From positions 1 to 29,442 of IMG/VR virus record IMGVR_UViG_2529292882_000006: a stretch of DNA of 29,442 bases; one strand, written 5' to 3'. Source of the DNA: a virus. Taxonomy: Duplodnaviria; Heunggongvirae; Uroviricota; Caudoviricetes. Position numbers and translations under genes: made by a program. Positions 1 through 29,442 of this stretch are shown in pieces. Numbering within the stretch: the first letter of the stretch is position 1; the number at the start of each line of letters is the position of its first letter. The notes below the pieces were generated by a model, which saw only the letters and a program-made list of their open reading frames with translations, made no database searches and had not been told where the DNA came from.

Positions 1-120
1 GCACGCTATACAGGAAGCACATTCCGGCGAGGAGAAGCAACGATTAAGCCGGGTAATGGTATTGAGCAGGCAACTCACTGGATGCCGCTACCGGAACCAC
101 CGCAGGAGCTGAATCGATGA
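1..120 (+). CDS. 3' end of an unidentified upstream gene (partial, runs off window start)
   Basis: One + frame is open from base 1 to TGA at 118-120, and that stop overlaps the ATG at 117 (ATGA). A second + frame is open to 110-112, so the coding frame is not certain. Confidence 0.25.
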   Translation, partial: ARYTGSTFRRGEATIKPGNGIEQATHWMPLPEPPQELNR

Positions 121-200
121 CCTGGCCTGAAGCATTCACAACGGTAGGAATTGCGATGGCGGTGGCGCTGGTGGTGTATTCGATTTGCCGCTGGGGATAA
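117..200 (+). CDS. 27-aa hydrophobic peptide (MTWPEAFTTVGIAMAVALVVYSICRWG), single predicted TM helix
   Basis: AGGAG at 104-108 sits 8 nt upstream of ATG 117. ATGA overlap with the upstream frame. A strong intrinsic terminator follows directly. Below the length cut-off of the ORF track. Confidence 0.35.
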   Translation: MTWPEAFTTVGIAMAVALVVYSICRWG

Positions 201-205
201 CAAAC

Positions 206-235
206 AAAAACCCCGGATTGATGGTCCGGGGTTTT
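206..235. terminator. Bidirectional rho-independent terminator
   Basis: 7-bp stem CCCCGGA (211-217) / TCCGGGG (225-231) with a 7-nt loop, A-run on the 5' side and T-run on the 3' side. It lies between the convergent + peptide and the minus-strand operon. Confidence 0.6.
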
Positions 236-256
236 GCTATTCATGGTGAATTTTTA

Positions 257-574
257 TTAACAGATTGACTGAATTCCGTTTTTCTCAACCACAGAAAGCA
301 AGCGAAGGGCAGGGCCACCAGGACGCTTTATTCCCCTTTCCCAGTCTGAAATGAGGTTTTTACTGACATTAAGATATCTGGCGGAAACAGGTTGAGACAG
401 ATGCTCGCGCTCGCGAAGTGCCCGGATTCTTTCTGGCGACATTGTTGGCGCTGGTTGCAGACAGGGTTCATCAAACTCTCTCATAGTTTGTTTTGTTACT
501 GCGCCAATATCCTGAAGTGACTCCATCATTTCATGTACGGATGCAAGCGCATCACTGCGGTAATTTTTACTCAT
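257..574 (-). CDS. HTH-domain protein, XRE/HigA2-YiaG-like putative antitoxin or regulator (105 aa from ATG 574; the ORF is open to TTG 610)
   Basis: C-terminal helix-turn-helix segment (...SQPVSARYLNVSKNLISDWERGIKRPGGPALRLL...). Lies immediately downstream of parE on the same strand. Start codon is ambiguous, with no clear SD for either candidate. Confidence 0.55.
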   Translation of the reverse strand: MSKNYRSDALASVHEMMESLQDIGAVTKQTMREFDEPCLQPAPTMSPERIRALREREHLSQPVSARYLNVSKNLISDWERGIKRPGGPALRLLSVVEKNGIQSIC

Positions 575-628
575 TGCTTTACATCTGTAAGAGACGGGCG
601 ATTGACGCAAATTAGTGGAAGCAGGAAC

Positions 629-928
629 TTATAAAAAGTCGGTTTCATAGTTTTGTCCGCCATAGTAGACGCCAGCGATAAAGACTTTGTTGCCATCAAC
701 AGCAAAAGCAATGATCGTTCTGTGGCGGAAGTGAGTTACCCGCATTCCCTGGCGAATATCATCGCGTTTATTGCCCCGATGTGGGAATGTAGAAAACCCA
801 TCAAGATAATCAAGAAGCGCATTGGCATAATTGTCAGCAATGACGCTTCCTGCTTTCTCCGTTATATATCTGTGCAGGTTTATTATCTGCTGTTCGGCCT
901 CGGGGGTAATGATGACTTCATATGTCAT
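629..928 (-). CDS. parE: ParE/RelE-fold type II toxin
   Basis: 99 aa, with a ParE-like N-terminus (MTYEVIITPEAEQQIINLHRYI...) and C-terminal ...RVTHFRHRTIIAFAVDGNKVFIAGVYYGG. Separated by 5 nt from the upstream RHH antitoxin gene. Confidence 0.7.
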   Translation of the reverse strand: MTYEVIITPEAEQQIINLHRYITEKAGSVIADNYANALLDYLDGFSTFPHRGNKRDDIRQGMRVTHFRHRTIIAFAVDGNKVFIAGVYYGGQNYETDFL

Positions 929-933
929 GCAGA

Positions 934-1191
934 TTACTTCCCGGATCGAATCGCGGCGCGAACCTGTGAAATGGAGCGTCCGTTGTTTGGATTTTCGCGG
1001 ATAGAATCAAGAGAGGGGGCGGCTGAATGCGTTAACCACGCTTCGATTGCTTTATCGCGCTCATTCAGTGCGCGAAGCCCTTCACGAATGACCTCGCTTT
1101 CTGAAGCATAGGCACCGGAAGCCACACGGGCGCGCACCATGTCAGCCATCTCGTTAGTTAATGTAATGCTGAATTGTTGGGTTGTACGCAT
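934..1191 (-). CDS. parD: ParD-family (RHH, COG3609-like) antitoxin
   Basis: ATG at 1191 with GAGG 6 nt upstream. Product MRTTQQFSITLTNEMADMVRARVASGAYASESEVIREGLRAL... matches the ParD signature. The ORF track's longer form begins at a TTG at 1254. Confidence 0.7.
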   Translation of the reverse strand: MRTTQQFSITLTNEMADMVRARVASGAYASESEVIREGLRALNERDKAIEAWLTHSAAPSLDSIRENPNNGRSISQVRAAIRSGK

Positions 1192-1260
1192 GGTAAACCT
1201 CACGGAGTAGGATAGAACACTATTTGATGATAGCACGCTGCCTGTTGACGACAACAGAAA
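1192..1260 (-). promoter_or_regulatory. Putative parDE promoter/operator
   Basis: On the minus strand, TTGTCG (-35-like), a 16-nt spacer, then TATCAT (-10-like). Inverted repeat CTGTTG-N4-CAACAG at 1242-1257 overlaps the -35, a typical arrangement for RHH autoregulation. Confidence 0.3.
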
Positions 1261-1326
1261 TCAGAGACAATATTGCCGCTCGCCAGCTTGAACAACTGGC
1301 ACCTGCTGCGCCAGCAGAGAAAACAG

Positions 1327-1599
1327 ATGGCGCACAAGACCAAATTACACAATTCTGATACCGTTCGTGCCAGCAGGCACGGGCGGTGTTCTCACACATT
1401 CAAATATGACTGGTATCAGCATGACCCCTGCACTGAAGAACAGGCCGAATGGCTGATTCAGAACTACCGCAGACGTGGGTATGAGTTTAGGAAAGCCCTC
1501 AGCCTCGATTATCGTCACTGGATAATCTACGTCAGACTCCCTTATTCCGAACGCCCACCGCGTCCGTCCCGCACATTCCAGCAACGCATCTGGAGGTAA
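1327..1599 (+). CDS. Hypothetical nin-region protein (about 90 aa from ATG 1327; the frame is open from TTG 1273)
   Basis: Stop at 1597-1599 is 2 nt before the next gene's start, suggesting translational coupling into the DUF968-RusA-Q gene string. No family recognised. Confidence 0.35.
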   Translation: MAHKTKLHNSDTVRASRHGRCSHTFKYDWYQHDPCTEEQAEWLIQNYRRRGYEFRKALSLDYRHWIIYVRLPYSERPPRPSRTFQQRIWR

Positions 1600-1600
1600 T

Positions 1601-2659
1601 GTGAGGGTATTAGTGACTCCTGAAATTGCTCACCGTCTGGGGATTGTACTTTTCAGGCCTGGTCCTGATGCGATGCCTTTGTTTATGCAGGGGCGTGTGC
1701 TGGTGGAGCCGGAACCAAAAAGCATGCGCGGTCTGCCGTCCGGGGTCGTTCCTGCCGTTCGCCAGCCGCTGGCGGAGGATAAATCATTACTGCCATTTTT
1801 CAGTGATGAGAGGGTGATTCGCGCTGCTGGCGGTGCTGGTGCACTGTCTGACTGGCTATTGCGCCACGTTAAATCCTGCCAGTGGCCTCATGGTGACTAC
1901 CATCACAGCGAAACCGTCATACATCGTTACGGTACTGGCGCGATGGTACTGTGCTGGCACTGCGACAACCAGCTGCGCGACCAGACCTCCGAATCACTGG
2001 AACATCTGGCTCAACAAAACCTGGCAGCATGGATGATTGACGTCATCCGTCACGCAATGAATGGCACACAGGAGCGGGAATTATCGCTGGCTGAATTATC
2101 CTGGTGGGCGGTCTGTAATCAGGTGGCGGACGCGCTACCGGAGGCAGTATTACGTCGTTCTCTGGGATTGCGTGCGGAAAAAATCCACTCGGTGTATCGC
2201 GAAAGCGACATCGTACCGGGAGAGCAGACCGCCACCAGCATACTAAAGCAGTGCACAAAAAATATTGCGTTACCGCCTCACGTCCACCAGCAACAGAACT
2301 CACCACAGGAAAAGACGGCGGTCAGCATTGCCGTTGATCCGGATTCTCCGGCTCAGTATCTCCAGCGCCAGAAACCACAACGGGAAGAGATGCCTCTATA
2401 CACGCGTTGGGTAAAAACGCAGAAATGCATGACGTGTGGCAATCAGGCAGATGATCCGCATCACATCATTGGTCATGGACTGGGAGGGATGGGAACAAAG
2501 GCTGACGATTTGTTTGTTATTCCGCTGTGCCGTAAATGCCATAACGAACTACACGCCGGGGTAAAAGATTTTGAAGAAAAACACGGCAGCCAGCTGTTGT
2601 TGCTGATTCGTTTTTTAATGCACGCGAGAAATTCAGGTGTCCTGAAGTGGAAAGCATAA
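1601..2659 (+). CDS. DUF968/YdfU-like nin-region protein with C-terminal Cys/His HNH-like motif
   Basis: 352-aa ORF. C-terminus CMTCGNQADDPHHIIGHGLGG...VIPLCRKCHNELH resembles an HNH/zinc-binding motif. Position just upstream of rusA and Q is typical for this family in lambdoid prophages. Start is GTG at 1601 or 1613. Confidence 0.55.
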   Translation: MRVLVTPEIAHRLGIVLFRPGPDAMPLFMQGRVLVEPEPKSMRGLPSGVVPAVRQPLAEDKSLLPFFSDERVIRAAGGAGALSDWLLRHVKSCQWPHGDYHHSETVIHRYGTGAMVLCWHCDNQLRDQTSESLEHLAQQNLAAWMIDVIRHAMNGTQERELSLAELSWWAVCNQVADALPEAVLRRSLGLRAEKIHSVYRESDIVPGEQTATSILKQCTKNIALPPHVHQQQNSPQEKTAVSIAVDPDSPAQYLQRQKPQREEMPLYTRWVKTQKCMTCGNQADDPHHIIGHGLGGMGTKADDLFVIPLCRKCHNELHAGVKDFEEKHGSQLLLLIRFLMHARNSGVLKWKA

Positions 2660-3040
2660 ATGACTGAAAGCATAGAATTTGTTTTGCCTTACCCGCCAAC
2701 GGTGAACACCTACTGGCGACGTCGTGGCAGCACATATTTTGTATCAAAAGCAGGGGAGCGTTATCGCCGGGATGTGGCGCTTATTGTTCGCCAGCAGCGG
2801 CTGAAATTAAACCTGTCCGGAAGGCTGGCAATAAAAATTACTGCAGAGCCGCCGGATAAGCGCCGTCGTGACCTGGACAATATTCTGAAAGCACCACTGG
2901 ATGCGCTGACGCATGCGGGACTGCTTATCGATGACGAGCAGTTTGATGAAATCAATATTGTGCGCGGTCAGGTCGTTCCTGGTGGTCGGCTGGGCGTGAA
3001 GATTTACGAAATAATGCATGACGGGCAGGTCCAAAAATGA
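2660..3040 (+). CDS. rusA: RusA Holliday junction resolvase
   Basis: 126 aa with ...LPYPPTVNTYWRRRG... and the catalytic-region motif DKRRRDLDNILKAPLDALTHAGLLIDDEQ, matching RusA. ATG directly follows the upstream stop. Confidence 0.85.
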   Translation: MTESIEFVLPYPPTVNTYWRRRGSTYFVSKAGERYRRDVALIVRQQRLKLNLSGRLAIKITAEPPDKRRRDLDNILKAPLDALTHAGLLIDDEQFDEINIVRGQVVPGGRLGVKIYEIMHDGQVQK

Positions 3041-3858
3041 AACTGGAAGATTTACCGAAATACTATTCCCCGAAATCGCCAGGCCTGACTGATGCATCCG
3101 CCTCGACATCAAAAGATGCACTGAGTATCACTGATGTGATGGCTGCACAGGGCATGACACAGAACCGGGCTGAGATGGGATTTTCTGCGTTCCTGGGGAA
3201 AATGGGCATTAGTATGAACGACAGGGCGCGGGCAACAGAATTACTGGCAGATTATGCATTAAGTCAGTGCGATCGCGTGGCGGCGTTAAGAAAACTTCCG
3301 GCAGAAATAAAACCGGCAGTGATGCGCATTATGGCTTCGTATGCTTTTGAGGATTATGCCCGCAGTGCAGCGAGTAAAAAGCAGTGTTCTTGTTGCCGTG
3401 GGGAAAAATTTATTGAAAGCGAAGTTTTTACAAACAAGGTTCAGTATCCGGATGGTAAGCCGCCAGTATGGGCAAAGTGCACAAAAGGCGTGTATCCGTC
3501 TTATTGGGAAGAATGGAAAAAAATCCGGGAGGTGGTGAAAGTTTCCTGTCCTGAATGTAAAGGGAAGGGGGAGATTTCCACTGCCTGTAAAGACTGCCGT
3601 GGGCGTGGTGTAGCCATTCATCGTGAAGAGTCAGAAAAACGGGGTATGCCTGTTATCAGGGACTGCCAGCGTTGTGGCGGTCGTGGCTATGAAAGACAGC
3701 CGTCGACGGAGGCATTTAATGCCATACGCAAAGTGACGAGTGCTATCACGCTTGATACGTGGAAAAAATCAGTGAAACGCTTTTACGATACGTTGGTGGT
3801 TCGGTTTGACATTGAAGAGGCATGGGCGGAGCGGCAGTTAAAGAGGGTAACGCGATAG
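3037..3858 (+). CDS. Lambda-type late antiterminator Q
   Basis: N-terminus ...YSPKSPGLTD...SITDVMAAQGM... and C-terminus ...TLDTWKKSVKRFYDTLVV... parallel lambda Q; Cys-rich zinc-binding region present. ATGA overlap with the rusA stop. Confidence 0.85.
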   Translation: MKLEDLPKYYSPKSPGLTDASASTSKDALSITDVMAAQGMTQNRAEMGFSAFLGKMGISMNDRARATELLADYALSQCDRVAALRKLPAEIKPAVMRIMASYAFEDYARSAASKKQCSCCRGEKFIESEVFTNKVQYPDGKPPVWAKCTKGVYPSYWEEWKKIREVVKVSCPECKGKGEISTACKDCRGRGVAIHREESEKRGMPVIRDCQRCGGRGYERQPSTEAFNAIRKVTSAITLDTWKKSVKRFYDTLVVRFDIEEAWAERQLKRVTR

Positions 3859-3863
3859 TGTTG

Positions 3864-3903
3864 TTGATTTTTCCCGAATCTGTGGTAAATTCACCCTAAC
3901 GAT
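3864..3903 (+). promoter_or_regulatory. PR'-like late promoter with qut-type pause element
   Basis: TTGATT (3864-3869), 16-nt spacer, extended -10 TGgTAAATT (3883-3891), then AACGAT (3898-3903) at about +1 to +6, matching the sigma70-dependent pause element used by lambda Q. Confidence 0.55.
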
Positions 3904-3938
3904 GGGCGTTTTATGCCTGACGTTAGAAGAATTTTTAC

Positions 3939-3965
3939 AACCCGCCACCGAGCGGGTTTTTTATT
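3939..3965 (+). terminator. tR'-like intrinsic terminator (would release a short 6S-like transcript without Q)
   Basis: Stem CCCGC (3941-3945) / GCGGG (3952-3956), followed by TTTTTTATT. Confidence 0.6.
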
Positions 3966-4086
3966 GCCTGAAAAACGGCACAGGACGTTAAACGCGCTGG
4001 TGGTTGCGAATACCGGTCTTTCAACTTGCTGGCTTTTTCGACAAGAGTTATTGGTATGTCACGTTAACCGGAAAAGGGGAAAAGAC

Positions 4087-4284
4087 ATGCTAAAACAGCA
4101 GGATATGACCGAAACCGCCAGAGTGGTGTTTAATGAATTAAGCGTCACCGAACCGGCGACCGTCGGGGAAATTGCGCAGAATACTTACCTTTCACGCGAA
4201 CGTTGCCAGTTAATACTGACCCAGCTTGTTATGGCGGGTCTGGCAGATTATCAGTTCGGTTGTTACAGACGCCTTCCGCAGTGA
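4087..4284 (+). CDS. Small protein (65 aa) with HTH-like segment
   Basis: GGGGA 8 nt upstream of ATG 4087. Sequence MLKQQDMTETARVVFNELSVTEPATVGEIAQNTYLSRERCQLILTQLVMAGL... has helix-turn-helix character. The longer ORF-track version from 3913 would span the terminator and is not used. Confidence 0.4.
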   Translation: MLKQQDMTETARVVFNELSVTEPATVGEIAQNTYLSRERCQLILTQLVMAGLADYQFGCYRRLPQ

Positions 4285-4434
4285 AGGCTTTTTAATTTGT
4301 GGTAATGGGCGGCTGGTGGGTGTTAGCGGCACCTATCAGCCATCTGCTCATGCGTTGGGGTCACAAGCAAACCTCAGGCCCATCTGCTTTGCGCAAAAGC
4401 GGAATGAGCCTATCAGAGAAGTGCTTATTGATCT

Positions 4435-5481
4435 ATGGCTAATACTGTAAAAATATCCAGTTGTGAGTTAATCAACGCTGATTGCCTGGAATTTATCCAG
4501 ACCTTACCGGAAAACTCTGTCGATCTGATAGTCACAGACCCGCCATACTTTAAAGTGAAACCCGAAGGCTGGGATAACCAGTGGAAGGGCGACGATGATT
4601 ACCTGAAATGGCTGGATCAGTGTCTGGCGCAATTCTGGCGGGTACTGAAACCTGCCGGAAGTCTCTACCTGTTCTGTGGTCATCGCCTGGCATCTGATAT
4701 CGAAATCATGATGCGTCAGCGCTTTAATGTGCTGAATCACATTATCTGGGCGAAGCCGTCCGGGCGCTGGAACGGGTGTAACAAGGAAAGCCTGCGGGCG
4801 TATTTCCCGGCAACAGAACGCATTCTGTTTGCTGAACATTATCAGGGACCATATCAGCCCAAAAATGACGGCTATGCGGCAAAGGGGCGCGAGCTAAAAC
4901 AGCACGTCATGGCCCCGCTGATTTCTTACTTTCGTGATGCGCGTGAATCACTGGGGATAACGTCGAAACAGATAGCGGAAGCCACCGGAAAGAAAAACAT
5001 GGCTTCGCACTGGTTTGGTATCAGTCAGTGGCAGTTACCGAACGAGGGTGATTACAACAAATTGCAGGCGTTGTTTGCGCGTGTTGCGGCAGAAAAACAT
5101 CAGCGCGGGGAACTGGAAAAGCCACACCACCAGCTGGTCAGCACATACAGTGAACTGAACCGTCAATACGCCAGCCTGCTGGAAGAGTACAAATCTTTGC
5201 GACGTTATTTTTCCGTATCAGCTGCCGTTCCGTATACGGATGTCTGGACGCACAGGCCCGTGCAGTATTATCCGGGCAAACATCCCTGTGAAAAACCAGC
5301 CGATATGTTGCGCCAGATAATTACTGCCAGCAGCCGTCCGGGTGATTTGGTTGCTGATTTTTTCATGGGCTCAGGCTCAACAATAAAAGCGGCACTTTCA
5401 CTGGGACGCCGTGCGATTGGCGTGGAACTGGAAGAAGAGAGATTTAATCAGACTGTAACTGAAATAAAAAATAATCGTTAA
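4435..5481 (+). CDS. Orphan DNA methyltransferase, N6-adenine/N4-cytosine class (DPPY motif)
   Basis: 348 aa with DPPY (motif IV) near the N-terminus and FFMGSGST (motif I) near the C-terminus, i.e. beta-class permutation. No restriction endonuclease gene adjacent. Confidence 0.85.
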   Translation: MANTVKISSCELINADCLEFIQTLPENSVDLIVTDPPYFKVKPEGWDNQWKGDDDYLKWLDQCLAQFWRVLKPAGSLYLFCGHRLASDIEIMMRQRFNVLNHIIWAKPSGRWNGCNKESLRAYFPATERILFAEHYQGPYQPKNDGYAAKGRELKQHVMAPLISYFRDARESLGITSKQIAEATGKKNMASHWFGISQWQLPNEGDYNKLQALFARVAAEKHQRGELEKPHHQLVSTYSELNRQYASLLEEYKSLRRYFSVSAAVPYTDVWTHRPVQYYPGKHPCEKPADMLRQIITASSRPGDLVADFFMGSGSTIKAALSLGRRAIGVELEEERFNQTVTEIKNNR

Positions 5482-5650
5482 ATATGCATTTAATAATTTC
5501 TTTATTTTATAAAAAATAAAAACATATACCTATATTTACAAATCTTGATGTAATTTTCCATTGAAAAGAGAGCTGGTATTATTAATATCGGTCTCCGGTT
5601 CCGAAGGGGATGTAAAGCGCGGTCATTTTTATTTCTCTTGAGGAACCAAT

Positions 5651-5726
<76 letters not shown>

Positions 5727-5729
5727 TAT

Positions 5730-5804
<75 letters not shown>

Positions 5805-6073
5805 GCAGAGGACGATAGATACTAGGTTGTGTTAGGCACTGACACATTTTATGTGGGGCGTTTTTCCTGACTCCTTACCTCGCCCTGTACTGTAATGAGT
5901 GATATCGGTTGCAGCACCAGTGCCGTTTTTTACGCCACCGGAATGGTGCATTATTGGTAGAGATTTGCAATGTCTCTGGCAGGGGCCGATGATGCATCAT
6001 TCTGGTGTTGTAAATAACACCATGACATTGAGATTAATCATATATTAAGCAAAACCTGGAAACACATCCTTAA

Positions 6074-6098
6074 CCGCCTCCACCAGGCGGTTTTTTTT
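6074..6098 (+). terminator. Intrinsic terminator
   Basis: Stem CCGCCT (6074-6079) / AGGCGG (6085-6090), loop CCACC, followed by T8. Confidence 0.55.
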
Positions 6099-6421
6099 AT
6101 TCTTAATTCGAAAAAAAGAAAACACGGACACTGATAATGTCCGTGCGGCAATGCCATGTAAGTCAGCGATGAATATGGCGCAAAAAAAGCGCGGCTGTCG
6201 GATTAACGCCGCGGGACAAAGTCCGTGAAGAAGAATAAGTATCGATCTCCTTCCGGAGACGAGTTGATATTACTAAGCTTTAAAAATGGTTTAAATCCTC
6301 AGATTGACCTTAATTTCCGGTAAGTCTTATTTCATTTTCTCCGCGCTACCTCCGGCGCACATCACATCAGATAACACCACACAAAAGGCATCTGCAGGTG
6401 CCTTTGACGGGGTGTTTTTAT

Positions 6422-6443
6422 GGGCCGCTGGTGGCCCTTTTTT
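6422..6443 (+). terminator. Terminator-like hairpin immediately upstream of the lysis genes
   Basis: Stem GGGCC (6422-6426) / GGCCC (6433-6437), loop GCTGGT, then TTTTTT. It lies 20 nt before the RBS of the first lysis gene. Confidence 0.4.
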
Positions 6444-6462
6444 ATTTACAGGAGAAAAAAGT

Positions 6463-6855
6463 ATGTCTGAACCCTTATCCGGTTCCGGCACGGCTGTGGC
6501 GCTCGGCGGGGCGACGGTATTCGGGCTGTTTACCGGAACGGATTTCGGGATTGTGTTTGGTGCGTTCGCCGGGGCGTTATTTGTGGCAACGATGCCACAG
6601 GCGCTTTCAGCCTGGCGTGTGGCGGCGCATTTTCTGGTGTCGTTCATTATCGGCGTGCTGGGCGCAGAGGTTCTGGCATCCTGGCTGGTAAAGCATACAG
6701 GGTTTGACGGTGCGCCTGTCGACGCACTGTGTGCAGTGCTGGTGTCAGTGGTGTCGGTGAAGATTCTCTCGTTCATCCACCAGCAGGATATTGCATCGCT
6801 GGTGTCCGGCCTGTTCTCCCGCCTGCGGGGTGGAGGAGGCGGCAATGTTAAGTAA
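6463..6855 (+). CDS. Putative holin (multi-TM membrane protein, 130 aa)
   Basis: GGAG 7 nt upstream of ATG 6463. Gly/Ala-rich hydrophobic segments with a charged C-terminal tail (...SRLRGGGGGNVK). First gene of the cassette that ends with the endolysin. Confidence 0.45.
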   Translation: MSEPLSGSGTAVALGGATVFGLFTGTDFGIVFGAFAGALFVATMPQALSAWRVAAHFLVSFIIGVLGAEVLASWLVKHTGFDGAPVDALCAVLVSVVSVKILSFIHQQDIASLVSGLFSRLRGGGGGNVK

Positions 6856-7123
6856 CCTTCCCGGATTGCTGAATGTGGCGTTATGCACGGTTATCGTGCT
6901 GACGCTCTTTTTTTATCGTCGCCGTGATTCCAGACATAAACCGCTGATGTCATGGCTGGCCTGGCTGCTGATGCTGCTGTATGCCTTTGCGCCCCTCAGC
7001 TATCTGTGTGGTCGCCCGTTAGCAACGGGCTGGCTGGAAGTGTTTTTTAACCTGCTGTTCTGCGTGCTGGTGATACGCGCACGCGGGAACGTCACAAGAA
7101 TCTTTCCATTGTTGAGGCACTGA
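6845..7123 (+). CDS. Putative second holin/antiholin membrane protein (92 aa)
   Basis: ATG 6845 overlaps the end of the upstream gene. Three hydrophobic segments with Arg-rich loops. Its stop at 7121-7123 is 1 nt before the endolysin ATG. Confidence 0.4.
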   Translation: MLSNLPGLLNVALCTVIVLTLFFYRRRDSRHKPLMSWLAWLLMLLYAFAPLSYLCGRPLATGWLEVFFNLLFCVLVIRARGNVTRIFPLLRH

Positions 7124-7124
7124 G

Positions 7125-7670
7125 ATGAAATCAAAGGACGTCATTTTTGATGAAATCCTCGGAAAAGAGGGTGGCTACGTCAATCATCCGGACGATAAAG
7201 GTGGGCCGACAAAATGGGGTATTACAGAAAAAGTCGCCCGCGCTCACGGATATCGCGGCGATATGCGTGACCTGACGCGCGGGCAGGCGCTGGAAATACT
7301 CGAGGCGGATTACTGGTTCGGACCACGTTTTGACCAGGTCGCCGCATTATCCCCTGATATTGCTGCAGAGTTGTGTGATACCGGTGTGAATATGGGGCCG
7401 TCCGTAGCATCGAAAATGCTCCAACGCTGGCTGAACGTTTTCAACCTGCAAGGCAAATTGTTCCCGGATATGGACGCAGACGGGCGTATCGGCCCCCGCA
7501 CGATTAATGCACTACGGACTTATCTGCAAAAACGCGGCAAAGACGGCGAACTGGTGATGCTGAAGGCGCTGAATTGCACGCAGGGTGACCGCTATCTGGA
7601 GCTGGCAGAAAAACGCGAGGCCAACGAGTCGTTTGTCTACGGCTGGATGAAAGAGCGCGTAGCAGTTTAA
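7125..7670 (+). CDS. Endolysin, GH108 N-acetylmuramidase with PG_binding_3-type domain
   Basis: N-terminal signature ILGKEGGYVNHPDDKGGPTKWGIT, which is the GH108 motif, plus a C-terminal peptidoglycan-binding-like region. No signal peptide. Confidence 0.8.
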   Translation: MKSKDVIFDEILGKEGGYVNHPDDKGGPTKWGITEKVARAHGYRGDMRDLTRGQALEILEADYWFGPRFDQVAALSPDIAAELCDTGVNMGPSVASKMLQRWLNVFNLQGKLFPDMDADGRIGPRTINALRTYLQKRGKDGELVMLKALNCTQGDRYLELAEKREANESFVYGWMKERVAV

Positions 7671-7763
7671 AAACTGACGCTGAAGTGCTGAACACCCTCA
7701 ACTCATGCTGGCTCTTTTCTGGGGCTACGATGAGCGAAAGTAAGGGGCATAGCATCAGATAGC

Positions 7764-7800
7764 AAAAACCCCGGCTGCGGTAACAGTCCGGGGTTTTCTG
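7764..7800 (+). terminator. Intrinsic terminator after the endolysin
   Basis: A-run, then stem CCCCGG (7769-7774) / CCGGGG (7788-7793), then TTTTCTGTTTCT. Confidence 0.55.
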
Positions 7801-7830
7801 TTTCTGGCCTTGGGTAAGGCAAAGGAGAAC

Positions 7831-14732: not shown

Positions 14733-16779
14733 TCCCCGCGCCAGCCTTGCGGGGGTGGATGCCGCTAATGGTCAGTGCTGGTATGAAATCCGTGCGCAGA
14801 CTGCCGGGCGGGTGGAAATTTACCTCTATGACGTGATTGGCGGATGGGGCATCACCGCGCAGCAGTTTATTGCTGACTGTAAGGATGCGGGGGTGTTTGA
14901 GGCCAGCGCTATTGATCTGCATATCCACAGCCCGGGCGGCGATGTGATGCAGGGGTTTGCCATTTTTAACACGCTGTCACGGCTGAAAGCGAAGGTGGAT
15001 ATCTGGGTGGATGGTGTTGCAGCCAGCATGGCCTCCATGATTGTCTGCCTGCCTGGCGCCACAGTGCATATGCCTGAAAATTCCTGGCTGATGATACACA
15101 AGCCGTGGGGCGGGATCGCCGGTGATTCCGATGATATGCGTGATTATGCTGACTGGCTGGATCGCAACGAGGCGCTGATGCTGTCAGCCTACATGAATAA
15201 AACCGGACTCGGGCAGGAGGAGCTGGAAGCCATGCTGAAAGCAGAAACCTGGCTGAACGGTGCTGAAGCCGTGGAAAAAGGCTTCGCTGATACGCTTGAA
15301 CCTGAATTACAGGCTGCGGCCTGTGTGAACCAAAATAAACTGAAGGATTACCATAATATGCCAGAACAGATTAACGCGCTTTTTGCTCCACGTGCAGAAA
15401 CGACAAACGGACAGCCGCAGGAGCCGAAAGCAACCCCGCAAAATGCGCAACAGATCGCTGCTCAGCAGGCACCATTAACCGGAAATGTGGATATCAGCGC
15501 AATTGCTTCGCAGGTTCAGCAACAACTGATGGCAGCCAATGCGGAACGTGTGCAGGCTGTAACCGCAGTTTTTGCCTCTTTCCCGTCTTATGCCGCACTG
15601 AAAGCGGAGTGTCTGAACGACATGACCTGTACGGAAGCACAGGCCCGTGAAAAACTGTTGCAGGCGCTGGCAGCCGGAACGACACCAAGTGCAGGCCCGG
15701 GCGCTGTTCATATTCATGCCGGGAACGGTAATCTGGTCGGCGATTCCATTCGTGCGGCTGTGATGGCACGCGCCGGATATGCCGAAGCAGAAAAAGATAA
15801 TGCTTATAACGGTTTTACACTGCGCGAGCTGGCGCGTGCTTCGCTGGTTGATCGCGGTATCGGTATCTCCGGTCATTCCGCACCGATGGCGATGGTGGGG
15901 CTGGCATTTACTCACAGCAGCAGCGATTTCGGCAATATCCTGATGGATGTGGCTCATAAAGCTGCGTTGCAGGGCTGGGATGATGCCAGCGAAAATTTTG
16001 ACAAATGGACCCGCAAGGGAACGCTGACTGATTTTAAAACCGCGCATCGTGTCGGGCTGGAAACTTTCCCGACGCTACGAAAAGTATTGCCGGGGGCTGA
16101 ATATAAATATGTGACCCTGAAAGATCGTGGCGAACCGATTGCACTGGCGACTTATGGCGAATTGTTCAGCATTGATCGCCAGACCATCATCAATGATGAC
16201 CTGGATATGCTGACCCGTATTCCGATGGCAATGGGGGCGGCAGCGCGGACTACCGTGGGTGATCTGGTCTGGGCCGTGCTGACCAGCAATCCGAAAATGT
16301 CGGATGGCAAACCGCTGTTCCATGCAGATCATGGCAACTTGGTGACTGCAGATTTGTCTATTGAGGGGCTGGATTCCGGGCGTAAAGCCATGCTGCTCCA
16401 GAAATCGGGTGACCGCCGCCTGAACATTCGTCCTGCTTTTATGTTGACGCCTGTTGCCATTGAGTCGCGTGCCAATCAGTTGATTAAGTCTGCCAGCGTG
16501 CCCGGTGCAGATGCGAACAGCGGCATTATTAACCCGATTCAGAATTTTGCCACGGTTCTGTCAGAGGCCCGTCTTGATGACAGCAGCCCGACGGATTATT
16601 ACCTGGTAGCAGCGCAGGGGCGTGACACGATTGAAGTGGCTTACCTCGACGGTATTGATACGCCGTATCTGGAGCAGCAACAGGGCTTTACGGTTGATGG
16701 TGCAGCATTCAAGGTGCGCATTGATGCCGGAGTGGCACCGCTTGACTGGCGTGGCATGGTCAAAGTGAAAAAACAATAA
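14689..16779 (+). CDS. Head maturation protease (ClpP/S14-like) fused to scaffold-like linker and major capsid protein
   Basis: Single 696-aa ORF. N-terminal about 200 aa are ClpP-like (IHSPGGDVMQGFAIFN...VAASMASMI...MIHKPW), middle is Gln/Ala-rich and helical, C-terminal about 300 aa are capsid-like. AAGGAG precedes ATG 14689; an alternative ATG at 14725 overlaps the portal stop. Confidence 0.7.
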   Translation: MQQMINPRLRGTMINPRASLAGVDAANGQCWYEIRAQTAGRVEIYLYDVIGGWGITAQQFIADCKDAGVFEASAIDLHIHSPGGDVMQGFAIFNTLSRLKAKVDIWVDGVAASMASMIVCLPGATVHMPENSWLMIHKPWGGIAGDSDDMRDYADWLDRNEALMLSAYMNKTGLGQEELEAMLKAETWLNGAEAVEKGFADTLEPELQAAACVNQNKLKDYHNMPEQINALFAPRAETTNGQPQEPKATPQNAQQIAAQQAPLTGNVDISAIASQVQQQLMAANAERVQAVTAVFASFPSYAALKAECLNDMTCTEAQAREKLLQALAAGTTPSAGPGAVHIHAGNGNLVGDSIRAAVMARAGYAEAEKDNAYNGFTLRELARASLVDRGIGISGHSAPMAMVGLAFTHSSSDFGNILMDVAHKAALQGWDDASENFDKWTRKGTLTDFKTAHRVGLETFPTLRKVLPGAEYKYVTLKDRGEPIALATYGELFSIDRQTIINDDLDMLTRIPMAMGAAARTTVGDLVWAVLTSNPKMSDGKPLFHADHGNLVTADLSIEGLDSGRKAMLLQKSGDRRLNIRPAFMLTPVAIESRANQLIKSASVPGADANSGIINPIQNFATVLSEARLDDSSPTDYYLVAAQGRDTIEVAYLDGIDTPYLEQQQGFTVDGAAFKVRIDAGVAPLDWRGMVKVKKQ

Positions 16780-16781
16780 AT

Positions 16782-16808
16782 AACCGCCGGACAGGGCGGT
16801 TTTTTTTA
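16782..16808 (+). terminator. Intrinsic terminator after the capsid gene
   Basis: Stem AACCGCC (16782-16788) / GGCGGTT (16795-16801), followed by T8. Confidence 0.6.
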
Positions 16809-16852
16809 TGGCTGAAGCGGCGCACTTTGCGCCGCATTTACTGGAGAAAAAA

Positions 16853-17182
16853 ATGTCAAAAAATTTTGTTCAGGACGGAAAAAACGTCGACTGGGTGAAC
16901 GGGACCGGGAAGGCGGTGTCATCTGGCGATCTGGTTGTTCAGGATAATCTTGTTGGTGTTGCTCACGCTGATATTCCGGACGGGGATGTGGGCATTCTGC
17001 ATACGGTGGGGGTTTTCTCTTTACCTAAAGAGGCAGAGGCGCTGACGCAAGGCAAGCTGGTGTATTTCAAAGCGGATACGGCAACACTGACCGCAACGAA
17101 ATCAGGTAATACGCTGGTGGGAACAGTATGGGCATCGGCTGAAGCCGGAGATGCCTGTGTTTGTGTGCGTCTGGGGTACTGA
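16853..17182 (+). CDS. Putative head decoration / DUF2190-like protein
   Basis: 109 aa from ATG 16853 (GGAG upstream). Small beta-rich protein directly after the capsid gene; weak resemblance to decoration proteins. Confidence 0.35.
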   Translation: MSKNFVQDGKNVDWVNGTGKAVSSGDLVVQDNLVGVAHADIPDGDVGILHTVGVFSLPKEAEALTQGKLVYFKADTATLTATKSGNTLVGTVWASAEAGDACVCVRLGY

Positions 17183-17538
17183 TGCATCGATTTCATAAAC
17201 GGCTGATGCGGGCAGATGCCCGCATTTCCCGGCTTTTTTCCGAGGAGTGTCCGGCGATACTGTCTATTGGCAGCGAGCGTCGCCCTGTTATGGTGATTTT
17301 TGAATCTCCGGATGCGCCGGTTCGTGTTCCGGGTGGTGGAGAAATTAACGATCAGGCTCCGGCATTCAGCGCACTGACAGAGGATATTAAGGGGCTCAGC
17401 ACAAACTGCACAGTGGAGCTGAACCACGAATTTTACCGCGTCACGCATATAGGTGCGGATGAAATGGGGCGCACACGCGTAACGCTCGGGCGTGGACGGG
17501 GGACATCATTACCGACCATCGAATGGAGTAAAAAATAA
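17182..17538 (+). CDS. Putative head-tail connector / head completion protein
   Basis: 118 aa. ATG overlaps the upstream stop (TGATG). Position between capsid and tail genes. Confidence 0.35.
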   Translation: MHRFHKRLMRADARISRLFSEECPAILSIGSERRPVMVIFESPDAPVRVPGGGEINDQAPAFSALTEDIKGLSTNCTVELNHEFYRVTHIGADEMGRTRVTLGRGRGTSLPTIEWSKK

Positions 17539-17559
17539 ACTTCATAAGGAGATGTCGCA

Positions 17560-18243
17560 ATGGCGCGGGCATCACGCATCCGGCGAAATCTGTTGTTTGA
17601 TATCGACGTCGAAGAATTGCGGGATATTGTGGCGCAGGCTGGCGCAACGCAGCACCAGTTTCGTCTGGCCTATTCCCGCGCACTGAAGCGAACGGCATCA
17701 AAAATGCGCATGAAGGCGCTTGCGGAACTGAAAACCGGCCTGGCTCCCCGCAAAATGGACATGCTGCGCAGGCGTCTTTTTTCCACCCGCATTACCCGGG
17801 GTAATGCAATGGATGAAGCCCGTTTCTGGTTTGGTCTTAATGCGATCAAGATAAAGGATCTGCGCGGACGCATTCGTGGACGACGTGTTCGTCATCATGA
17901 TCTCCGTGATCCGGTAACCGGGCGGTTTATCAAAGAGAACCGTGCCCGGCGACGTCGCCGCAAAGCCAGCGATCCCGTTTTTGAACCCAACGGTTCGTTT
18001 TTATCTCCTGCCGCGTATGAAAACGGGCTGGTGATACGCAGCCGTAAAGAGAACCGACGAACGATCATCATCAAAAATCCGGAGACGGGGCGCGTCCGTG
18101 AAGCCGAGGCCAACATTTACGCCCGCACGATGGATTACGTGGAGGATGTGGCTTTTGCGGAGTGCCTGGAGATTTTTATGAAAGAGTTCGAATCAGACAT
18201 CCGGCGACGCGCGAAGTACGGCATTACCGTGACCCCCCGATAA
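17560..18243 (+). CDS. Arg-rich virion-associated hypothetical protein
   Basis: 227 aa, AGGAG 9 nt upstream. Strongly basic (RARRRRRKAS...). Function unassigned. Confidence 0.4.
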   Translation: MARASRIRRNLLFDIDVEELRDIVAQAGATQHQFRLAYSRALKRTASKMRMKALAELKTGLAPRKMDMLRRRLFSTRITRGNAMDEARFWFGLNAIKIKDLRGRIRGRRVRHHDLRDPVTGRFIKENRARRRRRKASDPVFEPNGSFLSPAAYENGLVIRSRKENRRTIIIKNPETGRVREAEANIYARTMDYVEDVAFAECLEIFMKEFESDIRRRAKYGITVTPR

Positions 18244-18259
18244 AAAACGTGAGGATGTA

Positions 18260-18829
18260 ATGGCTGAACCCTTATGCATGGCATCCTGGCACACTGCTGT
18301 GCTGGATGCCCTGAAAAAACTTAAATGGATCAATGATGCGGACACCTATCCGGAACGGGTCACGCAGCTGGTCACTCCGGCGGTGTTTCTGGCGGTCGAT
18401 GGCTGGGATGCGAAAAGCAATGCAGACGGGCAGATGACGGTGGTGTTGTCTGCTGCGCTGTGGGTACTGGTTGACCGTGCCGGTGAGCCGGATAAAGAAA
18501 AAAAAGAAGAACGCAGGGCGATAAAGCCGGATATTTTTATCCGTTCGGCGGCAGCCGCGTTGTCGCACTGGCTCGACGGGCAGACGTTCGGGCTGGCAAA
18601 TGTGGAGCCTGCCATTTTTATATCAGCGGACGCAGATGAAACCGATCCGCGTCTGGATGATTATCTGGTCTGGCAGATTTCATTTAACCAGACGGTGACG
18701 TTTGGTATGGATCTCTTTGCCACGGATAACCTGCCGCTACAGCGGGCCTGGCTGGGTGTTGCACCGGAGATCGGGCGACAGCATGTGGATGATTACCGGC
18801 TGATTTTTGAGGGAAAGCCACGTGAATGA
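18260..18829 (+). CDS. Putative tail completion / neck protein
   Basis: 189 aa, GAGGA upstream. Position between head-completion genes and the spike and sheath genes. Contains an A8 tract encoding EKKEE. Confidence 0.4.
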   Translation: MAEPLCMASWHTAVLDALKKLKWINDADTYPERVTQLVTPAVFLAVDGWDAKSNADGQMTVVLSAALWVLVDRAGEPDKEKKEERRAIKPDIFIRSAAAALSHWLDGQTFGLANVEPAIFISADADETDPRLDDYLVWQISFNQTVTFGMDLFATDNLPLQRAWLGVAPEIGRQHVDDYRLIFEGKPRE

Positions 18830-19442
18830 GGTTCTGGGGGATTTACAGCGCCGCCTGGCAAATATGGTCCGGCGCGGGGTGATCCACTCGGTGCGGCTGG
18901 ACGGTGGTTTTCCGGAATGCCGCGTGGATCTGGGGGATATTGTGACCACCTGGCTGCCATTATGTCAGGGGTTTGCCGGAAAAAACCGGGCAGATTTTGA
19001 GCCATTTGCTGTGGGTGATGCGGTTACGGTGCTGTCAGAGGCCGGGGAGCTGAATAACGGTCGTGTTTTTCCCGGCTGGAATACCGGTGAGGCACCGGCT
19101 CCGCAGGGCAGCGACAGTGAGCACATCACCCGTTACGGAGATGGTACTGAAATTTGCTATAACCGGGAGACGCACTCACTGACCATTATTCTGGCGGAAG
19201 GGGGCACTTATGCCATTACCGGGAATGGTGTACTGGACGGAAACGTCATGATTTCAGAAAACCTGATCGTGAACGGACGCACGATGGTTGAAGGTGAAGT
19301 GGTGGTGAAAAGTGATTTTTATGCAAAAGGAGAGGTGACGGATAAATCCGGCAGTATGAGCCGGATCCGGGAAACGTTTAATGGACACGACCATCCCGGA
19401 GACAGTGGGGGAACCACGAAAGTACCGAATCAGAAAATGTGA
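18822..19442 (+). CDS. Baseplate central spike protein (P2 gpV / Mu gp45 family)
   Basis: N-terminus LQRRLANMVRRGVIHSVRLD...ECRVDLG parallels P2 gpV, and the C-terminus ends with the iron-binding motif HxH...HPGDSGGTT (FNGHDHPGDSGGTT). GTG 18822 is preceded by GAGGG. Confidence 0.75.
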   Translation: MNEVLGDLQRRLANMVRRGVIHSVRLDGGFPECRVDLGDIVTTWLPLCQGFAGKNRADFEPFAVGDAVTVLSEAGELNNGRVFPGWNTGEAPAPQGSDSEHITRYGDGTEICYNRETHSLTIILAEGGTYAITGNGVLDGNVMISENLIVNGRTMVEGEVVVKSDFYAKGEVTDKSGSMSRIRETFNGHDHPGDSGGTTKVPNQKM

Positions 19443-19463
19443 CCTGCTGCGGCAGGTTTTTTT
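19442..19463 (+). terminator. Intrinsic terminator/attenuator after the spike gene
   Basis: Stem ACCTGC / GCAGGT with loop TGCG, followed by T7. Confidence 0.5.
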
Positions 19464-19480
19464 ATGTCCGGAGAATGCAA

Positions 19481-20950
19481 ATGGGGCAATTACATGGTGT
19501 GGAAACCATCGAGCTGACAGCAGGCACGGTGGCGGTAACCACAATAGAGACAGCCATTATTGGGGTGGTGGGAACCGCGCCGCAGGCTGCCGGGGCTGTG
19601 GCAGCAACACTGACAGCGGGAACGCCGTTGCTGGGTAACGAGCTGACCTTTACGGCAAAAGCGGCGGGGCGGAGCGGAAATACCATTACCGTTATTGCTG
19701 AACAGGCTTTACAGGCAGCAAAAGAAAAAAGTGCGGGTGCGGTCCCCACGTCAGCAAAATGGGAAAACGGAAGCCTGTTGATTTGGCTTGGATGCAGTGA
19801 AGAGGGGGCCGGTAATGCCACCGTCAGCGATGTTGTGACGGCAGTGAATGGCGTGGCTGGGGTCGGGGTGAGTGCCACCGGCAGCGGTGACGGTATTGTG
19901 TCGCCGTTTTCCGGCACACTGAGTGGCGGTGAAGATGAACCGTTTCCGCTGAACACGCCAGTGGCGATGGCGGGAACAACGGCGCTTTCACGTCTGGGGC
20001 TCACCGGAACATTGAAGCAGGCGCTGACGGAGATTAACGACCAGCGTAACGCGCTGTCGGTGATCGTCCGGGTGGAAGAAAAAACGAAGCCGGAAGAGCA
20101 GCGTGCTGCCATTCTTGCGGGGATCAGCATGCTGTCATCGGCAAAATCCGTCACCACGTATCAGCCACGTATTGTGATTGCACCAGGATTCAGTGAAGAC
20201 GATGCGGTAGGTAAGGCACTGGAAACTGTGGCCGGAAAACTGCGGGCAGTGGCGTACGTGGATTGTGCTGCGGGCGCGACACTGCAGGAAGTGGTGCAGC
20301 GTCGTCAGTCTTACGGTGCCCGGACTGAACTACTGCGCCCGCGTGTGCAGGTCAGTAATGCAGAGGGGCAACTGGTGTATCGCCCGTATTCGGCGTTTGC
20401 TGCCGGACTGCGTGCCCGTATTGACTATGAAAAAGGGTGGTGGTGGAGCAAATCAAACCAGGAGGTTTACAACATCCTCGGTGTTGAGCAGGTGGATGAA
20501 TTTATCCTCGGTGAGCGTAACTGCGATGCCAACCTGCTTAATATGCAGAATGTCTCCACCCTGATCCGCCGCGCCGGATTTAAACACTGGGGAAACCGGC
20601 TGTGCTCGTCCCATCCTCAGTGGCATTTCGAGTCCGTCCGCCGTACTGCGGATGTGATTGAAGACAGTATTCAGGAAGCGATGCTGGCATATGTTGACCG
20701 CCCGCTTGATCGTCAGAATGCGGACGACATCATTGGCACCATTAATGCGTATATGCGCCGTCTGGTGGCAGAAGGTGCCATCTTCGGGGGGCGGGCATGG
20801 CTGGATCCGGAACTGAATACCGCCGAAACGCTGGCAGCCGGTGAACTGTACATCAACTATGACTTCGGTCCCAAATCGCCGACTGAACTTATCAGCATGC
20901 GGGTGAGCGTCAACAACGAATACGGCATTAAGGAGATGACGGCAACATGA
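19481..20950 (+). CDS. Contractile tail sheath protein
   Basis: 490 aa. Conserved sheath C-terminal region (...TAETLAAGELYINYDFGPKSPTELISMRVSVN...). Immediately followed by the tube gene, with ATGA overlap. Confidence 0.85.
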   Translation: MGQLHGVETIELTAGTVAVTTIETAIIGVVGTAPQAAGAVAATLTAGTPLLGNELTFTAKAAGRSGNTITVIAEQALQAAKEKSAGAVPTSAKWENGSLLIWLGCSEEGAGNATVSDVVTAVNGVAGVGVSATGSGDGIVSPFSGTLSGGEDEPFPLNTPVAMAGTTALSRLGLTGTLKQALTEINDQRNALSVIVRVEEKTKPEEQRAAILAGISMLSSAKSVTTYQPRIVIAPGFSEDDAVGKALETVAGKLRAVAYVDCAAGATLQEVVQRRQSYGARTELLRPRVQVSNAEGQLVYRPYSAFAAGLRARIDYEKGWWWSKSNQEVYNILGVEQVDEFILGERNCDANLLNMQNVSTLIRRAGFKHWGNRLCSSHPQWHFESVRRTADVIEDSIQEAMLAYVDRPLDRQNADDIIGTINAYMRRLVAEGAIFGGRAWLDPELNTAETLAAGELYINYDFGPKSPTELISMRVSVNNEYGIKEMTAT

Positions 20951-21453
20951 GCAGTAAAAACACATTACGGGCCTGGACTTTTTTCCGCCAGGGGATCCGT
21001 ATTCAGGGAGCGCATGAGTTCACGCCACCCACGCTGTCCATAACCACCACCGATTTACGCACCGGGGCACAGGATGCGCCCACGCCGGTTGACGACGGCA
21101 TGGAGGCGCTGACCTGCCAGATTAAATTCTATGGTCTGGATACAGACATGCTGTCCAGTCTCGGATTTGTCAGTGGCAGCCGCTCCCGCTTCACGGCCTA
21201 TCAGGGCTATCTGGCAAACGGCACCGCGCTGGGGACCACCGAAGAAATCGAAGGTTTTGTGAAAACGGTGACGCCGGATGCGCGCGGAAACAGCGGGCTG
21301 TCAGAAAATGCGGTGACAGTGGAAATCGCGGTGAATTATTACCGTCAGACGCTGGAGGGGATCGAACTCATTATGATTGATACCGAGCGTTTTGAGCGTC
21401 GGATCAACGGCGTGAATGTTCTCGCCGGCCTGTCGGCAAAAGTGCGTCTCTGA
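20947..21453 (+). CDS. Tail tube protein
   Basis: 168 aa. Directly downstream of the sheath gene and followed by a terminator, chaperone and tape measure. Confidence 0.75.
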   Translation: MSSKNTLRAWTFFRQGIRIQGAHEFTPPTLSITTTDLRTGAQDAPTPVDDGMEALTCQIKFYGLDTDMLSSLGFVSGSRSRFTAYQGYLANGTALGTTEEIEGFVKTVTPDARGNSGLSENAVTVEIAVNYYRQTLEGIELIMIDTERFERRINGVNVLAGLSAKVRL

Positions 21454-21470
21454 GCACTGATTAACGCATA

Positions 21471-21494
21471 ACGGCCTGCGGGCCGTTTTTTTTA
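21471..21494 (+). terminator. Intrinsic terminator/attenuator after the tube gene
   Basis: Stem ACGGCC / GGCCGT with loop TGCG, followed by T8. Confidence 0.55.
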
Positions 21495-21505
21495 AGGAGC
21501 AGATT

Positions 21506-21805
21506 ATGAATATTCCGGGTGAAACCCGCACCATCACACTGTACACACCTGTCACTCTGGGGGGCGGGGCTGTGCTGGAACACATCACCATGCGCGAACC
21601 GCTGGTGCGCGATCGCATTGCCTTCACCAAAGACCGGGGAACAGAGGAGGAAAAAGAGGCGCGTATGATTGCGCAGCTTTGTAATCTGAGTGAGCAGGAT
21701 ATCTGGCTGCTGACCGCAGCGGATTATGCCCAGCTGACGGATGCCTTTAATGTTTTTATGCTGCCACCCGGGAAGCGACCGAAACCGAAATCTTCAGAGG
21801 GTTAA
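21506..21805 (+). CDS. Tail assembly chaperone (gpE/G-like)
   Basis: 99 aa with AAGGAG upstream. Lies between the tube and tape measure genes. The -1 frame is open across its 3' end. Confidence 0.55.
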   Translation: MNIPGETRTITLYTPVTLGGGAVLEHITMREPLVRDRIAFTKDRGTEEEKEARMIAQLCNLSEQDIWLLTAADYAQLTDAFNVFMLPPGKRPKPKSSEG

Positions 21806-21933
21806 GGTTTCTCGGGCGGCGGCTGCATTTTCCTCTTTCCGATTATCTGTCCATGCCGTTCAGTGTGTTTACGGCATTTTTACTGGATGAAGTGGAGGCA
21901 GTAAAACGTGGGAAGCGTAAGTCAGAATCTTAA
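21751..21933 (+). other. Putative -1 frameshift extension of the tail chaperone (gpE'/GT-like)
   Basis: The -1 frame is open for 60 codons from 21751 to a stop at 21931-21933, overlapping the last 18 chaperone codons and the first 26 nt of the tape measure gene. A G-TTTTT-A run sits at 21752-21758. No canonical X_XXY_YYZ heptamer is in register. Confidence 0.35.
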
Positions 21934-23566
21934 GGCCACCGTGTCGTTCGGGGGCAAACTGGACAGTTCGTGGCGTCGTTCGGCGACGGATCTGCGAAAA
22001 AATCTGCAGGATGTGGAGCAGCAGGCTGCGCGTTTGCGTAAGGAGCAGGCAGAGCTGGCAGCAGAAATGAAGCGGGCGGCGCTGGCAGGGAAACGTTTTA
22101 AGTCGATGGAGGATGAATACGCCCGGCTCACTGCTGAAATTAAGAAAGCGGATGCGGCCCAGAAAAAACTGAACCGGAGCCTTGAGCGTCGCGATCGGCT
22201 CGGACGTTTTATGGGGAAGGGAAAAAGTCTGCTTGCCGGAACCGGCAAATTTGCCTGGAATGCCGGTCTGGCGATGGGGGGCGGTGCCGTGACCACGGCA
22301 CTTGGTGCGCTGATTGCTCCGGCAGCCATGAATGCGCAGACGGCTGAAACGGCGGGTAAAGCGACTGCGTATGGCGTGGATACCCGTACGTACATGAACT
22401 GGGACGCCCTGGCAAAACAGTACGATATGACCGGCGATAATATCGGAGATCTGTTTGAGGAATACCTGCATAAGGCCGGGGAATATAAACAAAATGGCAA
22501 GCAGAGTTCGCTTTCTGACGCCTTTGAAACGCTGGGATTTAAGGAGGGCGATCTTGCCGGACTGAGTGATAAGGCGCAGTTCGAAAAAATTATCGACAGG
22601 GCGCTGTCTCTGGAAGATGAATCAAAGGCATCTTTTGCGCTGGATGCATTGTTTGGTGGTGAAGCCAGTAAACTGCTGATGCTGATCAAACGTTCAGGAA
22701 AAAGTTTTCAGGAACTGCTGGCTGAGCAGGATAAATATAATCTGGTGACAAAAGAGGGGGTGGCTGGCGCACTTGCCGGAAACAAGGCTGTTTCTGATTT
22801 GCAGCAGGTTTTTTCTTCTGCGGTTGCAGAAATTTCCGGACAACTGGGCGCAGAGCTGGCTCCCGCTATACAACAGACAGCGGGTGACCTGGCAGAGTGG
22901 TTTAAAGGTGGAGGCATTAAAAAGGTTGTGTCTTTTCTGAGGGACACCCTGTATCCGGCAGCCCTGAAGTTTGGCGAAGGCGTCATTTTTGTCGGAAAAA
23001 TCATTTTTGCAGCAGCCAAAAAGCTCTCCTGGTTGTTACCGGATGAACAGGGCGATCAGAAGCAGATTCTGGAGTATGTCGGGCGTGGTGACATGACCGC
23101 TGCCCGGACAGTGGCCCGGAACAGCGGGCAGGATGCGTGGCTTGACGGGCAACTGAAAAATAATCCCGATTTTGAAAAGAGTGTCCGTGAAAAATACAAC
23201 GCCGCGAAGGGCTTTATGGGCATTGTGGATACGGATGCGTTTCATGAATCGGTGAACAGTTACCTCACGCCGGAAAAAACGTTCGATTTTTCGCTGCCGG
23301 CAGTGCCGGCAGGATCCGCCGGAAAACAGGATGATCCTTTTGCCAGTGCGGGGGCATGGCAGGCTGCCGTGCAGGCTATTCCTGTTGAGGGCGGACAGTC
23401 CGGCGCACAGCTGAATGACAACAGTGTGAAGAATTATAACTTCAACATTGTTGCGCAGCCCGGACAGAGCGAACAGGGTATTGCGGACGCCATTGCCGGA
23501 ATGACGAAAAACAACCCGGCCTTCAGTGGTAATAATGCGTTGTGGGATGGAGGAAGTGTCTGGTGA
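21908..23566 (+). CDS. Tail tape measure protein
   Basis: 552 aa. Helical, Ala/Gly/Lys-rich with a hydrophobic central segment. GGAGG precedes GTG 21908. Lies downstream of the chaperone. Confidence 0.7.
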   Translation: MGSVSQNLKATVSFGGKLDSSWRRSATDLRKNLQDVEQQAARLRKEQAELAAEMKRAALAGKRFKSMEDEYARLTAEIKKADAAQKKLNRSLERRDRLGRFMGKGKSLLAGTGKFAWNAGLAMGGGAVTTALGALIAPAAMNAQTAETAGKATAYGVDTRTYMNWDALAKQYDMTGDNIGDLFEEYLHKAGEYKQNGKQSSLSDAFETLGFKEGDLAGLSDKAQFEKIIDRALSLEDESKASFALDALFGGEASKLLMLIKRSGKSFQELLAEQDKYNLVTKEGVAGALAGNKAVSDLQQVFSSAVAEISGQLGAELAPAIQQTAGDLAEWFKGGGIKKVVSFLRDTLYPAALKFGEGVIFVGKIIFAAAKKLSWLLPDEQGDQKQILEYVGRGDMTAARTVARNSGQDAWLDGQLKNNPDFEKSVREKYNAAKGFMGIVDTDAFHESVNSYLTPEKTFDFSLPAVPAGSAGKQDDPFASAGAWQAAVQAIPVEGGQSGAQLNDNSVKNYNFNIVAQPGQSEQGIADAIAGMTKNNPAFSGNNALWDGGSVW

Positions 23567-24042
23567 GTGTGGGTTCGGTTATTGCTCTCGCTGAAGACAG
23601 CCTTCAGCGTTACAACAGTTATCTCCGTGGTGCTGCAGATGCCAGAGTCATGCTGATGCTGGGGGATTTCGCTTTTTCCGTGGATACCACGGCATATAAC
23701 CAGCTGACCCGTGAGGCCGGGTGGACCTGGAGCGAGCAGTCGCGTATCGGGCAGCAGAGTCTGCTGCAGTACACCGGGAAAAACGGGCGAACCGTCCGCC
23801 TTGAAGGGGAATCGCACGCCTTTTTGGGGAAGTCAGGGACGGAGGCGGTGAACACGCTGTATGACCTGGCAAATAAGGCTGAGCCGCAACTGCTGGTCAG
23901 TGGAGAAGGTGATGTGCTGGGATGGTGGGTGGTGGAGCGTTTTTCTGATTCCACCGACCGCTTTTTACCTGGTGGTGGGCACCGTAACAAAAAGTGGAGT
24001 CTGGAGCTGAAACATTATGCCGACGATCTGGATAACCCGTGA
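23563..24042 (+). CDS. Tail protein, P2 gpU family
   Basis: About 160 aa; GGAGG 9 nt upstream of GTG 23563. Resembles gpU-family proteins and sits at the gpU position after the tape measure. Confidence 0.65.
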   Translation: MSVGSVIALAEDSLQRYNSYLRGAADARVMLMLGDFAFSVDTTAYNQLTREAGWTWSEQSRIGQQSLLQYTGKNGRTVRLEGESHAFLGKSGTEAVNTLYDLANKAEPQLLVSGEGDVLGWWVVERFSDSTDRFLPGGGHRNKKWSLELKHYADDLDNP

Positions 24043-24232
24043 CGGGGATGTGCTTGATGCGATTTGCGCCACGCATTACGGCACGGAAAATCTGTCTGCC
24101 GTGCTCACTCTTGTGCTGGAGGCCAATCAGGGGTTGGCAGAGAAGGGCGCGGTTTATCCGGCGGGGATCCGGATTGTGTTGCCTGAAATCACACAACAGG
24201 TGTCTGAGTCGCCATACAGCCTGTGGGATTAA
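24017..24232 (+). CDS. Tail protein X (gpX family)
   Basis: 71 aa small LysM-like protein between the gpU-like and gpD-like genes. Confidence 0.65.
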   Translation: MPTIWITRDGDVLDAICATHYGTENLSAVLTLVLEANQGLAEKGAVYPAGIRIVLPEITQQVSESPYSLWD

Positions 24233-24240
24233 GGGAGGAG

Positions 24241-29442: not shown

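Follow-up and report, generated by a model that had tools for sequence, protein, structure and literature searches.

Known small membrane proteins of bacteria and phages

The small membrane proteins of bacteria are fewer than 50 aa long, have about one transmembrane helix, are inserted post-translationally and are overlooked by annotation (PMC12648545). AcrZ, MgtS, KdpF, CydX, PmrR and YohP, the last of these a 27-aa model for insertion, are tiny one-helix proteins, and the same description fits the predicted product of a 27-codon frame near the start of the window, by which is meant the whole 29,442-nt stretch of caudovirus DNA analysed here (IMG/VR record IMGVR_UViG_2529292882_000006). The microgene differs from those for AcrZ, MgtS, KdpF, CydX and PmrR in being phage-encoded and translationally coupled within an early operon, and its product carries a WPEAF-x-x-VG motif that is absent from those proteins. 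KdpF gave the best match among the small regulatory proteins, but a score of 14.7 bits over 12 residues, where the curated cut-off is 26.85, does not amount to homology. A mode of action like that of the small regulatory membrane proteins seems the most likely.

The type I toxins (Hok/Gef, TisB, DinQ, Ibs, ShoB and Ldr) are also small, hydrophobic and single-helixed, but the microgene has an exposed Shine-Dalgarno sequence and an ATGA overlap with the gene upstream, has neither a long structured leader nor a repressed ribosome site, and specifies a peptide with no sequence similarity to them. A search for an antisense RNA antitoxin with Rfam returned only two tRNAs in the window, which is a weak test as an uncurated RNA is possible, and the flanks in which an antisense promoter would lie are unrelated among 15 downstream contexts. 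Kil-like division inhibitors were, along with membrane-active toxins and regulators of host proteins, the functions suggested by the original prediction, and lambda Kil, Rac KilR and Qin DicB are indeed small proteins encoded in accessory regions of lambdoid early operons. They are, however, soluble cytoplasmic proteins acting on FtsZ/MinC, whereas the window peptide is almost wholly membrane helix, and no significant similarity to any of the three was found in Pfam, NCBIfam or PHROGs. Exclusion proteins of the T4 Imm type resemble it in being phage-encoded, early, membrane-located (predicted in the present case) and encoded in accessory regions, but they are larger and unrelated in sequence, and no PADLOC model matched here. 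The Pf3 coat protein has a short acidic N-terminal tail, one helix and a basic C-terminal side, a charge pattern that is family-wide among the microproteins and suggests that they might insert without a signal peptide, although the Pf3 protein is part of the virion structure of a filamentous phage and the analogy is one of topology, not of homology. Holins and pinholins are small phage membrane proteins too, and oligomerisation is a holin feature, but they are late products of a lysis cassette, usually exceed 60 aa and have one to three helices with a charged tail; no holin family was matched by the window peptide, and the window has a lysis cassette elsewhere (Table 1).

The microgene and its translational signals

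The peptide begins MTWPEAFTTVG, with the motif M-x-W-P-[ED]-A-F-x-x-V-G present from residue 1. The original prediction of a hydrophobic, single-helix peptide of 27 aa was borne out on translation of the ORF, the Kyte-Doolittle mean being 2.11 over residues 6-24, and the AGGAG 8 nt before the start and the ATGA overlap with the upstream stop are both present in the sequence as described. In the window the Shine-Dalgarno sequence reads AGGAGC, weaker by one base than the AGGAGG that nearly all relatives have. Taken alone the window ORF is not beyond chance, since there are 54 ORFs of at least 20 aa within the first 3 kb of the window; it is conservation among relatives that puts it above chance.

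Table 1. Coordinates of the microgene and of associated features in the window
Feature	Position	Strand	Remarks
DUF551-domain gene, 3' end	1..120	+	Translation ends ...THWMPLPEPPQELNR; Pfam DUF551 E 5.9e-9; TGA stop 118-120
Shine-Dalgarno AGGAG	104..108	+	8-nt spacer to ATG at 117; within final upstream-gene codons
Microprotein gene, 27 codons	117..200	+	ATG to TAA (stop 198-200); product MTWPEAFTTVGIAMAVALVVYSICRWG
Parts of the window peptide			N-terminal WPEAF motif; hydrophobic helix, about residues 6-24; Arg25
ATGA start/stop overlap	117..120	+	Putative termination-reinitiation coupling site; upstream TGA at 118-120
Hairpin terminator	207..235	.	Shared between microgene operon and convergent minus-strand HTH/ParE/ParD genes
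Q antiterminator gene	3037-3858		Microgene lies upstream of Q
Holin genes	6304-7123		Lysis cassette 6304-7670, about 6 kb downstream of microgene
GH108 endolysin	7125-7670		Lysis cassette

The upstream gene shares 98% identity with a gene of E. coli Z1323CEC0005 (locus L001) that is annotated as DUF551, and sequence comparison places the microgene where the variable accessory block (Ea22/EaA/DUF551) of the phage early operon ends, in support of the early-region location that had been proposed. No promoter-like site was found on either strand between positions 1 and 1200 of the window. Translational coupling to the upstream gene, which had likewise been proposed, is supported by the overlap of the upstream stop with the microgene start in all 252 related instances collected, and the overlap recurs family-wide in 78 of 82 distinct haplotypes. 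A Shine-Dalgarno-like tetramer with a spacer of 4-12 nt is found in 250 of the 252 despite differing upstream genes, which fall into 28 clusters with at least five unrelated C-terminal modules. The Ser2 codon is AGY in 25 of 26 haplotypes, a choice that the overlap with the upstream stop demands. From what is known of ATGA overlaps, ribosomes ending the upstream gene would reinitiate at this site with the assistance of the Shine-Dalgarno sequence in the last upstream codons. Owing to such coupled reinitiation the peptide would appear only with an active early operon, in infection or on induction, and a quiet lysogen would make none.

The hairpin lies 6-10 nt 3' of the microgene, with a core of CCCCGGA/TCCGGGG flanked by an A-tract and a T-tract, and its folding energy is -19.5 kcal/mol (z = -4.55; 0/200 shuffles as good). 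A consensus scan calls it a terminator on the minus strand, and the plus-strand T-run is partly within the hairpin stem. A strong bidirectional terminator within 10 nt had been predicted; the strong hairpin is certainly there, and the term bidirectional is reasonable as a judgement made by inspection only. The description of the microgene as terminator-bounded does not hold as a defining feature, as the relatives have at least 15 unrelated downstream contexts, among them different hairpins, a hok/sok locus and a DUF4222 gene 8 nt away within an xis-int operon, and in many of these contexts no terminator follows the ORF. The terminator ends the operon in this prophage but is incidental, and it is no conserved part of the microgene module.

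Selection on the reading frame

Comparison of synonymous and non-synonymous change, which had been suggested as the way to check the gene, gave a pN/pS of 0.37 in the microgene frame versus 0.94 and 1.53 in the other sense frames, and the frame is kept in relatives. Three independent lineage pairs yielded 31.5 synonymous and 30.5 nonsynonymous differences (binomial p = 6e-6 versus 25%), and the invariant residues A6, G11, A15, Y21, S22 and R25 are each encoded by 2-3 synonymous codons. The frame is exactly 27 codons long in 250 of the 252 instances and starts with ATG in the same proportion (250/252). Most loci were collected with patterns fixing part of the peptide, so that the fixed residues owe some of their conservation to the search itself; the patterns placed no constraint on the start, stop, length, overlap or Shine-Dalgarno sequence. 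P1-like copies in which the ATG has become ATA also have an upstream in-frame TGA changed to GGA, opening an ATG seven codons earlier, and the paired changes amount to a start-codon rescue. Some prophage copies are altered at otherwise invariant residues (W3R, P4S, G11R and R25S/H/C), which could be either decay or tolerance.

The antisense frame that shares wobble positions with the microgene has a pN/pS of 0.375, the same as the sense frame, and is open in 64 of 67 haplotypes, without a conserved start or stop. By BLOSUM62 the replacements score -0.45 in this antisense frame versus +0.28 in the microgene frame, and the stops that come from TCA codons fall in a different antisense frame, not in the wobble-sharing one. 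It is excluded only by having no conserved start or stop, by its less conservative replacements and by the direction of the operon. The one EHEC ribosome-profiling study checked considered only ORFs of at least 30 aa. With the frame kept in close and distant relatives alike and under purifying selection, the prediction of a genuine gene is upheld, and the 27-codon frame is very probably a translated gene under selection.

A wider family of phage microproteins

Judged by its sequence, the window peptide belongs to the E. coli branch of a wider, uncurated and undescribed family of phage microproteins. Hallmarks of the family are an almost invariant M-x-W-P-E/D-A-F-x-x-V-G N-terminus, a hydrophobic helix of about 19 residues in which small residues abound (G11, A13, A15 and A17) and R or K near position 25; the length is mostly 24-45 aa, and the window peptide has both the helix and the R/K25. 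A profile search through 1.84 billion cluster representatives gave 315 at E<=1e-3, most of them 25-45 aa long. The motif used as a pattern found 34 viral and 37 metagenome loci with a GC content of 32-69%, and nearly all motif matches were tiny ORFs with the motif at the N-terminus, on contigs of 32-63% GC. In a logo of 73 non-redundant members the conservation was 1.00 for W3, 0.97 for P4, 0.95 for both A6 and F7, 0.93 for V10, 0.99 for G11 and 0.64 for R/K25, and homologues of less than 60% identity in unrelated phages have kept the peptide motif and not the DNA. Distant members lie in same-strand early or accessory arrays, where they adjoin RecT, methylases and small-gene arrays.

No match to the family was found in Pfam, PHROGs, NCBIfam, PADLOC (10 members) or the PDB. 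Weak matches of single peptides to phrog_4612 (E 0.019), KdpF (E 0.024) and DUF883_C (E 0.042) were rejected as compositional because the weak Pfam, NCBIfam and PHROGs matches changed from variant to variant. Retrieval depended on the method, as a 40-aa relative used as a single query matched itself alone while an alignment query and an exhaustive profile search did find the family; in tblastn neither a family consensus nor P0067 matched anything in the phage collection, the motif being too short or masked. The peptide and motif strings were absent from the literature searched, the microprotein is unmentioned in a review of the exo-xis region and in the Ea22 structure paper, and it is absent from the supplements of two small-protein surveys.

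Distribution in genomes, phages and plasmids

Of 5426 complete E. coli genomes, 1610 (about 30%) have this 27-codon frame, at 3064 places and in up to seven copies per genome. At 59 of 60 sampled E. coli places it is unannotated, in agreement with the prediction that so short an ORF would fall below the usual cut-offs. Phage records with the frame number 94 and include the Stx phages 933W and VT2-Sakai, BP-4795, ArgO145 and the virulent Av-05; it is also carried by virulent rV5-like phages and by P1-like phage-plasmids. A further 180 plasmid records, from Escherichia, Salmonella and Klebsiella, carry it as well, most of the plasmids being about 90-100 kb and non-mobilizable, and both of the plasmids examined were P1-like. 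A contig scan in which only E. coli and Shigella flexneri matched had used an over-specific pattern and is uninformative on other genera.

Homology between copies starts about 15-20 nt before the ATG and ends at the stop codon, and the flanks are mosaic on both sides. In BP-4795 the ORF precedes DUF4222-xis-int, in vB_EcoS-666R9 it comes after the replication genes, and in Stx phages a hok/sok locus is often no more than a few hundred bases away. No conserved upstream or downstream partner gene was found among the neighbourhoods compared, those of distant family members included.

The probable membrane helix and its possible mode of action

AlphaFold2 modelled a 32-aa family member as one helix spanning residues 3-31 with a pLDDT of 95.9. 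Charge is strongly asymmetric among 96 non-redundant members, in which the N-terminal side has 2 K+R and 83 D+E while the first six residues after the helix have 97 K+R and 36 D+E. Conservation of one face of the helix was unsupported (helical moment of variability, p = 0.34). The product is probably an integral inner-membrane helix with an N-out/C-in topology, and the peptide would be inserted post-translationally so that its acidic N-terminus is periplasmic and Arg25 cytoplasmic.

The reading of the whole locus that is favoured here, with some reservation, is that of a coupled early gene for a one-helix membrane microprotein that acts within the bilayer. The WPEAF-x-x-VG cap and the small-residue faces may pack on a helix of a conserved host inner-membrane protein, or on other copies of the peptide, and such packing inside the bilayer would change envelope physiology early in infection. 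That the peptide works by binding a partner is a tentative suggestion. A bolder and rather doubtful extension would make the WPEAF microproteins an early host-takeover factor widespread among tailed phages, whose nearly invariant N-terminal nonapeptide recognises one universally conserved inner-membrane machine; examples would be the YidC/SecYEG insertion apparatus, FtsH/HflKC, or a respiratory or divisome component.

Alternative explanations

A peptide with these properties might act on the membrane less specifically, or against other phages. If it were a membrane-active toxin or host-shutoff peptide, self-association through its G-x-x-x-A and A-x-x-x-A faces would perturb or depolarise the inner membrane like the type I toxins and viroporins, and this would fit the conserved small-residue spacing (G11/A15 and A13/A17), a size and hydrophobicity like those of TisB, DinQ, Ibs and ShoB (in part PMC12648545), and expression confined to the lytic early operon, where toxicity is costless to the phage. 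The ORF also adjoins toxin-antitoxin morons in many prophages, but these neighbouring modules vary and belong to the moron insertion site. Neither an antisense RNA nor a promoter of its own nor a sequestered ribosome site was found, polar or charged residues that could line a pore are absent from the helix, and sharp conservation of the N-terminal nonapeptide across phages of 32-63% GC fits specific recognition better than generic damage; a toxin is on the whole rather unlikely. Superinfection exclusion, in which the peptide would bind an inner-membrane component of DNA entry, block injection and so shield the infected cell, is improbable. Small early membrane proteins of phages such as T4 Imm do act in this way, and the occurrence of the family in temperate and virulent phages and its location in accessory, mosaic early regions are in keeping with such a role. 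However, none of the ten family members matched a PADLOC defence or exclusion model, the position of the gene is unsuited to expression from a repressed prophage, and the very broad host range implied by 32-63% GC disfavours a receptor-specific role.

It might also be argued that the block has no protein function and is instead a recombination linker, a spacer for coupling or termination, an RNA element or the imprint of coding in the antisense frame. The block does sit exactly at a mosaic junction, the wobble-sharing antisense frame equals the sense frame in pN/pS, and termination in the window might conceivably be affected by ribosomes that halt 6-10 nt short of the hairpin. This explanation is nevertheless very improbable in the face of the synonymous excess, the invariant residues with several codons, the length, start and stop kept in 250 of 252 instances, the start-codon rescue, and distant homologues that keep the peptide motif and not the DNA; there was also no Rfam match at the ORF and no excess of RNA structure (z = -0.31), the antisense frame has neither a conserved start nor a conserved stop, and many contexts are terminator-free. 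The proposition that the hydrophobic stretch is the C-terminal anchor of an upstream DUF551/Ea22-like protein split by a frameshift, which the original prediction had itself named as grounds for rejection, is scarcely credible. A fused protein of 236 aa is annotated in E. coli 317, two loci have long in-frame upstream extensions, and there are the fused proteins P0121, P0122, P0137 and P0147, but fusions to the upstream gene occur only as rare frameshift variants. All 252 collected instances have the frame as a separate ORF with the ATGA overlap, and the upstream C-termini that precede it are of at least five unrelated kinds; the frame has its own ATG and Shine-Dalgarno sequence, the junction has no slippery sequence, and distant family members follow quite different genes.

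Implications for phage biology

The microgene is present in the best-studied Shiga-toxin phages and in about three in ten complete E. coli genomes, often in multiple copies, yet hardly any annotation includes it, its length being three codons short of the customary 30-codon cut-offs. The family to which it belongs comprises hundreds of clusters in phages of widely differing GC content, with a motif conserved as sharply as an active site. Were the host-takeover proposal true, the microproteins would form a new class among phage effectors, one whose action is purely within the bilayer, and the lambdoid branch would be linked to the Ea22/DUF551 block that modulates lysis and lysogeny. Should the peptide modulate a host membrane machine, it would enter the early conflict between phage and host as a new player and would also offer a compact new tool, and in Stx phages such a modulator could be relevant to induction and lysogeny, by which toxin release is controlled. 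Even with a more modest role, the microgene would provide a clean test case for annotating genes of fewer than 30 codons by conservation, coupling and codon-level selection.

Organisation of the microgene and its surroundings

The microgene lies directly behind a DUF551 gene, so annotated in a 98% identical E. coli locus, and both the AGGAG at 8 nt and the overlap with the upstream stop on which the original prediction was built are present in the window. The first 3 kb of the window contain 54 ORFs of at least 20 aa and thus a 27-codon ORF is by itself uninformative and the case for a gene depends on sequence comparison. The description "terminator-bounded" is true of the window, where a strong hairpin (-19.5 kcal/mol, z = -4.55, none of 200 shuffles being equally stable) begins within 10 nt of the stop, but not of its relatives, in which the downstream DNA falls into 15 clusters with at least eight different hairpins, so that the window's terminator is incidental to the microgene. 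A consensus scan identifies this hairpin as a minus-strand terminator and it closes the convergent HTH/ParE/ParD gene set.

Features of the window referred to in the text
Feature	Position	Strand	Remarks
DUF551 gene, last 39 codons	upstream frame ending at TGA 118-120	+	Pfam E 5.9e-9
Antisense ORF, 66 aa	44-244	-	spans the microgene
Shine-Dalgarno AGGAG	104-108	+	8 nt before microgene ATG
Microgene ORF	117-200	+	ATG start, TAA stop, product MTWPEAFTTVGIAMAVALVVYSICRWG
ATGA start/stop overlap	117-120	+	its TGA closes the upstream frame
Hairpin	207-235		6-10 bases past microgene stop; A-tract before, T-tract after
HTH gene	257-574	-	in relatives, HigA-like partner of RelE/ParE (HigB-like) toxin
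ParE	629-928	-	directly upstream of HTH gene, same strand
ParD	934-1197	-	paired with ParE
Q antiterminator gene	3037-3858		upstream of tRNA genes
N6/N4 DNA methylase gene	4435-5481		upstream of tRNA genes
Two tRNA genes, Thr(tgt) and Gly(tcc)	5651-5804	+	downstream of methylase and Q
Lysis cassette	6304-7670
Fimbrial-subunit ORF, 269 aa	9248-10057	+	K88/F4-type (PF02432, E 6.4e-55)

The HigB-like toxin partner of the HTH gene is missing in the window, whose homology to L001 (E. coli Z1323CEC0005) ends at base 576, and either the HTH gene is an orphan antitoxin or the minus-strand genes from 257 to 1197 make up one unit of three. The fimbrial-subunit ORF, flanked as it is by the lysis cassette and the terminase genes, is a moron in the lambdoid late region.

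Evidence for translation

Conservation was assessed in 252 instances from 251 loci, collected with patterns that fixed parts of the peptide and left start, stop, length, overlap and ribosome site free. The length was exactly 27 codons in 250 instances, the start was ATG in 250 and GTG in two, an SD-like tetramer was found at a spacing of 4-12 nt in 250, and in all 252 the upstream stop overlapped the start. Eight divergent lineages, recovered by tblastn or blastn, have 59-89% amino-acid identity with differences at 2-28 of 78 bases, and yield dN/dS values of 0.08-0.61. Pooled pN/pS was 0.37 in the microgene frame, compared to 0.94 and 1.53 in the two remaining sense frames. Loss of the frame in close relatives, which the original prediction had named as grounds for abandoning it, was not what was found. 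Of the differences in three independent pairs, 31.5 were synonymous and 30.5 nonsynonymous, against an expected synonymous share of about one quarter (binomial p = 6e-6), and the invariant residues A6, G11, A15, Y21, S22 and R25 are each encoded by two or three synonymous codons.

Translation of the microgene is supported by two more observations. The Ser2 codon is AGY in 25 of 26 haplotypes, because the overlapping TGA demands it, and the single TCT codon occurs in a haplotype without the overlap. In those P1-like copies whose ATG has become ATA, there is also an in-frame upstream change of TGA to GGA that opens an ATG seven codons earlier (product METGGEVISWPEAF...), an apparent compensatory rescue of translation seen in L261 and other P1-like contigs and in the metagenome loci L296, L301, L312, L313 and L316. 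One EHEC Ribo-seq survey left out ORFs of <30 aa. In some copies from E. coli assemblies a 6-nt unit (GCGATG or GCGGTG) is expanded, which lengthens the helix by 2-8 residues and leaves the frame intact, e.g. GIAMAMAMAMAVAL... (proteins P0054, P0055, P0057, P0072-P0074 and P0077).

The wobble-sharing antisense frame has a pN/pS of 0.375, equal to that of the microgene, and 64 of 67 haplotypes keep it open; the 66-aa minus-strand ORF of the window (44-244) belongs to this frame, and an old phage record even annotates a long antisense "ORF C38" (L136, AP005154, Stx2 phage II, 301-1050, minus strand). Antisense coding was nevertheless rejected, as no conserved start or stop was found across contexts, the first start codon lying within or past the conserved block in most of them, replacements are less conservative (mean BLOSUM62 -0.45 vs +0.28), and the block sits within same-strand operons; the long antisense ORFs are probably spurious. 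Neither an Rfam match nor an excess of RNA structure (z = -0.31) was found. A coding antisense frame, or a role of the DNA or RNA that involves no protein, is very improbable. Still harder to credit is that the microprotein is merely the frameshifted tail of the upstream gene, a doubt that the original prediction had itself raised: upstream-microprotein fusions do exist but are rare variants, whereas a separate upstream stop overlaps the microgene in 252 of 252 instances. In these variants a frameshift adds the microprotein in frame to an Ea22/DUF551-type protein, which thereby gains a C-terminal membrane helix (L134 869-1579 from E. coli 317, L013, and proteins P0121, P0122, P0137 and P0147); they may be real alleles or sequencing errors.

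No promoter-like site proper to the microgene was found, and the cistron immediately before it is always an accessory gene. Its place in BP-4795-like phages is the leftward early operon, ahead of xis-int, whilst in vB_EcoS-666R9 and the window's relatives it follows replication or Ea22-type genes and precedes DUF968-RusA-Q. An ATGA overlap with an SD within the upstream coding sequence is the textbook arrangement for termination-reinitiation coupling, which would operate here. With no promoter of its own, an early-operon site and such coupling, expression is expected during infection or induction and not in the repressed lysogen.

Distribution and mosaic flanks

A 76-base query from within the microgene matched 1610 of 5426 complete E. 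coli genomes, at 3064 places (up to seven per genome, 163 on plasmids), and 59 of 60 sampled places lacked an annotated feature; nor was the ORF itself annotated in any record opened. The peptide was found by tblastn in 94 phage records, including the short-tailed Stx phages 933W and VT2-Sakai, BP-4795, ArgO145 and the virulent rV5-like myovirus Av-05. A variant occurs on 180 plasmids (Escherichia 154, Salmonella 25, Klebsiella 1), mostly of about 90-100 kb and non-mobilizable, and those examined carry phd/doc, hot and humD, which marks them as P1-like phage-plasmids. The E. coli peptide recurs with 100% identity in Actinobacillus phage vB_Apl-pPE4 (PP818812.1, 13106-13186); as this phage appears to be an E. 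coli-type lambdoid, its host label looks questionable.

Alignment across contexts showed homology from about 15-20 nt 5' of the ATG up to the stop codon. The upstream genes form 28 clusters and end in at least five C-terminal modules unrelated to one another, namely Ea22-like (...SVEDVLR), DUF551 (...PEPPQEVNQ), a 131-aa coiled-coil protein (...NIEQEVNR), the Av-05 EaA-like protein and one other. As judged from these comparisons, the conserved unit is the SD, the ATGA and the 27 codons. Downstream, BP-4795-like phages have a DUF4222 gene at 8 nt, followed by xis and int, and 933W has hokW/sokW. A hok/sok-type locus, starting about 40 nt past the microgene stop, is the commonest context (933W, L004 2676-2950, and 54 IMG/VR loci), and the site behind the Ea22/DUF551 block acts as a hot spot for morons of the toxin-antitoxin kind (hok/sok, RelE/ParE, ParDE, HigBA).

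The wider WPEAF family

The family pattern W-P-E/D-A-F-A-I-V-G (about 40 bits) matched 34 IMG/VR loci and 37 metagenome contigs (GC 32-69%; 32-63% for contigs with tiny-ORF matches) from soil, peat, estuary and groundwater; in the viral collection chance alone should, by our own estimate, give about 0.1 matches. In all but about three, a 21-40-aa ORF has the motif from residue 3 onwards, then a hydrophobic segment and a basic tail, and its start codon usually forms part of an ATGA. A form of 24 aa, MSWPEAFAIVGVAMAIAAIFIFWG, is encoded by Salmonella phage SJ46. An alignment query retrieved 250 proteins from a collection of 5.8 billion, none with a Pfam domain; the few names among them were "hypothetical protein", "bacteriophage protein", "prophage protein" and, mistakenly, "DUF551 domain-containing protein, partial". 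When 1.84 billion cluster representatives were searched exhaustively with a profile, 315 hits, mostly of 25-45 aa, reached E<=1e-3. In the logo of the 73 members left by a 60% identity filter, where conservation is in part built in by the construction of the search, the positions read M/L1, N/T/S2, W3 (1.00), P4 (0.97), E/D5 (0.88), A6 (0.95), F7 (0.95), A8 (0.66), V10 (0.93), G11 (0.99), A13 (0.49), A15 (0.67), A17 (0.68) and R/K25 (0.64).

Distant members are located in same-strand arrays of small phage genes, beside RecT, an SMC-like ATPase, a metallo-beta-lactamase-fold gene, an RNA or DNA ligase, methylases and a T4 Y07C-like gene; L259, a locus of 40% GC, has a small DUF551-like gene nearby. 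The motif was not found in the literature searched. Longer members (P0167, P0195, P0213 and P0221; 55-199 aa) have a second motif, approximately L-R/K-E-x-H-K-P-M-W-x-T, in a charged C-terminal tail, which hints at a cytoplasmic interaction site lost from the 27-aa forms.

Predicted topology and possible function

The Kyte-Doolittle mean over residues 6-24 is 2.11, the classical threshold for a membrane span being about 1.6, and AlphaFold2 with the family alignment modelled a 32-aa member (P0067) as a single continuous helix from 3 to 31 (pLDDT 95.9). Among 96 non-redundant members the five N-terminal residues contain 2 K+R vs 83 D+E and the six residues past the helix 97 vs 36, from which the positive-inside rule predicts N-terminus out and C-terminus in; the highly charged C-terminal tails of the longer members fit this orientation. 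Trp3 would lie at one membrane interface and Trp26/Tyr21 at the other. Positions 11/15 and 13/17 repeatedly carry small residues, a type of spacing that favours helix-helix packing; a test for a conserved helix face was not significant (p = 0.34).

Of the proposals in the original prediction, a place among the Kil-like proteins was rejected, there being no similarity and Kil-like proteins being soluble, in contrast to the predicted membrane helix. A holin was also rejected, since the lysis cassette lies away from the microgene. The microprotein resembles type I toxins in size, but no antisense RNA, own promoter or repressed ribosome site was found, and a depolarising toxin or host-shutoff peptide seems unlikely, given that a nine-residue motif sharply conserved among phages of very different GC speaks against generic membrane damage. 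A role in superinfection exclusion is more doubtful again. Neither short nor long family members have a match in PADLOC, Pfam, PHROG, NCBIfam or PDB.

As judged from anatomy alone, the best supported reading is a bitopic inner-membrane microprotein that would act inside the bilayer. The sharp conservation of the motif across very different GC points to a specific and widely conserved target, and the most likely mode of action is that the invariant N-terminal cap and small-residue faces would pack against a conserved host membrane protein, as do the bacterial AcrZ, MgtS, KdpF and PmrR. The microprotein matches no curated family. It is most suitably classed as a new family of a known kind, the phage-encoded small single-pass membrane proteins.

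Follow-up and report, generated by a model that had tools for sequence, protein, structure and literature searches.

Canonical ParD-ParE modules, among them Caulobacter ParDE1 (3KXE), Mesorhizobium ParDE (5CEG/6X0A) and the parDE of E. coli prophages (phage ArgO145 and RefSeq), consist of an antitoxin gene followed by a toxin gene. In the HigB2-HigA2 module of V. cholerae, the first ~36 residues of the antitoxin VcHigA2 form a disordered, toxin-neutralizing segment (PMC5416850). Pairs of a PF06296 toxin and an Xre-type antitoxin are carried by E. coli prophages, as in E. coli PK8241 (WP_001217946.1 and WP_000042399.1). The tripartite system paaR2-paaA2-parE2 of prophage CP-933P in E. coli O157:H7 is ordered regulator-antitoxin-toxin; the antitoxin PaaA2 has no DNA-binding domain, so that a separate regulator is needed, and PaaR2 is an analogue of CI in the immunity region (PMC8630535). 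There are also reports of orphan antitoxins from E. coli lineages and from phages, according to excerpts of two sources (PMC10790755, PMC11825919).

Here we describe a three-gene locus within a window of 29,442 nucleotides (the whole stretch of DNA analyzed, IMG/VR record IMGVR_UViG_2529292882_000006). A sequence-only reading had proposed that parD, parE and a third gene, whose product has a helix-turn-helix (HTH) domain, form one three-component toxin-antitoxin system. We consider it probable that the locus is instead a chimera of a two-gene ParD-ParE module and the leftover antitoxin of a HigB2-HigA2-type module, with the orphan riding on parDE. Recombination within the cargo slot of a prophage most likely gave rise to it, and we do not regard it as a new three-part system.

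Results

All three open reading frames are present and co-directional on the minus strand, as first read, and the trio sits between a promoter-like site and a terminator-like hairpin (Table 1). Both in the window and in annotated relatives, the phage genes on either side are encoded on the plus strand, which bears out the description of the block as antisense cargo. A TTG-initiated ORF extending to 1254, called mechanically, was rejected as parD in favor of the ATG preceded by GAGG. We also rejected a TTG at 610 as the start of the HTH gene, as MSKNY is the start in all relatives. Consequently, the spacings of 5 nt (parD to parE) and 54 nt (parE to the HTH gene) given earlier stand, and the alternative value of 18 nt, which arises only with the unsupported TTG, does not.

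Table 1. Position and character of the features of the locus within the window
Feature	Position	Strand	Description
parD	934-1191	-	85 aa; ATG at 1191 preceded by GAGG
parE	629-928	-	99 aa; 5 nt past parD
HTH gene, an orphan higA2-type antitoxin gene	257-574	-	105 aa; N-terminal toxin-binding part, C-terminal Xre-type HTH
Junction spacer	575..628	-	54 nt; lacks a Shine-Dalgarno sequence for the HTH gene
Promoter-like site of the parDE operon	1227..1254	-	TTGTCG, 16 nt, TATCAT; TG before the -10
Inverted repeat CTGTTG-ACGA-CAACAG, candidate ParD (ribbon-helix-helix) operator	1242..1257	.	overlaps the -35
Terminator-like hairpin closing the block	207..235	-	common to the PK8241-type cassette; missing from two-gene parDE loci

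HMM searches and PDB relatives agree with the family first read for each gene (ParD-type, ParE and HigA2-type). ParD matches Pfam ParD_antitoxin (PF03693; 1.6e-7, 32.1 bits, cut-off 21), TIGR02606 (1.5e-14, 53.8 bits, cut-off 46.2) and phrog_6494 (1.7e-56). Its ribbon-helix-helix (RHH) domain is N-terminal, at residues about 6-51, and its relatives in the PDB are ParD antitoxins such as Caulobacter ParD1 (3kxe_C). ParE matches the whole of Pfam ParE_toxin (PF05016; 6.1e-9, 36.8 bits, cut-off 23) as well as phrog_5232 (5e-41). In a fold search of the PDB with the AlphaFold model of ParE (pLDDT 91.2), ParE toxins fill the first 22 ranks (TM 0.78-0.83), ahead of RelE/YoeB-type mRNases. The proposal of a ParE/RelE-fold toxin at this position is thus upheld both by a Pfam score above cut-off and by fold matches to solved ParE toxins. 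In PADLOC, ParD, ParE and the HigB2-type toxin lack a defense-system model, and the third gene drew only generic HTH matches.

With the ParE fold and family signature, and an RHH ParD immediately upstream in the same operon, the first two genes constitute a ParD-ParE module. They share with canonical members the order antitoxin-toxin, the 5 nt gap, the N-terminal RHH ParD (TIGR02606) and the ParE fold (TM 0.78-0.83). Two-gene parDE loci have about 200 nt of non-coding DNA past parE, where the window instead has the third gene and the terminator. ParD is 100% identical to that of the two-gene loci L001-L003, so nothing suggests that it needs help. ParE and its counterparts in two-gene loci share 93-94% identity; 6-7 residues differ, mostly within the last 20, and the differences cluster beside the junction with the third gene. 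We predict from family membership that ParE inhibits growth by poisoning gyrase, and that ParD, as in two-gene parDE, would neutralize ParE through its C-terminal part and repress the promoter of the operon through its RHH domain.

An inverted repeat, CTGTTG-N4-CAACAG, had been noted over the predicted -35, and we find it there. As a 6+6 repeat alone it is not beyond chance. Its core, GTCGTCAA, is unchanged in parDE relatives down to 62% ParE identity. Neither this core nor the GCTA of the -10 region varies among the relatives in E. coli, Yersinia, Enterobacter and Salmonella, while the outer arm bases vary in distant relatives. Both the promoter and the repeat are identical in the two-gene parDE loci, including those of E. 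coli prophages, so the repeat is part of parDE rather than of the third gene; we suggest it as a candidate ParD operator.

At the other end of the block, where a bidirectional terminator had been proposed, a hairpin is indeed found (235..207). The signal scan reports it for the minus strand alone; bidirectional function is plausible from the symmetry of its A-run and T-run. From the comparison of related loci, the hairpin appears to have come in along with higA2. Between parE and the HTH gene, the signal scan called no promoter-like or terminator-like site.

The 105-aa product of the third gene matches Pfam HTH_31 and HTH_3 above cut-off and phrog_2104 (2e-38), and in the PDB it is matched best by V. 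cholerae HigA-2 (E 1.5e-6), its residues 44-99 aligning with 38-93 of that protein. In its length of about 105 aa and its layout, with a C-terminal Xre-type HTH, it corresponds to HigA2. The gene is 98.4% identical at the nucleotide level (98% at the protein level) to the antitoxin gene of the PF06296-toxin/HTH pair of E. coli PK8241. There, in the same prophage slot, the antitoxin gene overlaps by 8 nt that of a 123-aa PF06296 toxin (E 4e-47), the best solved relative of which is VcHigB-2. ParE has no BLASTP similarity to the HigB2-type toxin, and HigB2 ranks only 33rd in the fold search with the ParE model (TM 0.59); the two toxins are unrelated beyond a common superfamily fold. Automated annotation describes the third gene just as a 'helix-turn-helix protein'.

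Homology to the native higB2-higA2-type cassette stops at the ATG of the HTH gene. In contrast to HigB2-HigA2 and the PF06296 pairs, the window has no toxin of this type, no start/stop overlap, no Shine-Dalgarno sequence, and neither the native promoter nor the native operator. A HigB2-type toxin gene is absent upstream of the HTH gene and from the entire 29-kb window, so that the gene is an orphan component rather than part of a HigB2-HigA2-type module; nor was a promoter of its own with a palindromic operator found. The Shine-Dalgarno/anti-Shine-Dalgarno duplex is calculated at -0.5 kcal/mol, as against -10.8 in the native context, and the stretch preceding the ATG is rich in A and has only weak structure. 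A palindrome upstream of the toxin gene in PK8241, and of its remnant in locus L065, which we infer to be the native higA2 operator, has no match in the window with up to 3 mismatches. We dismissed AACACTAT, an 8-nt coincidence near the parD leader, as a HigA2 operator, since it also occurs in two-gene loci and the full palindrome is unmatched.

We surveyed the partners of both cassettes among their relatives. In viral contigs, ParD stands beside ParE in 78 of 78 parDE loci and the HTH gene in none; 68 of the 78 are plain two-gene loci. Distant ParE homologues (73%, 62% and 71% identity) are accompanied by ParD in all nine loci fetched, and by the HTH gene in 0/9. Across viral contigs, distant loci and complete E. 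coli carriers, the parDE relatives stand alone or with other cargo. The parE-HTH junction is present in 0 of 5,426 complete E. coli genomes, and was found neither in 185,579 species-representative genomes nor in IMG/VR.

The remark that HigA2-type antitoxins normally sit downstream of their own toxin proved correct: a PF06296/HigB2-type toxin gene, or its frameshifted or deleted remnant, lies upstream in 43 of 44 viral loci, the remaining locus being cut at a contig end. Among species-representative genomes, the toxin is directly upstream in 74/80 loci, with a fragment in a 75th. No ParE was found beside the HigA2-type relatives in these 44 viral or 80 species-representative loci. The third gene accordingly does not co-occur with parDE across diverged relatives. 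Of the two observations named beforehand as speaking against a single three-component system, one was made, as the HTH gene occurs independently of parDE, while no promoter of its own was called for it; we regard that proposal as unsupported.

The chimera itself is rare; it was found in draft assemblies of E. coli and is carried there by several prophage backbones with different Q and upstream genes. The 20 chimeric loci fetched are all at least 98.8% identical over the aligned stretch. Exact copies of the window alleles occur on 61 contigs for ParE and on 10 contigs for the HTH protein. Among the matches listed, the HTH gene comes after the window-type ParE allele in 9 of 10, and the tenth has a truncated copy of the HTH gene. 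Of the 20 fetched loci, 19 have an intact HTH ORF; that of L018 is truncated after about codon 53. In L022 the HTH protein carries G87D at an invariant glycine, and the window allele carries L37P and F64S. Position 64, which aligns with F58 of VcHigA2, is F or L in every relative. The HTH alleles are separated by 5-7 differences only, too few for a meaningful dN/dS. Within this near-identical set, F64S, G87D and the truncation appear as hints of relaxed constraint.

Discussion

Given the comparisons presented above, we propose that lambdoid prophages have a cargo slot, immediately preceding the DUF968-RusA-Q genes, that is used by two type II toxin-antitoxin cassettes. The parD-parE cassette would be complete and self-sufficient, with its own promoter and operator. 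The second cassette would have given only its antitoxin gene and terminator, its toxin gene, promoter/operator and ribosome-binding site being gone. As the sole terminator lies past higA2, we predict that this gene is carried on the parDE transcript by read-through. It is probably poorly translated because it has no Shine-Dalgarno sequence; some translation may nevertheless occur, given the A-rich, weakly structured upstream DNA. The parDE pair most likely functions by itself, with higA2 as an orphan on its transcript. On this model ParD would regulate its own operon and higA2 would lack a function, and the window allele seems to show the first signs of decay. Against the view of higA2 as an idle passenger, the chimera is no one-off, occurring on several backbones, and the intact ORF in 19/20 loci would also fit mild positive selection for retention.

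The locus provides a simple, well-documented case of how recombination at gene boundaries, between toxin-antitoxin cassettes that share a prophage slot, strands antitoxins without their toxins, and it removes a candidate new tripartite ParE system. Recognizing the third gene as a HigA2-type orphan matters, as toxin-antitoxin censuses would otherwise miscount systems, and is also relevant to cross-talk or anti-addiction between prophage modules. Like other orphan antitoxins and anti-addiction modules, this one is an intact antitoxin without its toxin, on a mobile element and beside other toxin-antitoxin genes. It differs in being spliced behind a different, complete module and dependent on the promoter of that module, and a protective role for it is hypothetical. 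Should it be active against HigB2-type toxins, the locus would offer a convenient natural example of cassette competition. Our literature searches found no description of a parDE-higA2 chimera.

It is possible, though on balance unlikely, that the orphan is a functional antitoxin and the junction the scar of an escape from addiction. In this scenario, parDE displaced higB2 and its promoter in a higB2-higA2 prophage, and only recombinants expressing higA2 from the parDE promoter survived the long-lived HigB2. The antitoxin would still shield the lysogen from the HigB2-type toxins that related prophages, or incoming phages using the same slot, carry. Both cassettes do use the same slot in related prophages, and the left junction preserves the whole antitoxin gene and the terminator, at 98.4% identity. 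The ORF is intact on several backbones, and the ancestral HTH protein is unchanged in six chimeric loci. The HigA2-type family has repeatedly lost the toxin and kept the antitoxin: the toxin gene is frameshifted or deleted beside a full-length antitoxin gene in 17/46 loci. HigB2-type modules are also common in E. coli prophages, the HTH segment being matched in 242 complete E. coli genomes. Phage-borne orphan antitoxins that neutralize toxins are documented for another family, in an excerpt of PMC11825919. Loss of the Shine-Dalgarno sequence argues against a protective antitoxin, however, as do F64S and G87D at conserved positions and the one truncation; and given the near identity of the copies, intactness may merely reflect youth. 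If this scenario is true, the lysogen would combine one addiction module with immunity to a rival one, and the locus would be a concrete trace of toxin-antitoxin cassettes competing for one locus.

A genuine three-component ParE system, in which the HTH protein would serve parDE as an additional antitoxin or as its dedicated regulator, seems to us very improbable, and comparative genomics has largely refuted it. In its favor, the genes are tightly linked and co-oriented between a single promoter-like site and a single terminator, the HTH gene nearly always comes after the window-type ParE allele (9/10 among the matches listed, with a truncated copy in the tenth), and the differences between this allele and two-gene ParE concentrate in the C-terminal 20 residues. 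These clustered differences adjoin the junction, however, as a recombination tract would leave them. The partner surveys are all negative, ParD does not differ from that of two-gene loci and itself carries a DNA-binding domain, and the promoter and inverted repeat are also those of two-gene loci. A 98%-identical HTH protein pairs with an unrelated toxin, and the HTH gene has no Shine-Dalgarno sequence. The difference from paaR-paaA-parE that had been pointed out is likewise real. The locus does resemble paaR2-paaA2-parE2 in having a ParE-fold toxin in a lambdoid prophage and an HTH protein in the operon, and ParE2 is a fold match of the window ParE (TM about 0.78). Yet ParE2 is not a sequence match of this ParE, and PaaR2 is not among the PDB sequence matches of the HTH protein. 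Whereas PaaA2 depends on a separate regulator, the window ParD carries an RHH domain, and the HTH gene comes last, lies in the nin region, encodes a HigA2-type antitoxin and is not co-conserved.

We give as little credence to the HTH protein being a free-standing transcription factor, recruited to other prophage or host genes independently of a toxin: it has an Xre-type HTH domain, and an excerpt of PMC11205783 reports several regulatory targets for a HigA2-named antitoxin of M. tuberculosis (whose homology to the HTH protein is not established), but the native operator-like palindrome is unmatched in the 29-kb window, F64S falls on a conserved hydrophobic position of the HTH domain, the Shine-Dalgarno sequence is missing and there is no conserved new context.

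Returning to the chimera of parDE and an orphan higA2, the 54-nt spacer has no match in complete E. coli genomes or in the about 220 loci fetched, and the 63-nt junction pattern that includes it has none in species-representative genomes. We rejected an origin from the 3' untranslated stretch of two-gene parDE, to which the spacer has a weak, non-significant likeness (244 of 2000 shuffles reach the score). We gave no weight to a faint likeness, in a MAFFT alignment, to the 3' end of the HigB2-type gene.

Layout and identity of the genes

The minus-strand block as a whole spans window 207-1254. The sequence-only reading, which proposed parD-parE-HTH as a three-component toxin-antitoxin operon, was right in its coordinates and spacings, apart from an alternative parE-HTH gap of 18 nt that requires a TTG start used by no homologue. 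The inverted repeat that it placed over the predicted -35 was also located, and a scan of the parE-HTH interval called no promoter-like or terminator-like sites.

Features of the minus-strand block
Feature	Position	Strand	Basis
Predicted sigma-70-like promoter, TTGTCG-16-TATCAT	1254..1227	-	site scan
Inverted repeat CTGTTG-N4-CAACAG, overlaps -35	1242-1257		pattern located in window
parD, 85 aa	934-1191	-	ORF
parE, 99 aa, 5 nt 3' of parD	629-928	-	ORF
Spacer, 54 nt, between parE and HTH gene	between 629 and 574	-	layout
HTH gene, 105 aa	257-574	-	ORF
Predicted strong hairpin terminator	235..207	-	site scan

The proposed gene identities are correct, and the observation itself is confirmed. ParD scores above the curated thresholds of both Pfam ParD_antitoxin and TIGR02606, and its sequence relatives in the PDB are ParD antitoxins. 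ParE clears Pfam ParE_toxin across the full profile. In a fold ranking of its structure model (27 homologues, mean pLDDT 91.2) against the PDB, the best 22 entries are all ParE toxins from ParDE or PaaA2-ParE2 complexes (TM 0.78-0.83), followed by RelE/YoeB-type mRNases, with HigB2 only 33rd (TM 0.59). The 629-928 product thus has the ParE fold; a failure to match it, named beforehand as grounds for abandoning the proposal, did not occur. Sequence similarity between ParE and the HigB2-type toxin was undetectable. Pfam profiles identify an Xre-type HTH in the third protein, whose closest solved relative, V. cholerae HigA-2 (VcHigA2; E 1.5e-6, residues 44-99 against 38-93), bears out the guess of a HigA2-type antitoxin. 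VcHigA2 is modular: its N-terminal segment is disordered and neutralises the toxin, its C-terminal part is an HTH, and its gene follows that of its toxin (PMC5416850).

Two modules with separate histories

Relatives of the HTH gene and of parDE keep different partners. A HigB2-type gene, intact or frameshifted, accompanies 41 of 44 HTH relatives in IMG/VR (58-98% identity); two further loci hold a deletion remnant only, one ends at a contig end, and none of the 44 has an adjacent ParE. Among the matches listed from 80 species-representative genomes across Proteobacteria (66-81% identity), a PF06296 toxin lies immediately upstream of the HTH relative in 74, the remainder having a fragment (1), no toxin (4) or a contig end (1); neither ParD nor ParE adjoins it in any of the 80. 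Conversely, ParD is present at all 78 IMG/VR loci of ParE relatives (89-98% identity) and the HTH gene at none (0/78). Distant ParE homologues (73%, 62% and 71% identity; Yersinia, Enterobacter and Salmonella proteins by NCBI naming) have a ParD partner at all nine loci, with unrelated downstream content. Independence of the third gene from parDE, which the sequence-only reading had listed as telling against its own proposal, is therefore observed in both directions, and a three-component system is unsupported.

When window 150-1400 was compared with 5,426 complete E. coli genomes, 3,052 matched and none reached 80% coverage. The best records for the parDE half, STEC711 and phage ArgO145, carry parD-parE followed by ~200 nt of non-coding DNA, and in others, such as JE86, a lipoprotein-like gene and hokD accompany the pair; ParD of the window is 100% identical to that of two-gene loci. 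The HTH segment alone recovers ten complete E. coli genomes at 98.4% identity. In E. coli PK8241 the copy sits in the same slot of the prophage, upstream of the DUF968-RusA-Q genes, where it shares 8 nt with the 3' end of the gene for a 123-aa PF06296 toxin (E 4e-47). The closest solved relative of that toxin is VcHigB-2, so the third gene natively belongs to a canonical higB2-higA2-type pair. Homology to this cassette spans the terminator to the HTH ATG and ends there, homology to parDE cassettes begins at the parE stop codon, and no relative of the 54-nt spacer was found in complete E. coli genomes or fetched loci; its resemblance to the stretch behind parE in two-gene loci was not significant in a shuffle test.

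By every sequence-level feature tested the locus belongs to the ParDE family, and it holds a HigA2-family antitoxin but not the HigB2-HigA2 module. The locus is unlike paaR2-paaA2-parE2, whose antitoxin has no DNA-binding domain and whose first gene encodes the regulator, a prophage CI analogue (PMC8630535).

A young mosaic in a cargo slot

Contigs with the exact allele number 61 for ParE and 10 for the HTH protein, all E. coli by NCBI naming. Wherever the HTH allele was retrieved, and at 9 of 10 places for the ParE allele (the tenth having a truncated HTH gene), the order is parD-parE-54 nt-HTH. The backbones vary: their Q genes fall into two or three kinds, and their upstream genes differ. 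In 19 loci, block identity is at least 99% across 1,101 nt, while the truncated chimeric locus retains 98.8% over its remaining 891 nt; the 63-nt junction was not found in 185,579 species-representative genomes. These comparisons indicate that the chimera is real and recurrent, yet young, and that it joins two known modules in a mosaic that is both rare and recent.

The slot extends from a small membrane-protein gene (ending at 201) to the 90-aa ORF/DUF968/RusA/Q block. In related prophages (window 201-1260 against L001-L006) it holds alternative minus-strand cargo: parDE alone, parDE with a 117-aa lipoprotein-like gene and hokD, a higB2-higA2-type pair, that pair with another orphan HigA-family antitoxin, or the chimera of the window. 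SCU-104-type prophages carry the fourth variant, with toxin, HigA2-type antitoxin and orphan in tandem. The orphan (L006 2670-2975, from E. coli SCU-104) is 101 aa long and annotated as a 'HigA family addiction module antitoxin'; a gap of 10 nt separates it from the HigA2-type gene before it, no HigB adjoins it, and it is another stacked orphan antitoxin in this slot.

Fate of the HTH gene

The window HTH gene lacks the native GGAGG upstream, and its best SD/anti-SD duplex reaches -0.5 kcal/mol, compared with -10.8 in the native context (parD, -6.4; parE, -5.0). No cognate toxin was found anywhere in the 29-kb window, nor a match to the palindrome upstream of the native higB2-higA2-type module. 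Six near-identical chimeric loci keep the ancestral protein, identical to that of PK8241. The window allele carries L37P and F64S, that of locus L022 carries G87D, and in locus L018 the gene ends after about codon 53 with parDE retained, which shows that parDE can persist when the orphan is lost. From L018 4514 the cut gene runs into unrelated DNA, then IstB-like and DnaA-like replication genes. G87 is invariant; position 64 is F in the relatives examined and L in the three most distant, and F64 aligns with F58 of VcHigA2. We take residue 64 to be the hydrophobic residue that Xre domains conserve ahead of the Ala in the first helix of their HTH, so Ser there is probably destabilising. The precomputed Pfam match, otherwise unmarked, becomes 'weak' for the window allele. 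These changes are no more than hints of relaxed constraint; the alleles have too few differences to support a rate test.

Proposed mechanism

The best-supported reading of our analysis is that parDE works as in its two-gene relatives: ParE would be neutralised by ParD, whose ribbon-helix-helix domain would repress the promoter. The inverted repeat, identical in two-gene loci and with its core GTCGTCAA invariant in distant relatives, is a candidate operator. The non-coding parD leader AATAGTGTTC(T/A)ATCC (window 1192-1226 and homologous leaders), nearly invariant among parDE relatives of four genera, may be a regulatory or operator element. The orphan higA2 would be carried on the parDE transcript as far as the sole terminator.

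The orphan may have no activity, or it may have kept the ability to neutralise HigB2-type toxins from competing prophages. Three points make this second possibility attractive. Both cassettes compete for one slot, and a recombinant without higB2 but with higA2 would escape post-segregational killing. Furthermore, 17 of 46 family loci (L005, L034-L036, L039, L041, L043, L044, L048, L053, L056-L060, L063, L065) have a frameshifted or deleted toxin, of at least five distinct kinds, beside a full-length antitoxin; many of these loci may duplicate one prophage, which makes the independent events fewer than 17. The missing Shine-Dalgarno and the changes at conserved residues speak against strong selection to keep the orphan.

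Other observations

For an antitoxin, the HigA2-type protein shows unusual conservation: its identity to the E. coli prophage protein is 66-81% at L158-L237, loci labelled Beta-, Gamma-, Alpha- and Deltaproteobacteria, plus one locus each labelled Viridilinea (Chloroflexota) and Gaiellales; more than 560 matching stretches occur in species representatives. At L149-L151, loci of P0015 (a Yersinia enterocolitica protein by NCBI naming), a co-directional 133-aa gene (2425-2826) without a Pfam match lies 137 nt 3' of parE; it is unrelated to the window HTH gene and is another cargo behind parE. Downstream of the Q antiterminator gene, after a 348-aa ORF (4435-5481), the window carries tRNA-Thr (tgt; 5651-5726) and tRNA-Gly (tcc; 5730-5804), where relatives hold a PF01555 DNA methyltransferase.

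Follow-up and report, generated by a model that had tools for sequence, protein, structure and literature searches.

The window, by which we mean the whole stretch of 29,442 nucleotides of viral DNA analysed here, carries in the following order the antiterminator gene Q, the late promoter PR' with its pause site, the terminator tR', a winged-helix gene, the hairpin T2, a leader, a DNA methyltransferase (MTase) gene, tRNAs and lysis genes. The features are as follows.

3037..3858, + strand: antiterminator Q, 273 aa, with a DnaJ-type zinc finger (PF03589, E 7e-50; PF00684, E 1.4e-07)
3864..3906, + strand: late promoter PR'; −35 TTGATT at 3864-3869, extended −10 TGg TAAATT at 3883-3891, AACGATGGG at 3898-3906
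3939..3965, + strand: tR' (T1), intrinsic terminator from the terminator scan, AACCCGCCACCGAGCGGGTT followed by a T-run; stem 3939-3958
4025..4062, + strand: non-coding block CTTGCTG-N11-AGAGTTAyyTGTrT-GTCAC upstream of the small ORF
4087..4284, + strand: 65-aa stand-alone winged-helix protein (phrog_331, E 1.4e-37); aaggggaaaagac precedes the ATG
4271..4293, + strand: T2, terminator-like hairpin from the terminator scan, GCCTTCCGCAGTGAAGGC plus TTTTT, overlapping the stop codon of the small ORF
4294..4434, + strand: structured RNA leader of the MTase, ~140 nt, with no Shine-Dalgarno sequence before the AUG at 4435
4305-4310/4346-4351, + strand: leader helix H1
4311-4323/4329-4341, + strand: leader helix H2
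4358-4363/4429-4434, + strand: leader helix H3
4365-4368/4423-4426, + strand: leader helix H4
4376-4379/4408-4411, + strand: leader helix H5
4381-4383/4404-4406, + strand: leader helix H6
4384-4390/4396-4402, + strand: leader helix H7
4435..5481, + strand: 348-aa beta-class N6-adenine DNA MTase, M.EcoGII ortholog
5651..5804, + strand: tRNA-Thr(UGU) and tRNA-Gly(UCC) (ARAGORN; Rfam tRNA matches of 58.8 and 65.6 bits)

The Q gene is the upstream context that defines the late operon. A previous sequence-only reading of this DNA began the region at 3859, which is the base directly after the Q stop codon, and both ORFs (65 aa at 4087-4284 and 348 aa at 4435-5481) sit where it placed them; the lambda alignment and the terminator scan confirm that the cassette lies downstream of PR' and tR'. 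Pfam scans of about two dozen window ORFs gave matches to RusA, DUF968, Q, holins, an endolysin and a K88-type fimbrial subunit, as well as to terminase, portal, capsid and tail genes and a ParDE pair, and several ORFs had no match. A restriction endonuclease was not found among these ORFs, in agreement with the earlier description of the MTase as an orphan. Lysis genes follow the cassette in the window and in the representative loci, and the cassette thus occupies the interval between Q and the lysis genes that is typical of lambdoid late-operon cargo ('moron').

The window PR' reads TTGATT-16 nt-TAAATT-6 nt-AACGATGGG, compared with TTGACT-17 nt-TAAATT-6 nt-AACGATGGG for lambda PR', and alignment with lambda 44510-44649 revealed that the −10, the spacing from the −10 to AACGATGGG and AACGATGGG itself are all identical. 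Judged by this direct comparison, PR' is a real late promoter. AACGATGGG corresponds to the lambda promoter-proximal pause element, in which AACGAT acts as a sigma-70 pause signal. A simple consensus promoter scan did not list PR', because only 8 of its 12 positions match. A terminator with compensating stem changes is found at the place of tR' in loci from Escherichia to Xenorhabdus. The scan detected no consensus sigma-70 promoter between tR' and either gene in the window or in two further loci (L016 and L048); hence, of the two routes of expression considered previously, dependence on Q is likely, whereas weak promoters of the genes' own were not recovered in these three loci. Of the promoter and terminator of its own by which a moron would be expressed from the prophage, the terminators are present and a promoter was not found. 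The block at 4025-4062 is conserved in 33 aligned loci across genera and has no consensus sigma-70 promoter by the same scan; a 5' UTR element, an operator and an atypical promoter are the candidates for it. The arrangement resembles lambda PR'-6S RNA-tR' and StxS, with which the window has in common a constitutive late promoter, a TAAATT −10, AACGATGGG and a nearby terminator, and in which read-through requires Q. The terminated RNA from PR' to tR' is predicted to be ~65–70 nt here, and the lambda 6S RNA, at 194 nt, is longer. StxS also differs from it in length (258 nt; PMC7547250), and similarity to StxS was assessed through the Rfam scan only.

The MTase matches Pfam PF01555 (N6_N4_Mtase) with an E-value of 1.1e-44 over residues 29-340, and its motifs, DPPY at residues 35-38 and FMGSG at 310-314, follow the beta-class order. 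The target-recognition domain (TRD) expected earlier between DPPY and FxGSG is indeed present, as in any beta-class enzyme, in a stretch of ~270 aa. Alignment with M.EcoGII gave 297 of 347 identical residues (~86%) over the full length, including the central domain (~160-237), with only two 1-residue gaps, which are probably reading errors in the reference, whose sequence was extracted by machine from a supplementary PDF and includes a few such errors. The MTase is also 86% identical to that of phage 1720a-02, 93% to phiP27 L24 and 88% to the reconstructed non-specific ancestor Anc291. Sequence comparison therefore assigns it as an ortholog of the characterised M.EcoGII and not as an uncharacterised orphan. 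M.EcoGII and M.EcoGI of E. coli O104:H4 C227-11 (Murray et al. 2018, PMC5778455) share with the window MTase the beta-class order and the prophage location; M.EcoGII has 349 aa against 348 aa here, and 14% of the residues differ. M.EcoGII is an N6-adenine MTase without sequence specificity that methylates DNA, ssDNA and RNA in any context, is silent in lysogens and is harmful if made constitutively; its expression slows growth, and transformation of E. coli with heavily methylated plasmid is inefficient (PMC5778455). In this family the TRD is a four-helix bundle, reconstructed ancestors stay non-specific, and so does SUPREM at 72% identity (PMC11551740). The expected product is global, context-independent m6A, a property transferred from an enzyme of 86% identity. 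Given the orthology and a central domain that confers no specificity (PMC5778455; PMC11551740), a new motif on induction as the earlier test, and the lack of one as its refutation, were the wrong criteria, and the right readout for this gene is global m6A. That the family had already been characterised and is very widespread was missed in that reading.

AlphaFold2 modelled the 65-aa protein as a helix-helix-helix-beta-hairpin winged helix (mean pLDDT 91.2), which bears out its earlier description as HTH-like. The dN/dS of its gene is 0.11–0.19, and it is a real, purifying-selected, stand-alone winged-helix protein. PGAP names it 'TrmB family transcriptional regulator'. However, the match to the TrmB winged helix PF01978 (18.0 bits, E 0.0026) lies below the curated cut-off of 25.6, and we rejected this assignment, only the generic winged-helix fold being common to both. 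The best fold matches (E ~1e-3) were the generic wHTH domains of O-methyltransferases, MarR, IclR and SelB; a DpnI-like m6A-sensing winged helix was dropped as a candidate, since that fold was not among the top 50 fold matches. A PDB sequence search with the profile of the small protein gave no significant match. All proteins in its 86 representative clusters are small and stand-alone, except two long proteins with short partial matches, and no domain fusion hinting at a partner was present in these clusters. The small ORF accompanies the MTase in 73/73 viral loci and lies upstream of it in ~58 of ~76 informative species-level loci. The leader and MTase are kept and the small ORF is missing in ~17 of 80 loci, and two Proteus loci (L079 and L080) keep the small ORF and lack the leader; the parts of the cassette are therefore separable. 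The winged-helix protein would act as an accessory nucleic-acid-binding factor of the cassette.

Two elements lie between the two genes, both newly described here and both missed previously. T2 separates the winged-helix and MTase genes; a hairpin with compensating changes occupies its position in all aligned loci, those lacking the small ORF included, and its T-run is short in many loci. The leader, which follows T2, is by comparative sequence analysis a conserved multi-helix RNA with compensatory changes that no database describes. A covariance model built for it (R1) has a single match in the window, on the + strand only (131 bits, E 4e-30). In the leader alignment 95.3% of cells are paired, compared with 29–41% with slid partners, and 12 of 41 pairs are altered on both sides, a count reached by 0 of 500 shuffles. 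Read on the − strand, 87.5% of cells pair; G.U pairs make up 9.2% of cells, and the folding z-score is −3.66 on the + strand and −1.92 on the − strand. The Rfam 15 covariance models gave nothing above chance (E-value mode, 3600-6400 and 4260-4460), and we accordingly rejected the prophage sRNAs AgvB, AsxR, Esr41 and STnc100 and riboswitches, none of whose Rfam families matches; the Pas sRNAs, which are not named as Rfam families, are set apart from the leader by their described location at other prophage positions. Of 56 phage records with a match, 40 were listed, and none of these 40 annotates the leader. In L079 and L080 an ordinary AAAGGA Shine-Dalgarno sequence stands in its place. Opening positions −18 to +12 relative to the MTase start codon costs 11.5 kcal/mol in the window, 6–12 kcal/mol in other loci and 7–17 kcal/mol for other window genes. 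As the cost is not above that of other window genes, the leader does not obviously occlude the start codon, and we discarded the idea that it hides the ribosome-binding site of the MTase. Most likely, it sets the level or timing of MTase translation or the stability of the mRNA.

Matches to the cassette are present in 2488 of 5426 complete E. coli genomes, at up to 8 places per genome, and it occurs across Enterobacterales. The catalytic motifs and intact ORFs are present in ~145 of 157 loci, most of the remaining ones being start-codon artefacts of the extraction script. A Q antiterminator gene precedes the cassette in 10/10 representative loci, taken from different genera, and these Q genes belong to four families (PF06530, PF06323, PF03589 and DUF1133); the position after Q genes of unrelated families is fixed. 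The same cassette, at 80–93% nucleotide identity, is found as phiP27 L23/L24, as the 'hypothetical protein + DNA methylase' pairs of many Stx2 phages, and in SfV and mEp460. Homology of phiP27 and the Stx2 phages to the window spans the tR' hairpin to near the MTase stop, and as it begins at about window position 3935, tR' travels with the cassette. In those phages the cassette lies between the late-control region and the tRNAs/stx or lysis genes; the window differs from them in that the MTase is followed by tRNA-Thr, tRNA-Gly and then lysis genes, with no stx, and in that its Q belongs to a different family from that of most phiP27/Stx2-type phages. Phage 1720a-02, named as a close relative by the M.EcoGII authors, has the order Q, small ORF, MTase as here; neither the small gene upstream of the MTase nor the second terminator nor the leader RNA is described in their paper (PMC5778455). 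The enzyme type was thus already known, and the characterisation of the small protein, T2 and the leader RNA are new.

We consider it probable (roughly 75%) that the locus is a widespread M.EcoGII-type cassette at the head of a lambda-type late operon, serving Q-dependent late hypermethylation for anti-restriction. In the lysogen, transcripts from PR' would end at tR', and any read-through RNA would meet T2 and then a weakly translatable leader, so that no enzyme is made; the two terminators and the missing promoter suggest that the MTase is silent at this stage, and such layered controls would hold a toxic enzyme off. Upon induction, Q-modified RNA polymerase would pass both terminators and the MTase would be made with the late proteins, methylating a large share of the adenines in replicating phage DNA before packaging. 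Progeny DNA would then be protected against the many restriction systems of Types I, II and III whose action adenine methylation blocks. T-even Dam, P1 Dmt and Mu Mom likewise evade several restriction systems by self-modification in lytic growth, and toxic modification functions in such phages are under tight late control; these functions are site-specific or chemically different, however, and their control (e.g., Mu Com/Mom) is unrelated in sequence. The anti-restriction role put forward earlier is thus likely in our analysis. Full methylation may carry a cost, because plasmid heavily methylated by M.EcoGII transforms poorly (PMC5778455). In the literature we found no direct evidence for hypermethylated Stx or lambdoid virion DNA, nor for the small gene.

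Two other views of the enzyme were weighed. One is that it is a sequence-specific orphan whose insert reads a motif, protecting against one restriction system or serving epigenetic control. The beta-class layout, with a central TRD in the ~270 aa between DPPY and FMGSG, is compatible with this, as are the 14% of residues that differ from M.EcoGII (region 160-237 included) and the generic Type II MTase class given by PADLOC. However, the M.EcoGII alignment extends from end to end and leaves the TRD free of insertions and deletions, the enzyme is 88% identical to Anc291, SUPREM is still non-specific at 72% identity (PMC11551740), and the ORFs scanned included no partner endonuclease, which together make specificity very improbable. 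The other view holds that the main role is not anti-restriction, and that the enzyme instead hypermethylates the chromosome of the host, competing phages or RNA so as to shut off host or competitors, or marks phage DNA for control of replication or packaging. We regard this as unlikely: slowed growth and poor transformation by heavily methylated plasmid (PMC5778455) and the coincidence of late expression with host takeover speak for it, whereas the M.EcoGII authors' own reading and the logic of modification before packaging favour anti-restriction. Moreover, the cassette is dispensable in many related phages, such as Sakai Sp5, where Q is directly followed by tRNAs and stx2; an accessory host-range function therefore fits better than a core replication role. 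As Sp5 has no copy of the cassette, its published transcript maps give no information on it.

The control elements admit different explanations as well. The winged-helix protein might be a dedicated controller of the MTase, like the C proteins of restriction-modification (R-M) systems, binding cassette DNA (e.g., 4025-4062) or the leader RNA and thereby repressing or timing MTase synthesis. The likeness lies in a small HTH protein gene just upstream of an MTase that needs timed expression, and the tight linkage (73/73 and 70/70 viral loci, ~58/76 species-level loci), the presumed recognition helix RCQL(I/L)LTQ..AGL conserved from Escherichia to Xenorhabdus, the conserved non-coding block upstream of the small gene, and fold neighbours that include the DNA-binding MarR and IclR domains and the RNA-binding SelB winged helix are all in keeping with it. 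Yet ~17 loci retain leader and MTase without the small protein, L079 and L080 retain the small protein without the leader, and H2 differs among Proteus loci whose small proteins carry an identical helix, which rules H2 out as a sequence-specific site of the small protein. R-M C proteins are of the XRE type, and the 65-aa protein, a winged helix, matched neither HTH_3 nor HTH_31 of Pfam; the XRE HTH, C-box and partner endonuclease that characterise C proteins were not recognised here (ORFs scanned for the endonuclease), a terminator and a ~140-nt leader intervene between the two genes, and fusion proteins gave no functional hint. We therefore hold a controller role to be doubtful. The conserved 140 nt, for their part, could be a DNA operator of inverted repeats or a short upstream ORF. 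H2 forms an almost perfect inverted repeat of 13 bp, weak opposite-strand matches of the covariance model fall at the H2 hairpin, and some loci allow ORFs of 39–47 codons across the region. An operator, however, would not account for the G.U pairs, the fall in pairing from 95.3% to 87.5% on the other strand, or the long-range H1 and H3, which go beyond local palindromes and are backed by one- and two-sided changes; in addition, folding is much more stable than in shuffled sequences for the + strand, but not for the − strand. Scattered 1-nt indels across loci break any common reading frame, and we excluded a peptide-coding leader on this ground. We regard an operator or ORF as very improbable. 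For the RNA element itself, we tentatively propose an undescribed cis-regulatory RNA family dedicated to M.EcoGII-type MTase genes, which would gate the toxic enzyme as a fail-safe together with the upstream terminator and often phrog_331. In an extreme version, the enzyme could modify conserved unpaired adenines in its own leader and feed back on its own translation, an idea prompted by its methylation of RNA.

M.EcoGII is a widely used m6A footprinting reagent for chromatin and RNA, and its natural biology has barely been studied. The present analysis places its family at a fixed lambdoid late-operon site in roughly half of the complete E. coli genomes, and across Enterobacterales, and predicts that many induced prophages, Stx2 phages included, release heavily adenine-methylated DNA. 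Such methylation would matter for host range, for how toxin genes cross restriction barriers as they spread, and for vulnerability to Type IV systems that depend on m6A. The analysis also offers three candidate control parts for silencing a toxic MTase: a second terminator, a structured leader without a Shine-Dalgarno sequence, and a linked winged-helix protein. As to the surroundings, the site of tRNA-Thr and tRNA-Gly downstream of the MTase is that of the tRNAs and stx in Stx phages, and phiP27 and 1720a-02 have tRNAs and/or stx at the corresponding place.

The sequence-only reading of this region had proposed an orphan methyltransferase in the late operon serving anti-restriction, and this general reading holds; the finding is real. 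The 348-aa amino-methyltransferase was confirmed by its PF01555 match and by its DPPY (residues 35–38) and FMGSG (residues 310–314) motifs, and its orphan status agrees with the absence of an endonuclease gene among the window ORFs scanned against Pfam. The cassette and its control elements are as follows.

3864–3906, + strand: late promoter PR' (TTGATT-16-TAAATT-6-AACGATGGG), from alignment with phage lambda
3939–3958 plus T-run, + strand: intrinsic terminator tR', from a terminator scan
4087–4284, + strand: small ORF, 65 aa, with a sub-threshold TrmB match (Pfam)
4294–4434, + strand: multi-helix RNA leader, conserved, with compensatory changes
4435–5481, + strand: methyltransferase (MTase) ORF, 348 aa, PF01555 N6/N4 DNA methylase (E 1.1e-44)

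The window MTase is 86% identical to M.EcoGII across 347 residues (reference from Supplementary Table S1 of PMC11551740, machine-read, with a few obvious reading errors), 86% to the 1720a-02 enzyme, 93% to phiP27 L24, 88% to Anc291, and 72% to SUPREM. M.EcoGII is a 349-aa beta-class enzyme of O104:H4 prophage origin that methylates adenine whatever the surrounding sequence, acting on dsDNA, ssDNA, and RNA alike, and the 1720a-02 enzyme was named its close relative (PMC5778455, Murray et al.); Anc291 and SUPREM, two reconstructed relatives, stay non-site-specific (PMC11551740). Judged by sequence, the MTase belongs to an already characterised family. A target-recognition insert had been placed in the long spacing between DPPY and FxGSG. 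A domain does fill this spacing, but it would not read sequence in the M.EcoGII family, because the relatives are non-specific and residues 160–237 were modelled as a bundle of four helices, including an HTH that holds nucleic acid regardless of base (PMC11551740). The anti-restriction reading stands, but since lack of specificity is the hallmark of the family, testing by motif, as had been suggested, would mislead.

What is undescribed is the regulatory parts, namely two terminators in series, a structured leader without a Shine-Dalgarno sequence, and a linked winged-helix protein. Both cassette ORFs begin right after the stop of the Q antiterminator gene (3037–3858; PF03589, E 7e-50, Pfam), and their proposed placement after PR' and tR' was borne out by the lambda-aligned promoter and the terminator at 3939–3958. 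Lambda PR' reads TTGACT-17-TAAATT-6-AACGATGGG, whereas the window has a 16-nt spacer and TTGATT at −35; AACGAT is the sigma-70 pause element required for Q loading. The small ORF is preceded by an intrinsic terminator in all aligned loci, with differing stem sequences, and a second hairpin with a T-run is located after it. Scans of the stretch from tR' to the MTase for consensus sigma-70 promoters were negative in the window, Salmonella L016, and Xenorhabdus L048. Lysogens do not express M.EcoGII, and its constitutive expression is harmful (PMC5778455). Taken together, the serial terminators, the lack of a detected promoter, and the finding that M.EcoGII is silent and toxic support a model in which the MTase would be expressed solely by terminator-resistant, Q-modified polymerase. 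Two routes had been proposed, of which Q dependence is supported by the terminators, whereas the alternative, weak promoters of the genes' own, found no candidate in the consensus scan.

The RNA from PR' to tR' (3898–3965) would be constitutive and only ~65–70 nt long; it occupies the position that 6S RNA has in lambda and the regulatory sRNA StxS in Stx phages, and its sole match in an Rfam scan was a chance-level Trp_leader (26 bits). Between tR' and the small ORF, all lineages carry a conserved 38-nt non-coding block (4025–4062, CTTGCTG-N11-AGAGTTAyyTGTrT-GTCAC) that is not a consensus sigma-70 promoter; its Morganellaceae equivalent is able to fold into a hairpin immediately ahead of the Shine-Dalgarno sequence.

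The ~140 nt upstream of the MTase AUG are conserved at the nucleotide level also where the small ORF is missing. When 46 sequences, taken from different species, were aligned, they supported a two-domain structure, with a 5' domain of helix H1 around a 13-bp hairpin (H2) and a 3' domain of helices H3–H7, whose closing helix H3 ends at −1 relative to the AUG. After realignment by a covariance model (R1), pairing reached 95.3% of cells versus 29–41% with slid partners, and two-sided changes occurred in 12 of 41 pairs (slid controls, 3–7; 0 of 500 shuffles attained 12). G.U pairs made up 9.2% of cells, and reading the opposite strand lowered pairing to 87.5%. Folding energy was −61.5 kcal/mol for the + strand, with a z-score of −3.66 compared with −1.92 for the − strand. 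Single-base indels ruled out a coding ORF. Of the 80 species-level loci, 47 yielded a single R1 match each, without exception adjoining the MTase, and all 80 viral loci likewise contained one copy; Photorhabdus leaders gave weak matches, and by alignment Xenorhabdus and Photorhabdus have a shorter variant. The leader had no match in Rfam, and of 56 matching phage records, the 40 listed carry no annotation for it.

No Shine-Dalgarno sequence precedes the MTase AUG in the window. Two leaderless Proteus loci, L079 (P. cibi) and L080 (P. hauseri), have a terminator and an AAAGGA Shine-Dalgarno sequence in the leader's place (~3920–4000 in locus coordinates) and retain both ORFs. The leader may act on translation level or timing, on mRNA stability, or as a binding site; evident blocking of the start codon is not indicated, because opening the RNA around the MTase start takes no unusual amount of energy. 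In six Xenorhabdus loci (L044, L048, L050, L053, L057, and L069), an ancestral ATG-GAA lies ~12 nt before the MTase match, followed in several species by a TAG stop; the MTase ORF resumes at a GTG two codons on, preceded by a two-codon mini-ORF.

The suggestion that the 65-aa protein is HTH-like was strengthened by a confident AlphaFold2 model (pLDDT 91.2), which predicts a winged helix of three helices and a beta-hairpin. Its fold neighbours (E ~1e-3), namely O-methyltransferase dimerisation, MarR/OhrR, IclR, and SelB RNA-binding domains, are generic winged helices. In PHROG, the protein matches phrog_331 with E 1.4e-37, a family labelled "unknown function". Median dN/dS values of 0.11 and 0.19, for two length classes, show purifying selection on it. 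Its length of 63–67 residues, the MLKxxDMT at its N-terminus, and its helix RCQL(I/L)LTQ..AGL are retained all the way from Escherichia to Proteus and Xenorhabdus. An exhaustive profile search returned only 86 representative clusters, all small stand-alone proteins except two long ones with merely short partial matches. The protein is tightly linked to the MTase: its ORF lies ~300–350 nt upstream of the MTase start in ~58 of ~76 informative species-level loci and 73 of 73 IMG/VR loci, and conversely an MTase lies <400 nt from it in 70 of 70 viral loci retrieved with the small protein, a sample of near-identical copies. The MTase occurs without the small ORF in ~17 loci.

By megablast, the pair is present in phiP27, many Stx2a/c/d phages, phage 1720a-02, and others, and 2488 of 5426 complete E. 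coli genomes contain a match to the cassette. In 1874 of these the match spans at least 80% of the cassette, and a genome can have up to 8 matching places. We fetched 80 loci, one genome per species, with MTases 60–87% identical. In 10 of 10 representatives (Salmonella, Klebsiella, Mixta, Kosakonia, Trabulsiella, Rosenbergiella, two Proteus loci, Photorhabdus, and Xenorhabdus), the direct upstream neighbour is a Q antiterminator, and lysis genes lie downstream. Because these Q genes span four Pfam families (PF06530, PF06323, PF03589, and DUF1133), the cassette stays at the late-operon head whatever the Q system. The Salmonella locus L016 carries, besides the M.EcoGII-type enzyme, a second methyltransferase just upstream of Q (2440–3084, N-terminus MNYDLIYCDPPWEY). 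The classic Stx2 phage Sp5 of E. coli O157:H7 Sakai is without the cassette, with ileZ-argN-argO and stx2AB coming directly after Q; Stx phages can therefore do without it.

In the window, the MTase is followed by tRNA-Thr(UGU) and tRNA-Gly(UCC), two holins, and a GH108 endolysin, and further downstream by lambda-type terminase and portal genes, a fusion of ClpP and capsid, and genes for a sheathed tail; the window is a phiP27/SfV-like prophage. Stx phages have ileZ-argN-argO at the site of its two tRNAs (5651–5804), which are preceded by two promoter-like sites (5555–5588); a tRNA promoter was mapped at the corresponding site in Sakai (PMC7547250). Convergent terminator-like hairpins lie within 5828–6146 (6072–6092 on the + strand, 6146–6122 on the − strand), with a sub-threshold CyaR_RyeE match at 6028–6097 (31.3 bits versus a cut-off of 47); convergent prophage sRNAs were described at the equivalent place (PMC4104026). 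The genes for DUF968, RusA, and Q are preceded by a ParE toxin (629–928) and ParD antitoxin (934–1254) that adjoin an HTH_31/MqsA-like protein (257–610), all three on the − strand. A K88-type fimbrial subunit gene (9248–10057; PF02432, E 6e-55), an unusual prophage cargo, sits between lysis and terminase genes.

Follow-up and report, generated by a model that had tools for sequence, protein, structure and literature searches.

Small RNAs that adjust the metabolism and virulence of the host, including AgvB, AsxR and the Pas sRNAs, are known from the moron sites of prophages. A moron in the sense of Juhala et al. 2000 is said to be an extra protein gene with its own promoter and terminator, inserted at a point where related phages have two neighbouring genes with nothing between them. 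Long processing hairpins for RNase III occur in phage transcripts, such as the lambda N leader, lambda sib and the T7 early sites, and the tRNA cluster of phage T4 is co-transcribed with the stable 'species 1/2' RNAs. The sRNA sponge 3'ETS-leuZ is reportedly a processing product of the tRNA operon glyW-cysT-leuZ, from its 3′ external transcribed spacer. This RNA appears as 3'ESTleuZ in the tables of PMC8550237.

In EHEC prophages, the moron site downstream of PR' contains pairs of convergent sRNAs (Tree et al. 2014, PMC4104026). PasA, PasC and PasD were verified by Northern blotting, and their stability was found to be Hfq-dependent (PMC8550237). PasA, PasC and PasD1 typically adjoin the holin/lysozyme operon, TerB is found at most 10 kb from most PasA/PasC genes, and the flanks often have tRNA matches (bioRxiv 10.64898/2026.05.13.724894). 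Here we analysed a spacer in such a position, in a 29,442-nucleotide stretch of a Caudoviricetes genome (the window). We think it fairly probable that this interval is a junction of a lambdoid late operon, non-coding and intact, made up of exchangeable RNA-level modules, and not a decayed cargo site.

Position, cargo and conservation of the spacer

The features of the region are listed in Table 1. The spacer separates a pair of tRNA genes, with Rfam tRNA scores of 58.8 and 65.6 bits, from the gene of a holin (PF16931). Judging from their match to the consensus, the two sigma-70-like sites upstream may drive the tRNA genes. The late promoter directly after the Q gene is probably pR', and Q would load at ~3862-3965, about 2 kb upstream of the spacer and not inside it. 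The suggestion of an earlier note on this DNA, that the spacer holds a Q-dependent attenuator, is therefore imprecise: Q's promoter/terminator pair is the one at ~3862-3965, and the terminators of the spacer are ordinary intrinsic ones, whose role is most likely to shield the lysis genes from transcription in the lysogen and not to set the moment of lysis. The terminator scan found 12 terminator-like sites in 3500-7500, compared with 4.4 ± 2.3 in shuffled sequences.

Table 1. Features in and around the spacer of the window
Feature	Position	Strand	Details and source
Q gene	3037-3858	+	PF03589, E 7e-50
pR'-like late promoter	within 3862-3965	+	TTGATT ... TGgTAAATT, directly 3′ of Q gene; read from sequence
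tR'-like terminator	3939-3958 plus T-run	+	directly after Q gene; terminator scan
Sigma-70 promoter-like site	5555-5588	+	TTGAAA-16-TAATAT; AT-rich stretch 5′ of tRNA genes
Second sigma-70-like site	5555-5588	+	TTTCCA-16-TATTAT with TG
tRNA-Thr(TGT)	5651-5726	+	ARAGORN
tRNA-Gly(TCC)	5730-5804	+	ARAGORN
Spacer	5805-6462		between tRNA-Gly 3′ end (5804) and holin start codon (6463)
Domain A, four-way junction	5835-5924	+	closing stem 7 bp, GGCACUG/CAGUGCC
Hairpin B	5929-6014	+	~34-bp stem, G·U-rich
Cassette M2, short allele	6015-6100	+	conserved unpaired stretch, small hairpin, intrinsic terminator
M2 small hairpin	6058-6069	+	
T8 intrinsic terminator of M2	stem 6072-6092, T8 6093-6100	+	terminator scan
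M3a	6108-6181	-	terminator stem 6146→6122, 11 bp, 5 GC pairs, then UUUUCUUUUUU 6121→6108
M3b, candidate small RNA	6262→6182	-	alignment; 5′ end inferred
M3b 5′ stem-loop	6259→6246	-	covaries
M3b pyrimidine-rich single strand	6243→6227	-	AUACUUAUUCUUCUUCA; conserved
M3b small stem-loop	6224→6214	-	
M3b terminator	stem 6213→6208 / 6195→6190, U7 6188→6182	-	conserved 12-nt loop
Putative M3b promoter	6295-6267	-	-35 TTTAAA 6295→6290, 17-nt spacer, -10 TAATAT 6272→6267
orf32 (32 codons)	6225-6323	+	unconserved
Near-invariant block	6262-6340		conservation profile, 60 distinct sequences
Hairpin Hd	6343-6358	+	GCGCU/GGCGC; compensatory changes
Cargo junction	6364/6371		vacant in window
Hairpin He	6387-6402	+	GGCAUC/GGUGCC; holin leader, conserved in 57 distinct leaders
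Second junction	6402/6419		
Intrinsic terminator Ht	stem 6422-6437, T6 6438-6443	+	6-bp GC-rich stem; terminator scan

The spacer occupies the classic toxin/moron slot, as the same note had recognised. Homology to relatives ends at 6364 and restarts at 6371, and TerB and DUF3927 genes (~680 bp) lie between these points in L004, L012, L017 and others; in phiP27, stx2eAB is found upstream of where homology restarts at 6371. Two other genes occupy the 6402-6419 gap in L003 and L016, and other small genes also occur as cargo at this slot. The first junction is the site of the morons in relatives. In the window it is empty and the spacer has no conserved ORF, so that no protein gene with its own promoter and terminator was found there. 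Alignment to related prophages, a check that the note had proposed, revealed the same gene-free arrangement in about 50 of 72 distinct relatives.

The spacer is a mosaic of non-coding modules which are shared, with 75-99% identity, by hundreds of E. coli prophages, and recombination breakpoints recur at the module edges (6014-6023, 6072-6086, 6176-6182, 6364/6371, 6402/6419 and 6450). Of 5426 complete E. coli genomes, 212 have the M2/M3a pieces and 477 have M3b, i.e. the modules occur in 4-9% of them, including ETEC, APEC and commensal strains; the M3b motif was also found in 116 viral contigs, and a scan of genome contigs with the holin gave 6 loci. There was no O157 genome among the matches listed, and the nmpC-essD spacer of DLP12 in K-12 is without these modules. 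The GenBank phages carrying them are SerU-LTIIb and vB_EcoS-683R6 only, therefore the well-studied Stx phages are unusable as expression proxies. The induced phage vB_EcoS-683R6 has the order Q-tRNAThr-tRNAGly-spacer-holin.

RNA structures and terminators on the two strands

In the closing stem of domain A, six of the seven pairs are invariant or nearly so and the outermost pair varies; this helix is 98.7% paired, and one inner helix has compensatory changes at 4 of its 5 pairs. The domain has a minimum free energy (MFE) of -31 kcal/mol (z -3.0). Directly 3′ of it are a G and U6 (5926-5931), with which it may form the first terminator of the tRNA transcript. Despite the four-way junction and 7-bp closing stem, domain A was rejected as a degenerate tRNA: its arms are atypical for tRNA, ARAGORN found only the two tRNAs, and there was no Rfam tRNA match with E <= 1 over 5835-5924. 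Hairpin B has an MFE of -46.6 kcal/mol (z -7.9) on the plus strand versus -26.6 on the minus strand; 98.5% of its cells are paired in 65 distinct sequences, and 7 pairs show compensatory changes. Weak matches to Rfam microRNA families at 5927-6018 merely reflect this long hairpin.

The consensus structure of 5835-6014 has an energy of -41.5 kcal/mol and 46 pairs, 13 of them with compensatory changes. It is 96.7% paired in the 65 distinct sequences, compared with 30-54% when the partners were slid, and was reached by none of 500 shuffles; the conservation of pairing is partly shared ancestry, because the sequences are closely related (75-99% identity). Wobble pairs over this consensus are 575 G·T, valid on the plus strand, versus 31 A·C, the minus-strand wobble, and the consensus fold energy is -31 on the plus strand versus -1.4 on the minus strand. 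The segment 5805-6100 would be the 3′ trailer of a prophage tRNA-Thr/tRNA-Gly transcription unit, in which the long hairpin B, a textbook RNase III-type substrate, would lead to processing.

Cassette M2 was aligned in 18 distinct homologues, and its mosaic breakpoints lie at 6014-6023 and 6072-6102. At the same site, an alternative cassette of 175 nt encodes a structured plus-strand RNA with the same terminator at its end, i.e. the body of M2 is swapped as a cassette while the terminator stays. No promoter was detectable between tRNA-Gly and 6100, and because of this the M2 cassette is expected to be co-transcribed with the tRNAs in the lysogen; processing would then free it as a small stable RNA. 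By reading, no conserved match to a sigma-70 or sigma-54 promoter was found for M2, for hairpin B or for a plus-strand RNA starting near 6340. In its 3′ half, M2 contains a candidate CyaR-like anti-Shine-Dalgarno hairpin, described below, which suggests regulation by base pairing; within the window, no target sites were found for the M2 or M3b seeds.

On the minus strand, the terminator scan found the 11-bp stem of M3a (6122-6146) followed by TTTTCTTTTTT, tail-to-tail with the T8 terminator of M2. About 35 nt of variable sequence lies 5′ of this terminator (6181→6147), M3a has an MFE of -20.7 kcal/mol (z -2.8), and compensatory changes are visible in the alignment. The edges of this module are at ~6086-6102 and 6176-6182. 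The terminator of M3b was found by reading, as its loop is longer than the limit of the scan, and a recombination breakpoint falls exactly at 6182. M3b is 98.1% paired versus 39-56% with slid partners, and its covariation score, which rests on 4 pairs with compensatory changes since the helices are short and mostly invariant, was reached by none of 500 shuffles. In 9 of 26 and in 25 of 60 sequences there is a U·G wobble that can form on the minus strand only. The CUUC tract is invariant; as a point against the sRNA reading, the putative seed is base-paired to the 5′ stem in the MFE fold of M3b in the window. The site at 6295-6267 may serve as the M3b promoter; it is an 8/12 match, below the scan threshold, and its -10 element is TAGTAT in divergent relatives. 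With a U7 terminator, a conserved unpaired seed and a covarying structure, M3b is built like an Hfq-type sRNA, and it would be Hfq-dependent. M3a and M3b, whose ends are at 6108 and 6182, converge on the T8 terminator.

The near-invariant block overlaps the putative M3b promoter, the sequence upstream of this promoter and all but the 5′ third of orf32; it lies outside what the RNA-module model accounts for. Downstream of it, hairpin Hd has CG/TA exchanges and 11 G·T versus 1 A·C, a wobble that favours the plus strand. Ht is located 6 nt 5′ of the Shine-Dalgarno sequence AGGAG (6450-6454) of the holin gene and 20 nt 5′ of its ATG, and is kept across 147 loci with 57 distinct sequences (G·T 62 versus A·C 1). 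It is common to phiP27 and to prophages that carry essD, an unrelated holin, in which homology reaches 6450. Ht and the other terminators would prevent transcripts that start at the constitutive tRNA promoter, or at promoters of morons, from entering the lysis genes in the lysogen, and polymerase modified by Q at pR' (~3.9 kb) would be expected to pass all of them.

All items in the feature list of the earlier note were found to be present. The T8 terminator and the terminator before the holin are as in Table 1, its hairpin at 6125-6143 is in fact the 11-bp stem of the M3a terminator, and that at 6245-6262 is real as the covarying stem-loop 6246-6259. However, the list missed the strongest features, namely the RNA folds at 5835-6014 and the minus-strand terminator at 6190-6213. 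A small RNA, which the note had offered as one possibility, is the best-supported reading, given that the conserved structures are specific to one strand and that units bounded by terminators occur on either strand, with expression as a prediction. The covariance search that it had proposed was run against Rfam in E-value and gathering modes on the window and 15 related loci; only tRNAs scored above threshold, and CyaR gave a sub-threshold match.

Weighing of alternative explanations

Two of the alternatives concern protein genes. The longest ORFs of the spacer encode 49 aa on the plus strand and 41 aa on the minus strand; the two longest plus-strand ORFs had no Pfam match, and the reading frames are broken by indels in 68, 47 and 41 of 73 distinct homologues, with none kept, in agreement with the note's view that no convincing ORF is present. 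That the spacer encodes one or more small proteins, either orf32 or the 80-103 aa 'hypothetical proteins' of relatives, is thus very unlikely in our view. The frame of orf32 is intact in 41 of 60 distinct sequences, with a conserved C-terminal half, and PGAP calls ORFs at this spot in some genomes; however, orf32 is broken in the other 19, and its codon periodicity is weak (codon-position entropies 0.42/0.30/0.48). The conserved half is equally conserved at the three codon positions and conservation extends past the stop codon, whereas the variable half changes by compensatory hairpin substitutions which alter the peptide. The PGAP ORFs run across both terminator hairpins and their frame is not preserved, and in the closest relatives NCBI left the same spacer without annotation. 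If the modules are expressed, they would also yield an annotation rule, namely that ORFs called across these terminators are probably spurious. That a toxin or moron gene once stood here and is now decaying by neutral drift would fit the classic cargo position and the lack of an ORF, and is extremely unlikely: no similarity to stx, TerB or other cargo was found, most relatives are gene-free alike, and hundreds of genomes conserve the individual modules, with substitutions that keep the base pairs. Of the note's description of the slot as 'empty or eroded', the absence of protein cargo stands and the erosion does not.

The other alternatives accept the conserved sequences and differ in what they are for. 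M2 may be a prophage-borne CyaR homologue acting on CyaR-type targets through an anti-Shine-Dalgarno seed, which we consider unlikely. The Rfam CyaR model matched M2 over its full length with 31.3 bits (E 0.007 in the 5-kb search), and a covariance model built from 12 M2 homologues picked K-12 cyaR, co-linear over the whole model, with 17.3 bits (E 0.17 in 68.5 kb). A resemblance to the seed hairpin of CyaR was seen at 6053-6071 (ACCUGGAAACACAUCCUUA versus ACCAGGAACCACCUCCUUA), at equal distance from the terminator, with 16 of 19 nt identical, a level reached by 13 of 2000 shuffles. On the other hand, the Rfam score is below the gathering score of 47 and is supplied in part by a generic terminator, three seed positions differ, and blastn gave no link between M2 and cyaR. 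The resemblance is absent or weaker in most relatives, L016 (27.9 bits) being the only one of 15 to score at all, and by reading neither a sigma-70 promoter nor TGTGA-N6-TCACA was found correctly spaced 5′ of 6028-6053 in the window and the 18 homologues. Pure insulation is in our view rather unlikely: the hairpins would terminate or stabilise the transcripts of the tRNA unit and of the late operon, with no trans-acting RNA, and be conserved for silencing the lysis genes in the lysogen and protecting processed transcript ends. This would agree with five terminator-like sites on both strands within 658 bp, with the position of Ht directly 5′ of two unrelated holin types and with the lack of a promoter for M2. 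However, terminators need no 34-bp G·U-rich hairpin, four-way junction, unpaired pyrimidine tract or conserved 12-nt loop, and swapping of the M2 body over a constant terminator fits a functional RNA body. Quite unlikely, we believe, is that the conserved blocks act as DNA, as 'linker' sequences which favour the exchange of adjoining phage modules by homologous recombination, and that the RNA folds are incidental. Breakpoints do recur at few positions, and the same flanks border differing holin cassettes or cargo, but the G·U versus A·C strand asymmetry and the compensatory changes are properties of RNA and not of recombination substrates; a linker role is moreover compatible with the RNA reading rather than mutually exclusive with it.

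We therefore favour the intact junction of RNA-level modules. A more specific proposal, speculative and quite unlikely, is that the trailer is a processing scaffold, in which the constant junction and 34-bp hairpin deliver a swappable RNA, either CyaR-mimicking or of 175 nt, which would be cut free in the lysogen and rewire host post-transcriptional control, paired with the antisense-strand M3b, an sRNA not described before, which is found in ~9% of complete E. coli genomes. The modules belong to no described family and have been left unannotated or mis-annotated as hypothetical proteins. If expressed, they would add new sRNAs to those known from prophages, one of them possibly mimicking the core sRNA CyaR, and would show that phages could make sRNAs in lysogens without a dedicated promoter, by way of a processing hairpin in the trailer of a tRNA operon; if they are only terminators, they would make up an ordinary insulation device for the lysis genes.

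Comparison with known systems

In its layout, the spacer matches the convergent sRNA pairs of EHEC and EPEC moron sites, and in sequence it matches none of AgvB, AsxR, Pas and STnc100. Like the AgvB/AsxR loci, the locus lies 3′ of a Q-antiterminated PR', between cargo and lysis genes, and has opposed terminator-ended small units on both strands, one of them antisense to the late transcript: the minus-strand terminators 6146→6108 and 6213→6182 face plus-strand 6072-6100, in a slot shown by the cargo of relatives. AgvB and AsxR also occur as related, non-identical variants across prophages (PMC4104026). For AgvB (RF02702) and AsxR (RF02703) there was no match with E <= 1 in 3000-8000 and none at the gathering threshold in the whole window; these RNAs are 51-60 nt long, with a ~42-nt conserved 3′ region in their models, whereas the M3b candidate would be ~80 nt.

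In EPEC E2348/69, PasA and PasC adjoin the holin gene and run antisense to the late operon, PasD is sense, and the locus described here likewise has one sense and one antisense terminator-ended candidate RNA, with variants that arise by recombination. The Pas/STnc100 gene order, Q ... (TerB/DUF3927) ... sRNA ... holin-lysozyme, was also found here. Against the E2348/69 Pas loci, blastn (word size 7) gave nothing beyond chance, the M3b and M2 covariance models gave nothing better than E ~0.85 (L025-L027), and an nhmmer profile of the long alternative cassette did not find PasD. STnc100 (RF02076) was matched only in a relative's alternative cassette (22.6 bits), with no match in the window. As described in PMC7547250, late control in lambda and Stx phages comprises Q, PR', tR' and a short 6S/StxS RNA; the same Q-PR'-tR' order was found at 3037-3965, but the spacer terminators lie 2 kb 3′ of the Q loading site and are not the Q-controlled attenuator itself.

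CyaR (RyeE, RF00112), a CRP-dependent core sRNA, appears to share with M2 a UCCUU-bearing small hairpin directly 5′ of a GC-rich terminator, and their covariance-model matches are reciprocal, both sub-threshold; CyaR is an independent gene, whereas M2 is located inside a tRNA trailer without a CRP-type promoter. The origin proposed for M2 is that of 3'ETS-leuZ, a tRNA-operon trailer with a terminator, released by processing without its own promoter, although at ~300 nt the present trailer is much longer and contains domain A and hairpin B as conserved structures. Hairpin B resembles the RNase III hairpins of lambda and T7 in being a long, nearly perfect double-stranded stem inside a phage polycistronic transcript, and the proposed stable non-tRNA RNAs would, like 'species 1/2' of T4, be tied to phage tRNA genes.

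Gene content and cargo slot of the spacer

The phage of the window is temperate and a three-way mosaic. Its lambdoid RusA/Q regulatory region matches several E. coli phages at 87-91%, the methylase and lysis cassette are phiP27-like (94%), and the structural genes, including tail sheath and baseplate, are related to those of Citrobacter phage Chris1 (78%). The promoter-like site and terminator directly 3′ of Q are probably the usual pR′/tR′ pair, judged by sequence and position; a short constitutive 6S/StxS-like RNA would be expected there, and a weak Rfam 'Trp leader' match at 3877-3965 is probably the tR′-like terminator. The TrmB-like ORF corresponds by position to L23 of phiP27.

Features of the late regulatory region, the spacer and its flanks
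Feature	Coordinates	Strand	Remarks
Q antiterminator	3037-3858		PF03589, E 7e-50
pR′-like promoter and tR′-like terminator	~3862-3965		directly 3′ of Q; extended -10 (TGgTAAATT); terminator 3939-3958 plus T-run
TrmB-like helix-turn-helix ORF	4088-4288		65 codons; between pR′ and methylase; own terminator 4271-4288
DNA methylase	4435-5481
Promoter-like AT-rich stretch	5555-5588		upstream of tRNA genes
tRNA-Thr	5651-5726
tRNA-Gly	5730-5804
M1	5805-6014		always moves together with the tRNAs
Domain A (of M1)	5835-5924	+	four-way junction, 7-bp closing stem, then U6
Hairpin B (of M1)	5929-6014	+	~34-bp stem
M2	6015-6100		cassette with T8 terminator at its end
M3a	6103-6181		+ strand start is an A-run, the U-tail of a minus-strand terminator
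M3b	6182-6364		+ strand start is an A-run, the U-tail of a minus-strand terminator
M5	6371-6462		holin leader
Holin PF16931	6463-6855		followed by a second holin, then GH108 endolysin

No convincing ORF was found in the 658-nt spacer between tRNA-Gly and the holin, as the earlier note had held: the longest has at most 49 codons, without a Pfam match, and none is kept in homologues. The NCBI pipeline leaves the spacer of the closest relatives without annotation, and the 'hypothetical proteins' of some relatives read through both convergent terminators in a frame that is not conserved. Terminator-like sites are enriched in the region 3500-7500 (12 versus 4.4 ± 2.3 in shuffles). The T8 terminator (stem 6072-6092, T8 6093-6100), a hairpin claimed at 6245-6262 (located at 6246-6259) and a terminator-like hairpin ending 20 nt before the holin ATG (6422-6443) were all recovered; the hairpin noted at 6125-6143 also exists, but as an 11-bp stem (6122-6146) acting as a predicted minus-strand terminator.

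In phiP27, stx2eAB and a small minus-strand ORF are located between the tRNAs and the same holin, and homology to the window picks up again at 6371. TerB and DUF3927 (~680 bp) are placed exactly between 6364 and 6371 in many E. coli prophages, and two relatives carry other genes between 6402 and 6419. With cargo present in relatives, this is a genuine cargo slot, as postulated, and it is empty here; the gene-free arrangement of the window is shared by about 50 of the 72 distinct related sequences. The suggestion that it is eroded is not supported by these relatives, and the DNA flanking the empty junction is not debris. In SerU-LTIIb (L001, KU052038) the tRNA-spacer-holin module occurs twice in tandem (1122-2456 and 3028-4395), the copies differing in cassette and M3 content; its LT-IIb toxin genes are placed beyond the lysis genes, outside the tRNA-holin slot.

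Modules and their distribution

BLAST of window 5500-7000 against about 70 distinct relatives revealed recurrent breakpoints at 6014-6023, 6072-6086, 6176-6182, 6364/6371, 6402/6419 and 6450, from which five modules were defined. M5 also precedes the unrelated essD holin, with homology up to 6450. Among 5426 complete E. coli genomes, the M2/M3a piece was found in 212 and M3b in 477; the M3b motif was also found in 116 IMG/VR contigs. Among GenBank phages (50,697 records) the modules were present only in SerU-LTIIb and the induced phage vB_EcoS-683R6, and they were absent from the K-12 DLP12 and E2348/69 prophages. A terminator near-identical to that of M2 (AACCGCC...GGCGGTTTTTTTT) is located in the structural-gene region at 16770-16809; the M2 covariance model matched it, as did the nhmmer profile. 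IMG/VR contig L070 has a longer spacer variant between hairpin B and M3b, which holds one more unit with a terminator at its end and a stretch similar to the 3′ half of a tRNA (GGTTCGAGTCCCCGG...CCA).

Conserved RNA structures on both strands

Alignment of 71 M1 homologues (65 distinct) gave an RNAalifold consensus of -41.5 kcal/mol with 46 pairs, 13 of them with compensatory double changes. When this structure was imposed on the alignment, 96.7% of cells paired, versus 30-54% with partners slid by 1-3 columns, and none of 500 shuffles reached the observed pairing or covariation. In the closing stem of domain A, six of the seven pairs vary little or not at all; in one inner helix, four of five pairs show compensatory changes. 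Hairpin B folds at -46.6 kcal/mol (z -7.9) on the + strand and at only -26.6 on the minus strand; for the M1 consensus the energies are -31 and -1.4, respectively, and G·U pairs, which form on the + strand only, number 575 versus 31 A·C (G·U on the other strand). The constraint on M1 acts on RNA, not on a DNA palindrome. Domain A was rejected as a tRNA, none being seen there by ARAGORN or Rfam, and Rfam microRNA-family matches at 5927-6018 reflect the long hairpin B only.

In the 18 distinct M2 homologues a stretch without pairing is almost unchanged, and the 3-bp hairpin at 6058-6069 and the terminator are shared. No conserved promoter was found between tRNA-Gly and 6100, and most simply the tRNA transcription unit would extend through M1 and M2 as its 3′ trailer and end at the T8 terminator. 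M2 resembles CyaR, a host core sRNA: the Rfam model aligns end to end on 6028-6097 with 31.3 bits against a gathering score of 47 (E 0.007, 5-kb search), a covariance model from 12 M2 homologues matches K-12 cyaR co-linearly (17.3 bits, E 0.17 in 68.5 kb), and 16 of 19 nt of the seed hairpin are shared, which 13 of 2000 shuffles reach. Only one of 15 relatives scores at all with the CyaR model (27.9 bits), and the resemblance may be taken as a lead, not as family membership. In E. coli K-12 (L159, 1115-1201 and 1184-1812) the 3′ end of the chromosomal cyaR gene overlaps the border annotated for PR-X, a cryptic P2-like prophage; the CyaR terminator itself therefore lies at a phage junction.

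In many other prophages a cassette of ~175 nt takes the place of the M2 body, with hairpin B and the terminator unchanged on either side; related loci L023, L024 and L029 and about 35 others carry it at the position of 6015-6100. It is a conserved, structured multi-stem RNA specific to the + strand (G·U 56 versus A·C 3 and six compensatory pairs in 38 distinct sequences); among known families it is linked only to STnc100, by a sub-threshold match (22.6 bits), and its nhmmer profile did not reach PasD.

M3a, essentially a strong predicted terminator (6146→6108), faces the T8 terminator tail-to-tail. M3b runs on the minus strand from ~6262 to 6182 and comprises in order a stem-loop at the 5′ end, the conserved tract AUACUUAUUCUUCUUCA, a second stem-loop of 4 bp and a terminator with a 6-bp GC-only stem, a conserved 12-nt loop and U7. 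In a set of 26 sequences with identity kept below 97%, pairing holds in 98.1% of cells, versus 39-56% when partners are slid, with compensatory changes at four pairs. At one pair, 15 of the 26 have U-A and 9 have U·G, a wobble valid on the minus strand only and seen in 25 of 60 in the larger set. The terminator loop (6196-6207, minus, GUUAAUCCGACA) is near-invariant in the 26 diverse sequences, beyond a terminator's need, and could be a kissing-loop or protein-binding site. A putative promoter (TTTAAA / TAATAT, 6295→6267, 17-nt spacing) is conserved and weak. The block 6262-6340 is almost invariant, a conservation that our model leaves unexplained; it overlaps a 32-codon + strand ORF, which is unlikely to be a gene: it is broken in 19 of 60 sequences, has almost no third-position excess, and conservation continues beyond its stop codon.

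In the holin leader, compensatory changes preserve hairpin Hd (6343-6358), with wobble indicating the + strand, and terminator Ht (6422-6443) is kept in 57 distinct sequences from 147 loci (G·U 62 versus A·C 1).

Proposed model and known systems

Conserved, modular and strand-specific RNA structures and terminators, the lack of coding capacity and the empty cargo junction form the basis of our model. In the lysogen, the tRNA promoter would give one transcript of tRNA-Thr, tRNA-Gly, domain A and hairpin B, with a partial stop at the U-run after domain A and a full stop at the T8 terminator. Processing, for which hairpin B is an obvious RNase III-type substrate, would yield a free small RNA, the M2 cassette. 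A second small RNA would be made from the minus strand (6262→6182), with 6146→6108 as back-up terminator. Ht and the other terminators may shield the lysis genes from these transcripts until they are overridden by Q-modified polymerase that was loaded 2 kb upstream. The small-RNA reading suggested in the earlier note is supported, but its Q-dependent attenuator of lysis timing is misplaced, as Q would load 2 kb upstream.

Convergent sRNA pairs have been described in this 'moron' site in eight Sakai prophages, among them the 51-60-nt anti-sRNAs AgvB and AsxR, antisense to the late transcript (Tree et al., PMC4104026). PasA-D were verified by Northern blot and their stability is Hfq-dependent (Pearl Mizrahi et al., PMC8550237); PasA, PasC and PasD1 typically adjoin a holin/lysozyme operon directly, most PasA/PasC genes have TerB within 10 kb, and tRNA matches are frequent in their flanks (Zhu et al., bioRxiv 10.64898/2026.05.13.724894). 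The M3b covariance model gave no match in Pas loci, phiP27 or elsewhere. In our reading of the E2348/69 loci, PasD is a sense-strand and PasA an antisense-strand gene, the same layout as in the window. Given this layout, and since none of the tests against known sRNA families placed the spacer RNAs in one, we therefore file the locus with a known kind, as a new member. Specialists would expect such a layout; the RNAs themselves are widespread, lack annotation and can be tested directly, and the tRNA-trailer scaffold is the most distinctive, undescribed part of the locus.
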